A stretch of 64,000 bases of DNA from an uncultured delta proteobacterium (lineage in GTDB: Bacteria; Desulfobacterota; RBG-13-43-22), in contig CAWBOS010000010.1 of the NCBI GenBank assembly GCA_963790475.1, positions 960,001 through 1,024,000 of the forward strand, read 5' to 3'. Under the pieces are notes generated by a model that was not told the DNA's origin, searched no databases, and was given only the letters and a program-made list of their open reading frames with translations. Positions 1 through 64,000 of the stretch are shown piece by piece. The stretch's first letter is position 1. Every line of letters begins with the position of its first letter. The position numbers and the translations under genes were made by a program.

Positions 1-595
1 GAAGACTGCTACTACCCATTGGGGTTATGTGGATTTGTTTAAACAACGGTATCCCCGGGTCAACTTGAAACCCGAGCGCCTTATTACCGACGAAGGGGAT
101 TTATTTTGTGCCGGAGCCTTAGGCGCAAAATTTGATCTTCCGGTATATTTAGTTGAAAAATATTGCGGTCATGAGGTGGCCATCCAGTGCTCAAAATCAA
201 TGATCCATGATATGGGAAGAGGTTCGCAGACGCCTTATACCGTGTTCCGGTTTCAAAAAAATCACACCGATGAAAGGGTCAAAGTCATCCAACAATGGAT
301 CGAAGAGCATTTTGCCGAAGAAATAGATTTCGATATTGTTTCAAAGAAATTTGGCATGAGTCGACGAACTTTTGAGCGTAGATTTAAAAATGCAACCGGT
401 GACACCCCTTTGGTGTATTTGCAGCGGACCAGAGTCGAAGCTGCCAAAGAGAGGTTAGAAGCAAAAGACGAGACCTTTGACGAAATTTCCTGTCGGTCGG
501 GTTATGAAAACAGCAGTCATTTTAGGGAAATTTTTAAAAAACATACCGGGCTTTTGCCGACGGAATATCAAAAAAAATTTCGTCGCCTTCGATAA
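1..595 (+). CDS. GlxA-family AraC transcriptional regulator (DJ-1-like domain + AraC HTH), 5'-truncated by window edge
   Basis: Frame is open from base 2 (KTATTHWGY, DJ-1 ATTHW motif); C-terminal AraC double HTH (MSRRTFERRFKNATG...SGYENSSHFREIFKKHTGLLP). Confidence 0.85.
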   Translation, partial: KTATTHWGYVDLFKQRYPRVNLKPERLITDEGDLFCAGALGAKFDLPVYLVEKYCGHEVAIQCSKSMIHDMGRGSQTPYTVFRFQKNHTDERVKVIQQWIEEHFAEEIDFDIVSKKFGMSRRTFERRFKNATGDTPLVYLQRTRVEAAKERLEAKDETFDEISCRSGYENSSHFREIFKKHTGLLPTEYQKKFRRLR

Positions 596-776
596 CGAAA
601 TCCAAACAAAACCTTTACCATTCTTTTGATTCCTCGTTGACCTACTTCGAGTGATAATAGGACCTAAGGGAGGTTGTCAATAATTATAGCAGAATATATC
701 CACGACCAACTGTTCGATGGCGCATATCTTTTCAGCCAAAAAGCTTTGTGATGTGGCCTTGTCCGAGAAAAGGAAG

Positions 777-812
777 AAGGCCGGGGTGAGCATCCTGCTT
801 AACGCCGGCCTT
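777..812 (-). terminator. Probable intrinsic terminator hairpin between convergent araC and mdh
   Basis: AAGGCCGG...CCGGCCTT stem with inner GAGCA/TGCTT pairing; pyrimidine/T run follows on minus strand. Confidence 0.5.
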
Positions 813-910
813 TGTGTGCCGAAACAACAACTTTGGAAATCCCGCAGCCCTGAATAAAAAAAATGGCTTCGTTGAACACTAGATATTAAAGAACGAACGA
901 TATTTTGGTG

Positions 911-1846
911 CTAAATATCCAATTTTTTCATAGCCTCCACCAGTATTTTGACCGCTTCGGCCGATTTTTTCAAAGCCGCATCCTCTTCCGGAGTCAGTTT
1001 GATCTGAATGATCTCTTCAATGCCTGCTGAACCCAGCTTTACCGGTACACCGATAAATAAATCCTTAATGCCGTATTCTCCGGTCAAGTAAGCCGCGCAA
1101 GGAAGGATTTTTTTCTTGTCCTTGATGATGGCCTCGGCCATTTCGCAGGCTGCCGAGGCCGGGGCATAGTAAGCACTCCCGGTCTTGAGTAGGCCGACGA
1201 TCTCGGCTCCACCTTCCCGGGTGCGTTTGACCAGCCGCTCGATGGTTGCCGGATCCATCAGTTCCGTGATAGGAATCCCGGAGACAGTGGAAAAACGAGG
1301 CAGGGGAACCATAGTATCCCCGTGTCCGCCAAGGACAAAGGCATGGGTGTTTTCCACGGAGACTTTGAGCTCTTGGGCGATAAAGGTTCGGAAACGGGCC
1401 GAATCCAGGACCCCGGCCATACCCAGGACCCGGTTCTTGGGGAACCCACTGGCTTCAAAGGCCACGTGGCACATGGCATCCAGGGGATTACTGACAATAA
1501 TCAGTACCGCCTGCGGTGAATACTGAACAGCCTGGCTGACCACGGATTTCATGATCTTGGCATTGGTGGACAGCAAGTCATCCCGGCTCATGCCTGGCTT
1601 TCTGGGGATGCCGGAAGTGATGATGATGACCTCAGAGTCCTTGGTGGCCGAATATTCATTGGCGCCGGATAGTTTGGCATCATGTTTTTCAATCGGAGCG
1701 GCTTCTGATAAATCCAGGGCTTTGCCGAAAGGGACCCCTTCCAGGATATCCACCAGGACCACATCCGCCAATTCTTTTTCTACAATCCGCTGAACCGCTG
1801 TGGCCCCCACATTGCCGGCACCAATTACGGAAATTTTATGTTTCAT
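911..1846 (-). CDS. mdh: Malate dehydrogenase (LDH-like, NAD-dependent)
   Basis: GAGNVG Rossmann motif, [10 protein letters not shown] with malate-specific Arg, NPLD, LDSARF, GGHGD. Confidence 0.95.
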
Positions 1847-2011
1847 CAGTTCTTCCCCCCCTTGTTGAATGATTTGGAATAAAATTGGGAATTGTTGGAT
1901 TTTTCAGCCTTAATAATGTTGGTAGAATAGTTTAAAATGTATTTCAGTTCAAGAAAAAGGTATTTCTTAGAAAGCATTTATTCAATTAGACTGTAGGGAC
2001 GGTTGAAAAAT

Positions 2012-3268
2012 TTACAAAAAAAACAAACTGAGAAAAGGTAAATAAGTGATCATGGCCAATGTCAACAACAGGATTAAGATAAAAGGAATGGAAGCCTGAT
2101 ACAATTCGATTACCGATCGTTCAAAACGAATACTGGAGATAAACAGGTTAATACCTAAGGGAGGCAATGAAGCCCCAATCTCCAGGTTGGTCAGCAGGAT
2201 GATCCCCAGGTGCACAGGATGAAGACCGTAGGCCTGGGCAACCGGGACAATCAGAGGAACTAAAATAATCAAGGCTGGAAAAGTTCCAAGAAGACAGCCA
2301 GCGCCCAAAAGGAACAGATTCAACCAGAGGAGAAAGGAATAGTGGGTATGGACGTGGAGTTTTAAAAAATCCAGAATTTTCATGGGGATTTCCCCGTTAA
2401 TCAGGGTATTGGTCAGTCCAAAAGAAACTCCTAAAATAATCAGGATGCCCCCCACCAAGATGGCGCTTTTGATGATCACAGGAAACAGTTCCTGGATTTT
2501 GATATCCCGATAGATTCCCACTTCGACAAGCAGCACATAAAGGACGGTCAGAACCGCTGCCTCACTAATGGCTACAAGCCCCGTGTAAATTCCACCCAGA
2601 ACCACAAAGGGCAAGGGGATTTCCCAGACCGATTCCCGTAAAGATTCTGCCACCTTGTGAAAGGTGAATTTTGGACGGTCTACCCTCGCCTGGAATCCTT
2701 TGAAACCGCTATACAGTGAAAGGAGTAAAACGATCAGGAGGCCGGGTAAAATCCCGGCCAAAAACAATTGATCAATACTGGTCTGGGCCACAACCCCATA
2801 TAGAATCAGAGGTAAACTGGGCGGAAAAAGGAGGCCCAAAGTCCCCGAAGTGGTCAAAAGTCCCAGGGAAAATTTTTCAGGATAATGCTGGATCTTTAAA
2901 GCCGGAAAGAGAAGCCCCCCCAGAGCGATAATGGTCAAACCTGTGGCTCCGGTCAAAGCGGTAAATACAGCTGAAACCATCAGAGCGATGACGGCCAATC
3001 CGCCGGGCAGCCAGCCTAAGAGAGCATTGGAAAGACGAACCAGCCGATCAGAAGCTTTGCTGGCAGCCAAAATGTAACCGGCTAAAGAAAAGAGGGGGAT
3101 GGCCACCAGGGTGGGGGTGTGAGCTAATTTATAGAGCTCAATAATCATTGCCGACAGGTCTATCCCATTGAAAAAAAGGAAGAGTAGACCGCTAAAGGCA
3201 ATGACAATAAATAAAGGGGTTCCTATAAGAGCTAGAAAAACGGTCAGAAGGGATGATATCAGGCCCAT
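2012..3268 (-). CDS. dctM: TRAP transporter large permease (DctM)
   Basis: Highly hydrophobic 418 aa; LVAIPLF, GTLGLLFPPS and PPLGINLF motifs. Confidence 0.92.
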   Translation of the reverse strand: MGLISSLLTVFLALIGTPLFIVIAFSGLLFLFFNGIDLSAMIIELYKLAHTPTLVAIPLFSLAGYILAASKASDRLVRLSNALLGWLPGGLAVIALMVSAVFTALTGATGLTIIALGGLLFPALKIQHYPEKFSLGLLTTSGTLGLLFPPSLPLILYGVVAQTSIDQLFLAGILPGLLIVLLLSLYSGFKGFQARVDRPKFTFHKVAESLRESVWEIPLPFVVLGGIYTGLVAISEAAVLTVLYVLLVEVGIYRDIKIQELFPVIIKSAILVGGILIILGVSFGLTNTLINGEIPMKILDFLKLHVHTHYSFLLWLNLFLLGAGCLLGTFPALIILVPLIVPVAQAYGLHPVHLGIILLTNLEIGASLPPLGINLFISSIRFERSVIELYQASIPFILILLLTLAMITYLPFLSLFFL

Positions 3269-3319
3269 AGTTTTATGCCCGAAAGCTAATAATCTTTTCT
3301 GGATACGGGGTAGAGTTTT

Positions 3320-3853
3320 TCATGTTCGGGCAGTATTCGATTGCTCGGATGAGAAAGATTCTCCCCTTTTAATAAAAGCATTCCAGGTTTTGCTCAGAAA
3401 CCGAAGCCCCAGGACGGTTAACATGAGCGGAATAACCGATTGAGAGGCCCATAACGGGATGTTAAAGGCCAGAATTTTCCCGACAGCATATTCCTCTTGA
3501 ACAAACCGGATTGCAGGCCAGACCAAAATCAGGCAGATCACAGCAGCAAAAAGATTAATGGCCCCCTGAAGGTATGAACGACTTTTATATCCTAATTTCT
3601 CAGAAAGGAGGTCAATCGAGATGTGCCGATTTTCCCGAGCGGCGATCGAAGCCCCAAGCAGGGCAACCCAGAGGACCGAGTGGCGTAATAAAGGGTCGAT
3701 CCAATACAGACCCACCGAAAGGACATTGCGGAAGAGTATCTGGATAAACCCCAAAAGGACCATTAAGATCAAAAAAGAACCTAACAGAATTTCTTCCAGC
3801 CGATTTAAGAAAGAAAGGATCTTTTTAAATTTTAAAGCAGGGGAGGGCATCAA
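3320..3853 (-). CDS. dctQ: TRAP transporter small permease (DctQ)
   Basis: 4 TM segments, LGASIAARENRHISID motif, between dctP and dctM. Confidence 0.9.
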   Translation of the reverse strand: MMPSPALKFKKILSFLNRLEEILLGSFLILMVLLGFIQILFRNVLSVGLYWIDPLLRHSVLWVALLGASIAARENRHISIDLLSEKLGYKSRSYLQGAINLFAAVICLILVWPAIRFVQEEYAVGKILAFNIPLWASQSVIPLMLTVLGLRFLSKTWNAFIKRGESFSSEQSNTART

Positions 3854-4935
3854 TTTTCTTTGCGTAAGGTTTTCAAAAAGGCCTTGACCTCGGCCAGAGT
3901 TTTTTTGCTGAAAACGTCCTCTCCCAGGGTATCCACGCCTTTCATGGAGAGGGCCTGCATCTCCTTCACCTCTTTTGAGTTGGGGGTTACGAGTTTGATC
4001 CCTTGCTTGGTGAGCACATTGATGGCCTTCTGATCCTCTCTGCGGACATTATCTTTCAGCAGTGCCAGATGACGCCGGAAGATTTCTTCCACTGTACCCC
4101 GCAAGGCCGCGGGAATTTTTTCAAAGGCGGATTTAGATAATATCGCGGCCCCCACTGAATAAGAAAGAGGAACATCGGTCATGTATGAAACTCGAGTAAA
4201 CCACTGCATTGAAATAGCCGCTGCCGGTGAGGCGTAAACCGTATCGATCATCCCGGTCTGGAGGGAGACCAGGACATCAGGGATACCCAGAGGAATACCA
4301 TTGATCCCCAATTCTTTGAAAACAGCCCGTCCTATGGCCGTATCCTCCCAGATCCAGACTTTGCCTTTACGAAGGTCGGCCGCACCTTTAATGGGGTGTT
4401 TGGAAAAAAGATAAATAAACCCCGATTCGGCCCAGCCCATAACTTTAAAGCCGTTATCCAAAAGCCCCTTTTCGAAATATCCGCTCATTTTGGCCATAAC
4501 CGCGTCCACTTCCTTATAATTCTCAAACAGGGAAGGAATAACCAGAATTTTGATATCTTTAAAGATGATCCCCAGGCCGCCGCCGGAAAAGAATCCTCCT
4601 TGAATCTGACCGACCTTGATTTTTCGGAGCATGTCTTCTTCATCGCCCAGGACTCCACCGGGAAAAATGTGAATAGTCACCTGATTCCCTGTCTTTTGTT
4701 CCAATTCCTGTTTGATATCCCGAAAGGTTTTAACCCAGGTGCTTCCTTCCGGGGCCAGGGTGCCTATTTTCAGGACCACTTTTTCGGCCGAAGCGGGAAC
4801 GGGAATAGCTAGCGATAAAAAAAGCAAGGGCAAGGAGAGGAGTAATGTCAAAGATACGAAAGACGAGAGACGGAAAACCCCCCTCTCTTTTTTATTGATA
4901 TTCCACAATTCACAATCCCCAATCCGCAATTTCAT
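3850..4935 (-). CDS. dctP: TRAP substrate-binding protein (DctP, TatP(T)-like)
   Basis: LKIGTLAPEGSTW, GGVLGDE, LQTGMIDTVY; AGGAGG RBS before ATG 4935; signal peptide. Confidence 0.9.
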   Translation of the reverse strand: MKLRIGDCELWNINKKERGVFRLSSFVSLTLLLSLPLLFLSLAIPVPASAEKVVLKIGTLAPEGSTWVKTFRDIKQELEQKTGNQVTIHIFPGGVLGDEEDMLRKIKVGQIQGGFFSGGGLGIIFKDIKILVIPSLFENYKEVDAVMAKMSGYFEKGLLDNGFKVMGWAESGFIYLFSKHPIKGAADLRKGKVWIWEDTAIGRAVFKELGINGIPLGIPDVLVSLQTGMIDTVYASPAAAISMQWFTRVSYMTDVPLSYSVGAAILSKSAFEKIPAALRGTVEEIFRRHLALLKDNVRREDQKAINVLTKQGIKLVTPNSKEVKEMQALSMKGVDTLGEDVFSKKTLAEVKAFLKTLRKEN

Positions 4936-4944
4936 AAGTTCCTC

Positions 4945-5823
4945 CTAAAAAAATTCATCAACCTGCTTAAGCAGCGCTTTCGCCTTTTCATGGGCCAGGG
5001 TATTGATTAAAGTCAGGTCCGGCTCTATATCAACCGGTGTGGAAAGTACCTTCTTCAACGTGTTAACGAAAAGATCTCGATCCAGGGATTGCTTGGCATA
5101 ATATTGGGCATAGAAAATGTACGCCATTAGGAACTTGCCTTGAGAATAGTCCAGGGCTTTCTTAAAATGGATCTCAGCCTTTTTCAGGTCTCCGCCATAT
5201 TGAGTCGGCCGGGCGGAAAGCAGAATGGCTTTAAAAAGATGGGGACCGCCGTAATAATAACCGGGGTCGAGTTGGAGAACCCGGTCCATCAAGACTTCTA
5301 CCTTGGGAAGATCGGCCATGGCCTCGACCGGTTCGGGACCTTGGGCAATCCAGGTCCCCCAAATATTTCCTACTGAGAAGAGAATAGGTACTTGATCCTT
5401 TTCGGTTTTTGAAATTTTTTCTTGAAAAAGATCGACGGATTTATCAAGACTTCCTTTAAACAGGGGGTTCAGTTCCAACGCCCTCAAAGCCTGGATTTTG
5501 GCTTTTTGAATCAGTTGGGCGGCCCGAACTGACTCATCTTCTCCCAAGATGGAGGCATAGGAGGCATAAGCCTGGGCACCGGCCAGGAGAAGGTTTTGGT
5601 TTCCTGGATTGGCTTGAACCATTCCATCAATTAACAGTAAATAGGAAGGGATCCCTTGTCGGACCAGGGCGACATCCGATTGTCGGTTGACGGACAGGGC
5701 CAATTCCTGAAAAAGACCGACGGCACTATCGTTAATCATCTGCCGGCCGGAGAAACATCCGGCCAAGGATAGGCAAAGGAGGACTGGGATGATAGTTATT
5801 TTCAAATAAGAAGGAGAATTCAT
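4945..5823 (-). CDS. TRAP-associated TatT-like lipoprotein (T component of a TPAT system)
   Basis: Lipobox LAGC; helical protein with YYYGGPHL, GGDLKKAEIHF, YAQYYA; first gene of dctPQM operon; GGAG before ATG 5823. Confidence 0.8.
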   Translation of the reverse strand: MNSPSYLKITIIPVLLCLSLAGCFSGRQMINDSAVGLFQELALSVNRQSDVALVRQGIPSYLLLIDGMVQANPGNQNLLLAGAQAYASYASILGEDESVRAAQLIQKAKIQALRALELNPLFKGSLDKSVDLFQEKISKTEKDQVPILFSVGNIWGTWIAQGPEPVEAMADLPKVEVLMDRVLQLDPGYYYGGPHLFKAILLSARPTQYGGDLKKAEIHFKKALDYSQGKFLMAYIFYAQYYAKQSLDRDLFVNTLKKVLSTPVDIEPDLTLINTLAHEKAKALLKQVDEFF

Positions 5824-5958
5824 AAGCTCCAAAATTAGCACCGATCCCGGTTTCGGTCAAGAAAAAGAATTGTCCTCCCAGCCGGGAAAGAGTTCCTTAT
5901 TGACAGTTTTGCGTTCCGGGATTATTAAGTCTGAAAATACCTTTGCAGGATCGTAAAT

Positions 5959-6720
5959 ATGTCCGAATCCATATCCGCCGCTGACAAAAGAGTTCAAGGA
6001 CTCCTGGGGAAAGCCGTCCTGAAGTACGATTTGATCAATAACGGCGATCGGGTGGCAGTGGCCGTCTCCGGGGGAAAAGACAGCATGGCCTTGCTCTATA
6101 TGCTCAAAGAACGGCTTAATTGGATTCCCATCCGCTATGATTTACTGGCTGTTCACTTGGATATGGGCTTTGAAGGGACCCAACCTCATTTGATAGAACA
6201 GGGTTGCCATCAAATAGGTGTCCCGTTTTATATGGAAAAAACCGATTACGGGATAAAGGCTCATGGACCGGACAATAAGGAAAACCCCTGTTTTTTATGC
6301 TCCCGGTTAAGACGGAAACACCTTTTTCAACTGGCCGACTCCCTGAATTTTTCCAAGATCGCTTTTGGACATAATAAAGACGATATCATTGAAACCCTGT
6401 TCTTAAATATGTTCTTCAGCGGGGAGCTCAGCACTATGCTCCCCAAGCAATCTTTATTTAAAGGAAATTTGACCATTATTCGCCCCTTGGCCTTGCTGGA
6501 AGAAAACAGGATTAAACAGTTTTCTGTACGGAAGGGACTGCCGGAAATAACCAATCCCTGTCCCAGCGCCCGGAAATCCGCCCGCAAAGAGATCAAGGAT
6601 TTCTTGTCAGTCGTTTATGCCCGCAACCGGAAAATCAAGGGCAATATTTTTCATGCCTTAAGCCATGTTCGGCCCGAATATCTATTGCCATCCATTTCCA
6701 AAGATCATCCGGCCGTCTGA
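5959..6720 (+). CDS. ttcA: tRNA 2-thiocytidine biosynthesis protein, TtcA family
   Basis: PP-loop SGGKDS, CFLCSRLRR, GHNKDD, IIRPL, NPCP. Confidence 0.85.
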   Translation: MSESISAADKRVQGLLGKAVLKYDLINNGDRVAVAVSGGKDSMALLYMLKERLNWIPIRYDLLAVHLDMGFEGTQPHLIEQGCHQIGVPFYMEKTDYGIKAHGPDNKENPCFLCSRLRRKHLFQLADSLNFSKIAFGHNKDDIIETLFLNMFFSGELSTMLPKQSLFKGNLTIIRPLALLEENRIKQFSVRKGLPEITNPCPSARKSARKEIKDFLSVVYARNRKIKGNIFHALSHVRPEYLLPSISKDHPAV

Positions 6721-6892
6721 AAAAAAATCTCCGCAGCAATTCGGATAAGGGAACAAAAACTTGCTATTGACCTTAGTCCAATTAGTTAGGAATATTTTCC
6801 ATTTAGGATTTCGGATTGTGAATTTTGACAAAATGAGGTAAAATGATTATATTATTAAGCGGTAAAATTGATCTATCATCAGGAGAAAAACA

Positions 6893-7117
6893 ATGACGAA
6901 AGAAAAAGTTCAAGAAGCTTTAAATAAGATCAGACCCCAACTCCAGGCTGATGGAGGGGATGTGGAACTGGTGGATGTCAATGAGGCCGGACAGGTCAAG
7001 GTCCGTTTAACTGGGGCCTGCGGGGGCTGTCCCATGTCTCAAATGACCTTGAAGATGGGGATTGAAAAATTCCTCAAACAACAGATTCCGGAAGTCTCCG
7101 GCGTCGAATCAGCCTGA
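6893..7117 (+). CDS. NifU/NfuA C-terminal-domain Fe-S carrier
   Basis: [15 protein letters not shown] and GACGGCPMS motifs; AGGAG RBS. Confidence 0.92.
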
Positions 7118-7126
7118 TATAGGATC

Positions 7127-7208
7127 GGTCCAAGGTATAAGGTTTACGGTTGTGACCGCCGGATCAATGTCTCCTAACCGTGGGCTTTTTCACCTTATAC
7201 CTTGGACC
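7127..7208. repeat. Heptamer-periodic inverted repeat between convergent nifU-like gene and rlmH
   Basis: GGTCCAAGGTATAAGGT (7127-7143) is the exact reverse complement of 7192-7208; GGT recurs every 7 nt. Confidence 0.8.
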
Positions 7209-7210
7209 TT

Positions 7211-7681
7211 TCATTTATGGTATTTCTCTCCAGCCATAAAATTAAGGTACCGGTAAATCTGTTCCATCAAAAAAAGGGCGCTCATTTCGTGGGTCAGGGT
7301 CATGCGTGATAGGGAGAGGATTTTATCGGCCTGGCTCAAGACTTCCTGAGAAAGCCCTAAGGGACCGCCGATCAGATAATAAATTTTTCGTACTCCGAGT
7401 TTGGCCTGGGCATTCAAAAAATCAAAATGGTTCAGGGAACTCGTTTCCTTTCCCTGGCGATCCAGGGCCACCCACAAGCCGTCCCGGGGGATTTTACTTA
7501 AAACTCTTCTTCCTTCTTTTCGCAATATCTGGTCCTCTGTAACTCCCTTGGTCATCCTTTCTTCTTTGACGGGGACCAGATTCAGTTGCGTGTAACGGCT
7601 TATCCGACCATGATATTCCTTGATGCCTTCCGCAATAAAGTTTTCCCTAATCTTTCCTACGGTAACAATCGTAAATTTCAT
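7211..7681 (-). CDS. rlmH: 23S rRNA pseudouridine-1915 N3-methyltransferase
   Basis: SPOUT motifs VGKIRE, IGGPLGL, LSLSRMTLTHEM, EQIYR, YHK terminus. Confidence 0.93.
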   Translation of the reverse strand: MKFTIVTVGKIRENFIAEGIKEYHGRISRYTQLNLVPVKEERMTKGVTEDQILRKEGRRVLSKIPRDGLWVALDRQGKETSSLNHFDFLNAQAKLGVRKIYYLIGGPLGLSQEVLSQADKILSLSRMTLTHEMSALFLMEQIYRYLNFMAGEKYHK

Positions 7682-7797
7682 TAAATTTTAGTGATAAGCC
7701 TTTTCTAAAATATCGTTGGGCTTCGCTGGAATTCTTTTAATCAGAAATTGGCGAGGCGTCCCCACAAACGCTCAATGACTAAAATAAAGTCAGCAGC

Positions 7798-9291
7798 CTA
7801 CATACCCAGTAAATCCGTTATCTTTAATGCTGTTTTTTCAATAAAAACATTATATTCTCTTTGGGTGATCAATTTGTCAGGCCTGGCGAAGGAATCCCCC
7901 TTAGCCAACTCCGCTGATATAGGACGGTTCTGCAATCTCTTTTTGGGTCGAATGCCAAAATCAGGCAAGAAGTTGTCCTGGAAATACATTTCCTGGAAAC
8001 CGGAAAATTTTAATGAATGGGCGGTAGCATTGAGGACAGCTCTTTCTTTAGGCGAAACTTTTTTTTCGGCCAAAGCCTTAACCAGTCCAGCCAGGCTTTC
8101 TCCACCCTGGGTACAAGCGATATGTCCATTTCGGTTGGCCAGGAGCATATGATCCATGATTGATTGTTCCGTCACCTCGACGACAAAAATATTCTGTTTT
8201 CCTCCCGTTTGATTATATTCCTCAACCATCTCAATAACCCTGGGCATGGATACCGGATTCCCGATCATGGCCGCCTGGGCTACGCTGGATCTTACCTGCA
8301 TTGGTTTGAAAGATCGTTTTGCCGCGCGAGGTTCAAGATAATAGCGATAAACCGGATTGGCATGGTGCGACTGGACCCCGATAATCTTAGGCAAGGTGGA
8401 AATTAAGCCATAACGGAATAGTTTCAAAAATCCTGAGATGATCGCTGTGATGTTACCGGCATTACCAATGGGAACCAGAAGAACGGTGTTGTCCAGTTGA
8501 TAATCCAGCGCCTGGGCGACCTCGAAGGCATAAGACTCCTGCCCTAAGATACGCCAGGCGTTCTTGGAATTGAGAAGGGCCACCGGATAGTGGTCGGAGA
8601 GATATTCCACGACTTTCATGCAATCATCAAAAACTCCCGGAATTTCCAGAACCGTTGCCCCGCTTCCCAGGGGTTGAGAAAGTTGTTGAGGGGTCACTTT
8701 CCCCTTGGGAAGTAATACCGCTGATCGAACCTTTTCCCCAAGATAAGCGGCATAAAGGGCCGCTGAGGCTGAGGTGTCTCCGGTTGAGGCACAGATGGCC
8801 AGGACGTTTTTCATTTTATTCTTGGAGATCAGGTAATTTAAATAGCTTAAAGCACAAGCCATCCCGCGGTCTTTGAAGGAGGCGCTAGGATTTTGTCCCT
8901 CATTTTTAAAAGAAAAAGTCATGCCGATCAATTCTTCAAGCCCTTGATTGGCCTGCACCAAAGGAGTATGTCCTTCTCCTAGATAAAGGATATAGTTGAG
9001 GGGAATAACCGGCGCAATGAATTCATGAAATAAAAAGATCCCTTTCAAGGCTGGAATGGTGGTCATACGCCGGTAATCGAATAACCGGCGCCAAAGCTTT
9101 CCAGATCGTTTTTGTTTCTTTCTTTCCTCTAAATCATAAATGAGCAGGACCCCACCGCAATCAGGGCAGGTATATAAGAGGTTATCGATAGAATGAACCC
9201 GGTGGCAACTGAGACAACGGTATTCCATATGCCCACCAATTTTAGGAATGACATAAGGGCGAATATTTTGGGGGAATTCTGAAAGCTCCAT
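7798..9291 (-). CDS. thrC: Threonine synthase
   Basis: LGEGHTPL, NPSASFKDRG (PLP Lys), CASTGDTSAS, PIGNAGN; N-terminal CxxC pairs. Confidence 0.93.
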   Translation of the reverse strand: MELSEFPQNIRPYVIPKIGGHMEYRCLSCHRVHSIDNLLYTCPDCGGVLLIYDLEERKKQKRSGKLWRRLFDYRRMTTIPALKGIFLFHEFIAPVIPLNYILYLGEGHTPLVQANQGLEELIGMTFSFKNEGQNPSASFKDRGMACALSYLNYLISKNKMKNVLAICASTGDTSASAALYAAYLGEKVRSAVLLPKGKVTPQQLSQPLGSGATVLEIPGVFDDCMKVVEYLSDHYPVALLNSKNAWRILGQESYAFEVAQALDYQLDNTVLLVPIGNAGNITAIISGFLKLFRYGLISTLPKIIGVQSHHANPVYRYYLEPRAAKRSFKPMQVRSSVAQAAMIGNPVSMPRVIEMVEEYNQTGGKQNIFVVEVTEQSIMDHMLLANRNGHIACTQGGESLAGLVKALAEKKVSPKERAVLNATAHSLKFSGFQEMYFQDNFLPDFGIRPKKRLQNRPISAELAKGDSFARPDKLITQREYNVFIEKTALKITDLLGM

Positions 9292-9459
9292 GATAAATAT
9301 CCTTCTTAAGTCTTTACGGCCCGTTAAATACCTGTCGAAACGTTAAATGAAACATATAAAGTGATTATTTTATTTGTAGCTAAAAGAGGGTAGGGTGTCA
9401 ATAAATTTACTTTGATTTGGCTTGAATTAGGATTCCATTTCCTATATAAATTCTCGATC

Positions 9460-10143
9460 ATGAACTCTAAAACTTCTTTAGGAAATAAGAATATCAAGGC
9501 AATTTTATTTGATATGGATGGGGTCCTTGTGGATAGTATGAACTATCACCTCAGGTCCTGGAAGGAATTACTTGGTTCTTTTGATGTTAATGTATCCGAT
9601 GAATTTATCTTTGAACATGAAGGGGCCATGTCTACGGAAATAATAAGAGAACTTTTTAAAGAAAATGGGTACCTTATTGATGAGGAGCAAATTAAAGATA
9701 TCTATTTGACCCAAAATTCCGTGTTTATGACCCGGTATTTATCTCAGGTGAATCTTTACCCGGATTCATTGCCTCTATTGGCGCAATTAAAGAACAAAGA
9801 AATTTTGTTAGGACTGGTGACCAGTTCCAGAAGAAATCTGGTCGATCAAATATGGAAGCAAGAAGAGTTGGCCTACTTTTCCACGACTATCTCGGCCGAC
9901 GACATTGACCGCTTTAAACCCTATCCCGACCCCTACCTCAAAGCGGTTCAAGAAATAGAACAAGAGCCGATGAACTGTTTAGTGATCGAAAATGCCCCGG
10001 CCGGCATTCAATCCGCCTCTTCCGCAGGAATTTCTTGCTTTGCAATTTCCTCCACTCTTTCGGAAGAAAAGCTGTCCGGAGCACAGCAAGTCTTTCCAAA
10101 TCTTAAATCCTTAAGCCTTTTCTTTGATAAGATCATTCCCTAA
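9460..10143 (+). CDS. HAD-superfamily phosphatase (beta-PGM/CbbY-like)
   Basis: FDMDGVLVDS motif I, VTSS, KPYPDPY, IENAPAG; start taken at ATG 9460. Confidence 0.88.
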   Translation: MNSKTSLGNKNIKAILFDMDGVLVDSMNYHLRSWKELLGSFDVNVSDEFIFEHEGAMSTEIIRELFKENGYLIDEEQIKDIYLTQNSVFMTRYLSQVNLYPDSLPLLAQLKNKEILLGLVTSSRRNLVDQIWKQEELAYFSTTISADDIDRFKPYPDPYLKAVQEIEQEPMNCLVIENAPAGIQSASSAGISCFAISSTLSEEKLSGAQQVFPNLKSLSLFFDKIIP

Positions 10144-10207
10144 CCGGTTATATTTGTGAACAATCAGTTTTATAGAGCTCTGATCTTACCCTTTTCTTTA
10201 TTATATT

Positions 10208-10235
10208 ATGTCTGATAAGATATATTATGTAAACT
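10208..10235 (+). other. XerC/XerD chromosome dimer resolution (dif) site
   Basis: ATGTCTGATAA-GATATA-TTATGTAAACT: 11-6-11 layout matching the dif pattern (E. coli GGTGCGCATAA-TGTATA-TTATGTTAAAT), intergenic and AT-rich. Confidence 0.8.
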
Positions 10236-10804
10236 AAATTAAATTTATCTAAATTTAAGCCGTTAAAGGGATCTGGACAGACTAGCCCACATCACTATTT
10301 CCAAAACGATACATTTCAATAAGAGGATATTAGTAAAGGGTTCAAGGGGATTTCTGTGATTTATGAGTAGGATTTTTGACTTGAAATTTCGGCCACCCGA
10401 CTCTAGCGCCTGGACCGGATTTGATTTTAAACCTCCAGCCTTAGAACAAAGAAAATAACAATGCGCATCCGGTCATGACATGACCGGCACCTATTGCTGG
10501 GATAAACAATAAATCAACAAATTACAATGTTTTTAGAGTTATTGATTTAACTTTCTTGGCATAGGAATACTAAATCCTTTCAGCTCCAAGGCATATTTAG
10601 ATTATAAGAATACGATTATTCATAATAACATTTTAATAAATAATTACAAATGCATACATTGTATTAGTAACGTATCATATTAGTAAATTAAATTAAACTC
10701 AATAAAACGTAATGTATTAAATTATATTAGTTGTGTATTGTACTGTTAATGAGTATAAAATATAAATTTAACCATATAACATTACAGCCCCAAAATATCT
10801 CCCA

Positions 10805-11122
10805 TCAAATCGGAGGCGCGATAACAGCAAGAGCCCGCATATCGGTCTTAGCCTGAATTCCATGGGGGTCACTGATATCACACACCAGGACATCTCCAGT
10901 TTCGGCCGGCAGCGTTTGGCCTTCCTTCGCCAAGAATAAACCGCTCCCCTCCAGAACGATGATGCTGACCTCCCCTTCTATATCATGGGAATGGATCGGC
11001 AGGGATTGTCCGGCCTTAAGGTTGAAATTCATTACTTTCATATAGGGGGATTCATGTACTAGAAAGGTCGAGAGGGCATTGTCTTTGAATTGGTTTTCTT
11101 TGAAAACGGCGATTTTTTTCAT
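10805..11122 (-). CDS. Cupin-domain protein
   Basis: PIHSHDIEGE and PHGI cupin motifs; GGAG RBS before ATG 11122. Confidence 0.85.
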   Translation of the reverse strand: MKKIAVFKENQFKDNALSTFLVHESPYMKVMNFNLKAGQSLPIHSHDIEGEVSIIVLEGSGLFLAKEGQTLPAETGDVLVCDISDPHGIQAKTDMRALAVIAPPI

Positions 11123-11220
11123 TGTGACATTCTCCTTTTCTTGATTTGGCCCGACCATATCAGGCAAGTCAGTTCTTAAGTTTGTCGCAAGTTCAAACTG
11201 TCTCCATCATTTAGTTGATT

Positions 11221-11900
11221 TAGAAACCCCCGCCCTAAGGGCGGGGTCATGTGGACTGGCTATGCCGGTCCCGAATGGGCTTGGCTGAAAGCCCACCCAC
11301 TGCTATTTTTTCCATCGAGTTGTTGCCGCAACATCGAAAGAAAGGAGATAGCAGTGAGTAGATTCCGAAAATTATCACATACCATATGGCATTGTCAGTA
11401 TCATATTGTCTGGGTTCCGAAATATCGCTATCAGATATTGGCTGGGAACATCGGGGAAACGATGGCCAGCGGGATCCAAGCGATTTGCGGGTATGCGGGT
11501 TGTGAAGTTAACGAGTTGAATGTTCAAAAGGATCATATTCATCTGGTAGCCATGGTTCCGCCCAAAGTATCGATATCGGACTTGATGGGGCGGGTCAAGG
11601 GTCAGACATCGATGAAAATGTTTAACCAGTATCGGCAGTTGCGGAAGAAGCCGTATTGGGGTAATCATTTTTGGACCCCGGGGTATTGTGTGGATACCGT
11701 TGGAATGGATGAGGAACTGATCCGGAAGTATGTCCGGTATCAAGAGGAAAAAGAAAAACAGTTCGAACAATTGCACTTGAATTTGTAGATCATCCATAAC
11801 GCGGCACAACTCGGAAGCCCTGCCTCCTCAGGGGGCAGGGCCATTGCCCCCCTATGGGGGGCCCAGTTAAAGCCACGCCCTATGGGCGTGGATTATTTAC
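11221..11900 (+). mobile_element. IS200-type insertion sequence (tnpA only, no tnpB)
   Basis: Left hairpin CCCCGCCC-TAA-GGGCGGGG (11228-11246), right hairpin CCACGCCC-TAT-GGGCGTGG (11873-11891) with two more hairpins, Y1 transposase between; exact ends approximate. Confidence 0.88.
11354..11788 (+). CDS. tnpA: IS200/IS605 family Y1 transposase TnpA
   Basis: YHIVWVPKYR, HUH motif DHIH, FWTPGY, catalytic Tyr in IRKYVRYQ; AAGGAG RBS before GTG 11354. Confidence 0.93.
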   Translation: MSRFRKLSHTIWHCQYHIVWVPKYRYQILAGNIGETMASGIQAICGYAGCEVNELNVQKDHIHLVAMVPPKVSISDLMGRVKGQTSMKMFNQYRQLRKKPYWGNHFWTPGYCVDTVGMDEELIRKYVRYQEEKEKQFEQLHLNL

Positions 11901-11914
11901 AAAACTCAAATTTT

Positions 11915-12202
11915 CTATTTGCCCACGACTGTCTCCTTTCCCTTGGTTGCTTCCTCTATCCCCTTCAGTTTCGCCCTCAAATCGGCCAAAGCCTTTTCCT
12001 GCTCGATGAGAATGGAGACCAGGATGGTTTCCAGGGGCCAGGGACGGGAGGCATAGACCCCGGCCTGGACGTGAAGGCGGGCCAGGTCAAACAGCCGGTC
12101 CAGAACCGCCTGATCTTCCCGACGCAGGCCGCGGCGGAATTTCTTCCAGTCCTGATATTCCCGCTCCAGAATCTGGCTGAAGGGCAAAACCGTCCGTCCC
12201 AT
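11915..12202 (-). CDS. Small helical protein, MGRTV-type (resembles PolB2-associated arCOG07300-like proteins)
   Basis: MGRTVLPF...WKKFRRGLRREDQAVLDRLF...PLETILVSIL; starts 2 nt after upstream stop; family call from memory. Confidence 0.7.
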   Translation of the reverse strand: MGRTVLPFSQILEREYQDWKKFRRGLRREDQAVLDRLFDLARLHVQAGVYASRPWPLETILVSILIEQEKALADLRAKLKGIEEATKGKETVVGK

Positions 12203-12204
12203 TG

Positions 12205-12795
12205 CTATCCCTTTCTTTCGGGAAGGAAAAGGGAAGGGTATAATTTCCCTTCCAGTCCCTGACCTCCCTGGCTGACCCGGATAACCCATTGGACGGATCT
12301 GGACAGCTCTCTTCCGAAATGCCGGTTTTTTACCTGCCGGGAAATGGGACCTTGAAAAAGATAACACCCCTGCCCTCTCTCTTTTAAGACAAGTAAAGAA
12401 CGAACCACCTGGCGAAAAAGGGTCTGCCTTTCCTTTAAAGGAACCTGTTCGTCATAGAACAGGATACCCGGTCCCAATACAAAAAGAGGACCTTCCGCCC
12501 TTTGGCCGGGAAGGGTCTCGCAGAGCAAGGTTGCCAATTGGTGGCAAGTGAAGGCCCGGCTGAGACGGATCCGTTCCAGAAGGGGACGCAAAGGGGTTTC
12601 TGATAACCGGCCTACTCTGGCCACCAGATAGGGATCAAAGGATTGGGCGGCATCCACCAGAGTGATCGATTTTCCCTGAAGCGATAACTGGCCCATCAGG
12701 TAAGCGGAAAGGCGGGCCATGGCTTCCCCGAAGAAAAGGATGCTGCCTCCGGAAAGGGCCAAAGACCGCATCTTTTGCCAAGGCAAAAAATCCAT
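12205..12795 (-). CDS. Inactivated RecA/RadA-fold protein (ImuA-like)
   Basis: VDAAQSFDPY...LERIRLSRAFTCHQL matches the Rad51/RadA core; no Walker A GxxxxGKT; directly downstream of lexA. Confidence 0.7.
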   Translation of the reverse strand: MDFLPWQKMRSLALSGGSILFFGEAMARLSAYLMGQLSLQGKSITLVDAAQSFDPYLVARVGRLSETPLRPLLERIRLSRAFTCHQLATLLCETLPGQRAEGPLFVLGPGILFYDEQVPLKERQTLFRQVVRSLLVLKERGQGCYLFQGPISRQVKNRHFGRELSRSVQWVIRVSQGGQGLEGKLYPSLFLPERKG

Positions 12796-12800
12796 CTCCC

Positions 12801-13412
12801 CTACCCTACTTCCACCGGGCGATAAATCCCAATGACTTTGCCCAGAATACTCATGGTCGTTATATCCCGGCCTTTCAGGATCAGGGGAGGAAATTCCGGG
12901 TGTTCCCCCCTTAAGATAACTTTATCTTTTTCTCGATAGAACCGTTTCAATGTGATTTCCTCACCAATCCGGAAAACCCCTACGGCCCCCTGAGAGAGAT
13001 GGTCCTGACGGCGGACGATGACCTGATCCCCGGTTAAAATATAAGGGCTCATGCTTTCTCCTTGTACCCGCAGGAGAAAAACCTCTGCTCCCCTGACCCA
13101 ATTTTCCGGAAGGGAAACATGTCCTTCGGCGGATTCTTCTATCTGCCGGGGATCGCCGGCCGGAATGGCCCCATACAGGGGAACGGTACGCATCGGCCCG
13201 GGAGAAGGGATCAGACGAAGCCCGCGGGAACGGTTAACTTCACGGCTCAGGTATCCTTTTCGAGTCAAGGCCTTCAGATGATCCTGAACCGTGCCCAGGT
13301 TGATCTTAAAAAACTTTGCCGTTTCCCGGAAAGAAGGAGGATAGCCGTGTTCCGTCTGGTAATCCCGGAGATACCCTAATATTTGTTTTTGACGATTGGT
13401 AAGGGACTGCAT
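12801..13412 (-). CDS. lexA: LexA repressor
   Basis: LTNRQKQIL...GYPPSFRE wHTH, Ala-Gly cleavage site IPAGDP, catalytic Ser (GESM) and Lys (TLKRF). Confidence 0.92.
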   Translation of the reverse strand: MQSLTNRQKQILGYLRDYQTEHGYPPSFRETAKFFKINLGTVQDHLKALTRKGYLSREVNRSRGLRLIPSPGPMRTVPLYGAIPAGDPRQIEESAEGHVSLPENWVRGAEVFLLRVQGESMSPYILTGDQVIVRRQDHLSQGAVGVFRIGEEITLKRFYREKDKVILRGEHPEFPPLILKGRDITTMSILGKVIGIYRPVEVG

Positions 13413-13427
13413 GGTAGTGAATCAAAT

Positions 13428-13451
13428 ACCATACATTTGTATGGTTGTCAA
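13428..13451 (-). promoter_or_regulatory. Candidate LexA operator palindrome abutting a TTGACA -35 element
   Basis: ACCATACA-TT-TGTATGGT perfect 8-bp arms (13428-13445); TTGACA on minus strand at 13446-13451; 15 nt upstream of lexA ATG. Confidence 0.7.
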
Positions 13452-13465
13452 TAAAAAAACGACCG

Positions 13466-13500
13466 ATTGGGCAATGGGCTATAGGCGATGGGCAATAGGT
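13466..13500. repeat. Five degenerate heptamer tandem units
   Basis: ATTGGGC AATGGGC TATAGGC GATGGGC AATAGGT. Confidence 0.7.
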
Positions 13501-13639
13501 TGTGAAAATTGATGAAATAAATTCTTGAACAAAAGAAATTAACTGTGTAGTAAAAAGACAGAGAGCCGGGCTGAGGACGGATGGGTTGAGGTAGTTTAAG
13601 CGGGTGGAGGATCTATTTGCAAAAAAAGAAAGGGGCCCA

Positions 13640-15067
13640 ATGCGCAATCTCACCTTGTTGACCGATATGTATGAATTGACCATGGTTGGCGGATATCTGA
13701 TCAACGGTAAGGAAAACCAAAGGGCCAACTTTGATTACTTCTTCCGCAAAATTCCGGATGAAGGAGGGTACTGTATTGCCGCCGGTCTTGAACAAGTAAT
13801 TGATTATATCAAGAATATTCGTTTCACCTCCGAGGACTTGGCGTACCTGGAAGGCCTGGGGGTCTTTCCTGAAAAGGTCTTCCGCTATCTGGAGCAATTC
13901 CACTTTACCGGTGATCTTTTCGCCGTGCCGGAAGGTACGATTATTTTCCCCCATGAACCGATCATCCGGGTTACGGCCCCCTTACCGGAGGCCCAGTTTA
14001 TTGAATCGGCCTTGCTTAATATTATGAATTTTCAAACCCTGATCGCCACCAAGGCTTCCAGGGTAAGCACGGCGGCGGAAGGAGATCCGGTTATCGAATT
14101 CGGTCTCCGGCGCGCCCATGGTCCGGATGCCGCCATTGGGGCTGCCCGGGCGGCTTTTATCGGCGGCGCCCAGGGCACCTCCAATATCCTGGCCGGAAAA
14201 TTGTTCGACATACCGGTCCGCGGGACGGTAGCCCATAGCTGGGTGGAATCTTTTCCTTCGGAGCTTGACGCCTTCAGGGCCTATTGCCGGGTTTATCCCA
14301 AGGATTGCCTGTTGTTGGTGGACACCTATGATACCCTGAAAAGCGGGGTACCCAACGCCATCAAGATAGGAAAGGAATTAAGGGACCAAGGAAAGGGAGA
14401 ATTAAAAGGGATTCGCCTCGACAGCGGAGATCTGGCCTACTTGAGCAAAGAAGCCAGAAAAATGTTGGACCGGGAAGGATTTGAAGGGGTCAAGATCTTC
14501 GCTTCCAGTGATCTGGATGAGTGGATTATTGAAAGTATCAAAAAGCAAGGAGGCCGGATTGATACCTGGGGGGTCGGGACTAAGCTGGTAACCGCCTATT
14601 CCACCCCGGCCCTGGGCGGCGTCTATAAGCTAACGGCCATCGAAGAAAAAGGACGGATGCAGCCCAAAATCAAACTATCGGACAATCCGGAAAAGATAAC
14701 CAATCCCGGATTGAAAAAAGTGATTCGATTTTTTGATGATTCGAATTTAATGCGCGGTGACATTATGTTTCTGGAAGAAGAGCTCCTGGAGGCTAAACCG
14801 TTACGGGGATACCATTCTGTTATCCCAAATATCAGCAAAGTATATCCCCTTCAATTCTCAAGGCAGGAGTTGTTGGTTCCGATTTTTCAAGGAGGCCGGC
14901 TGGTCTATCCCCTCCCCTCCTTGAAGGAAATCCAAGAAAACAGGCGGCGGAATTTGGATCAATTGGGTTTTGAATTTAAACGATTTAAGAATCCCCATAT
15001 TTATCATGTAAGCTTGAGCAAGCAATTGATGAAAACCAAAAAGGATCTGTTACGAGAAGTTATTTAG
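13640..15067 (+). CDS. pncB: Nicotinate phosphoribosyltransferase
   Basis: LLTDMYELTM, EFGLRRAHG, GTVAHSWV, LLVDTYD, GIRLDSGD, GGVYKL. Confidence 0.95.
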   Translation: MRNLTLLTDMYELTMVGGYLINGKENQRANFDYFFRKIPDEGGYCIAAGLEQVIDYIKNIRFTSEDLAYLEGLGVFPEKVFRYLEQFHFTGDLFAVPEGTIIFPHEPIIRVTAPLPEAQFIESALLNIMNFQTLIATKASRVSTAAEGDPVIEFGLRRAHGPDAAIGAARAAFIGGAQGTSNILAGKLFDIPVRGTVAHSWVESFPSELDAFRAYCRVYPKDCLLLVDTYDTLKSGVPNAIKIGKELRDQGKGELKGIRLDSGDLAYLSKEARKMLDREGFEGVKIFASSDLDEWIIESIKKQGGRIDTWGVGTKLVTAYSTPALGGVYKLTAIEEKGRMQPKIKLSDNPEKITNPGLKKVIRFFDDSNLMRGDIMFLEEELLEAKPLRGYHSVIPNISKVYPLQFSRQELLVPIFQGGRLVYPLPSLKEIQENRRRNLDQLGFEFKRFKNPHIYHVSLSKQLMKTKKDLLREVI

Positions 15068-15423
15068 GGTTCAATCATCTTCCTTCTCCCCTGCCCTTTC
15101 TTGAAAAATTTTCTTCGCTCTTTGGATACGGGTACATCTTTCTTTCGCCTGTCCAATACTTCTACAAGAAGGGGTAAAAGTAATGAACCCCCCGACAATA
15201 TGAAGACCAAAAGAATAGGGATCTTCTTCTCCAGGATGATAAATTGGGTTTTAACCAACAGAAGTTCACTCTTCGTCCAACCCCTCTGGGTTCCTTTCAT
15301 AAGCAGGGCAGTGAGGCCTTTGACGGAATCAATCTCTTTCAGAATCCTTTTCCGATATTTGACAAGAAGTTTTCTGAGAATTTCCCGGTCAAAAAGTTTG
15401 GCGTAGTTTATAAGCATCTTCAA
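15064..15423 (-). CDS. Small hypothetical membrane-associated protein (weak LETM1-like resemblance)
   Basis: 119-aa ORF with GWTKSE and hydrophobic IPILLVFILSGGSLLLPLL followed by basic tail; start uncertain. Confidence 0.5.
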   Translation of the reverse strand: MKMLINYAKLFDREILRKLLVKYRKRILKEIDSVKGLTALLMKGTQRGWTKSELLLVKTQFIILEKKIPILLVFILSGGSLLLPLLVEVLDRRKKDVPVSKERRKFFKKGQGRRKMIEP

Positions 15424-15541
15424 CCTTTATGGCTCAATAATATGAACCGGGGGCATGGTGAGGTGATTTAAACTTTGTTCATTTATCGTCACACCCAACC
15501 CAGGACCGACTAACGGGCCTGCTTCCTTTTCCCCTATAAAT

Positions 15542-15570
15542 AAAAAAACCCCTCTCGTGAGGAGGGGGTT
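15542..15570 (-). terminator. Intrinsic terminator after acyl-CoA dehydrogenase
   Basis: GC stem AACCCC...GGGGTT followed by T7 on minus strand. Confidence 0.6.
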
Positions 15571-15603
15571 CTCGATTGTTCATTTCAAGTCAAGCCAGCG
15601 CTG

Positions 15604-17425
15604 TTAGAAGGCCTCTGCCGGAATATCGACTGCCGAGGTGTCTTCCAGCTCCAGGGTGGCATGCCGGGAAAAGACATTGGGCAGGATATTCCGGCAGAAA
15701 TACTTTACCGTTTCTATTTTCCCGCGGTAGAAGAACCCATCGGCAGAATCGGCCTTAACGCCCTTCAACTGTTCCCGGGCCAGCAGTCCCTGTTCCAGCA
15801 GCAGGTTGGCCATAAGGGTTTCAGAGAAACAATCCAGGAAACGGGTGGCGGTCAAGGGAACCAGTCTGATCTTCTCTCCCCCAAAATACTGCATATACCG
15901 GGTTGGAAAATCATTGGTCTCCTGGGCCGCTCTGAGGAGGAGTTCAAAATCTTTTCCGAAATCCGGATCCCCTTTATGTTGATTGGCAAAGTCCATAATC
16001 CCCTGGATCCAGTCCTGATACACCTGACCGCCATTCAGGGTCAGCTTGCGGCCAAACAAGTCCTGGGCTTGTATGTAGTTGGTGCCTTCCCATATGGAAA
16101 CAATCTTGCAATCCCGGGCATATTGCTCTACCGGGAACTCTTGACAATATCCGACCCCGCCCAGAACCTGGATGGCATCCCGGATGAGCAGGTAGCCGAA
16201 GTCGGAAATATAGGCCTTGACCAGGGGGGTCAAAAGTTCCACCTGACTGAAGGCCTTATTCCGGGTGGCCTGGTCAGGGTCGTATTCCGAAATGTCGATC
16301 AGGTAGAAAAGCTTTCCGATCATGGCCCGCATGGCTTCCGTTCCAGACTTGAGGTTCATGAGCATGCGCCGCACATCTTCGTGTTGAATGATCGTTCACA
16401 GACGGCCCTCGACGATTGGTAAGCAGAGGCCCTTGAACCCTTTCTTTGGCGTATTGGCGGGCGGTGTCGTAGGCGGCGGCGGTCAATCCCAGGGTCTGAA
16501 CCCCGCAGCCCATCCGGGCCTCGTTCATCATCTCGAACATCTTGGCCATGCCACTGTGTGGTTGACCCAGCAGGATGCCTCGGCAACCCCCCTTTTCCCC
16601 AAAGATCAAGGAAGCAGTCGGAGAACCGTGAATGCCCATTTTATGCTCTATGCTGCTGCAAAAGACATCGTTAGGTTCTCCGAGGGTCCCATCGGGGTTG
16701 ACCCAGATCTTGGGTACGATAAATAAGGAGATTCCTTTGGTCCCCGGCGGGCCTCCTTCAACACGGGCCAGCACCAGATGAATGATATTATCGGCCAGGT
16801 CATGATTCCCGCAGGTGATAAAACATTTATTACCTTCAATTTTATAGATTCGAGGGTCTTTCGAGTTCGGATCGGGCACGGCCTTGGTTCGTGTGTTGCC
16901 CACATCAGACCCGGCATTGGGTTCGGTCAGACACATGGTCCCGGTCCAGACGCCGGTGTTCAGCTTTTCCAGAAACAGGGCCTTGTCTTCCTCGGTCCCG
17001 TGGTGCTCAATGACCCGGGCATTGGAAATACTGAGTCCCGGAAAAGTCATAAAGGCCATATTGGCGGCGATGAATAACTCATTGACCAATCCCGTAAGAA
17101 CGTTCGGAAGGCCTTGGCCCCCGAACTGCGGATTGCCGTTAAGGGAAATCCAGCTGTTTTCCGCCATTACCTTCCAACTTTGATGAAATGATTTGGGGAC
17201 CTTGACCTCTCCGTTGTCATAGGTACAGCCCTCCTTGTCCCCATCCTGATTGGTCGGGCCGATGACTTCCTTGCAGACCTTCATTGCCTCCTGAATGATC
17301 ATTTCAAAATCGTCCAAACTGAAATCCTTGAAAGCCTCATACTTTAAAAGATCGGCCATCTTCAGATGCTCGAAAAGAACAAACCTCAGGTCCCGATCAT
17401 CGCGATTAAAAAAATTTGTTCCCAT
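15604..17425 (-). pseudogene. Acyl-CoA dehydrogenase (~600 aa family) split by a +1 frameshift near 16396 (pseudogene or assembly indel)
   Basis: N-part GTMCLTEPNAGSDVG, EHKMGIHGSPT, MMNEARMG; after one extra A the frame continues TIIQHEDVRRMLM...QVLGGVGY...IWEGTNYIQA. Confidence 0.85.
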
Positions 17426-17613
17426 GAGATGCCCCCTATTAAATTATTAAATCAAAAATCTATTCTGGTTTCCGGGTTTCACCGGACCCCGACAGACTTT
17501 TGCGATGGTTCCGGTTTTTTTTACTATAAATAATCTAAGAATGGAAGAGAAGAATTAGAAAATATTAAAGAAAGCCCTTGAAGAATGGGTTAGAAACAGG
17601 ATAATATCAATCC

Positions 17614-19611
17614 ATGGAGCAAGCATTCAAACTGATTTCTGAATTCACTCCTAAAGGGGATCAGCCCCAGGCTATTGAACAGTTAGTTCAAGGGGTTGAA
17701 CAAGGATTGGAACACCAGGTCCTCCTGGGGGTCACCGGTTCGGGGAAGACCTTTACCATGGCCCAAGTCGTGGCCCGGGTCCAAAGACCGACCCTGGTTC
17801 TGGCTCCCAATAAGACCCTGGCCGCCCAGTTGTATGGTGAATTCAAATCTTTTTTTCCGGAAAATGCCGTTGAATATTTTGTCAGTTATTATGACTATTA
17901 TCAGCCTGAGGCCTATCTCCCCCAGACCGATACTTATATTGACAAGGATTCCTCCATTAACGAAGCCATCGATAAAATGCGGCACTCAGCCACCAGGTCT
18001 CTATTGACCCGTAAGGACTGCCTGATAGTAGCCAGCGTCTCCTGCATTTATGGTTTGGGATCTCCCGAAGCCTACCGGGGGATGCTCCTTTCTCTGCAAG
18101 AAAATCAGGAAATAGGCCGGGAAGATATTTTAAACCAACTGGTTTCCATGCTTTATGAACGAAACGACTTCGACTTCCACCGGGGTACCTTTCGGGTCCG
18201 GGGTGACGTCGTGGAAATCTTTCCCGCTTACGAAGAAGATCAAGCCCTGCGCATTTCCTTTTTTGGCGATTCCATTGAAAGCCTGTCCATGATCGATCCC
18301 TTACGGGGAAAAATAACCGGCCGGCTGCCACAAGTTCATCTCTTTCCCAACAGCCACTATGTAACCCCGGAAGCCACGATGGAACAGGCCTATCAAGCCA
18401 TTGAAGTCGAATTGGAAGAACGGATCGCCTTCTTTCGCTCCCGGGAGAAACTGATCGAGGCCCAGCGGATCGAAGAACGGACCCGGTTCGATCTGGAAAT
18501 GATGCAGGAACTTGGTTACTGCCACGGTATCGAAAACTATTCCCGTCACCTAACCGGCCGCCAACCCGGTCAACCTCCCCCTACCCTGCTGGAATATTTT
18601 CCCAGGGATTTTCTTCTTTTTATAGACGAAAGTCATCTGGCTGTTCCCCAGATCCGCGGCATGTACCGGGGAGACCGGTCCCGCAAACAGACCCTGGTTG
18701 ATTATGGATTCCGGCTTCCTTCGGCCCTCGATAACCGCCCCTTGAATTTTGAAGAATTTGAAAAACTGGTGCACCAGGTTATCTATGTCTCGGCTACCCC
18801 GGCCGAATTCGAACTGACGAAATCGGGAGGTCTGGTGGCCGAACAAATTATCCGTCCCACGGGCCTGATGGATCCCCTTATCCAGGTCTTCCCGGCGGAC
18901 AATCAGGTGGAGCATTTGAAAAAAGAGATCGAAAAGCGGGTCTCCCGGCAGGAACGGATTCTGGTCACCACCCTGACCAAACGTCTGGCCGAGAATCTCA
19001 CTGAATATTATCAGGAGTTAGGGATCAAGGTTCGTTATCTCCATTCCGATATCGACACCCTGGAACGGATCGAGATCCTGCGGGATTTACGTCTGGGGGC
19101 CTTTGATTGTCTGGTTGGAATCAATCTCCTGCGGGAGGGACTGGACCTGCCGGAGGTAAGCCTGGTGGCCATCCTGGATGCCGACAAGGAAGGTTTCTTA
19201 AGATCCACCCGTTCCCTGATCCAGACCTGCGGACGGGCCTCCCGAAATGTCTCCGGCGTGGTCTATTTCTATGCTAACCAGGTCACCCGTTCGATGCAGG
19301 AAGCTATACAGGAAACGGAAAAGCGCCGAGCCATCCAGATGGCCTACAATAGAAAAAATAAAATAACCCCCGCTTCAATAAAAAAATCGATTCAGGATAT
19401 TCTTTCATCGGTCTATGAGGCCGATTATGTGACCGTTCCCGTTGCCAAGGACAAACAAAAGGAATTCGTGGAACCCCAACAGGTCCCCCAACTGATCAAA
19501 CAACTCAGGAAAAGAATGAAAGATGCGGCCACTCGCCTGGATTTTGAGGAGGCCGCCGAACTTCGGGACCGGATCAAGGTGTTGCAGGAAGAGGAGTTGC
19601 TTTGGAAATGA
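17614..19611 (+). CDS. uvrB: Excinuclease ABC subunit B
   Basis: [26 protein letters not shown]-terminal UVR domain [11 protein letters not shown]. Confidence 0.98.
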
Positions 19612-19613
19612 GA

Positions 19614-19738
19614 ATTAGGCATGAGGCGAGAGGCAAAAGGCAAAAGGCAGGAGGAACGAGGCCTGGGTAGCCGCTGATGGAAAAACAGAAATATTTCTTT
19701 ATTGACCATCGCCTCATGGCTCACGCCTTACGCCTCTT
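19614..19738. repeat. Heptamer-periodic inverted repeat element between uvrB and rmuC
   Basis: Left arm ATTAGGC ATGAGGC GAGAGGC AAAAGGC AAAAGGC AGGAGGA ACGAGGC; right arm GCCTCAT GGCTCAC GCCTTAC GCCTCTT. Confidence 0.75.
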
Positions 19739-19765
19739 ACTTAATTCTGAAACAAGGAGAGAACA

Positions 19766-21313
19766 GTGACCAACGGATATGTCCTTGGGGCTTTATTGGC
19801 TGGACTGATCATTGGGGCCGGATTAGTCTGGATGGTTTTTCGAATGAAAACCTCTCAGAAGATTTCTGAAGTCTTCCAACCCCTGCAATCGGAATTGGCG
19901 GTGGTCGGGGAACGGCTCAAAGCCCGAGATGCTGAACTTCAAGGGTTTTCAGCGGATAATCAAAAACTGGAATTGGAAATCCGACAACTAAGACAAACGC
20001 TCCTCCAAGAAGGCCAGGAAAAGGCCGCGGCTGTGAAAGAGGCCGAACAATTAACTGAACTCCGGGACCGCCTCCAAGACCGGGAAAAGGAACTCAAGAC
20101 CTTACGGGAGGAAGTCACCGCCTTGAAACAGGTACAAGCCGAGTTGGAAACCACCCTGCACAAGGAACGACAAGGCATGGAAGAGAAAATCGCCTTCTTG
20201 AATGAAGCCGCCGAAAAAATGGAGGATGCCTTCAAAGTCTTATCAGCCGAATGTTTGAAAAGTAATAACCAACAATTTTTAGACTTGGCCCGGGCCACTC
20301 TGGAAAAATATCAATCCGAGGCCAAAGGAGATCTGGAACAACGTCAAAAGGCCGTGGATAGCACCATCGCCCCATTGAAGGAAACCCTGGAAAAATACGT
20401 CCAACAGGTCCAGGCCATGGAAATGTCCCGTCAGCAGGCTTACGGGAGTCTGAGCCAGCATTTGGAAACTATGTCCATCACTGAAAAACAGCTTCAACAG
20501 GAAACCGGCAATTTGGTGAAGGCCTTGCGGTCACCCCAGGTTCGGGGAAGGTGGGGTGAAATCACTTTAAAACGAGTTGCCGAATTGGCTGGCATGTCTG
20601 AACATTGTGACTTTTTTGAGCAAGAATCGGTGAACAGCGAGGAAGGAAGGTTGAGGCCGGATATGATCGTTCGACTGCCCAACAAGAAATTGGTGGTCGT
20701 GGATTCCAAAGCCCCTCTGCAATCCTATCTGGATTCTCTCGAATCTCCGGCCGAAGAGGAGCGAAAGACGAAACTCGGGGATCATGCCCGCCTCATCCAA
20801 TCGCACATGCAGAAACTTTCCGCCAAGAATTACTGGGACCAGTTTCCCGAAGCCCCGGAATTTGTGATTCTTTTTTTGCCGGGAGAAAATTTTTTCAGCG
20901 CCGCCCTGGAGCAGAACCCCTATTTGATTGAAGAAGGGGTGAACCGGAAAGTTATTCTGGCTACACCCACCACCCTGATCACTCTTCTTCGGGCTGTAGC
21001 CTATGGCTGGCGTCAGGAGGCCCTGGCCGAAAATGCCCAAGCCATCAGTGAAATGGGAAAAACCCTTTTTGAAAGGCTGGTCAAGCTGGCCGCTCATTTT
21101 GCCGATTTAGGCCGGCATCTCGATAAATCCATCCATTCCTATAATGAGGCCGTCGGCTCTCTGGAAAGCCGGGTCCTTCCGGCTGCCCGGCGATTTAAAG
21201 AATTGGGCATCAGTTCCAAGGCCAATGTTCCCGAATTAAGCCCTTTGGAAAAAAAATCCCGTAATTTTCAGTCTCCCGAGCTTTATGCCGAAAAAGAAAG
21301 TGAAGACCTTTAA
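19766..21313 (+). CDS. rmuC: DNA recombination protein RmuC
   Basis: N-terminal TM, coiled coil, RGRWGE, LRPDMIVRLP, DSKAPL, PEFVILFLPGE, ATPTTL. Confidence 0.93.
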   Translation: MTNGYVLGALLAGLIIGAGLVWMVFRMKTSQKISEVFQPLQSELAVVGERLKARDAELQGFSADNQKLELEIRQLRQTLLQEGQEKAAAVKEAEQLTELRDRLQDREKELKTLREEVTALKQVQAELETTLHKERQGMEEKIAFLNEAAEKMEDAFKVLSAECLKSNNQQFLDLARATLEKYQSEAKGDLEQRQKAVDSTIAPLKETLEKYVQQVQAMEMSRQQAYGSLSQHLETMSITEKQLQQETGNLVKALRSPQVRGRWGEITLKRVAELAGMSEHCDFFEQESVNSEEGRLRPDMIVRLPNKKLVVVDSKAPLQSYLDSLESPAEEERKTKLGDHARLIQSHMQKLSAKNYWDQFPEAPEFVILFLPGENFFSAALEQNPYLIEEGVNRKVILATPTTLITLLRAVAYGWRQEALAENAQAISEMGKTLFERLVKLAAHFADLGRHLDKSIHSYNEAVGSLESRVLPAARRFKELGISSKANVPELSPLEKKSRNFQSPELYAEKESEDL

Positions 21314-21502
21314 TCATTGAAACGAAATCCGATGAGCCCGGGTCAGGAGGACGAAAATGGAAATTTCTGGTTTTTATTTTAGAGTTCATATAAAGTAATA
21401 AGTTATACGGAAAAAGGAAATCAGACTATATTGCCCAAAATCCTGGGATTGAAGTCTAAGGAAATTGTTTGAATTTTTCAAAACCCACGATGGAAGAACA
21501 CT

Positions 21503-22741
21503 ATGGAACCCATTGATAAAAGCACCATCCTCAATCAAATAGCCGCCAACGATTATCTGCCTTCCCTTTCCCCTTTAACCATACAATTAATCGGATTAGC
21601 CGCCGATGAACACAGTTCCATCCTGGATCTGACCCGAATCATCGAAAAGGACCCGGGATTAACTGCTCGCTTGCTGAAAATCGTCAATAGTGCTTTCTAT
21701 GCTCATCGGGAACCCATTTCTTCCATCTCCTATGCGGTTATGGTAGCCGGGTTTAATAAAATCCGGGTGATGGCTTTGAACATTTCTTTAAAGGACACCT
21801 TCCCGCTGGGTAAAGTGAGCGGTATGGATTATGACTTTTTCTGGAAAACCTCTCTCTACCGGGCCATTATTGCCCAGGGCCTGGTGAAAGGTTCCTATCT
21901 CAACGACCGGGTTGATTCTGAAGAAGTTTTTACCGCCGGACTGATCCTTGAAATCGGCATGCTGCTCCTATTTCATCTTTGCCCCGAACCTTTAAAAGAA
22001 TCCTTTCCGGGGGGGGATGTCCCTTTGGAAGAAGCCCTCCTCTGGGAGGAAGAACATATAGGAATCAACCACCGGGAACTCGGGCGTCAGACCCTTGAGC
22101 ACTGGCACTTTCCGGAACAGTTCATTGAAGTCCAAAAAATCTACGGACCGGAGGCCCTGCAGGAAGGAACTTCAGAATTATGCAAAATCTCGGAAATTGC
22201 CCGAGTCTGCACCCAGCTTTTTTTCGGGTTCAGGGATGATTTTGCTTTACTAAAGGAAATCTCAGGGCTGTTGAAAATGGATTTTGACCGGATAAGTGAA
22301 ATCCTTTCCGAAGCCTTTTTCCGGGTCGAGGAATTCGCCCGGGAACTCCGCCTGCAGATCAGTCCCAACCAGGACATGTTGGAGGTGATGGGAAAAGCCA
22401 ACCGGGCTTTGATCAAAATCAACGGTTCCCTGGAAGAGAATCTTGGAAAAATTGTCGGAATGGTTTCCGGCCAGGACAAAGAGACCGGACTTATCCCATC
22501 GGACCAGCCGGAAAAAGAAAAGAAAACATTTGAAACGGCTCTGGATGCGGTGGCCCATGAAATCCGAAACCCCCTGACGGTCATCGGCGGGTTCGCTCAG
22601 CGTATCATGAAGAAAGGTCATGAACAGGGTGATGTGGTCAAATATGCCGAATTAATCGCTCAAGAATCGCTTCGTCTGGAAAAGGTTTTGAATGATTTTA
22701 TGGATTCCACTACTTTCTCCCGGCCTTCGGAAAAAGATTAG
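21503..22741 (+). CDS. HDOD-domain protein with C-terminal HisKA (H-box) domain, no ATPase domain
   Basis: LPSLSP...DPGLTARLLKIVNSAFY (HDOD); VAHEIRNPLTVIGGFA (H-box); ends shortly after the DHp helices. Confidence 0.8.
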   Translation: MEPIDKSTILNQIAANDYLPSLSPLTIQLIGLAADEHSSILDLTRIIEKDPGLTARLLKIVNSAFYAHREPISSISYAVMVAGFNKIRVMALNISLKDTFPLGKVSGMDYDFFWKTSLYRAIIAQGLVKGSYLNDRVDSEEVFTAGLILEIGMLLLFHLCPEPLKESFPGGDVPLEEALLWEEEHIGINHRELGRQTLEHWHFPEQFIEVQKIYGPEALQEGTSELCKISEIARVCTQLFFGFRDDFALLKEISGLLKMDFDRISEILSEAFFRVEEFARELRLQISPNQDMLEVMGKANRALIKINGSLEENLGKIVGMVSGQDKETGLIPSDQPEKEKKTFETALDAVAHEIRNPLTVIGGFAQRIMKKGHEQGDVVKYAELIAQESLRLEKVLNDFMDSTTFSRPSEKD

Positions 22742-22868
22742 ATTTTTACATTCATAAAACCGAGAATTTATCTCCAGCATTTAATTTAAGGGCTAATCTT
22801 TCAAACATGTTTGGGTAAGCTTTCCCCGGAACGAGAAATCATCGAAACCTATCAAGGAGGAAAGAAAT

Positions 22869-23669
22869 ATGGACGAGTTAATCCAAAGAGCGGCGGAACA
22901 ATTAATAAAAAGCAACCATGCCATCACCTTGACCGGGGCGGGATGCTCCACCGAATCGGGAATTTCAGATTTTCGCGGACCAAACGGAATCTGGACCAAG
23001 AACCCCGAAGCCGAACGAAAGGCCAATCAGAGTTACGCCAAGTTCCAGCAAAACCCAAAAGAATACTGGAAAGATCGAATGGCCGGTGCTTCGCTTCTGG
23101 GGGATCTGACCAATGCCGTCCCCAATTCCGGGCATTATGCCCTGGCCGAACTGGAAAAAATGGGTATCCTGAAATGTGTAGTCACCCAGAATATCGACAA
23201 CCTGCACCAGAAAGCCGGAAGTGAAAAAGTCTTGGATTATCATGGAAATATTTCTTTACTGCGATGTGCTTCCTGTGACACCCGGTTTAATCCCCTGGAA
23301 TTCGATCTGGATCGCTTATTGGCGGAGGATCAACTACCGCCCTTATGCCGAAAATGCAATGGGGTCCTGAAGTCCGATGTGGTCCATTTCCATGAGGCCA
23401 TTCCCACGGATGTTGCCCGGGAAAGTCAGAAAGAAGCCGAAAAATGCGACCTCATGTTGATCTGTGGGACCTCGGCCGTGGTTTACCCCTTTGCTTATTT
23501 ACCCAGAATGGCCAGACAGCGCCAATCAGGGAAAAGAACCGTTATCATTGAAATCAATGCCGATCCCACACCTTTGACCGAAGAAGGGATATCGGATTAC
23601 CTGATCCAGGGCAAAACCGGCATAATCTTGCCGAAAATCGCGGAAGAGGTTAAAAGAAGAATTGGTTAA
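22869..23669 (+). CDS. cobB: Sir2/CobB NAD-dependent protein deacylase
   Basis: GAGCSTESGISDFRG, TQNIDNLH, YHG, two CxxC Zn motifs, GTSAVVYP. Confidence 0.9.
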   Translation: MDELIQRAAEQLIKSNHAITLTGAGCSTESGISDFRGPNGIWTKNPEAERKANQSYAKFQQNPKEYWKDRMAGASLLGDLTNAVPNSGHYALAELEKMGILKCVVTQNIDNLHQKAGSEKVLDYHGNISLLRCASCDTRFNPLEFDLDRLLAEDQLPPLCRKCNGVLKSDVVHFHEAIPTDVARESQKEAEKCDLMLICGTSAVVYPFAYLPRMARQRQSGKRTVIIEINADPTPLTEEGISDYLIQGKTGIILPKIAEEVKRRIG

Positions 23670-23739
23670 TATCTTTTTTCACTCCGGGTCTCAATGCTGT
23701 CCCGATTAGTTCGGCAATGAACCTCCGAAGGAGACCGCA

Positions 23740-24594
23740 ATGAACTTGAAAGGAAGCCAAACAGAAAAAAATCTTGAAATGGCCTTCGCCGCAGAATCAA
23801 AAGCCCGAAATGCCTATACGTATTACGCCGAAGCCGCTCGGAAGGCGGGTCATCCCCTGGTGGCTGATGTATTCCTGGAAATTGCCAAAAATGAAGAAGA
23901 GCACGCCAGGGGTCATTTGGAATTCCTTGAAAAGATCCGGGATACCCAAACCAATTTGGAGGCTGCGGTTCACGGCGAACATTACGATGCCACCTCGATC
24001 TACCCTGATTTTGCCAGGACCGCTCGAGAAGAAGGGTTTAAAGCTATTGCCGATTATTTTGAACGAATGACTAAGATAGAGGCCAAACATGAAACAATAA
24101 TCCAGAATCTTCTTAGACTCTTAAAAGAGGGCGAGACCCTCAAGGAAAGGACCGCCGGACATTCCGCCATAACCCTGGTCGAGGTAATGTTGCCGCATCA
24201 GGGCAACGTTGCCGGCAATGTTCATGGGGGGGAGATCATGAAAATGATGGATACCGCCGCCGGGGTTGTTGCTGCACGCCATGCCCATTCCAATGTGGTG
24301 ACGGCCAAAGTTGAAGAATTGAATTTTCTGAGGCCGGTGCATATCGGAGAACTGGTTTTCGCTAAAGCCACCCTAACCTTTGTCAGTCGGACCTCGATGG
24401 AAGTTCTGGTTGAGGTCGAGACCGAGAATCTGGCAACGGAAGAACGACACATAGCCCTGACGGCCTCTTTTATTTATGTATCTCTGGATCAAACCGGGAA
24501 ATCTATAATGGTTCCCCCCCTTCTTATTACCACCGAAGAAGGTGAAAGACTTTTCGAGGAAGGGCGAAAACGATACGAAAACCGGAAGAAATAG
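23740..24594 (+). CDS. Rubrerythrin diiron domain fused to hotdog acyl-CoA thioesterase
   Basis: N-term LKGSQTEKNL..AFAAES, EEEH, EAKH; C-term NVAGNVHGGEIMKMMD, FLRPVHIG, RTSMEV. Confidence 0.85.
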   Translation: MNLKGSQTEKNLEMAFAAESKARNAYTYYAEAARKAGHPLVADVFLEIAKNEEEHARGHLEFLEKIRDTQTNLEAAVHGEHYDATSIYPDFARTAREEGFKAIADYFERMTKIEAKHETIIQNLLRLLKEGETLKERTAGHSAITLVEVMLPHQGNVAGNVHGGEIMKMMDTAAGVVAARHAHSNVVTAKVEELNFLRPVHIGELVFAKATLTFVSRTSMEVLVEVETENLATEERHIALTASFIYVSLDQTGKSIMVPPLLITTEEGERLFEEGRKRYENRKK

Positions 24595-24649
24595 TTAGAC
24601 TCCTCACCCGATACCCGATTGAAATCAACTCCCGAAAAGGAACATTCCA

Positions 24650-24852
24650 ATGGCTAATCAAAAAGTTCCTGTCAAACATTACCAGCGTCTGTCCAAACTC
24701 TTTCCAGAAGCCATCTCCGCCCTTGAGAATTTGGGCTCTGCCATCCACAATTCCGGTCCAATAAGAGGAAAAACGGCAGAACTCATTCAACTGGCAGGAG
24801 CGGCGGCCGTACAATCAGAGGGGTCGGTCCATTCTCATACTCGCCGGGCTGC
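24650..24852 (+). pseudogene. Carboxymuconolactone decarboxylase (CMD/AhpD-like) gene truncated by IS200 relic
   Basis: ELIQLAGAAAVQSEGSVHSHTRRA typical of small CMD proteins; homology stops where IS sequence starts. Confidence 0.7.
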
Positions 24853-25164
24853 CCTTTTGAACATTCAACTCCTGGAACTTCACAACCGGCATATCCGCAA
24901 ATCGCCTGAATCCCGTTGCCGATCATTTCTCCTACATTCCCAGCCAATATCCTTTAGCGATATTTCGGAACCCAGATAATATGATACTGACAATGCCATA
25001 TCGTAGGTGATAACTTTCGAAATCTACTCACTGCTGTCTCCTTTCATTCGAGATTGCGGCAACAACTCGATGGAAAACATAGCAGTGAGTGGGCTTTCAG
25101 CCAAGCCCATTCAGGACCGGCATAGCCAGTCTACATGACCCCGCCCTTAGGGCGGGGGTTTCTA
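24853..25164 (-). mobile_element. Truncated, degenerate IS200 copy (left end + 5' tnpA)
   Basis: Reverse complement closely matches 11221-11531 including the left hairpin; has in-frame TAA and a 1-nt insertion. Confidence 0.9.
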
Positions 25165-25198
25165 CATCAAACTAAACCCTATTGCACCGGAGTAAATA

Positions 25199-25690
25199 AT
25201 GCCTATCACTTTAGAACCCATGACCGCTGCCGACCGCATACCGGTTATAGAGATTTTTAATTTTTACATCGAAAAAAGTTTTGCCGCCTATCTTGATCGG
25301 AAGGTCCCCTATAACTTCTTTGATAGTCTTCTAAAAGCCGGAGAAGGTTATTCGGCCATTGTGGCTAAAGATGAAACAGGTGAGGTGTTGGGATTCGGAA
25401 TGCTCAGGGCCTACCATTCCTTTCCGGCCTTCTCCAGAACAGCAGAAATTTCCTATTTCATCAAGCCCGAATGGACCAGAAAAGGTGTGGGGGACTTGAT
25501 GTTAACCCACCTTATCCGAAAAGCGGAGGGAAAAGGCATTACCTCCCTCCTGGCCAGCATTTCCTCCCTTAATGAACCGAGTATCCGTTTCCACAAAAAA
25601 AACGGATTCATGGAATGTGGACGGTTCAAAAAAATCGGAGAAAAAAAAGGACTGTTGTTTGATGTAGTTTATATGCAAAAGATGCTTTAA
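25199..25690 (+). CDS. GNAT acetyltransferase (YncA/phosphinothricin acetyltransferase-like)
   Basis: TAEISYFI, RKGVG, NEPSIRFHKKNGF, DVVYMQKML. Confidence 0.85.
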   Translation: MPITLEPMTAADRIPVIEIFNFYIEKSFAAYLDRKVPYNFFDSLLKAGEGYSAIVAKDETGEVLGFGMLRAYHSFPAFSRTAEISYFIKPEWTRKGVGDLMLTHLIRKAEGKGITSLLASISSLNEPSIRFHKKNGFMECGRFKKIGEKKGLLFDVVYMQKML

Positions 25691-25846
25691 TCCATCCCTT
25701 CTCTATCACTGCCTGCAAACAACAATCATTCCGAATTTACATAACTACAACAAATTCTGGACAAGAGGTAAAAAATTTTATATAATTTCTTTATTAGTAT
25801 TTAATAGGTTAAGCCAAACCAACTAAGGGAAATCAAGCAGGAATTC

Positions 25847-27112
25847 ATGGTCATTCAAGCCTTAAAAGGATTTAAAGACATTCTGCCCGGGGAAGCGGAG
25901 AAATGGGTCTTTATGGAAGAAACGGCCCGCAGGATCTTTCGGACCTTCGGGTTTTCCGAAATAAGAACCCCGGTAATTGAAAAAACCGATCTTTTTGTCC
26001 GTTCCATCGGGTCTTATACCGATATCGTAGAAAAGGAAATGTACACTATTATTGACCGAAGCGGGGATTCGATCACCATAAGACCTGAGGCTACGGCCTC
26101 GGTGCTGCGGGCCTTTATCGAACATAACCTGCAGAGTCAACAGCCGGTTCACAAACTTTTTTCTATCGGCCCCATGTTCCGGCACGAACGCCCGCAAAAA
26201 GGACGATTACGGCAGTTTCATCAGATCAATGCCGAATATATAGGGACCCCCAGCCCTTGCGCCGATGCGGAAATTATTTATTTGTTGATTCAACTCCTGG
26301 ATCATATGGGTCTTCAGGAGACTCGCTTACGAATCAATTCCCTGGGCTGTCCGCTTTGCCGGCCATCTTTCTCTTCGGCGTTGCAGGATTTTTTAGAGGA
26401 ACAGAAGTCATCGTTATGCCCGGATTGTCAACGCCGGATGGTTTACAACCCGTTGCGGGTCTTTGACTGCAAGGTGGACCGCTGCCAGGAGGTTATGACC
26501 AAAGCCCCAACGATTATGGCCTTTAATTGCCCGGATTGTCAAAGTCACTATGATCGGGTATTGGAACTTATCGCCGAACTTTCCATCCCGGTTCAATCGG
26601 ATCCACGGTTGGTCCGTGGCCTGGATTATTACTGCCGGACCACATTTGAGGTCAGTGCCAGCCATCTTGGGGCCCAGGATGCCGTGGCCGGCGGAGGTCG
26701 TTATGATGGTTTGATGCAGCAATTGGGAGGCCCGGATCTGCCGGCCATCGGTTTTGCCATCGGCCTGGAACGAGCGGCCCTTTTATTATCCACTCAGGAA
26801 GAATGGATAAACAGGCCTTTTGTCTATCTGATCCCCCTGGGGGCAGAGGCCCGTCAAAAGGCCTTCAATCTTTTGACGACCCTTTACAAAAAAGAAATAC
26901 CGGCCATGATGGATTATGAGGAGAAAAGTCTGAAAAGTCAGCTCAAGCGGGCGGATAAGGCCAAAAGTCCTTATGTGGCTATTATGGGAACCGAAGAACT
27001 GAACAAAGATCAAATCCTTATCCGAAATCTGAACACTCAGAACCAGGAAAGCATCCCGATCCCCCAATTTTTGGATTATTTCTTGGAAAGATACCATAAA
27101 AAAAAGGTATAA
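25847..27112 (+). CDS. hisS: Histidine--tRNA ligase
   Basis: KEMY, RPEATAS, FRHERPQKGRLRQFHQ, LVRGLDYY, GGGRYD, GFAIGLER. Confidence 0.97.
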   Translation: MVIQALKGFKDILPGEAEKWVFMEETARRIFRTFGFSEIRTPVIEKTDLFVRSIGSYTDIVEKEMYTIIDRSGDSITIRPEATASVLRAFIEHNLQSQQPVHKLFSIGPMFRHERPQKGRLRQFHQINAEYIGTPSPCADAEIIYLLIQLLDHMGLQETRLRINSLGCPLCRPSFSSALQDFLEEQKSSLCPDCQRRMVYNPLRVFDCKVDRCQEVMTKAPTIMAFNCPDCQSHYDRVLELIAELSIPVQSDPRLVRGLDYYCRTTFEVSASHLGAQDAVAGGGRYDGLMQQLGGPDLPAIGFAIGLERAALLLSTQEEWINRPFVYLIPLGAEARQKAFNLLTTLYKKEIPAMMDYEEKSLKSQLKRADKAKSPYVAIMGTEELNKDQILIRNLNTQNQESIPIPQFLDYFLERYHKKKV

Positions 27113-27198
27113 GGTTCAAGGTCTACGGTTCAAGGCAAAGTTATATTTAACGTTTAAATCTTATTGCCTTACACCGTATCCCGTGTACCGTGCACCTT
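27104..27198. repeat. Heptamer-periodic inverted repeat element between hisS and aspS
   Basis: AAGGTAT AAGGTTC AAGGTCT ACGGTTC AAGGCAA, AT-rich loop, TTGCCTT ACACCGT ATCCCGT GTACCGT GCACCTT. Confidence 0.8.
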
Positions 27199-27217
27199 CA
27201 AGATCAAGGAGAAATCA

Positions 27218-28999
27218 TTGACTGAAACCAAACCGATTGGGCAACGGACCCATGACTGCGGGACTCTGACTGCCCGGGATATCGGCCAAGAAGTGACCTT
27301 GGCCGGATGGGTGGATACCCGCCGCGACCACGGGGGGCTTATCTTTATCGACCTCCGCGACCGGGCCGGCATCACCCAGGTGGTATTCAACCCGGAAATC
27401 AACGACGCCGTCCATCAGCAGGCCCATCAACTGCGCAGTGAATATTGCATCACCATTCAAGGGAAAGTACGTTCCCGCCCTGAAGGCATGGCCAACCCCA
27501 ATCTGAAAACAGGGGAAATCGAGGTCATGGTTAACTCCTATCAATTACTTAATACCTCCAAGACCCCTCCCTTTACCCTGGAGGACACGGCCGAAGTCTC
27601 CGAGGCCGTGCGTTTGCGTTACCGCTACCTGGACCTGCGCCGTCCGAACCTGCAAAAAAATTTCTTTAGGCGTCACCAGGTGATCCGGTTCATCCGCAAT
27701 TTCCTTGATCAAAAGGGATTCTATGATGTGGAAACTCCCTTTCTGACGAAAAGCACCCCGGAAGGGGCACGGGACTATCTGGTCCCCAGCCGGGTACAGC
27801 AAGGTAAGTTCTTCGCTTTACCCCAGTCGCCTCAACTTTTCAAACAACTCCTAATGGTGGCCGGTTTCGATCGTTATTACCAGATAGTCCGTTGTTTCCG
27901 GGATGAAGACCTGCGTGCCGATCGTCAGCCGGAGTTCACCCAGTTGGACATGGAAATGTCCTTTATTTATGAAGATGACATTTACGTTTTAATTGAAGAT
28001 CTTATCTGTAATTTATTCAAGGAAATTCTTGGAATTGAAATCTCCCGGCCCATCCGCCGCCTGACCTATGAAGAGGCCCTGAGCCGCTATGGAACCGACC
28101 GTCCGGACCTGAGGTTCGGGTTGGAAATAACAGACCTGACCCCCCTGGTCAAGGATTCCGAGGTCAAGGTCTTTGTCGAAATCGCCCAAAAGGGGGGTTG
28201 CATCAAGGCCATTTGCGTTCCGGGAGGGGCCTCATTTTCCCGTAAGGAACTGGACGATCTGACCGCCCTGGCCCAAAGTTGGGGAGCCAAAGGTCTGGCC
28301 TGGGCCAAGATTAATCCCGAGGGATGGCAATCTCCGCTGGCCAAATTCTTTAAAGAAGAAGAACGAAGCACCATAGATCGGACCCTTGACGCCCATCCTG
28401 GAGACTTGATCCTCTTTCAGGCCGATGTCCCTTCAGTGGTCCATGAAGTATTGGGGAAAATCCGCCTTCATCTCGGCCAGAGGCTTGCCCTAGCCCAAGA
28501 CCGGTTCGAATTTACCTGGGTTACCCAATTCCCACTTTTGGAATACCGGGTGGAAGAGGGCCGTTACGGAGCGGTTCATCATCCCTTTACCGCCCCTTTG
28601 GAGGAGGACCTCCCTATCCTGGAATCCCGGCCGGAGAAGGTCCGTTCCCGGGCCTACGACCTGGTCCTGAATGGAAATGAAATCGGCGGCGGCAGTATCC
28701 GTATTCACCAACGGGCTTTGCAGGAGCGGATATTCAGCGTTTTGAAAATTTCTCCGGAAGAAGCCGAGGAAAAATTCGGTTTTCTTTTAGAGGCCCTGGA
28801 GATGGGTGCCCCGCCCCACGGCGGGATCGCCTTCGGAATGGACCGACTTGTCATGCTCATGACCGGAGCCCAATCCTTGAGGGAGGTCATCGCCTTTCCC
28901 AAGACCCAAAAGGCGGTCTGCCCCTTGACCAATGCCCCCACCAGTGTCAGCAGGGTTCAATTGAATGAACTAGGGTTGAGGTTGGATATAAAGAAATGA
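27218..28999 (+). CDS. aspS: Aspartate--tRNA ligase (likely non-discriminating)
   Basis: RRDHGGLIFIDLRD, PEGARDY, FRDEDLRADRQPEFTQ, PPHGGIAFGMDR; AAGGAG RBS before TTG 27218. Confidence 0.96.
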   Translation: MTETKPIGQRTHDCGTLTARDIGQEVTLAGWVDTRRDHGGLIFIDLRDRAGITQVVFNPEINDAVHQQAHQLRSEYCITIQGKVRSRPEGMANPNLKTGEIEVMVNSYQLLNTSKTPPFTLEDTAEVSEAVRLRYRYLDLRRPNLQKNFFRRHQVIRFIRNFLDQKGFYDVETPFLTKSTPEGARDYLVPSRVQQGKFFALPQSPQLFKQLLMVAGFDRYYQIVRCFRDEDLRADRQPEFTQLDMEMSFIYEDDIYVLIEDLICNLFKEILGIEISRPIRRLTYEEALSRYGTDRPDLRFGLEITDLTPLVKDSEVKVFVEIAQKGGCIKAICVPGGASFSRKELDDLTALAQSWGAKGLAWAKINPEGWQSPLAKFFKEEERSTIDRTLDAHPGDLILFQADVPSVVHEVLGKIRLHLGQRLALAQDRFEFTWVTQFPLLEYRVEEGRYGAVHHPFTAPLEEDLPILESRPEKVRSRAYDLVLNGNEIGGGSIRIHQRALQERIFSVLKISPEEAEEKFGFLLEALEMGAPPHGGIAFGMDRLVMLMTGAQSLREVIAFPKTQKAVCPLTNAPTSVSRVQLNELGLRLDIKK

Positions 29000-29003
29000 A
29001 AAG

Positions 29004-29090
29004 AACGTTCGGCGTTCATCGTTCGTCGAAAAAGGAAAAATAATTTAGGTTTTATAATCGACGAACGACGAACGCTCAACGCTGAACGGT
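29004..29090. repeat. Heptamer-periodic inverted repeat element after aspS
   Basis: AACGTTC GGCGTTC ATCGTTC GTCGA / TCGAC GAACGAC GAACGCT CAACGCT GAACGGT around AT-rich spacer. Confidence 0.75.
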
Positions 29091-29112
29091 ATGACGATAC
29101 GGAGGTACACCA

Positions 29113-30943
29113 ATGGCCCGCTGGAACCCCAATAAGAAAGTCCTTGATCATGAGCATAGCCGCTTTTGGGACTATGAATTAAAAGATATCCCCGAACCCA
29201 ACCTGCAACGGGATATCTTTCCTTATGATGAGATCACCCGTATTGATTTTGATCACAAAATTATGCCTATTGACCCCAGCGAAGAATTCTGGATCACCGA
29301 CACCACCTTCAGGGACGGCCAGCAGGCCCGTCCCCCCTATACCCTGGACCAAATTCTGCATATCTTTGATTTTCTCCACCGCATGGGCGGCCCTTATGGG
29401 GTCATCCGCCAGACTGAATTCTTCCTCTACAGTGCAAGAGATAAAGAAGCGGTGCGTAAGTGTCAGGAAAAGGGTTATCCCTATCCGGAAATTACCGGCT
29501 GGATCCGGGCCCATCCCGAAGACCTGAAACTGGTGAAGGAGATGGGACTCCCGGAAACCGGAATACTCACCTCGGTTTCCGATTACCACATTTTTTACAA
29601 GTTGAATTTAACCAGGTCTCAGGCCTTTAATCAATACCTCTCCATTGTGCGGAGAGGCCCTGGATCTGGGTATTGTCCCCCGCTGCCATTTTGAAGACAT
29701 CACCAAGGCCGACATCTACGGCTTCTGTGTCCCTTTAGCCAAGGAACTGATGAAACTGAGGGAGTCTTCGGGGATCGACATCAAGATCCGCCTCTGTGAT
29801 ACCCTGGGGTACGGGGTCACTTACCCCGGCGCGGCACTGCCCCGCAGTGTGCCCAAGTTGGTCCGGGCCATGATCGATGATGCCGGAGTCCCGGGCCGTC
29901 TCCTGGAATGGCACGGCCATAATGACTTTCACAAAGGATTCATCAACGCCACCACCTCCTGGCTTTACGGCTGCGCTGCCGTAAACGGCGCCCTGCTTGG
30001 CTTCGGGGAACGGACCGGAAATACGCCGGTGGAGGGTCTGCTCATCGAATATATCAGCCTTATCGGTCAGGATAACGGAATCGACACCCAAGCCATTACC
30101 GAAATGGCTGAATATATCGAGAGGGAACTCCATTATGCCATTCCGGCTAATTTCCCCTTTGTCGGGGCGGACTTCAATGCCACCAGCGCCGGAATCCATG
30201 TCGACGGTCTGATCAAGAATGAAGAAATCTACAATATTTTTGACACCCAAAAAATTCTGGGCCGTCCGATCAGCATCATCATCACTGATAAATCAGGCCT
30301 GGCTGGTGTCGTCCACTGGTTGAATAAAAGGCTAAACCTTGTCGGCCCGCGTGCCGTGGATAAACAACACCCCGGGGTGATCAAAATCTACAAATGGGTC
30401 ATGAAACAGTACGAAGAAGGCCGGACCACTTCCATCTCCGCCCAGGAAATGGAACGGATCAGCCGAAAGAACCTGCCGGAGTATTTTGTCTCGGAATTCG
30501 ACGAACTGAAACAAAAGGCCTATCATCTGGCCTTTCATATTGTCGAAGAAATCCTCCAAAGGGAAGAGATATGCAGCATGAACCCGGTCCTTCAGGAACC
30601 GGTCATGGAGAACTTCATTGAACTCAATCCCTTTATTCAATTCATTTACATCACCAATATGGAAGGGAAAAAGATCACTAAAAACATCACCCGTATTGTA
30701 GACCGGTCCAAATACCAGGTCTTTAAATTGGATGAAGACTTCTCCGACCGATCCTGGTTTGCCCAGCCTATCAAAGACGGGAAGATTCATGTTACCGACT
30801 TTTACACCTCTAAAATCACTGGTGCCCTGTGCATCACCGTCTCCGGACCGATTCGAAATCAGGAAGATGAGATCCAGGGAGTTCTGGGTCTGGACATCAA
30901 ATTTGAGGATCTGGCCAAGATGGATCAGGACGGCGAATTGTAG
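29113..30943 (+). CDS. Re-citrate synthase-like DRE-TIM metallolyase with C-terminal Cache/PDC-like domain; +1 frameshift near 29653
   Basis: ITDTTFRDGQQ, RCHFEDIT, CDTLG, EWHGHNDF, GERTGN; C-term DFSDRSWF...FYTSKITGALCITVSGPI...GVLGLDI; ORFs 29113-29694 and 29645-30943 join on removing one base. Confidence 0.78.
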
Positions 30944-31056
30944 ATCATTTCCTCCCTGTACCTTTGGGCTTGACAAAATTTTTTATAATTATTAGATATT
31001 CTGTAACGTTTGAGCATTTACACCAAATAAATTCCTAGCGAAGAAGGAGGAGTATT

Positions 31057-31269
31057 GTGGCAGAGATTTTAGCACCTATGGCCGGCAAGGTTATCGAAAT
31101 TAAAGTGAATGTGGGCGATTCGGTTCACGAAGACGATGAAGTGGCTGTTATTGAGGCCATGAAAATGGAAATGCCGATCCTGTCTTATTCGGATGGAACG
31201 GTGAAAGAGATCAAAATAGCCAAAGGCGATTCTGTTGAGGCTGACCAGGTCTTGATGATTGTTGGGTAA
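31057..31269 (+). CDS. Biotin carboxyl carrier protein
   Basis: APMAGKV, EAMKM biotinylation motif; AGGAGG RBS. Confidence 0.92.
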   Translation: MAEILAPMAGKVIEIKVNVGDSVHEDDEVAVIEAMKMEMPILSYSDGTVKEIKIAKGDSVEADQVLMIVG

Positions 31270-31495
31270 GAATAGTTCCGGGGCTATAGGCCATAAGCCA
31301 AAGGGTATCGCAGAAAAGAAGTTTTCATTCTTTTATTTCCTATTACCGCTGCTTATCGTCTATAGCCTGTTTTCATTGAACCCTAATTGGGTCTGTATTT
31401 TTCAGGCCCCTTTGCTGGATTATAAAACATTCTATGTGATTTCGACGAATGCCGATCGATTAACGCCGAACGGTATTTCGTATTAAGGGCACCCC

Positions 31496-33049
31496 ATGAC
31501 CAACGAAGACCGGATAAAGGAATTAATGGCCCTGAACGCCCAGGCTGAATTGGGCGGCGGCCAGGATAAGATCGACAGTCAGCATAAGAAAGGCAAACTG
31601 ACCGCCAGGGAACGAATCGATTATCTTTTAGATCAAGGCACCTTTGAGGAACTGGATAAATTTGTGGTCCATCGCTGTTATGATTTCGGCATGGAAAAAC
31701 AAAAGATTTTCGGCGATGGCGTAGTAACCGGGTATGGTCAGATCAACGGACGTCTGGTCTACGTCTTTTCCCAGGATTTTACCGTCTTCGGCGGAAGCCT
31801 TAGCGGTCCTTTTGGGGAAAAAATTTGCAAGATAATGGATATGGCCTTACAAAACGGAGCACCCGTCATCGGGCTGAATGATTCCGGAGGAGCACGGATC
31901 CAGGAAGGGGTAAACAGCCTGGGGGCCTATGGTGAAATCTTCAAGCGAAACGTTAGAAGCTCCGGCGTTATCCCTCAAATTTCGGCCATCATGGGGCCAT
32001 GCGCCGGCGGCGCGGTCTATTCCCCGGCCATTACCGACTTCATCATTATGGTTGAAAAGACCAGCCACATGTTCATCACCGGCCCTCAGGTTATTAAGAA
32101 CACTACCCATGAAGAGGTCGAACCAGAGACCCTGGGAGGTGCGATCCGGCACAACACGACCAGCGGCGTGGCCCATTTTTCGGCCAAAGATGACCGAAAG
32201 GCCCTGGATCTGATCAAGGAAATTTTATCCTTCCTTCCCCAAAATTGCAACGAGGCCCCTCCTCAGATTAAATGCACGGACGATCCCAATCGGATCGATA
32301 TGAATCTGAGGTCTGTCATTCCGGATAATCCCCGCATCCCTTATGACATGAAAAAGATCATCCTGTCCGTGGTTGATGATCATCATTTTTTCGAGGTCCA
32401 AAAATTATACGCCCCCAATATGGTCATCGGCCTGGCCCGGATGAACGGCATGCCGGTTGGAATTGTGGCCAACCAGCCTCGGGCACTGGCCGGATGTCTG
32501 GACATCAACGCCTCGGATAAATGCGCCCGGTTTGTGCGTTTCTGCGATTGTTTTAATCTTCCGCTGCTTACTTTTGTCGATGTCCCCGGTTTTTTGCCTG
32601 GAGTGGCCCAGGAATACGGCGGGATCATTCGTCACGGAGCCAAGGTCATTTATGCTTACTGCGATGCCTCGGTGCCCAAGGTAACGCTCATCACCCGTAA
32701 GGCCTATGGCGGGGCTTATGATGTTATGGGCAGCAAACACCACGGTGGAGACATCAATTTTGCCTATCCCTCAGCCGAGATCGCTGTCATGGGTCCGGAG
32801 GGGGCGGTGCCCATTGTTTTTCGCAATCAACTGAACAGCTCCTCCGATCCCGAAAAAACCCGTCAGGAATTGATTGAGGAATATCGACAGACCTTTGCCA
32901 GCCCCTATAAAGCGGCCGAACTGGGCTATATCGATGAAATCATTCTTCCGGAAAACACCCGGCCTAAACTGATCCGGGCCCTGGAATCCTTGAAAACCAA
33001 GGTGGATGTGCATCGGCTTCCGCGCCGGCACGGGAATATACCCTTATAA
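31496..33049 (+). CDS. Acyl-CoA carboxyltransferase (propionyl-CoA carboxylase beta / methylmalonyl-CoA decarboxylase alpha)
   Basis: [52 protein letters not shown]. Confidence 0.93.
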
Positions 33050-33179
33050 AAAGTGGCGAGTATCATGTGGCCGGTGACAAGTTAAAAAATTTTAAGTCCT
33101 AGACTCGACCGCTATCCCGCAACCAGAAATGAGCAACAAGCAACTAATGACGAACAACTCATAACGATGGAGTTTTTCT

Positions 33180-34856
33180 ATGTTTGATCCGGAAAAAATA
33201 GCCGACCTGAAAAAGCGTCAATCCGCCTGGCAGGAAAAAATTGAATCCAAACTTTCCAAGGCGCCGGAAAGGCGAAAGGCCTTCACTACTATTTCGGAAA
33301 TTCCCCTTCAGCGGACCTATACGCCGGCTGATATTGAGGATTTGGATTATGAAAAGGACCTTGCCTTCCCCGGCGAGTATCCTTTTACCCGCGGTGTCCA
33401 GCCCACTATGTACCGGGGACGTTTCTGGACCATGCGCCAATACGCCGGTTTTGCCGACGCCGAAGAATCCAATCGACGCTATAAATACCTGTTGAACCAG
33501 GGGCAGACCGGCCTTTCGGTGGCCTTTGATCTGCCTACTCAGATCGGATATGACTCCGATCACCCGCTGTCCCAGGGGGAAGTGGGAAAAGTCGGAGTGG
33601 CTATTGATTCCCTGAAGGACATGGAAACCTTATTTGACGGCATTCCCTTGGATAAAGTCAGCACCTCCATGACCATTAACGCTCCTGCTGCCGTCCTGCT
33701 GGCCATGTACATCGGCGTGGCCGAGAAACAAGGGGTTTCCTCCCAAGATCTGAACGGAACGATACAAAACGACATCCTGAAGGAATACACTTCGCGGGGT
33801 ACTTATATTTTCCCGCCCCAGCCTTCTCTGCGCATCATCACCAATATTTTCGAATATTGTTCCCAAGAAGTTCCCCGATGGAACTCCATCAGCATCAGCG
33901 GTTATCATATTCGGGAAGCCGGTTCGACGGCCGTTCAGGAAGTGGCCTTCACCCTGGCCAATGGTTTGGCCTATGTGGAAGCAGCCCAAAAGGCCGGGTT
34001 GCCTGTGGATGTCATTGGTCCTCGCTTGTCCTTTTTCTTTAACGCCCATCTGGATTTCTTGGAAGAGATCGCCAAATACCGGGCGGCCCGCCGTCTCTGG
34101 GCGCGCTTGATGAAAGAACGGTTCGGTTCCAAGGATCCCCGGACCATGACTTTACGTTTTCATACCCAGACCGCCGGCTGTTCCCTGACCGCCCAGCAGC
34201 CTAAAAACAATATTGTTCGAGTCGCTTTTCAGGCCCTGTCCGCTGTTCTGGGGGGGACCCAGTCCCTGCACACCAATTCTATGGATGAGGCCCTGGCCCT
34301 GCCTTCCGAAGAAGCGGTCCAGGTCGCTTTACGTACCCAGCAATTGATCGCTTACGAGACCGGCGTCACCGATACCATCGATCCCCTGGCCGGTTCCTAT
34401 TATATCGAACACCTGACCACGACTATTGAAGAAGAGGCCATGAACTATCTCCGGAAGATCGACGAGTTGGGGGGCGCGGCGGCGGCCATCGAAAAAGGAT
34501 TCATCCAAAGGGAAATCCAGGAAAGTGCCTTTCGCTATCAGAAAGCCGTGGAAACAGGCGACCGGGTGGTCGTTGGGATCAACAAGTTCCAGACCAAGGA
34601 ACCGCCTCCCTCAGGACTGTTAAGGGTCGATCCGGTGGTACAAAGCCAGCAGATCCAGAAAATTATTCAACTCAAGCAGGTCCGGGACAACTCCAAGGTG
34701 ATTTCCTGTTTGGCGAGACTCAAAAAAACCGCTGAAGGTTCGGATAATCTGATGCCCCCGATCCTCGAAGCGGTTCGGGCCTATGCTACCCTGGGAGAAA
34801 TCTGTGACACCCTGCGCTCGGTTTTCGGGGAATATACAGCCGTCTCTACCTTATAG
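33180..34856 (+). CDS. Methylmalonyl-CoA mutase, large (substrate-binding) subunit
   Basis: [18 protein letters not shown] (Tyr specificity residue), [21 protein letters not shown]. Confidence 0.92.
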
Positions 34857-34869
34857 GAGGTTCTAAACC

Positions 34870-35277
34870 ATGGGCACTGAAAGAAAAATACGTGTTCTGG
34901 CTGCCAAGCCGGGACTGGACGGCCATGATCGGGGGATCAAGATCATCTGCCACGCTCTGCGGGATGCCGGTATGGAGGTCATTTATACCGGCCTGCGTCA
35001 AACTCCGGAACAGATCGCGGCCACGGCCGTTCAAGAGGACGTGGATGTTATTGCCTTGAGCGTCCTCTCCGGGGCCCATAATTATCTTTTTCCCAGGGTC
35101 ATGGAACTGGTCAAGGGAAAAGGCATGAAAGATGTCCTGGTAGTCGGGGGCGGCATCATTCCTGAAGAAGACATTCCGGCCCTGAAGACTTCCGGCATCA
35201 GTGAAATCTTCGGCCCGGGGACTTATACATCCGATATCGTTAAATACATCCAGGAAAATGTCGGAAAAAATGTTTGA
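34870..35277 (+). CDS. Methylmalonyl-CoA mutase cobalamin-binding subunit
   Basis: [10 protein letters not shown] (DxHxxG), SVLSGAH, GGGIIP. Confidence 0.93.
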
Positions 35278-35399
35278 CCCCTTTCTAATTTTAGAACCCT
35301 CTTATTTCTCGATGCCAGCCTGATAAGGACACCACGAAACCTGGATATCAGCTTCGGCGAACGTCTAACAATCAACGCTAAGAATTATAAAGGAATTCC

Positions 35400-37658
35400 A
35401 TGAACGAAAAACATATCTTGAAGATTGCTGTCGAACTGAACCTTTCGCCCCAACAAGTCCAGGCTACGGCCGGACTCTTAAATGAAGAGGCCACGATCCC
35501 TTTTATCGCCCGCTATCGGAAGGAAGTCACCGGTTCCCTGGATGAGGTGGCGATCACCTCTATTCGGGATCGACTGATCCAGCTTTCTGAATTAGACAAG
35601 CGCCGTGAGGCCATACTAAAATCTTTGGAGGAACGCAATCAACTCACCGAGGATTTAAAACAGAAAATTATGGATGTCGAAGCCATGGTCGATCTGGAAG
35701 ATATTTATCTCCCCTATCGGCCCAAACGGCGGACACGGGCCACCATGGCCAAAGAAAAAGGACTGGAACCTTTGGCCCAAAAACTTTTCGATCAAGGCGA
35801 GATAGAACCCCTGGTCGAAGCCACGGCCTTTGTCGATCCTGAAAAAGGGGTGGAAAGCGCAGAAGATGCCCTGGCCGGGGCACGTGATATCATTGCTGAG
35901 TGGGTTAATGAAGATCAGACGGCCCGAGCCCGGATGCGCTCTTATTATGCTTCAAAGGCGGTTCTTAAATCCAGGGTGATATCGGAAAAAGAAGAACAAG
36001 GCATTAAATACAGGGATTACTATGAATGGGAAGAACCGGCGGCGAAAGCGCCCTCTCACCGTATACTGGCCATACGCCGGGGAGAGAAAGAGGATTTCCT
36101 CACCCTGAGGGTGGTTCCTCCGGAAGAGGAAGCCTTGGAAATTCTCGACCGCCTTTTTGTCAAAGGAGAAAGCGCGGCAGCCGAGCAGGTCCGAATGGCA
36201 GTCCATGACAGCTACAAAAGGCTCCTTTCTCTCTCCATGGAGACCGAGATCCGGCTTGATATCAAAAAACGGGCCGATGAGGAGGCCATTCGGGTCTTTG
36301 CCGAGAATCTCCGCCAACTGCTGTTATCCCCTCCGCTAGGCCAAAAAAATGTCCTGGCCATTGATCCCGGGTTCCGAACCGGATGTAAGGTGGTCTGTTT
36401 GGACCGGCAAGGCAAACTGGACCATCATGAAACCATTTTTCTTTTATCCGAGAAAGGCGTGGCCGACGCCGGGGCCAGGATCCTCGGACTGTGCGAACGT
36501 TTTCATATTGAAGCCATCGCTATCGGAAACGGCACGGCCGGCCGGGAAACCGAATCCTTCATCCGGGGCCTCAATCTCCCTTCAGGCATTCAAGTGGTTA
36601 TGGTCAATGAAAGCGGGGCCTCGATTTATTCGGCCTCTGAAGCCGCCAGAGAGGAATTTCCGGATCAGGATGTGACCGTGCGGGGTTCAGTCTCCATCGG
36701 CCGCAGACTGATGGACCCCCTGGCCGAACTGGTCAAGATCGATCCCAAGTCCATCGGGGTTGGCCAATATCAGCATGATGTGGACCAGACTGCCTTGAAA
36801 AACAGCCTTGATGATGTGGTGGTTCATTGTGTCAACCGGGTGGGAGTGGAAGTCAATACAGCCAGTAAACAGCTTCTGACCTATGTCTCCGGACTGGGGC
36901 CCGGGCTGGCCAAAGGAATTCTCGAGTTCCGTAATCAACACGGCCCCTTTCAATCCCGGGAAGATTTGAAAAAGGTCCCCCGACTGGGTCCCAAGGCCTT
37001 TGAACAGGCCGCCGGCTTTTTACGCATCCGGGAAGGGGAAAATCCTTTGGACGGCAGTGCTGTCCATCCGGAAAGTTATCCGATCGTTGATGCCATGGCC
37101 TCGGATCTGGGATGTTCGGTGGTTGATTTAATGGACGACGAAAATCTTCGTAAAAAAATCGACATTAACCGTTATGTCTCCGAACAGGTGGGATTGCCCA
37201 CGCTTCAGGACATCCTGGCGGAACTGGCCAAACCCGGCCGCGATCCGCGGGAGGAGTTCGAAATCGTCCGCTTTGCCGAAGGCGTGGAAAAGATCGAAGA
37301 TGTCAAGCCCGGAATGAAGCTTCCCGGCATCGTCACCAATATCACCGCCTTTGGCGTCTTTGTGGACATCGGCGTCCATCAGGACGGGTTGGTCCATATC
37401 AGCGAACTGGCCGACCGTTTCGTAAAGGACCCTGCAGAAGTGGTGAAGGTACACCAGAAAGTCAATGTAAGGGTCCTGGATGTGGACCTCCCCAGAAAAC
37501 GGATTTCTCTCTCCATGAAGGCCAACCAGCCCACGTCCGAACGTGCATCCAATGACAAAAAGAGGTCAATGGACGGAAGAAAACCGGGGAAAAAGGAGAA
37601 GCCCAAAAGCACCTTCTCCAATAACCCCTTCGCCGCCGCTTTTGGGAAAAGGGAGTAA
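35400..37658 (+). CDS. tex: Tex family transcription accessory protein
   Basis: TIPFIARYRKE, DPGFRTGCK, ESGASIYSAS, GVGQYQHDV, C-terminal S1 domain. Confidence 0.96.
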   Translation: MNEKHILKIAVELNLSPQQVQATAGLLNEEATIPFIARYRKEVTGSLDEVAITSIRDRLIQLSELDKRREAILKSLEERNQLTEDLKQKIMDVEAMVDLEDIYLPYRPKRRTRATMAKEKGLEPLAQKLFDQGEIEPLVEATAFVDPEKGVESAEDALAGARDIIAEWVNEDQTARARMRSYYASKAVLKSRVISEKEEQGIKYRDYYEWEEPAAKAPSHRILAIRRGEKEDFLTLRVVPPEEEALEILDRLFVKGESAAAEQVRMAVHDSYKRLLSLSMETEIRLDIKKRADEEAIRVFAENLRQLLLSPPLGQKNVLAIDPGFRTGCKVVCLDRQGKLDHHETIFLLSEKGVADAGARILGLCERFHIEAIAIGNGTAGRETESFIRGLNLPSGIQVVMVNESGASIYSASEAAREEFPDQDVTVRGSVSIGRRLMDPLAELVKIDPKSIGVGQYQHDVDQTALKNSLDDVVVHCVNRVGVEVNTASKQLLTYVSGLGPGLAKGILEFRNQHGPFQSREDLKKVPRLGPKAFEQAAGFLRIREGENPLDGSAVHPESYPIVDAMASDLGCSVVDLMDDENLRKKIDINRYVSEQVGLPTLQDILAELAKPGRDPREEFEIVRFAEGVEKIEDVKPGMKLPGIVTNITAFGVFVDIGVHQDGLVHISELADRFVKDPAEVVKVHQKVNVRVLDVDLPRKRISLSMKANQPTSERASNDKKRSMDGRKPGKKEKPKSTFSNNPFAAAFGKRE

Positions 37659-37985
37659 AGAATTCTTTGGCATCGGCAAATTCATTCCTTAGGGAAAGAT
37701 ACCGTCCGGCTTAATCCCTGGAGATGAAGAATGTAATGTAAACCTGGTCTAAACTTCCCCAAGAATTTGAAATCTTTTCCGGGTGGAATGAAAAATTTTC
37801 CCGGTCGGGAGAGCGTCATTTTGTTATTAAAATATTTTTGGGGGTTGGTAAGCAATTCCAGGGCAAATGAAAATATTGACTATGAGACCAGTCAAATAAT
37901 ATCCTATTATAATTACTATATTTTACTTGATCTCTCTTCGGCCTGAGGCGGATTTGCAGAAATGGACCCTTTCTTCTTTCCTTTC

Positions 37986-38001
37986 TGGCATATTTCTTGG
38001 A
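37986..38001 (+). promoter_or_regulatory. Possible sigma54 promoter for pilus operon (variant -12)
   Basis: TGGCATATTTCTTGGA: correct -24/-12 spacing but GG instead of GC at -12. Confidence 0.35.
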
Positions 38002-38284
38002 TTAATGATGCCCATCAGATAGTTATTACCCCTTCTCTAAAGTTTTTTTCCCATCTGCCGATAAATAAGTAACCATCAGGATACATTTTTGCTCTATGGA
38101 TACTTATGCAGATGGAAATCCTTCATTCTTAATTTAATTAACCATAGAAGGAAAAAACAAGGAGGAGGTGATCCAAAAATTTTAAGTAAGCCAATTTTGT
38201 TTAAGCTGTTTCAAGACTTGGGACCTGAATTTAACCTTTTACCGATTTAAACCATTTCAAAAAAACTCTTAGGAGGACCTAAAA

Positions 38285-38761
38285 ATGAAAAAAAGAGTAA
38301 TCCTTTTAGCGGTTTTAGCCGCTATCGGCATTCTGGCCCTGAGCAGTGTCTCCATGGCCGCAACCAAGACCAACAACCTTAACGTAACGGCCTCCGTGGC
38401 TGCAAACTGTAACATCCAAAGCGTCGTCGACGTTGCCTTCGGTGCTTATGATTCAACAAGTGCTACTGATCTGGATGCTGCCGGTTCTATGACTTTTCGA
38501 TGTACAAAAAATACAGCCTATAAAACCTATCTCGTCGGCGTCAGGCAGATGGTCGGGGCTGTTAATGCGGATAACCTTAACTTCGAACTTTATTCCGATA
38601 ACGGACGCACGACGGTCTACCCCAGCGACAACTCAGGCGGCAGCACTCCAGCCCCGAGTAACGCCGCTATAACCTCAGATATCTACGGCCGGGTCACAGC
38701 TCTTCAGGATGTCAGTGTGGATACTTATTCAAGGGTCTTGACGGCCACCGTAGAATATTAA
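38285..38761 (+). CDS. Csu/spore-coat-U (SCPU) family major pilin
   Basis: Signal peptide, VTASVAANC, FGAYD, second Cys, LNFELY, IYGRV, terminal Tyr; AGGAGG RBS. Confidence 0.85.
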   Translation: MKKRVILLAVLAAIGILALSSVSMAATKTNNLNVTASVAANCNIQSVVDVAFGAYDSTSATDLDAAGSMTFRCTKNTAYKTYLVGVRQMVGAVNADNLNFELYSDNGRTTVYPSDNSGGSTPAPSNAAITSDIYGRVTALQDVSVDTYSRVLTATVEY

Positions 38762-38794
38762 AATGGGCCAATGACAGTTATTCAATTTCAAATG

Positions 38795-38829
38795 AAAAAG
38801 GGTGAGTGAAAAGACTCACCCTTTTTTTT
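38795..38829 (+). terminator. Hairpin/terminator after major pilin gene
   Basis: AAAAAGGGTGAGT-GAAAAG-ACTCACCC-T8. Confidence 0.8.
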
Positions 38830-38857
38830 CTTTAATTTCAAGAAAAAGGAAGCGACT

Positions 38858-39649
38858 ATGAAACCAATTAAAAACAGTCGGAAACAGATCAAGTTTTGGG
38901 AAATAATTATCTTGGGGTTTTTAATGACCTTGTTCCTGGCCAATAACACGGCAGCGGCCAACTTCGATATAAAACCCATCAAAATTTACCTGGATCCCCA
39001 AAACAAAATAGAAAAACTTACACTGAATAATTCCAGCGAGGAAGATTTGACCGTACAGATCAGGGGTTATCAGTGGACGCAAAATGACAAAGGTCAGGAT
39101 GTCTATCAGGAGACCAGGGATTTGATCATTTTCCCCAAGATTGTCACCCTCAAAACAGAGGAAGAGAAGATTATCCGGATCGGCACCAACCTGAATTCCG
39201 GTTCAACGGAAAAAACCTATCGTATATTTGTGGAAGAGATACCCTCCCATGAAAAAACCCAAGACAAAGGCTCCACCGTTCATATGTTTATGAAGATCGG
39301 GGTTCCCTTATTCATAAGCCCGCTTAAAAAGGAAGAAAAAGGGGCTATCGAAGCCGCCAACCTGAAGAAAGGGAAAGCCGCGATCAAGGTGCAAAACAAA
39401 GGCAATCTTCATTTAATGGTAACCACCATCCAACTCAAAGGGGAAAATACCGACGGGAAAGAAATCTTTTCCGCGTCCATTGGCGGATGGTACATCTTAA
39501 GCGGCTTATCCAAGGATTATGAGGTCGCTATCCCCCAGGATGTATGCAAAAACATAACAAAACTTAATATTGAAGTAAAAACGAATAACAATATCATCTT
39601 TAAAGAACAGATCCCGGTGGAAAAACCCATGTGCGGACAGTCCATTTAG
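38858..39649 (+). CDS. Periplasmic pilus chaperone (CsuC/PapD-like)
   Basis: Signal peptide, IIFPKI, KIIRIG, EKTYRIFVEEIP, NKGNLH, YILSG. Confidence 0.88.
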   Translation: MKPIKNSRKQIKFWEIIILGFLMTLFLANNTAAANFDIKPIKIYLDPQNKIEKLTLNNSSEEDLTVQIRGYQWTQNDKGQDVYQETRDLIIFPKIVTLKTEEEKIIRIGTNLNSGSTEKTYRIFVEEIPSHEKTQDKGSTVHMFMKIGVPLFISPLKKEEKGAIEAANLKKGKAAIKVQNKGNLHLMVTTIQLKGENTDGKEIFSASIGGWYILSGLSKDYEVAIPQDVCKNITKLNIEVKTNNNIIFKEQIPVEKPMCGQSI

Positions 39650-39657
39650 AATAGCAC

Positions 39658-42201
39658 ATGCCTCCGCCGGAATTAATAATAGTCCAAAGGTCAAAGCAGA
39701 AAGCCTTGGCCTGTTTTTATCGAGACTTGATGGAAAATCAAATTTCCAGATTTATTATTTCAAAAATTAATCTGGCAAAAAACCTTGCCGGATTTTTTTC
39801 ATTAAAAGACTATACCCTTTTTCCCCAAAAAAAGATTAAACCCATTTTCTTTTTTTTTATCTTGCCCCTTTCCCTAAACCTTTTTCCCCCCCTTTCGGTG
39901 CAGGCCATGGAAACCATCATCCCTGTTGTTTATCTGAATGAAGAGCAAAAGGGAGAATTTTTTATCAAAATGACAGAAGATCATGATTTTCTGATCAAGG
40001 TGGAGGATCTAAAAGAAATCGGTTTGTTGGACCCCCAAGGTAAATTATATAACATTGAAGGAATATCCTACTTATCCCTGAAATCCATACCCCAAATCAA
40101 AATATCTTTTGATGAAGGCAAGCAGGCACTCAAGATACAAGCCCCTCCCGAATTCCTGGCCAAAACTGTTCTTGACTTTTCCAATAAGCGGCCCAAAAAC
40201 ATTAACTATCCCAAGGACAATAGTTTTTTTTTAAATTATGGAATCCAATACTCGGCCGGCACCGGATTCAGGTTCGACAATATTTCGACCACCACTCAAC
40301 TCGGAGTCAGGGCGGGCAATTTTATTTTTCTATCCGATTCCATCCTATCGGCGAGTGAAACGGAAACCAAGTTTAACCGCCTGATGACCAGCATTACTTA
40401 TGACGATAGACAGCGGATGAACACCTATGTTTTTGGTGATCTGTATGCAACATCGGGCAGTCTTGGATCTTGTCTTCTTCTGGGGGGCTTGAGTTTTTCG
40501 AAAAATTATTCCGCCGATCCTTATATTATCAAAAGACCGGTACAAGGATATCAAGGGTATGTAAACACACCATCGGAAATCAGTATATATCTTAACGGAG
40601 CAAGAATTGGAAATGAACGAATGCCCGCCGGGGGATTTGATCTGAGAAATATAATGGGTTATAACGGTCTCCAGGATTTGGATATCGTAATTAAAGACGC
40701 CTTTGGACGCGAACAGCACATTGCCAATCCCTTTTATGTCTCTGATTCCCTTTTGGCCAAAAGTTTTCATGACTTTAGTTATAATATCGGTTTCTTAAGA
40801 GAAAATATCGGTTCTAATAAGGACCAGTATAACGACCCGGTCTTTATAGGCTTTCACCGCTATGGCTTGACCAATAACCTGACCATTGGCGCTAGTGGAG
40901 AAGCCGGAAGCGGGCTGTATAATTTCGCTCCATCCGTTGCCTATGGAAGTCAATTGGGTATTTTTGAATTCGTCTTGGCCGGCAGCCGAAATGAAAAAGA
41001 AAAAACCGGTTTCGCCGGTTCAGCCGATTATACGTTTAATATCAAAAGATTTAATGCGAGAATTGGGGCTACGAGTTACTCGGAAGATTATTCCACCCTT
41101 TCCCAAGCCACCAGTCCCAATCCAGAAAACATAGAAAAACCAAAGCTGGAATTCGGCGCCGGTTTAGGTTTTGGAACAAAATCTTTCGGATCTATGGCTC
41201 TCAATTATACAAAAACAATTAAATATAATAATAAAGAAAAAGAGATGATGGGTTTAATGTATTCCAAGGGCATCGGGCAAAAATTTTCTTTGACTATTTC
41301 AATGGACCAAACCAGTGAAAGTGGATCGGATAACAATAAAAGCGAGCTTGGATTTTTTGTCAGCCTAACCTACTACCCCTGGAAAGAAACCATCATGACC
41401 AACACCGGCATGAGTGGGGATAGTTTCCGCGGAAACTTTCAAATTCAAAAAAACGCTCCTATTGGCGAAGGTTACGGTTACAGAGCCGCGGTTGATATGA
41501 GGAACGAAAAGGATGGACTCGAAACCAGTCTCAGACCCTATTTTCAGTATAACGGAATGTATGGAATATATTCCACTGAAGTCTCAGCTCAATTCGGGAG
41601 GTCCCAAGAAATTCAAACCTATCAATTCAACGCTTCGGGGGCCGTCGTTTACGTCGGCAATAGTTTCGGCTTCACCCGTCCGATCGATGACAGTTTTGCT
41701 CTAGTCAAGGTAGCCCAGGTCCCCGGTGTGCGAGTCTATCACAATAACCAGGAGATCGGAAAAACGGACCAGTTTGGTAAACTCGTGGTGCCGAATTTCC
41801 ATTCCTATGATGCCAATCAGATCAGGATCGACGATAAGGACATACCTTTGGATTATGCAATTACCGATGTAACCAGATATATTTCCCCAGCGTGGCGCAC
41901 CGGCACTCTGGTCAAGTTTGAGGCCAAGAAAGTTCAGGCCTTTACCGGGAGGCTATTGATTGAAAAAGAAGGCAAGATTCTGCCTTTGGAATATCATCGG
42001 ATCACCATGAAGTTAAACGGCAAAACGCTTACCTTTCAAACCGGCCGGGATGGGGAGTTTTTTATTGAGGATGCTTTAGCCGGCAGTTTTAAGGCGTCTT
42101 TCAAATATGAGGGGAAAGTGCATACCTTTGATATTAACATACCCAAAAGCGATGAAATCATCATCGATGCAGGAGAAATCCATGTCCAAGTACAGCCTTA
42201 G
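39658..42201 (+). CDS. Fimbrial outer-membrane usher (CsuD-like); true start probably further downstream
   Basis: About 800 aa beta-rich; FLNYG, LGGLSFSKNY, KDAFGRE, RYGLTNNLT, RPIDDSFALV. Confidence 0.88.
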   Translation: MPPPELIIVQRSKQKALACFYRDLMENQISRFIISKINLAKNLAGFFSLKDYTLFPQKKIKPIFFFFILPLSLNLFPPLSVQAMETIIPVVYLNEEQKGEFFIKMTEDHDFLIKVEDLKEIGLLDPQGKLYNIEGISYLSLKSIPQIKISFDEGKQALKIQAPPEFLAKTVLDFSNKRPKNINYPKDNSFFLNYGIQYSAGTGFRFDNISTTTQLGVRAGNFIFLSDSILSASETETKFNRLMTSITYDDRQRMNTYVFGDLYATSGSLGSCLLLGGLSFSKNYSADPYIIKRPVQGYQGYVNTPSEISIYLNGARIGNERMPAGGFDLRNIMGYNGLQDLDIVIKDAFGREQHIANPFYVSDSLLAKSFHDFSYNIGFLRENIGSNKDQYNDPVFIGFHRYGLTNNLTIGASGEAGSGLYNFAPSVAYGSQLGIFEFVLAGSRNEKEKTGFAGSADYTFNIKRFNARIGATSYSEDYSTLSQATSPNPENIEKPKLEFGAGLGFGTKSFGSMALNYTKTIKYNNKEKEMMGLMYSKGIGQKFSLTISMDQTSESGSDNNKSELGFFVSLTYYPWKETIMTNTGMSGDSFRGNFQIQKNAPIGEGYGYRAAVDMRNEKDGLETSLRPYFQYNGMYGIYSTEVSAQFGRSQEIQTYQFNASGAVVYVGNSFGFTRPIDDSFALVKVAQVPGVRVYHNNQEIGKTDQFGKLVVPNFHSYDANQIRIDDKDIPLDYAITDVTRYISPAWRTGTLVKFEAKKVQAFTGRLLIEKEGKILPLEYHRITMKLNGKTLTFQTGRDGEFFIEDALAGSFKASFKYEGKVHTFDINIPKSDEIIIDAGEIHVQVQP

Positions 42202-42652
42202 TTTATTAATGGTAATCGCTTCTTTTTTTCTTATAGGGGAAGCTTATGCCGCTACCAATGACTGTAATTTCCAAACAGTAACCGATGTCAACTTTGGAAG
42301 TTATGATGTCCTTTCCAGTCTTAATAATGATTCAACAGGAGGTTTTAGAGTAGATTGTACTGCCACTTGGACTACAGTTACCTCTTCCATCGGCGTAAGC
42401 CCCAATTCCGGAGGATTCAATCCCAGGAGCATGAAATTAACCAGCGGAACGGATTTGCTCGATTACTATCTTTATACCAATTCCTCCCGATCTACAATCT
42501 GGGGAGACGGCACCCAGGGGTCCTCAACCGTCACCGTCAGTATTCAAAAAAACCACCCCTGGACCGGAACGATCTACGGACGAATTCCACCTGGACAAAA
42601 CGTCGGGGTTGGGAATTATGGAGAAGTCCTGGTTATTACGATAAACTATTAG
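42182..42652 (+). CDS. Csu/SCPU family minor pilin
   Basis: Signal peptide, two Cys, NFGSYD, LDYYLY, IYGRIPPGQ, terminal Tyr; GGAG RBS before ATG 42182. Confidence 0.85.
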   Translation: MSKYSLSLLMVIASFFLIGEAYAATNDCNFQTVTDVNFGSYDVLSSLNNDSTGGFRVDCTATWTTVTSSIGVSPNSGGFNPRSMKLTSGTDLLDYYLYTNSSRSTIWGDGTQGSSTVTVSIQKNHPWTGTIYGRIPPGQNVGVGNYGEVLVITINY

Positions 42653-42739
42653 GGAGATTAAAAGAAAGAAATTGGTAGCTGAAGTCTAAAGTCTTCTATC
42701 CCCAAAAACACTCCAGACATTCACCTCCGAATTAAAGGC

Positions 42740-43276
42740 TTATTTCTTTTTCCGCTGAAAATCCAGATATTCTATCGGTTGGGCTGAAATGGAAAAGGGC
42801 CAGGAATAGGTCCCTGGATTCGCATTCTCGGGGAGAATGCCTTTATAGCTTAATTCAACCACCATTTTACCATTGCGAGTATAAGGTTGACGAATAAAGG
42901 CATTGCCTGAATCAAGCTGAACCGGACGGTCCAAGCCCTGAATATGGACCTCCTTAAAAGGTCCTAAGGATCCTTCAAAGGCCAGTAGGTATCCACTCGG
43001 ATTGTTGCTTTCCACCTCCAGAAGGGAAGCTGAAGGTAAAACAATATAACCTCTTTCAATATCCGGTTTCGTAAGGGTGATCTCCGGTTGCTGATAAATG
43101 ACCTTCAGGCGAAGGCGCGGAGTAACTACCGCTTTGACTGTTATGTTGGGTGAGACTGTGCCAGCTAAAGATTGGCTGACGAGCAGGGAGGCACTGAAGG
43201 ACAAAATCAAGGCCAGGGTAGTAATACAAAGACGATACCTTTTTAAGTAGGGAGAATACATAAGGTTGAGACCCAA
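42740..43276 (-). CDS. Secreted beta-rich hypothetical protein (paralog of 43369-43857)
   Basis: Signal-like N-terminus; DIERGYI, SNNPSGYLLAFEG, FKEVHIQGL, PGTYSWPFSIS. Confidence 0.7.
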   Translation of the reverse strand: MGLNLMYSPYLKRYRLCITTLALILSFSASLLVSQSLAGTVSPNITVKAVVTPRLRLKVIYQQPEITLTKPDIERGYIVLPSASLLEVESNNPSGYLLAFEGSLGPFKEVHIQGLDRPVQLDSGNAFIRQPYTRNGKMVVELSYKGILPENANPGTYSWPFSISAQPIEYLDFQRKKK

Positions 43277-43368
43277 TGGTAACTCCTTTCTAAGCTTATG
43301 TTTTTGGTAGATAACCCAATAAGATCTTGCAGATTTGATTTTAGGCCTTGGAAAAATTTCAAGAGAAC

Positions 43369-43857
43369 TTATATCGGATCGACGGAGATAGAGAGGGGCC
43401 AGGAGTAGGAACCTGGTTTTGTATCTTCGGTGAGGATAAACCGGTAACTCAAATCCACATACACCTTCCCTCTTACAGACGGCTGGTGAACAAAGGCATG
43501 ACCGGAAGTAAGCTGAACCGGATTGGCCAGCCCTTGGATCTGAACCTCTTTAAAAGGCCATATGGATCCTTCAAAGTTTATCATATATCCGTTGGTGGAG
43601 TTGGTTTTCAGTTCCAGGCGGGAGGCCGAATGAACATCGAGGTAACCCCTTTGAACGTCCGTTACAGTGATCGTGATCTCCGAGGCCTGTGAGAGGAGAT
43701 TAAACTGCAGGTAAGGCAGGACTCTGGCAGAGACGGTCAATCTTGCCGTCCTCATAACGGCGTAGGTTTCCTGAGCACTCAGGAAAGCCATTAGAAACCA
43801 TGCCGCTACGAGGGCAGCAAAACCAATCGAACACCTTTTCAGTTTAGGAGGATACAT
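43369..43857 (-). CDS. Secreted beta-rich hypothetical protein (paralog of 42740-43276)
   Basis: Signal peptide; DVQRGYL, TNSTNGYMINFEG, FKEVQIQGL, PGSYSWPLSIS. Confidence 0.72.
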   Translation of the reverse strand: MYPPKLKRCSIGFAALVAAWFLMAFLSAQETYAVMRTARLTVSARVLPYLQFNLLSQASEITITVTDVQRGYLDVHSASRLELKTNSTNGYMINFEGSIWPFKEVQIQGLANPVQLTSGHAFVHQPSVRGKVYVDLSYRFILTEDTKPGSYSWPLSISVDPI

Positions 43858-44106
43858 AGGCTTGGGACCTGTTTTGTAACCTTCCCCTTTTCTGTTACTT
43901 CTTTCTTAATATACTCCCCGTCAAAAATCAAACAAAAACTATTTTTTTTTGGCTTTTTAACGATAACGCCAAATCGCCGTCAGATTAATAAGGGAACCCT
44001 TTGGGGATTTTTGAACATATTCCCTCCCCCAATGTGATTAAGGGGAGGGAATTTAGGGTTAGACGCTTATTTTGACATCATTAAAAATTATTCATTTAAT
44101 TTAAAA

Positions 44107-44122
44107 TGCAATTTTAGCGCCA
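44107..44122 (-). promoter_or_regulatory. Sigma54 (-24/-12) promoter
   Basis: Minus strand TGGCGCTAAAATTGCA = TGGC-N7-TTGCA with canonical spacing, 250 nt upstream of 43857. Confidence 0.7.
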
Positions 44123-44596
44123 AATAGTTGCCTCCCAACTAACTTATTAATAAAACAAATAAATTACTAAACGGTAATCTTTCCTTTTGTTTTGAAACGG
44201 GCAAAAATGGGTAAAATGGAAGGATTTTACCTAAAATATGCTAATTTTTACATAAAAGTGGAGGATTTTTGACACTTTGGGATTTATTGGCAGGGGTTGC
44301 GCTCTTGCCTTGAAAAAGGTTCTTTAGAAAAGATAAAATAATCAGCCCTACCTTATCAACCACTAAAGTTAGGGGCAAGAGAACCGATAAAAGAACTAAC
44401 GCCTGGAGTTTTAATTTCTATGAGGGATCGTAACTATATTAGGTACTTCGACCGTCTACCCCCCACTCCTTTACCAAAGGGGAGAGAGGGTTTTCGCATA
44501 TTCAAATAAAAACTTTGCTGTATTAGTTCAGTCAAGTTAAAAAAAATCTACAGCCCGCCGTCAAAGGGAATAATCCTGAATATTCAAACTGTGAAT

Positions 44597-44701
44597 ATGA
44601 ATGTGGAAGAAATATCAGACTGGCTGCATACCCGGCCGTCGACCATTTACAGCTTTTGCCGCCGCGGAGAGATCCCTTGCATCAAAATCGGATGGCAATG
44701 A
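44597..44701 (+). pseudogene. Excisionase-like HTH_17 (MerR-type) DNA-binding domain remnant
   Basis: MNVEEISDWLHTRPSTIYSFCRRGEIPCIKIGWQ* then WRV-like continuation after a 1-nt shift. Confidence 0.55.
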
Positions 44702-44980
44702 GGGTATTGCCACAGACCCACCCGGGCAACCTGAGACCATTGCCCCCAGGGGCCTTTCCCAAGGAGAACCTGATTAGCAGAAAGGCCAGCCAGGTACTGA
44801 TTGGTTGGACGTCGATCAGTACCTATTCTTACATTGGTTATTGCCCGCTTTGCCTATGGCAAAAATATTGCTTTGTTTTTCTTCAAAAATTGAATTAATG
44901 ATTGGATTACATAGTATAGGGGTAATATGTCAAGACACGGGAGAAGGCGATAGAAGATTTCTGAGGAGGCGAATGATTAC

Positions 44981-45808
44981 TCACGAAGCGAAAAATTTTT
45001 CTGCCTCTATCCTTGCCCCGTAAAGTTTTTCACCGATAACGGCCAATTCTTTAAAGTCTATCCCGAGTTCCAGGAGAAGGGCATCATGCTCCATCGTCCA
45101 CAGCCCATCGTCTTCAATCCGTGGGCTGTACATTCGGGACATGGCTTCGGCCAGGGAGACAATGGCAATGGAATCCCTGAATTCCTTCGCTTGCGAAGGA
45201 CTGTGATGGCACCTGGTGGTTGAAATAATCTCCGATGGTAAACCGGCTTCCTCTGCCAGCCAGGCCCCGGCATCGGCATGCGTACAACCGAAAAGCTCCA
45301 TTTCTTTTTCGAGCATATCGTCGGTGGTGGGAATTTTGAAAAATTCATCATGGTCCATTTTATAAAAAATAATCCTTCCGATGTCATGAAGCAGGCCTGA
45401 AAGAAAACACTCCCGGGGAGAAGTCATGGTAATACGGTCTGAAATGACTGAAGCAATTAAGGCCACCTCATAACAGTGAATCCATAAAAATTTAATGTTG
45501 AAAGTGCCGGTATGGGGGAATATGGTCATAACATTCATGCCGACCGCTATTGATTTGATCCTTTCAAAACCCAAAAACATAATGGCCTGTCTGATATCCC
45601 GAATCTGACCGGAATGCCCGAAAAAAGGTGAATTAGCTGCCCTTATGACCCGTTCGGCAATAGCTTGGTCGTGGGCGATCAAACCATCAAGATCTTCCAG
45701 GGAGCAATCCTTTTTTTGAACAATAGAGAGGATCTTTCCCACCAACACCGGAATGGTGGAAAGGCCTTCGATATTTTCAATAAAATCCTTTACCTCGGAA
45801 GCACTCAT
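44981..45808 (-). CDS. Stand-alone HDOD-domain protein
   Basis: DQAIAERVIRAANSPFF, WIHC, GLLHDIG, FGCTHADAG, CHHSP. Confidence 0.9.
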   Translation of the reverse strand: MSASEVKDFIENIEGLSTIPVLVGKILSIVQKKDCSLEDLDGLIAHDQAIAERVIRAANSPFFGHSGQIRDIRQAIMFLGFERIKSIAVGMNVMTIFPHTGTFNIKFLWIHCYEVALIASVISDRITMTSPRECFLSGLLHDIGRIIFYKMDHDEFFKIPTTDDMLEKEMELFGCTHADAGAWLAEEAGLPSEIISTTRCHHSPSQAKEFRDSIAIVSLAEAMSRMYSPRIEDDGLWTMEHDALLLELGIDFKELAVIGEKLYGARIEAEKFFAS

Positions 45809-46048
45809 TCTTTTTATTCCAAGCTGTTTAATCTTTTATTATCCTGAGGCTTATCTTTTTCGATCTCTTACGGTCCGGGATCCCGGTTACTTTCAATGGT
45901 CAGGCCTAGTCTGTGTCCCCCTTTATGAGGAAGCCTCCTTTTTATAAATCCATACAATAGATTTTTGACGATTTTTTCTGAATCATTTAGGACTACCCTT
46001 TATTTATCGGCACAATACTTGAAAAACTTTAAAAGATCGCTCCCGTCA

Positions 46049-47731
46049 CTATCGGGTTAAATGCCGGTACTTGAGGCGATGAGGCTGATCGGCCGCAGCT
46101 CCCAGGCGGGCCTTCCGGTCGGCTTCATACTCGGAATAGTTGCCGTCAAAGAAAAGGCACTGACTCTCCCCTTCAAAGGCCAAAATGTGGGTGACGATTC
46201 TATCTAGAAACCAGCGGTCATGGCTGATCACCAGGGCGCAGCCGCCGAAATTCTCCAGCGCGTCTTCCAGGGCCCTCATGGTATTGACGTCCAGATCATT
46301 GGTCGGTTCGTCAAGCAGAAGCACATTGGCCCCTTCTTTCAAAATACGAGCCAAGTGGACCCGGTTACGCTCTCCCCCGGAAAGCAGGCCCACCTTTTTC
46401 TGTTGATCGTTACCGGAAAGATTGAACCTGGAAACGTAGGCCCGGGAGTTGATTTCTCTGCTGCCCAGGGTGATAATATCCTGTCCCCCGGAAATCATTT
46501 CCCAGATTGTTTTTTCGGGATCGAGCACATCACGACTCTGGTCCACATAGGCCAGTTTGACCGTTTCTCCGATCTTGAGCGTACCCGAGTCCGGCTTTTC
46601 CTGGCCGGTTATCAAACGAAAGAGCGTAGTTTTGCCGGCACCGTTGGGGCCTATGACCCCTACGATTCCTCCCGGGGGTATATTAAATGAAACCTTTTCC
46701 ATGAGAATCTTCTCTCCATAGGCTTTGCTTAAGTTATCGGCCTGGATGACCAGGTTCCCCAATCGTGGGCCGGGGGGAATATAGATTTCCAATTCTTTAT
46801 CTCTTTTTTCAATCTCTTGATTTATCAGGGCCTCATAAGAATTAATCCGGGCCTTGGCCTTGGTATGCCGCCCTTTGGGGGACATGCGGATCCATTCTAA
46901 TTCGTGCTGTAATGTCCTCTGGCGTTTGCTTTCGCTTTTTTCTTCCTGACGCAGCCGATTCTGTTTTTGCTCCAGCCAGGAGGAATAGTTACCCTTCCAG
47001 GGGATCCCCTCCCCACGGTCCAGTTCCAGTATCCATCCGGCCACGTTGTCTAAGAAATAACGGTCATGGGTTACGGCAATGACGGTCCCGGCATACCGCT
47101 GAAGGTGGCTTTCCAGCCAGGCAACAGATTCGGCATCGAGGTGGTTGGTAGGTTCATCCAAAAGGAGAATGTCCGGCTTTTGAAGCAAAAGCCGGCAGAG
47201 GGCCACCCGCCGCCTTTCTCCCCCAGACAAGATCTTGACCGCTGTTTCCCCAGGCGGGCAACGCAGGGCATCCATGGCCATATCCAGTTTGGAATCCAGT
47301 TCCCAGGCATCTTGGGCCTCCAGCTTTTCCTGGACTTCGGCCTGGTGTTCGATGAGCTTATCCATAGCCTCACCCGACATCGGTTCGGCAAATTTTTCAT
47401 TTATCCGGTTAAACTCATTTAGCAGATCAACCGTGGCCTGGACCCCTTGTTCCACTATTTCTTTCACCGTTTTACTGTCGTCAAGGACCGGCTCCTGTTC
47501 CAGCAAACCCACGGTATGCCCGGGGGAAAGGATGGTCTGGCCGTTGAAATCCAGGTCTTTTCCGGCCAGGATTCGGAGCAGGGAGCTTTTTCCCGATCCG
47601 TTCAAACCCAGGACTCCTATTTTTGCCCCGTAAAAATAAGAGAGGGACATATCTTTCAATACCGGTTTTTTATCATAGTATTTGCTGACTTTGATCATTG
47701 AATAAATGACTTTATTCGGTTCAGTAGCCAT
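46049..47731 (-). CDS. ettA: ABC-F translation throttle EttA
   Basis: Two ABC domains, GLNGSGKS, LSGGERRRVALCRLLL, ELDRGEGIPWKGNYSSWLEQK. Confidence 0.95.
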   Translation of the reverse strand: MATEPNKVIYSMIKVSKYYDKKPVLKDMSLSYFYGAKIGVLGLNGSGKSSLLRILAGKDLDFNGQTILSPGHTVGLLEQEPVLDDSKTVKEIVEQGVQATVDLLNEFNRINEKFAEPMSGEAMDKLIEHQAEVQEKLEAQDAWELDSKLDMAMDALRCPPGETAVKILSGGERRRVALCRLLLQKPDILLLDEPTNHLDAESVAWLESHLQRYAGTVIAVTHDRYFLDNVAGWILELDRGEGIPWKGNYSSWLEQKQNRLRQEEKSESKRQRTLQHELEWIRMSPKGRHTKAKARINSYEALINQEIEKRDKELEIYIPPGPRLGNLVIQADNLSKAYGEKILMEKVSFNIPPGGIVGVIGPNGAGKTTLFRLITGQEKPDSGTLKIGETVKLAYVDQSRDVLDPEKTIWEMISGGQDIITLGSREINSRAYVSRFNLSGNDQQKKVGLLSGGERNRVHLARILKEGANVLLLDEPTNDLDVNTMRALEDALENFGGCALVISHDRWFLDRIVTHILAFEGESQCLFFDGNYSEYEADRKARLGAAADQPHRLKYRHLTR

Positions 47732-47902
47732 TGGGTCTATACACCTCCTGTTACCAGTCCATTATTGCAGGAAAAACATTTTTTCTTAGATTTTAATAGT
47801 CGTTTTTGAGTAATTAATTTTTCGATTATTATTCTTCCATCTTGAAAATGATCGCAAACACCCCGGCCTTTTTGACTCCAATTTTTCGCAGCAGCGAATG
47901 AG

Positions 47903-48532
47903 TCATCCCCATTCCTTCACATACCGGGGAGCCTTTCCATACTCAGATAATCGGCCGTAGGATTTAGGGGAAGGATAATACTCAACCCCGAACTGAATCC
48001 TGCCGGCTATCTCTTCGCCGGCGGCATCGGCTACGAAAGCCAAAGCCAGGTCGATACCGGCCGAGACACCGGCGGATGTCCAGATAGGACCGTCTTTCAC
48101 TATCCGCTCCTCAACGACTGTCACATCACCCAACTCCCGCAAACGGTCAAGAGATGCCCAGTGTGTTGTGGCCCGCCGTCCGGACAGCAGACCGGCACGA
48201 TGCAGGATGAAGGCCCCGGTGCATACGGATAGAACGGCCTGGCAGTATTGAGCCTGTTCAGTGACAAAGCGGATTAAAACCTCATTATCCACTTCTTTCC
48301 TTGTGCCTTGACCGCCGGGAATAAGCAGGTAATCCAACGGGGGGGACTCCGAAAAAATGATCTGAGGATTAATGGACAACCCCTTGTTGCATATCACCGG
48401 TCCCGGTTTCTCAGAAATCATAAAGCAATTTTCAGGTCCCTGGGCAATCCGGCCCCAATATCGTATAATCTCCCAGGGGCCGACAAGGTCAAGTTCTTCC
48501 AGTTCCGGGAAAATCAAAAATCCAAAATTCAT
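47903..48532 (-). CDS. DJ-1/PfpI family protein (isonitrile hydratase-like)
   Basis: EELDLVGP, PGG, SVCTGA nucleophile Cys, ATTHW, AGVSAGID. Confidence 0.88.
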   Translation of the reverse strand: MNFGFLIFPELEELDLVGPWEIIRYWGRIAQGPENCFMISEKPGPVICNKGLSINPQIIFSESPPLDYLLIPGGQGTRKEVDNEVLIRFVTEQAQYCQAVLSVCTGAFILHRAGLLSGRRATTHWASLDRLRELGDVTVVEERIVKDGPIWTSAGVSAGIDLALAFVADAAGEEIAGRIQFGVEYYPSPKSYGRLSEYGKAPRYVKEWG

Positions 48533-48898
48533 AGCGAATCCTACTGAACCACAGCTTTTTCGATTAAACCTGAGGCTCTGTCAAAAATCCAGATAATATG
48601 AATTTTCCATTGGATGGATCAGCCCCGCCCGAGCGGGGCTGATATCTCTTGACATTAACCCATGATCAGGCAAGATCCCTGACTTGTTAAAACGAAATTT
48701 AAGCGGTCGAATAAGGCTCAAATTCAAACCAGTAGGATCACAGGTTCAAATGAGGGTCCCCGGAGGCCAAGGTTTGGTGATTTGGAATTAGATCTTTCGG
48801 ATATTTTTTCGGATCTCGTGCTTCGTATTTCAAGACTTCGGTAAGTGGCCGAAAAGAGCCAGGGGAAGCTCTCAATAGTTCACCATGAAATACGACCT

Positions 48899-50413
48899 TC
48901 ATTGATTTGAATGGCGTTGTCGAAGTTCCTGGCGGAGGACTTTGCCTACGGGATTTCTGGGTATCAGGTCAATGAATTCAATGTATTTTGGGCACTTGTA
49001 TTTTCCCAAACTTTCTTGACAATAGGGAATCAGTTCCTGATCGCTAATGGAAAAACCCGGCTTCAGGACCACAAAGGCCTTGATCTCTTCCCCCATGATT
49101 GGATCCGGCACCCCGATAACCGCCACGTCCTGAACCGCCGGATGCTCATAGATCACCTCTTCAACATCCCAAGGATAAATGTTGAGTCCACCCCGGATAA
49201 TGAGATCTTTTTTGCGATCTACAATAAACAAATAACCATCTTCATCCATTCTGGCCATATCCCCAGTGTAAAGCCAGCCGTTTCGAAAGGCTTGCCCCGT
49301 CTCTTCAGGCATTTTATAGTATCCCGGAGAGACATTAGGCCCCCTGACGATCAGCTCTCCGATTTTTTCGACCGGCAAATCATTATCTTCTTCATCCACA
49401 ATTCGAACTTCCACTCCGGGGATAGGTATTCCAATGGAGCCCGGTTTCTGCGGCATGTCCGGCCTGTGTCTGGCTACGATAGGGGCCGCTTCGGAAAGAC
49501 CATAGCCCTCCCAGACCGGACACCCGAATTTTTCCTGGAAACCTCTCAAGATATCCAGGGGGAGAGGTGCTGATCCGCACCCGCAGCGCCTGAGGGAGGA
49601 TAAGTCATAATTATAAGCCAGGGGGCTGTTGAGCATCATGGCAAACATGGCTGGAGAGCCGGAAAATCCGGTCACTTTATATTTTTCTATAAGACGGAAG
49701 GCCTCCTCGGTGTCAAACCAGCGCATAAGGACATTTTTTAGATTGAACAGATAGCTGGTATTCATTACCGTCAGGCCGTAGGAGTGAGACAGAGGCAGTA
49801 CCTGCAACCTCACATCGTCAGGCCGGACATCGGCAAAGGAGGCCGAATTGACCACATTGGAGTAAAGGTTCCGGTGGGTCAACATTACCCCCTTTGGTTC
49901 CCCGGTGGTCCCTGCGGTGTAAAGGATCACGGCCAGGTCGTATTCATCAATTTCATTGATAGCCGGCTTCCCGGAACTCCGCTCAATCAGGTCCCAGAAT
50001 TTAATCGTTTCCGGTATCTCCTCTGGTTCCACGATAAGGATATGTTTCAAGGTTTCCAGGACGGGCCGGACTTTCCTGATCTTACTCATCAAATTTTTGT
50101 TGGTGATCAAGACCTTGGCTTCGGAATTTCTTAAGATGTGCATTATCTCTCTCTCGCCCAGGAAAGAGATTGCCGGCACAATGATGCCTCCAGCCCGGAG
50201 TATCCCCTGATAGCTGATGAGGACTTCGGGGCTGTTCATAAGCATCACCATGACCTTATCCCCCATCCCTACCCCTAACTCCTTAAGACCGTTGGCCAGT
50301 TGGTCGGCAAAACGAAGCAACTGAAGATTGGTATACTCTTGACCTTCAAATATGACGGATACCTGTTCGCCGAAGTTCCTGTAATGCTGATCGGCCAGTT
50401 CAACCAGATTCAT
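48899..50413 (-). CDS. Long-chain acyl-CoA synthetase (FadD-like)
   Basis: YTAGTTGEPKG, EGYGLSE, TGDMA, DRKKDLIIRGG, terminal VGKVLR. Confidence 0.92.
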   Translation of the reverse strand: MNLVELADQHYRNFGEQVSVIFEGQEYTNLQLLRFADQLANGLKELGVGMGDKVMVMLMNSPEVLISYQGILRAGGIIVPAISFLGEREIMHILRNSEAKVLITNKNLMSKIRKVRPVLETLKHILIVEPEEIPETIKFWDLIERSSGKPAINEIDEYDLAVILYTAGTTGEPKGVMLTHRNLYSNVVNSASFADVRPDDVRLQVLPLSHSYGLTVMNTSYLFNLKNVLMRWFDTEEAFRLIEKYKVTGFSGSPAMFAMMLNSPLAYNYDLSSLRRCGCGSAPLPLDILRGFQEKFGCPVWEGYGLSEAAPIVARHRPDMPQKPGSIGIPIPGVEVRIVDEEDNDLPVEKIGELIVRGPNVSPGYYKMPEETGQAFRNGWLYTGDMARMDEDGYLFIVDRKKDLIIRGGLNIYPWDVEEVIYEHPAVQDVAVIGVPDPIMGEEIKAFVVLKPGFSISDQELIPYCQESLGKYKCPKYIEFIDLIPRNPVGKVLRQELRQRHSNQ

Positions 50414-50851
50414 TCCTTTTCCTCCGTCAGGACACCGACTGGTGTTTCCCTTCTGACTCTAGTCGAAACAGACAAATGAAAGGTTATTGTTTCGAGCGCT
50501 CGTTTCCCTGACATCCATGTTGCGATAAGGTTGGCTTGTTGTCTAAAGGACCGGCCAAGGTCTTTGAGACCAGCCGTCTTTTTTGAAGGGATGGAATCTT
50601 CTTCTTAATATAAAGATATAAAGGGAGAATCTAATAAATGTCAAGGGAAAAAGGCTCAGCCCGGACGATAAAAAGGGAATCCTAGACAGAGGCCCGGTTA
50701 ATAAATTATTGCATCTTTGATCTTCATTGTGATAACAATAAATGGCTTTCGGAAAACATCCCCTTTTACCCAATTCCTGTGTCAGACTCAAATTCTTTAA
50801 CCCGCGTCCTATTACTTGGCTCCGTTATGAACCGGCACCCCGTATGCTGCC

Positions 50852-51253
50852 GCCTAACCAGGGAATCCCCTTTGATTCCGTCACCGGGACAAAAAAAGCG
50901 TCACCCTGAACTTGAGCCAGCCGGAAGGGATCGACCTGGCCAAAAGACTGGCGGCCCTTAGCGATGTGGTTATTGATAATATGCGCCCGGACGCCATGAT
51001 CAAAATGGGATTGGGCTATGAAGTATTAAAGAACATTAAACCGGACCTCATCGTCATCTCCTCCTCCGGCAGAGGACAGGAGGGACCGGAAACGGAATAT
51101 CTCGGATTTGCCACCATACCTCAAAGGATTGGGGGGCTGACTTATATGTCAGGGTATCCGGATGGCCATCCCACCTTACGGTACGGCAGGAGATGCGGAT
51201 CTGATGAATGCCACCGGTACGGCCTTTTCAGTGCTGGCCGCCCTTTATCACGG
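50852..51253 (+). pseudogene. CoA-transferase family III (CaiB/BaiF) fragment
   Basis: RDKKSVTLNLSQPEG...DVVIDNMRP...GLGYE...G.EGP; frameshifts on both sides; N- and C-termini missing. Confidence 0.75.
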
Positions 51254-51349
51254 CCCGATGCAGTTCTGGAGTTAAGACCGGCTCTTCCTGAGCCTGAAGG
51301 GTGAGCGCCTCCTCTTTGGAAAGAAACCCAAACTGCCTAATGCGATCTA

Positions 51350-54151
51350 TCATCCTACGGACTCTGACATCAGCAGCGCCACGGGGAAATGCTGAAAGAT
51401 CTCACCAGCCCACAGAGTTTGGTCACCCGAAAGAACCTGGCCGGTCAACATATTGCGCCAGAGCGACGGAGCCGGTTCACGCAGTATCACCCTTGTGTCC
51501 TGCCATACCTCCGGACCGAGAGGTAGCCCCCCATACCCAACTAAGACAGTGAGGAACCTCGGAACTACAGTCACGGACCACGCTGAAGCGTCGCGTCTGG
51601 CAAAGGCAATGAGATGTTTCCTGAATCGCCCCGCGACGGCCAGAGGGTTATAAGCGCCCTTTTGGAAGATGTTTGCGCTTGCCTTGCGCGCGTTGAGCGC
51701 TTGAACGATAAGAAAGAGCTTCACTCTCCCGTCCTCTTTCAACGTCAGAAGCTCTTGGATCAATTCCAGGACGTCGGTCTCAATTCTACGACGAATCTCC
51801 CGGAGGTGCTGGACCCGCAGTCCGAAATCTACTGGTCGTCGGTTATCCGGATCTACAAAATTGAGATCCCACAGCTCGGCACCTTGGTAGAAACCCGGCA
51901 CCCCCGGTGCAGTAATCTTGAGCAGGGTCTGCGAGAGCGAATTGAAGACGCCGTAGTGGGCAACTTTGACCTGGAATGGCTTCAATTCCTGAAGAAAGGC
52001 ATTCGATTCCTCCGGAAGCAAAATGCTTTCCACGAATGAAACGTAGGCATCCTCGTATTCCAGGTCCGGCTGGAGCCAAGCCGTATGCACCTTGGCCTCC
52101 CGCACGGCTTTAACAACGTAGGTCTTAATCCGTTCCAGGAATTGCGGATACTCCGTCTCTTGAAAAGGCCAGGCTCCAATCAGGGTCTGATAAAGGAAGT
52201 ATTCGTCGTTCGCATCCGGAACCAGCATACCCCGGACTCGCTTCTTCTTGGTCTTGTTGAGTCGACTCCACGAACGGACGTTTTTCTTCCATTCTGTCGG
52301 GATTTCCGAAAGGACGTTGATTCTGGCCCTGACGTCTTCTCCCCGCTTTGTATCGTGAGTAGCCGTGGCGCTCAAAGCATGCGGCCACGTTTTGCATCTC
52401 TTGGCATTGAAGGCGTGAAACTGGGATAGGGAACATCCGAATCTGCCGGGATTACTCCCCACCTCATTCAGCGACAGCAGGCGGTTATATACATACAGCA
52501 TGGTATCTTCAAACCCCTTGGCCATCAGTGCCCCTGTGTACTGTTGAAATCTCATTGTAAATTGAATCCAGTGTGCTCTTTCTTCGTCGGAAAGATATCC
52601 GGGAAAGTCTAATAAGAGAAATCTTTCAAGGAAGGCCAATTCGTGCAGCAGACCCGGATTGTCGCTTCGAGCCCTTTCCACCGCTTGCCGTATGATCTGT
52701 TTGTCTTCCTCCGACACAATCGACTGACGGGTATAGGTGCGATAGACCGGAAACCCTGCCAGCAATTCGGTCAAGGCCCTGCCCAGCCCGTAAAGGGTAA
52801 GGTCACTGCCGTAGCGGTCACGACCGGAGATATTCCTTACCCGATAGGCTAAGTTGGCAACATCTCCCGCCATATCGTTTCGAATAATCAAACGCCTTGT
52901 TTGGCGCAGAAGATGTCCGTAGGAACGCTTCGATCCCGTCAGGGTCTCATAGAGGGTAGAGAACTTCTTGGCGTTGGCGCGATCACAGAACAATCCATTG
53001 AGGCAATTGAGGAAATCGTAACCGGTTGTCCCCTGGACAGACCAGTAATTAGGCAAGGTTTCGTCCATCGCCAGAATTTTTTCCACGATTAAGTAGGCCT
53101 GCGGAAGTTTTTCTCTCAGCCGTCGGAGATAGGTGGCAGGATCGTACAGACCATCCACGTGGTCAACTCTCAACCCCGAAAAGATTCCTTTCTCCAACAT
53201 TTCCATAACGAGCCGATGCGTATGATCGAAGACATCCTCATACTCCACTCTCATAGAAATCAAGCCATTGATATTAAAGAACCTCCGGTAGTTTATTTCT
53301 TCAGCTCCAACCTTCCAGAAGGCCAAGCGAAAGAGTTGCCGGCACAGAAGGTCATCTAACAGATTGAAACTCTCAGCCTCTCCTGATATCCCGTTCAATG
53401 TTTGTATGTTCGAATCTACAAACCGCCTTATTTCGCTTTGATTGCTATAAAACTCCCACAACCGGCGTTTGAGGAACCTGATCTGATCTGTGCGCTCTTC
53501 CGACTCGCCACTTGAAGAAATGGTTTTCAGCACGTCCAATAGGCCGACAAATTGGATGAAATCAGGGTGATTTTCACCCAGTCGGGTTTTGAATAAGGCC
53601 AAGTGGTAGCTGAACACTGGTATGTAGGAATCGATTCGGAGTGGGAATTTCCTCTCGAAATAGCAGATACTTAATCCATCGGCGTCATAGGTGAGCCTGA
53701 TCTCTCCATCTTCAAGACACCCACCATAGAATCGACCAAGAAAGGGAGCCAGAAGCCTGCCCTTCATACCCGCATCGGGATGATCCCAGTCTATGTCAAA
53801 GAAATGAAAGAACGGCGAGGCCTCGCCGATTTCCAGGACTTCCCTGAGCATCTGGTTCTCGTAAGAATAGGCCATATGATTGGGGACAATGTCCTGTATC
53901 CATCCCATTTGGCGCCCATGCAAGGCTTCCGAAAGGCGATCGAGATCCGCTCGCGTCCCCAACTCCGAATTGATAGCATTGGGGTCCACCACGTCGTAAC
54001 CGTGAAGACTGCCTTTTCCGGCTTTAAAAATTGGGGAAGCATACAGGTCCGTGATCCCAAGTTCCGCGAGATAGGGTACGATCTCTTCCGCGTCCCGGAA
54101 ACCGAACGCAGGATTGAATTGAATCCGATAGGTCGCGGTTGGCCTATTCAT
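51350..54151 (-). CDS. treY: Malto-oligosyltrehalose synthase
   Basis: PTATYRIQF, LYASPI, DIVPNHMA, INYRRFF, GLRVDHVDGLYDP, VEKIL, ATHDTKRGED, DPDNRRPVDF. Confidence 0.95.
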   Translation of the reverse strand: MNRPTATYRIQFNPAFGFRDAEEIVPYLAELGITDLYASPIFKAGKGSLHGYDVVDPNAINSELGTRADLDRLSEALHGRQMGWIQDIVPNHMAYSYENQMLREVLEIGEASPFFHFFDIDWDHPDAGMKGRLLAPFLGRFYGGCLEDGEIRLTYDADGLSICYFERKFPLRIDSYIPVFSYHLALFKTRLGENHPDFIQFVGLLDVLKTISSSGESEERTDQIRFLKRRLWEFYSNQSEIRRFVDSNIQTLNGISGEAESFNLLDDLLCRQLFRLAFWKVGAEEINYRRFFNINGLISMRVEYEDVFDHTHRLVMEMLEKGIFSGLRVDHVDGLYDPATYLRRLREKLPQAYLIVEKILAMDETLPNYWSVQGTTGYDFLNCLNGLFCDRANAKKFSTLYETLTGSKRSYGHLLRQTRRLIIRNDMAGDVANLAYRVRNISGRDRYGSDLTLYGLGRALTELLAGFPVYRTYTRQSIVSEEDKQIIRQAVERARSDNPGLLHELAFLERFLLLDFPGYLSDEERAHWIQFTMRFQQYTGALMAKGFEDTMLYVYNRLLSLNEVGSNPGRFGCSLSQFHAFNAKRCKTWPHALSATATHDTKRGEDVRARINVLSEIPTEWKKNVRSWSRLNKTKKKRVRGMLVPDANDEYFLYQTLIGAWPFQETEYPQFLERIKTYVVKAVREAKVHTAWLQPDLEYEDAYVSFVESILLPEESNAFLQELKPFQVKVAHYGVFNSLSQTLLKITAPGVPGFYQGAELWDLNFVDPDNRRPVDFGLRVQHLREIRRRIETDVLELIQELLTLKEDGRVKLFLIVQALNARKASANIFQKGAYNPLAVAGRFRKHLIAFARRDASAWSVTVVPRFLTVLVGYGGLPLGPEVWQDTRVILREPAPSLWRNMLTGQVLSGDQTLWAGEIFQHFPVALLMSESVG

Positions 54152-54169
54152 GAGAGACTTTCCGGGATG

Positions 54170-56626
54170 CTATCCATTTGCCGGTTGGCTGTTTACGGGG
54201 CAGGTGGGCACCCGCAGCAAAAAATTCTCAGCCAGGACCGTGTATTGGCGTAGCCATTCTTGGGCGTCTTGGTCGCCCCGGCCGGCATCCTCCTTGAAGA
54301 TGGGACAATGGGCTTGAAGGATCTTGTAGCAGATGTTTTGGGTTTTCCAGAGATTAATCTCGAAGGGCAAGGTCCGAACCAGTTGGGCCGCCTTATTCAA
54401 CCTCTCCAGACGAGGAAGGTCTAAAGGTTGCTCGAGAAGTTGTTCGGCCAGACTCTCAATGTTGACGGCCAGTAACAAGCCCAGAGCCGTCGCATCCAGA
54501 GTGGCGCCGGCCAAACGGGCTTCTTCCAGAAGAGGTCTGACGACTTCTGAGTCGAGCCCGTCCCCTTGAAGCACCCGGCGCAGCTTGGCATTCAAGCACA
54601 AGTCCGCGGCGACCGACAGGACTTGAGGCCGTGGCGTGCCGGACCCGGTCAGAAAGCGAATCAAGGAAGCATGGTGCTCATAAATCGAGCTATAGGCCGC
54701 TTCAGCCTCTCTCAGAGTCGGCCCCATGATGATGTTCAGGACCTTTCGTCGCTCATCGGCAAACAACGAGAGCAGAGAGTACGTAGACGTCCCAAAGTAT
54801 TTACCCAGCAGAAGTATGGTCTTCGGAAAGTCCGCGCCGGCGAAAGCCGCGGAAATCTCTTGGACCAGGGCTTCATATTTTTGCGCGCCCTGATATTCCC
54901 CGGTGCCGCAGGCGATACTATGATCACCAAGATGCAGAACGCCAAAGCACAGGCTGGAGGATATGCGTGTAACCTCTGAAGTGACCGTGGCCCGCCCGAT
55001 TACCAGCCTTGAGCCTCCGACCTGAAAACTGCGGTAGTCCTCTTGGGTGGCGGAATAGGCATAGATCGAGCTGCGTTCGCCGATGTCATGGAATAGCGAG
55101 CTTAAGGCATAGTGGGCGCCCACGTCTTTCATATCGAGCATGACCGGCCTGACAAATTTCTCATAGATGATCCGACCGTCACGGTGTTCCGGCAGGTTAC
55201 TCTTGGCCCGTTCAAGATGTTCGAGAAAGCCAGGTTCGAAGGAGTCGCTAAAAAGCTGGTCAGCCAATTGCAGAACCCGGCCGGCGTATTTTATGACCTG
55301 AACCGTCTCAATCCCGGAAAGCTCGTCAAAAAACCAACCGCAACTGGTGTACATGAGCATGGCGTTGCGTTGGAGCTCCATAAGCATCAGGACCGTGATC
55401 TCATCCCCGGAGTTTAAAGGGCGAGTTGCGTGGCGGTTCATAAACGTCCTGATTCGCTCGGGTGATCGTTCCACGATGATGTCGATGTAGTCGTCTCGAG
55501 CCGCCCAGGGATCGGTCAGAAACTGTTTGGCCATTTGTTCAAAAGCCGGATTCACGGCATCGCGGAGCCAGTCCAGGGCCGCCCGCAGGGGGGCTCGCCA
55601 GGCCTGGTTCCAACCCGGGTGGCCGCCGCTGTTGCATCCGCAATCGGACCGCCAACGTTCAATGCCGTGCTCGCAGCTCCAGGAGCTGTTTTCAAAGATT
55701 TCCACTTCGTTTGCCGGTGGATGATCCTCCAGGTACCGGCCATAATTCGTCACCTGGGCCAGCCCGTTGGACTCGATGTGATGGAGCGCATGCGCCAGCG
55801 CCATGTCGCCGTAGCGATGATGATGCCCATAGCTTTCGCCATCGGTGGCGATGTGGACGAGGCGAGGAGAGTCGTCGGCGAAGGCGGACAGCAACCGGTT
55901 GGCAAAGGTCTCTCCGTTATTGAGCAATCCTTCAAAAGCCAGAGCCTGGGCAATGGGACCGTCGTAAAAGAACAGGTTCATCACGCGGCCGGACGGCAGC
56001 GACACCCGGTAAGCTATGGCCGGATAGATTTTTCCACCGCTCACGTCCTGCCATTCATTAGCATGAATGGGCCGAACCCGGCTTGCCTGTCTGGGGGCAA
56101 GGATGGCAAAGCCGATGCCGTGTTGGGACATGAGGTCCAGGGTTTCCAGATCAACTGCCGTCTCCGGGAGCCACAACCCTTCCGGCTTGCGTCCAAAGCG
56201 ATATTCAAAATCTTTTATTCCCCAGATAATCTGGGTTTTCTTGTCCCGGCTGTTGGCCAGCGGTAGGATCATGTGATTGTAGGCCTGGGCCAAGGCATTT
56301 CCATGACCGGAGAATTTGTCTAGGCTCTGTCGGTCACCCTCTAGAATGGCCTCATAGGCTTCGGCGGCAAAATTTTGCATCCAGAGCAAGACTGTCGGAC
56401 CGAAGTTGAAGCTTATACTGGCGTAATTATTTACCAGTTGGGCGATTCGTCCTTCCCTGTCCCAAATTCTCGACACGGCGTTGGCCGCGTAGCATTCTGC
56501 GGTAATCCGCTCGTTCCAGTCGTGGTATGGGAACGCCGAATCCTGGATCTCAATGGCCTCCAGCCAGGGGCTTTCCCGGGGAGGCTGATAAAAATGCCCA
56601 TGGATACAAATGAATCGGTTCACCAT
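54170..56626 (-). CDS. GH57 glycoside hydrolase with DUF3536 domain
   Basis: IHGHFYQPPRE, WLPETAVD, ATDGESYGHH, SWSCEHG, MYTSCGWFFD. Confidence 0.9.
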   Translation of the reverse strand: MVNRFICIHGHFYQPPRESPWLEAIEIQDSAFPYHDWNERITAECYAANAVSRIWDREGRIAQLVNNYASISFNFGPTVLLWMQNFAAEAYEAILEGDRQSLDKFSGHGNALAQAYNHMILPLANSRDKKTQIIWGIKDFEYRFGRKPEGLWLPETAVDLETLDLMSQHGIGFAILAPRQASRVRPIHANEWQDVSGGKIYPAIAYRVSLPSGRVMNLFFYDGPIAQALAFEGLLNNGETFANRLLSAFADDSPRLVHIATDGESYGHHHRYGDMALAHALHHIESNGLAQVTNYGRYLEDHPPANEVEIFENSSWSCEHGIERWRSDCGCNSGGHPGWNQAWRAPLRAALDWLRDAVNPAFEQMAKQFLTDPWAARDDYIDIIVERSPERIRTFMNRHATRPLNSGDEITVLMLMELQRNAMLMYTSCGWFFDELSGIETVQVIKYAGRVLQLADQLFSDSFEPGFLEHLERAKSNLPEHRDGRIIYEKFVRPVMLDMKDVGAHYALSSLFHDIGERSSIYAYSATQEDYRSFQVGGSRLVIGRATVTSEVTRISSSLCFGVLHLGDHSIACGTGEYQGAQKYEALVQEISAAFAGADFPKTILLLGKYFGTSTYSLLSLFADERRKVLNIIMGPTLREAEAAYSSIYEHHASLIRFLTGSGTPRPQVLSVAADLCLNAKLRRVLQGDGLDSEVVRPLLEEARLAGATLDATALGLLLAVNIESLAEQLLEQPLDLPRLERLNKAAQLVRTLPFEINLWKTQNICYKILQAHCPIFKEDAGRGDQDAQEWLRQYTVLAENFLLRVPTCPVNSQPANG

Positions 56627-56627
56627 T

Positions 56628-56842
56628 TTAGGACTCCTTTTGCAGACTTACAATGAGAAAGGCCTTTTGAGTTAAAGTCACCGAGACTTCTCCATCTGAA
56701 TGCAGCATTGTGGGCAGGTCGCCGCCCGGACCGTTCCATCGTTCATCTCCCGACGATAGGCGTTTCAGCCAGCAACCGTGGGTTAAAGGGATGTGAGGAA
56801 CGCCGCTGCGTCCCCAAAATGAAATATGGCGGCAACCCCTCC
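56628..56842 (-). pseudogene. 3' remnant of a gene resembling treZ (malto-oligosyltrehalose trehalohydrolase)
   Basis: Minus strand reads VAAIFHFGD..(shift)..WLKRLSSGDERWNGPGGDLPTMLHSDGEVSVTLTQKAFLIVSLQKES*, ending 1 nt before the GH57 start. Confidence 0.55.
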
Positions 56843-57164
56843 TTAAGGATATCCCACCAAAATTATTATAAATGATAAATAATATATTGACAAATATTTT
56901 TTTTGTTTTGGTTCCAATGGCTTGGGGGTCGAATTAGTCCAACCCCCTTAACTATCAAACGTCCCATTTTAGGCCTATGTTTTGCCTTAAACGGTTCTTT
57001 TCGGGGTCTAAATGACCCCCTGTAAGGCGTTGAGCATCTGCCGGGCGGGATTGGATACTGAGTTTCTAAAAAATTTCAGAGATGTGTTAAACCTCCACCT
57101 GATTTCACAGCCTTATCCTTGCGCGTTCCAGACCGCAGATCTTGGGAATTGGGAGAAAAAATTA

Positions 57165-58724
57165 TTATCCCATTTCAGGCTTAAGGATCAGACAGGAGAG
57201 GGGGGGCAGGGTTAAGGATAGGGAATAAGAGTAATCATGGAAAGGGGTCGGCTCGGTCCGGATTAAGCCGGCGTTACCCAAGTTACTGCCTCCATACCAC
57301 TCCGAATCGCTGTTGATGATTTCCCGATAGAAAGGAGCCTCGGGGACCCCGATACGATAACCCAGCCGGGGGACAGGGGTCAGGTTGAGTGCCACCACCA
57401 GCCAGCCTTCCTTGGATCGGCGTACATATGAGACAACCGACTGCTGCCAGTCCTGGCAGTCAATCCAGCGAAAGCCTTCCGGATGGTAATCCCATTGCCA
57501 GAGGGCCGGATCATTCAAGTAAATCCGGCCCAAATCGGCCAGGTAGGTTTGAAAGCCCTGGCGTAAGGGATCGGCCTGCAGGTGCCAGTCCAGACTCTGG
57601 TCATGGTCCCATTCCCGGTCCATGGCCAGTTCGGTGCCCATAAAAAGGAGTTTTTTGCCGGGGTGGGTATACATATAACCCAGGAGTGTCCTGAGATTGG
57701 CAAACTTTTTCCAAGTATCACCCGGCATCTTGGACAATAGAGATCCCTTGCCGTGCACCACCTCATCATGGGAAAGGGGCATGATAAAATTTTCCGTGTA
57801 TTCATAAAGCATGGAGAAGGTCAAATCATTGTGATGGGAACTCCGATGTATCGGATCCTTGGAAAAATAGAGGAGGGTGTCATTCATCCAGCCCATATTC
57901 CATTTGAAGGGGGCTATCTCCCGATAGGTCAGGGGGCGATAGCCCTCTTCCGGTATTCTGCGAAACGAGCCCAGATGACATTCATAAGTGGCCATAGGGG
58001 CATTTCGCAGATTAACTCTGGAACGGTTTTCTATCCAGGCTCCATCATTCCATTGATAGGTTGAAAGATCCCAGACCCGGGCACAGGCCCCCGGAGGATG
58101 TTCCATGGAAAAGGCCATGGGATCGGTTTTGATGCGAAGGTGACCGTCCTGCGTCTTAATCTCGAACTTATAAAGAATTCCCGGACCAAGATTAGGCACA
58201 AAAAGCTCCCAGATTCCCGAACTGCCCATAGCCCGCATGGGAAAGAGCCGGCCATCCCAGCGATTAAATTCTCCCAGGAGGCTGACCCGTTTGGCATTGG
58301 GAGCCCAGATGGAGAAGGAAACCCCGGAGACGCCCTCGATGGTTTTAAGATGAGCCCCAAGGTGCTCATAAAGTTTAAGGTGATTGCCTTCATTAAAAAG
58401 GTAAAGATCCATACCCCCCAGGGTGGGAAGAAAACGGTATGGATCCTCGGTCTCCCAAAGGTTTTCATCCGGGAAGGAGAAACGGAGACGATAGGGGAAA
58501 GGCCAGGGCTCTCCTTGTAGGTGGACTTCAAATATCCCACCGGGATGAATGAGGGGCATATCCAGAAATTGCCCCCCTGTTAATAGAGTAGCAGTGGAAG
58601 CACCCGGATGAAAGGCCCGAATAACCACCCCATTGATATCCCCCTGGTGATAGGGATGGCCCCCCAGGAGGTGATGAGGGTCGGAGTGCTCTCCCTTAAC
58701 TAAGGCATCCATTTCGGCTCTCAT
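57165..58724 (-). pseudogene. glgB: Glycogen branching enzyme with in-frame internal deletion of the catalytic core
   Basis: GlgB N-term (WAPNAKRVS, YECHLGSF) joins directly LTYREIAP|FKWNMGWMND; RVDAV and AEES motifs absent; 519 aa. Confidence 0.85.
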
Positions 58725-58774
58725 AATATTTCCCAGATGATGACCTTAAAAACGTTTACTTCCTCTCAACCCTT

Positions 58775-61063
58775 TTAATCTTTATTCCTCACACCTCTGC
58801 CCGATTGTTTTATTAAATCCCGATATAGCCTGGCCGCTTTTTGGGCTTCGGGATGGTCCCGCAATTCCTCCAGGGAATAGCGCATCTTTCTCGACCAGTT
58901 GGGATATTCGGTGATAGTTCCAGGCAGATTGAGCTGCTCTTTTTCTCTAAAAAGATCTTCCTGATTTAACACCGCCAACTTGGCCTGGGTGGAAACCAGG
59001 AAGGACAAAACGGCCCGGTGGAGTCCTTCGGTTAAAACCGGTTCCTCCTGGGCATGGAGGTTGAGGGCTTCCTCTTGGGATAGATATCCCAGATTTTGAA
59101 GTCGGTCGACCATTCTTCGCTTTTCATGGATCCGATTAATCATGGCGTGTTGAAATTGTCCTTCATTCAGAAAAAGACCCAATTCTCTTCGAACAACGAT
59201 ATCCTTCATACTCCAGAATCCGGCCAGCGGAGGGAGGTCATGGGTGCTTATCGAGGCCAGGGCCAATTCAGGATAGGTTTTCGGCGACTTTAAATTTCCG
59301 TCTTCCTCTTTTTCAAAGTAAAGCAATCGATACGAAAAAATCCCAAATTTTTGAAGACTCTCTCTCAAATGGTCCGGAAGGGTCCCCAGGTCTTCGCCGA
59401 TGATGAGGGTTTTATTTCGAACACTTTCCAGAGCCAAAATTTGAATCAATTCATCAAAGGGATATTTTACATAAGCCCCTTCTTCCGGAGACCGGCCTTC
59501 CAATATCCAAAAGAGGCGGGCCAGTTTCAAAATATGATCGATCCGCAAGGCCCCCCCGGGAAAACTGTTTTTCCGAATCTCCAAAGCAAAGAAGTTATAT
59601 CTTTCTTGACGATATTTTCTCACATCAGGGGGACAAAATCCCCAATCCTGCCCTTTTGGTGAAAAATCATCGGGCGGTGCCCCGGCTCTGAAGTCAGGGA
59701 CATTACAATCCCGCCAGGCCCAGGAATCGGCCTCCCGCGGATCAATGCCCAATGCCAGGTCATGATAAAGCCCGATCTCCGCCCCTGTTTTTATGGCTAG
59801 CTCTTGCACTTCAATCAGTTGTACCTCCACCTGCCATTGAAGATACTTATGGAACAAAACCTTCTGCCAGTGCTCTTTTCGAAAGGCTTGGACTTCAAAA
59901 GAATCAGGATTTTGAAAAGGGAGCGGCCATTGACTCCAGTTATAGAGCGTCGGGGCTTCACTCTGAAAATGGTCTTCCAAGGCGCAATAAACCGCAAAGC
60001 GATCTAACAAATCCCCTTCTCGATCGACATAAGCCATAAATTCTTTTTGACGCCGCGTCTCTTGTCCGGCCGCCTTCCAATGGTGTTCCAAAAAAGTTGG
60101 AAAGATTTTTTCCAATATCTTCCGCTTCAGTCTATCCACTTTTTCGAACTCAACTTTTTCAGAGCTCCTTAGTTCAGTTAGCAATATCCGGGTCTCCTTT
60201 GCCGCCACTATTTCCCTCGCCTCAAAGGAATGGTTATATTCTTCCATTTCGGGAATATGCAAATAAATTGGGTTCCGATAAAAACGGCTGGAGGGATAAT
60301 AGGGGCTGATATTATAGGGCTCTTTATTGGTAAGAGCATGTAAAGGCAGGAGGCCAATAACATCTACCTGCATGGATTCGATCGCCCAGCGGACCAGCTC
60401 CTTCAGGTCGTTAAAATCCCCTACCCCCCAATTGTTTCCTGAACGAAGGCCAGCTAAGGAAATCATCAGTCCGGCCCTCCGGCCGTTTCCCTTAAACACC
60501 GGGGGAAGATAGCACTGCTCTGGACAAACGATCAGGTTAATGGATTGTTCAAACCGACGGCCGGCTTGGCGTAAGATAAATAAAATATGATGATAACCTA
60601 AGGGCGATCCTTCGGGGAAAGACAGGCTGCCTCTCAAATAAAGGACCCCCTCGACCTCGGCGGCTTCTTTGAACTTAAGTTGCGGATGAGAAAAATAATC
60701 CATCTTTCTGTGGCCGTCTTCCTCTTCGATGGTTAATTCAACTTGGGTATCTTCAGGCAGCCGGTCCCGACTCATTCCAGGGGCTGCCGGGAACTGAAAG
60801 ACAAGTTCTTCTGGCAGGGCACTGATAGAGACGATTCGGATGGGTTCGGTCAGTGATTTCCACTCCTTATTTTCCTCGGCTTGGACTGCTTTTTTCAACT
60901 CCTCTATATTCTCCACCCCACATCCCATGGCCGATAAAATTCTCTTCTTGGTCTCCAGGGGAATGGGGTGAAGGTTTCCCCAATTATCCCGAAATTCCGG
61001 CTCAATACCTTTTCGTTTGGCTAACTGGTCCAATAAATTACAGTATTCTTCATGGTCAGTCAT
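58775..61063 (-). CDS. malQ: 4-alpha-glucanotransferase (amylomaltase, GH77)
   Basis: WGVGDF, SPYYPSSR, YHDLALG, GAPPD, LRIDH, GEDLG, STHDLP, NLPGT. Confidence 0.93.
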   Translation of the reverse strand: MTDHEEYCNLLDQLAKRKGIEPEFRDNWGNLHPIPLETKKRILSAMGCGVENIEELKKAVQAEENKEWKSLTEPIRIVSISALPEELVFQFPAAPGMSRDRLPEDTQVELTIEEEDGHRKMDYFSHPQLKFKEAAEVEGVLYLRGSLSFPEGSPLGYHHILFILRQAGRRFEQSINLIVCPEQCYLPPVFKGNGRRAGLMISLAGLRSGNNWGVGDFNDLKELVRWAIESMQVDVIGLLPLHALTNKEPYNISPYYPSSRFYRNPIYLHIPEMEEYNHSFEAREIVAAKETRILLTELRSSEKVEFEKVDRLKRKILEKIFPTFLEHHWKAAGQETRRQKEFMAYVDREGDLLDRFAVYCALEDHFQSEAPTLYNWSQWPLPFQNPDSFEVQAFRKEHWQKVLFHKYLQWQVEVQLIEVQELAIKTGAEIGLYHDLALGIDPREADSWAWRDCNVPDFRAGAPPDDFSPKGQDWGFCPPDVRKYRQERYNFFALEIRKNSFPGGALRIDHILKLARLFWILEGRSPEEGAYVKYPFDELIQILALESVRNKTLIIGEDLGTLPDHLRESLQKFGIFSYRLLYFEKEEDGNLKSPKTYPELALASISTHDLPPLAGFWSMKDIVVRRELGLFLNEGQFQHAMINRIHEKRRMVDRLQNLGYLSQEEALNLHAQEEPVLTEGLHRAVLSFLVSTQAKLAVLNQEDLFREKEQLNLPGTITEYPNWSRKMRYSLEELRDHPEAQKAARLYRDLIKQSGRGVRNKD

Positions 61064-61251
61064 TGAATAAGAATTACCTTTCCCTGTTCACTTATCCGGA
61101 CATTAAAATCATATCCGCTCTTATGAGTAAGTTGTTTTAACAACTCAATCCCTTGGTTAATGTCATCAACCTCGGAATAACCGCATCCATTCATTTTATC
61201 AGATGCCAGTCTGGCTAGCCAGTCAGGCAAGCAATTATTGATATTCTTCAA
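61060..61251 (-). pseudogene. Small ORF whose last ~30 codons are a diverged duplicate of the CapA C-terminus
   Basis: QGIELLKQLTHKSGYDFNVRISEQGKV vs CapA EGVQLLRELTHKNGDLFNVRISEEGGI. Confidence 0.6.
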
Positions 61252-61260
61252 GGTCGTTAT

Positions 61261-62319
61261 TCATCTAATTCGGCTTATTCCTCCCTCTTCACTTATTCGG
61301 ACGTTGAAAAGATCCCCGTTTTTATGAGTTAGTTCCCTCAGCAACTGAACCCCTTCTCCCTTACTGTCCGGGGCAGGGATTCCTCCCTGGATCAATTTTA
61401 CGGGGACCAGGTGGCCCTCCAGAAATTCACCGGTTTCCAGATCCAGTTTGATCTTCAAAATACCACTGATCCCGTTAGGCCCCTTAAGATTGAACAGGCC
61501 ATAGGTCAGAAAATTTCCCAGACTGTAGGCAATTAATTTTTTTTTATAAATTTCCATGGCCCTTAAGACGTGGGGCCCATGGCCCAAGACCAGGTCGGCA
61601 CCGGCCTCAATGACCGAGTGTGAAAAAAGCATCACGTTGCCCCGATCCTCGCCCAGAAAAATTTCATTTTGGTTGACGACCTGAAGGGCGTTTTTCCCTT
61701 CGGCTCCTCCATGAAAGGAAACAATCACCAGGTCATGGTCCTCCTTTATTTTTGAAATCATTTCTTTGGCCCGGTCGATTTCCAACAGGGACCAGGAACA
61801 GGGGGATGAATGGAAGGAAAATCCTACCACAGCAATTCTCTTCCCTTTGACGGTCAATTCGGCCAAGGTTTGGCCCCCCGAAGGCTGTATCCCTAAACCA
61901 GTCAACGTCTCCAGGGTGCTTTTGACGCCCTCCACTCCAAAATCCAGGGTATGATTGTTGGCAATATTCATCACCGTAAACCCGGCTTGTTTCAAGTGTA
62001 GGGCGTAACGGGTCGGCATCTTGAATTCAAAACACCAGGGGCTTTTCGTCTCCCGGCACTTACCCGATCCGCCATCGTCCAATAAGGGACCTTCCAGGTT
62101 TCCAAAAGTGATGTCCCCCCCTCTTAAATGGGGGAAAATTCCGGCGAATATATTCTGACCATCATCAGGCGGCAGAATTCCCCTTGAGCCCTGGGACCCC
62201 ATCATAATATCTCCAACAGCAACAATAGACAAAAAATAACCGGCCCAAGCCTTTTGACAAAAATATCCGCTGTTCAGTAAGAAAAAAATAAAAAATAAGG
62301 ATCGGACCGATTTAGGCAT
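61261..62319 (-). CDS. CapA/PgsA-family metallophosphoesterase, exported
   Basis: AVGDIM, GNLEG, ANNH, SFHGGAE, GHGPHV, YSLGNF; signal peptide. Confidence 0.9.
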   Translation of the reverse strand: MPKSVRSLFFIFFLLNSGYFCQKAWAGYFLSIVAVGDIMMGSQGSRGILPPDDGQNIFAGIFPHLRGGDITFGNLEGPLLDDGGSGKCRETKSPWCFEFKMPTRYALHLKQAGFTVMNIANNHTLDFGVEGVKSTLETLTGLGIQPSGGQTLAELTVKGKRIAVVGFSFHSSPCSWSLLEIDRAKEMISKIKEDHDLVIVSFHGGAEGKNALQVVNQNEIFLGEDRGNVMLFSHSVIEAGADLVLGHGPHVLRAMEIYKKKLIAYSLGNFLTYGLFNLKGPNGISGILKIKLDLETGEFLEGHLVPVKLIQGGIPAPDSKGEGVQLLRELTHKNGDLFNVRISEEGGISRIR

Positions 62320-62595
62320 TCATTCTTTCCCCAATCCAAGCTGAAAATGGTTTTCCTGGAAATGTATTTTACTATTACTACCTATACTACAGAATACATT
62401 GTTTGTAAAAAATCTTATCCCTCCCTCACCTCTGGCCACAATTACGGAATCCTTGACAAAGAGTACATAAAATTATAAAAAATAGAATAAATCTTTCACC
62501 AGATGGGGGACCGAAATAGCAAAAAAGAACCTGTCTCGACTTTCCCCCCAAACCTTTAAATATCTGATATCGATTTTTCTTTACAAGGTTTTATT

Positions 62596-63075
62596 TTGGT
62601 CTATAAAAACAAACCTCTCCTCAAAGGGCCGATCCTTTTTTTGAGTTCGGGAACCTACTTGGGTTATATTCCCATAGCCTCGGGGACCTTTGGGACCCTT
62701 TGGGGTCTGCCAATATTCTACTGGCTTTCGGGACAACGGCTTTGGATGCAAATTTTTATTATAGTCGCTTCCATCCTGTTGGCCGTTTTATTGGCCGGGC
62801 AAGCCGAGGAAATTTGGGGAAGGAAAGACCCTTCCCAAGTAGTGATCGACGAAATAGTCGGTTTTATGACAACCATGTTTGGGCTGACTTTCTCCTGGAA
62901 AATAGGTTTGGTGGGTTTCTTTCTATTCCGGGCCATGGACATCTTTAAACCCTATCCGATTAGAATAATCGATCAGAATATGCCCGGAGGTTGGGGCGTC
63001 GTCCTTGATGATGTCCTGGCCGGGATCTACTGCCAGGTAATTCTCCAGGTACTTGTATATTATAAGGTAATTTAG
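62596..63075 (+). CDS. pgpA: Phosphatidylglycerophosphatase A
   Basis: SGTFGTL, KDPSQVVIDEIVG, FRAMDIFKPYP, GVVLDDVLAG. Confidence 0.93.
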   Translation: MVYKNKPLLKGPILFLSSGTYLGYIPIASGTFGTLWGLPIFYWLSGQRLWMQIFIIVASILLAVLLAGQAEEIWGRKDPSQVVIDEIVGFMTTMFGLTFSWKIGLVGFFLFRAMDIFKPYPIRIIDQNMPGGWGVVLDDVLAGIYCQVILQVLVYYKVI

Positions 63076-63099
63076 TTTCATAACAGAGATATTTAAACC

Positions 63100-64000
63100 A
63101 TGTCTTTAAGAATAGAAATCATAGGGATCGGCAATGAATTAGTCACCGGCCGGGTCCTGGATCAAAACGCTGGATATGCGGCAGCCAGATTGCATTCTTT
63201 TGGATTTGAAGTCAACCGAATCGTCTTGATCGGGGATCAACCCCAAGTTATCCATTCGGCACTGAAACAAGCGGAAAAAAGGGCCGATGTCGTCCTGGTG
63301 ACCGGCGGCTTAGGGGGCACCCTGGATGATATTACCGTAGAGGTGGTCAGCCGGGCCTTTCGTCGTCCCCTGGTTCTACATAAGGGTCTCCAAGTTCAAA
63401 TCAAACGCTTTTTGACCCAAAAGGATATCCCCTGGGATCCTATCTTTGAAAAAATAGCCTGGCTGCCGGAAGGGGTGGAACTGCTTCATCCCCGACCCAA
63501 GGCTTGTGGTTTTATGATGAACGAAAAGGGGAAACTATTTTTCTTCCTTCCTGGGATTCCGGCTGAAATGAGGAGGTATTTGGACCGTCAGATTATTCCC
63601 TATTTAATCCAGAACTACTCCGGTCAGAAAGTCATCCGGCAGAGGGTGTATAATATCTTTGGATTATTAGAGCCGGAGATCAATGAGAGATTTATAGACC
63701 TGGAGAAACAATTTGAATCACTTCGACTAGGGTTTTATCCCAACTTTCCCGAAAACCAACTGACTATTTCCGTTCGATCCGAAAAGGCCCTTTGGGCTGA
63801 ACGCCTGCTCGATTCCATTGAAAAGGTGGTCGAAGAACGGCTGGCCGGGCACCTTATTTCCAAAAATGATCAAACCCTGGAATTAGTCATCGGCGATTTA
63901 TTAAGACAAAAAAAAATGACCCTCTCTGTAGCCGAATCCTGCACTGGGGGATTGATCGGTCATCGAATAACCAGTGTCGCGGGTAGCTCGGAATATTTTG
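63100..64000 (+). CDS. cinA: CinA competence/damage-inducible protein (MoCF domain + PncC), 3'-truncated by window edge
   Basis: Own translation from ATG 63100: IGIGNELVTGRVLDQN, TGGLGGTLDDIT, LPGIPAEM, VAESCTGGLIG; follows pgpA. Confidence 0.9.
   Translation, partial: MSLRIEIIGIGNELVTGRVLDQNAGYAAARLHSFGFEVNRIVLIGDQPQVIHSALKQAEKRADVVLVTGGLGGTLDDITVEVVSRAFRRPLVLHKGLQVQIKRFLTQKDIPWDPIFEKIAWLPEGVELLHPRPKACGFMMNEKGKLFFFLPGIPAEMRRYLDRQIIPYLIQNYSGQKVIRQRVYNIFGLLEPEINERFIDLEKQFESLRLGFYPNFPENQLTISVRSEKALWAERLLDSIEKVVEERLAGHLISKNDQTLELVIGDLLRQKKMTLSVAESCTGGLIGHRITSVAGSSEYF

Follow-up and report, generated by a model that had tools for sequence, protein, structure and literature searches.

A LexA-headed iRadA–PPB2 cassette in a bacterial genome whose PolB2 genes lie elsewhere

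The PolB2 mutasome is described as a damage-inducible, error-prone assembly of the B-family polymerase PolB2 with iRadA and PPB2 in a ratio of 1:1:3 (PMC11791011, PMC4104785). PPB2 is characterised as a protein of ~90 amino acids whose three helices follow an MGRT arm at the N terminus. Published models show a PPB2 trimer with one MGRT arm directed toward the polymerase active site, and put this conserved arm into a cleft to which PolB2 contributes; the motif is described in section 3.3.1 of the same paper (PMC11791011). Replacement of the first aspartate of the DxD motif and a decayed exonuclease domain are given as hallmarks of PolB2, and DUF72 genes are reported to be enriched near polB2 (PMC11791011). 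A printed example of the bacterial operon is LFML04_0990-0993 of Leptospirillum ferriphilum (PMC4104785). The main text of PMC11791011 gives bacterial operons only in the order iRadA–PPB2–PolB2, in some cases with other genes in between or with fusions. The survey in that paper was anchored on polB2 (±5 genes) and is therefore blind to polymerase-less operons, the kind of locus that any survey anchored on polB2 alone will miss. Our literature search on the iRadA/PPB2/PolB2 mutasome returned only this 2025 paper and a 2026 review of the Sulfolobales. It yielded no experiments on bacterial PolB2 mutasomes; the experiments reported in PMC4104785 and PMC11791011 are in Sulfolobus only, and are accompanied by computed models.

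Here we analyse 64,000 nucleotides (the window) of an uncultured delta proteobacterium (Desulfobacterota, RBG-13-43-22; GCA_963790475.1, contig CAWBOS010000010.1, positions 960,001 to 1,024,000), which contain a three-gene cassette consisting of lexA, iRadA and PPB2. A preliminary description had proposed it as a poorly described system, a view that does not hold: iRadA, PPB2 and the PolB2 mutasome are already named and have published structural models. The cassette is the lexA–iRadA–PPB2 part of the described bacterial PolB2 operon and not a new system (Makarova 2014, PMC4104785; Timinskas 2025, PMC11791011). What differs is the layout, in which the polymerase gene lies outside the operon in separate units headed by a lexA gene or a lexA remnant. 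The cassette probably encodes the LexA1 repressor and the two accessory, non-catalytic components of a translesion mutasome of the bacterial PolB2 type that has been split, with the polymerase provided in trans.

The cassette and its promoter

The three genes are tightly packed on the minus strand (Table 1), with gaps of 5 nt (12796–12800) between lexA1 and iRadA and 2 nt (12203–12204) between iRadA and PPB2, and the coordinates of the preliminary description agree with the list of open reading frames. PPB2 starts at an internal ATG (12202) of a longer open reading frame, which yields the 95-amino-acid MGRTV protein.

Table 1 Features of the cassette, its surroundings and the PolB2 genes of the genome (window positions unless a contig is named)
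Feature	Position	Strand	Description
HAD hydrolase gene	9412–10143	plus	HAD_2 6.3e-28; downstream synteny anchor
Cupin_2 gene	10805–11167	minus	Cupin_2 5.3e-08; with the IS, fills the polB2 slot of relatives
IS200/IS605-family element	11206–11900	plus	tnpA ORF 11249–11788; 14 nt downstream of the PPB2 stop
PPB2 (arCOG07300 family)	11915–12202	minus	95 aa, three-helix, N-terminal MGRTV arm
iRadA	12205–12795	minus	196 aa, RadA/Rad51 core without ATPase motifs
lexA1	12801–13412	minus	203 aa, intact SOS-type repressor (ORF list and profile matches)
Weak -10 of the lexA1 promoter	13423–13428	minus	TATTTG
Candidate LexA operator	13429–13444	minus	Perfect palindrome CCATAC-AAAT-GTATGG; inverted repeat, binding inferred
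-35-like hexamer of the lexA1 promoter	13446–13451	minus	TTGACA, read from the sequence
Nicotinate phosphoribosyltransferase (NAPRT) gene	13604–15067	plus	NAPRTase domains; divergent from lexA1; upstream synteny anchor
polB2a	C15:186226		738 aa, Pfam DNA_pol_B, no stops; behind full lexA2
polB2b	C10:1951826		735 aa, Pfam DNA_pol_B, no stops; behind a lexA remnant
polB2c'	C10 (the contig of the window)		Truncated; behind lexA3

LexA1 is intact, as had been reported. It matches TIGR00498 over residues 1–200 (170.7 bits, cut-off 110.95; 2.9e-50), its winged helix covers all of PF01726 (LexA_DNA_bind, 1–65 of 65) and its Peptidase_S24 domain is complete (PF00717, 1–116 of 116), with self-cleavage predicted. 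All three open reading frames of the cassette are intact and keep every family-invariant residue. Their dN/dS values against four same-genus orthologues are 0.10–0.29 (0.11–0.14 for lexA1), averaged over the whole divergence and so not a measure of constraint after polymerase loss.

The second protein had been described as a RadA core lacking Walker A, and the fold is borne out by profile and structure. The iRadA family profile matches Pyrococcus RadA in the PDB (E = 2.6e-10), and the best Foldseek matches of the AlphaFold2 (AF2) model (pLDDT 89.2) are DMC1, RadA and RAD51 (TMq 0.65–0.73). The protein consists of the core only, without the N-terminal helical domain, and the GxxxxGK[ST] motif is absent from its sequence. 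The family has a conserved LGP at the position of VDS in the RadA alignment, replacing with glycine what we take to be the Walker B aspartate. On its own, iRadA has no Pfam or NCBIfam match. Its C terminus, LYPSLFLP, loosely resembles QLxLF and is conserved in close relatives only; we make no claim of a β-clamp motif.

A lexA gene followed by a gene for an inactive RecA-fold protein bears a superficial likeness to an imuA–imuB–dnaE2-type cassette, with the RecA-fold protein as ImuA. We give this reading practically no credence, as the profile and fold matches are to archaeal and eukaryotic RadA/Rad51/DMC1 and the conserved partner gene encodes a B-family polymerase. Moreover, only one PolIII-alpha match (PF07733), and hence no dnaE2, turned up in the genome, along with one IMS match (PF00817, its one Y-family polymerase); neither is near the window.

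PPB2 agrees with its earlier description as a helical protein of the MGRTV type: the AF2 model has helices at residues 8–24, 28–51 and 56–94 behind a free N-terminal stretch (1–7), and G2, R3, T4 and V5 are invariant across 31 sequences. The protein alone has no Pfam or NCBIfam match. All 936 of its homologues are tagged PF26485 in a precomputed table, and the literature searched contains no mention of PF26485.

The candidate operator takes up the spacer of 17 nt that separates the -35 and -10 elements of lexA1. This is the sole perfect copy of CCATAC-N4-GTATGG (type A) found by scanning the 6.34-Mb genome. An identical box occupies the same position upstream of lexA at 7 of 9 family-f1 loci, and TTGACA lies directly upstream of the box at 7 of 9. 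The -35 hexamer of lexA1 went unscored in the promoter scan because the -10 is weak. As an operator-like palindrome, the box would lend indirect support to damage induction of the cassette.

The operon in relatives and the polymerase slot

Of 401 genomes from the phylum, 62 yielded a PPB2 gene, and we surveyed the neighbourhoods of 58 PPB2 loci from 57 genomes. The lexA–iRadA–PPB2 arrangement is not due to chance, because the same order on one strand recurs at 50 of the 58 loci; of the other eight, seven end too soon upstream for lexA to be visible, and the last is a solo second copy of PPB2. PolB2 lies directly downstream of PPB2 at 44 of the 58. Homologues of the small protein are thus associated with both lexA and PolB2. 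The association of RadA-like and arCOG07300-like genes with PolB2, sometimes with lexA, on which the preliminary description had drawn, appears in PMC4104785 and PMC11791011 and holds here. The ancestral layout was lexA–iRadA–PPB2–polB2. Within the genus of the window genome, G105 has NAPRT–lexA–iRadA–PPB2–polB2–HAD, and G138, in which the contig is cut inside iRadA, has iRadA–PPB2–polB2–HAD.

LexA1, iRadA and PPB2 of the window are 86–92%, 84–87% and 88–89% identical, respectively, to their counterparts in G384, G286 and G105. Both synteny anchors recur: the NAPRT gene is 85–89% identical and adjoins lexA in G105, G258 and G199, and the HAD gene lies directly beyond polB2 in G105 and G138. 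The window aligns with G105 up to 11962 and resumes from 10243, and between these points no PolB2 remnant scored better than E = 8.6; nor does the whole stretch from PPB2 to the HAD gene contain a polymerase gene or remnant. The locus lacks the cognate polB2, in line with the earlier observation that the cassette has no polymerase gene, and a cupin gene and an IS200 element fill its slot. The cupin has no counterpart at the same position in loci L037, L038, L057 and L058.

The IS200 transposase matches Y1_Tnp (1.4e-38) and NF033573 (2.2e-42). Five other copies, 99.7–99.9% identical, set the ends of the element at 11206/11210 and 11900, just past the last stop of the cassette (at 11915), where the preliminary description had placed it. 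Six near-identical copies suggest recent transposition. In four metagenome contig sets, made up of short fragments, contigs have loose ends at 11210/11215 and 11900/11903, and none bridges the junction between PPB2 and IS200 or shows an empty site. The polymerase had been proposed as lost or displaced by the insertion. The loss stands, because G105 and G138 keep polB2 in the slot, whereas the insertion may be its cause but is unsupported as such: polB2 is also separated or missing in same-genus genomes without an IS at the site.

Relatives show decay of the system. Internal stops interrupt polB2 in G286, G336, G406 and G407, only polB2 fragments remain in G229, in which iRadA matches residues 3–148 only, and polB2 was not found in G070, G405 and G169. 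Members of this genus can evidently do without the PolB2 system. It is against this background, with an active IS200 next to a locus that has lost its polymerase gene, that the lexA1–iRadA–PPB2 set might be seen as a functionless orphan that has not yet decayed. We consider this unlikely, given three intact open reading frames under the dN/dS values above, a promoter and operator identical to those of relatives, and two intact, selectively constrained PolB2 genes that remain in the genome.

It is less probable still that iRadA and PPB2 work independently of PolB2, for instance together with a different polymerase or in fork processing. Several haloarchaea carry extra arCOG07763–arCOG07300 two-gene operons, as passages in Makarova 2014 (PMC4104785) report, G227 and G358 (of another family) have lexA–iRadA–PPB2 without PolB2 within 5 kb, and a Y-family polymerase is available in the genome. 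Against this stand the 44 of 58 loci with an adjoining PolB2, the published placement of the MGRT arm in a cleft that PolB2 helps to form, the presence of PolB2 genes in this very genome and the lack of any gene association with another polymerase in the loci surveyed.

PolB2 genes elsewhere in the genome and their control

The preliminary description also allowed for action in trans on a polymerase encoded elsewhere, and a search of the genome recovered two intact PolB2 genes, polB2a and polB2b, and the truncated polB2c'. Thus the genome has the full gene set and the operon does not, as the PolB2-type genes lie elsewhere. They belong to lexA–polB2 or lexA-remnant–polB2 units, two of which share the contig of the window at distances of 617 kb and 980 kb, the latter being that of polB2b, and one of which is on another contig. 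The window holds the only iRadA–PPB2 set. The two intact PolB2s share 37–47% identity with operon-linked PolB2 from other families, keep every residue invariant across 19 PolB2 sequences and retain the conserved loop LDRD/E with the stretch that precedes it. Their motif C reads HGLTD, in which the first aspartate of DxD is replaced, and they have no exonuclease Pfam match. A DUF72 gene lies 1 kb upstream of lexA2–polB2a.

PolB2a and PolB2b share 84% identity (dN/dS = 0.12) but only 59–66% with the intact PolB2 found in genomes of their family. We considered whether a resident gene is the displaced cognate polymerase and rejected this, as 59–66% contrasts with the 84–92% identity of the cassette proteins. 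To judge from their sequences, the resident genes instead constitute a separate lineage of lexA–polB2 two-gene units, similar pairs of which also occur in G406 and G407.

The same divergence, greater for the PolB2 copies than for the cassette, would fit PolB2 loci that were binned or assembled from other organisms, leaving this organism without PolB2. The assembly has an estimated contamination of 9.68%, and polB2a, on the separate contig C15, could come from a co-binned relative. We nevertheless regard an artefact as highly improbable: polB2b and lexA3–polB2c' are on the 2.02-Mb contig of the window itself, and a LexA tree groups all family-f1 LexAs, LexA2 and LexA3 among them, in a single clade (support 100/100).

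Candidate regulatory sequences connect the cassette with one of these polymerase genes. In front of polB2b, at C10:1951620, lies a type-A box with one mismatch, confined to one half-site, in the same TTGAYA-box-TAT frame as at lexA1, and the lexA remnant before polB2b has the recognition region KINLGT, as in LexA1; that of LexA2 is KVYPNS. The box associated with LexA2 (type B) is CTGTAC-N4-GAACAG, and its two perfect copies in the genome are in front of lexA2, at C15:185568, and of lexA3, at C10:1588183. Neither type of box occurs within 300 nt upstream of recA, which is present in the genome, and the LexAs may therefore be purely local regulators. Genome scans allowing 1–2 mismatches gave many matches without promoter context; together with the lack of a box at recA, this led us to reject a global SOS role or a wider LexA regulon for want of evidence.

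We infer that the polymerase would be supplied in trans under LexA control. LexA1 would bind two type-A boxes, the perfect palindrome of its own promoter and the copy with one mismatch at the polB2b promoter. DNA damage would lead to RecA-stimulated self-cleavage of LexA1 and derepression of both loci, after which iRadA and PPB2 would join PolB2b in trans. PolB2a, which would answer to LexA2 through its different box, might be a further partner. The assembled complex would extend DNA past lesions in an error-prone manner. Compatibility of iRadA and PPB2 with PolB2 is an assumption here, because the resident PolB2s are about 35% diverged from the co-evolved polymerase. The score of a predicted complex of PolB2b and iRadA was non-specific, being nearly equalled by that of one unrelated control, and bears on binding in neither direction.

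A broader reading, which we offer tentatively and with more doubt than conviction, is that one genome holds a modular, partly orthogonal SOS mutasome whose control is split between two LexA classes. Class A (KINLGT with CCATAC-N4-GTATGG) might control iRadA and PPB2 along with one polymerase gene, and class B (YPN(S/A/T) with CTGTAC-N4-GWACAG) another polymerase gene. Self-repressed lexA–polB2 units, found as three copies plus fragments in G000 and further copies in G406 and G407, might be a spreading, often-decaying module that can be plugged into a resident iRadA–PPB2 set; the PPB2–polB2 junction might be a place where mobile cargo inserts repeatedly and so drives the operon apart.

Comparison with known systems

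With subunits and polymerase in separate LexA-headed units, the genome offers a natural test of whether PolB2 function needs iRadA and PPB2, and of mixing subunits from diverged lineages. Two operator classes with two LexA recognition variants would make this single genome a compact example of repressors and operators diverging together. In annotations, the two ‘hypothetical’ genes after lexA should be named iRadA and PPB2.

Two other known systems are comparable. The LexA-regulated Escherichia coli Pol V mutasome (UmuD'2C–RecA), a parallel drawn in PMC11791011, is alike in outline, combining a polymerase under SOS repression with a RecA-family subunit and a small subunit that extends its N-terminal arm to the active site; its polymerase is of the Y family rather than the B family, it uses the active RecA of the cell in place of the dedicated dead paralogue of the PolB2 mutasome, and UmuD is unrelated to PPB2. 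The imuA–imuB–dnaE2 system is also a LexA-controlled multi-gene translesion module with an inactive RecA-like protein, but it uses another polymerase family, whereas the protein in the window is of the RadA/Rad51 type.

The haloarchaeal arCOG07763–arCOG07300 operons resemble the window locus in having iRadA and PPB2 without an adjoining PolB2. As presented in passages of PMC4104785, they are archaeal, lack lexA and are extra copies beside a full operon, whereas the set in the window is bacterial, is the only one in its genome and has its own LexA and operator. The closest match is the bacterial PolB2 operon, with which the cassette shares the three gene families, their order and orientation, lexA at the head, the MGRT arm of PPB2 and an iRadA without N-terminal domain and ATPase motifs; the PolB2s of the genome likewise lack the first aspartate of DxD and an exonuclease Pfam match. 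The locus differs in that polB2 does not follow PPB2 but is found in separate units, with two operator classes.

The cassette genes

ORF coordinates confirm three closely packed minus-strand genes, with gaps of 5 nt (lexA1/iRadA) and 2 nt (iRadA/PPB2). LexA1 is complete, as the preliminary description held, scoring 170.7 bits against TIGR00498 (cut-off, 110.95 bits) with LexA_DNA_bind and Peptidase_S24 both full. Single-sequence Pfam and NCBIfam searches returned zero model matches for iRadA and PPB2. A large protein search found 81 homologs of iRadA, nearly all unnamed and from Thermodesulfobacteriota-type metagenome bins. A profile of 33 family members matched Pyrococcus RadA (E = 2.6e-10) and further RadA/DMC1/Rad51 chains, and the AlphaFold2 model (pLDDT 89.2, pTM 0.87) matched the DMC1, RadA and RAD51 ATPase cores (TMq 0.65–0.73), in line with the RecA-type fold proposed initially. 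The Walker A pattern GxxxxGK[ST] is absent from iRadA, as first read, and in the profile alignment a conserved LGP occupies the position of the RadA VDS, where by our reading the Walker B strand ends, with Gly in place of its Asp. iRadA is thus a RadA core unable to act as a conventional ATPase. PPB2 has 936 homologs; G2, R3, T4 and V5 are invariant in 31 aligned sequences, and a free N-terminal arm followed by three helices is predicted, matching the helical MGRTV protein described before.

Elsewhere in the window, two overlapping ORFs of 383 and 256 aa resemble the two halves, N-terminal and C-terminal, of a single acyl-CoA dehydrogenase-like gene. The end of the 383-aa ORF seems to be out of frame, and a frameshift or sequencing error may lie near 16300–16400.

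Coordinates of features in the window, elsewhere in the same genome (G000; contigs C1, C10 and C15) and in sequence pieces (L) from sampled genomes
Feature	Position	Strand	Remarks
PPB2	window 11915-12202	-	95 aa, N-terminus MGRTV
iRadA	window 12205-12795	-	196 aa
lexA1	window 12801-13412	-	203 aa
Candidate LexA operator CCATACAAATGTATGG	window 13429-13444		perfect palindrome inside lexA1 promoter spacer
IS200/IS605 element with Y1 transposase	window 11206/11210 to 11900		ends set by other copies
Partial IS200 copy	window 24853-25176		324 nt, 90% identical, inverted, 13 kb from full copy
Acyl-CoA dehydrogenase-like ORF pair	window 15604-17425	-	
recA	C10:1024991-1025779 (L068)		about 1 kb past window end, 52 kb from cassette
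lexA2–polB2a unit	C15:185568-188442 (L101)		
polB2a	C15:186226-188442		738 aa, intact; 20 nt behind complete lexA2
DUF72 gene	C15:183575-184570 (L101:5576-6571)		Pfam 3.1e-20; 1 kb upstream of lexA2
lexA3–polB2c' unit	C10:1588183-1590028 (L102)		
polB2c'	C10:1588838		ends near residue 385; behind complete lexA3
lexA remnant–polB2b unit	C10:1951620-1954033 (L103)		
polB2b	C10:1951826-1954033		735 aa, intact; behind lexA remnant (residues 9-64)
PolB2 fragments	C15:12961-13374, C15:15274-15616, C1:152277-152405		
Insert in G384	L037:10356-18675		between PPB2 and polB2
Insert in G312	L039:10212-18458		between PPB2 and polB2

The operon across the phylum and the loss of polB2 from the window locus

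A search of 401 genomes sampled from the phylum found PPB2 in 62, all belonging to a few families. Of the 61 besides G000, 57 supplied 58 loci for a comparison of flanks; G167, G248, G262 and G334 were left out owing to partial or weak matches. This neighbourhood survey bears out the expected association: lexA and iRadA precede PPB2 on the same strand at 50 loci (of the remaining eight, seven have upstream sequence too short for lexA to be seen, and the eighth is a second, solitary copy of PPB2). At 44 loci the start of a PolB gene falls no more than 800 nt from that of PPB2, and at 4 the gene lies 3.2–9.1 kb downstream; none was found within 4.2–9.7 kb at 7, and 3 loci are too short to judge. 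The operon-linked polymerases have a Pfam polymerase domain and no exonuclease-domain match; in their motif C, HGLTD, another residue takes the place of the first Asp of DxD. G227 (L095; lexA match to residues 1–43 only) and G358 (L097), both from another family, carry lexA–iRadA–PPB2, with PolB2 absent from the 5 kb that follow; polymerase-less cassettes are thus not limited to the window's family.

The same-genus genome G105 has the order NAPRT–lexA–iRadA–PPB2–polB2–HAD, and G138 has iRadA–PPB2–polB2–HAD, its contig ending inside iRadA. Alignment of the window to G105 runs through PPB2 up to 11962 and resumes at 10243 through HAD. The intervening stretch is 3.2 kb with polB2 in G105 and 1.7 kb with a cupin gene and the IS in the window, and in the latter a search for PolB2 remnants gave nothing better than E = 8.6. 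The polB2 gene was thus lost from the window locus, as had been suggested. The accompanying idea that the IS caused the loss is not supported. The element, of which G000 has five further copies (99.7–99.9% identical), ends 14 nt from the PPB2 stop, close to the ~15 nt first given.

The junction is unstable across the family: inserts of 3–9 kb part PPB2 from polB2 in G286, G384, G312, G360 and G402, and polB2 is on separate contigs from the cassette in G258, G199 and G031. Read by eye, the 8–9-kb inserts of G384 and G312 hold a small toxin–antitoxin-like gene pair and ORFs in which SPPY/DPPY motifs look methyltransferase-like. The junction seems to be a hot spot at which mobile or defence cargo inserts.

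PolB2 genes elsewhere in the genome and candidate operators

The G000 genome (6.34 Mb in 20 contigs, estimated contamination 9.68%) does encode PolB2 outside the window, as had been anticipated: polB2a and polB2b are intact and polB2c' is cut off. There is one Y-family polymerase match and no second PolIII-alpha in the genome. PolB2a and PolB2b are 84% identical (dN/dS 0.12) and keep all residues that do not vary among 19 PolB2 sequences. Their identity to intact PolB2 from genomes of the same family is only 59–66%, whereas LexA1, iRadA and PPB2 are 84–92% identical to their counterparts in G384, G286 and G105. This contrast rules polB2a and polB2b out as the displaced cognate gene and indicates a separate lexA–polB2 lineage, which is also found in G406 and G407. 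LexA2 is 61% identical to LexA1, and the family's LexAs, cassette-linked or polB2-linked, form a single clade (support 100/100). The ORFs 3' of polB2c', one of 1056 aa, have no Pfam match. The DUF72 gene near lexA2 agrees with the reported enrichment of DUF72 near polB2 (PMC11791011).

The lexA1 promoter (TTGACA, 17-nt spacer, TATTTG) contains a perfect box that occurs once in the genome and recurs unchanged before lexA at 7 of 9 loci of the family. Its best near-copy in a promoter-like frame, CCATACAGACGTATAG in TTGATA-box-TATTAT, fronts polB2b, and the lexA remnant there reads KINLGT, as in LexA1. Both lexA2 and lexA3 have CTGTACAAATGAACAG in the same promoter frame as lexA1, a box that fits the E. 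coli-type CTGT-N8-ACAG pattern, and their products share the recognition region YPNS. Family-wide, CTGTAC boxes pair with YPN(S/A/T), and CCATAC boxes with NLGT, YPGS or YPAT. On the basis of these frames and pairings, we propose that LexA1 would repress its own operon and polB2b, and LexA2 and LexA3 each their own unit. The 300 nt upstream of recA showed neither a CCATAC-type nor a CTGTAC-type box. Comparison upstream of lexA in L051, L052–L056 and L043–L049 shows that operators have diverged by clade across the phylum while the operon stayed the same. The palindrome in the lexA promoter is CTGAAC-N4-GTTCAG in G048, a long ATGTATA...TATACAT in family f51 and of ACTAAAC/AGTATAC...GTATAG types in families f10 and f12.

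The cassette's intact genes, retained invariant residues, dN/dS of 0.10–0.29 (lexA1, iRadA and PPB2) and operator class in common with polB2b make function in trans with a PolB2 encoded elsewhere plausible. The PolB2 system has decayed in several relatives, which keeps alive the alternative that the cassette is an orphan remnant left behind by polB2 loss.

Relation to the PolB2 mutasome

PolB2, an inactivated RadA and a ~90-aa helical arCOG07300 protein are linked in archaea and several bacteria, and in some of the latter lexA belongs to the operon too (Makarova et al. 2014, PMC4104785). The names iRadA and PPB2, the MGRT arm, a modelled 1:1:3 PolB2:iRadA:PPB2 complex and the bacterial order iRadA–PPB2–PolB2 come from Timinskas et al. 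(2025, PMC11791011). The linkage given in the preliminary description is therefore correct, and the system it called poorly described is already in print. The main text of neither paper was found to contain a split layout. The window cassette is a member of this known system in such a layout: compared with the PolB2 mutasome operon, it has the accessory subunits and repressor, and the polymerase genes, with their own lexA, sit elsewhere in G000.
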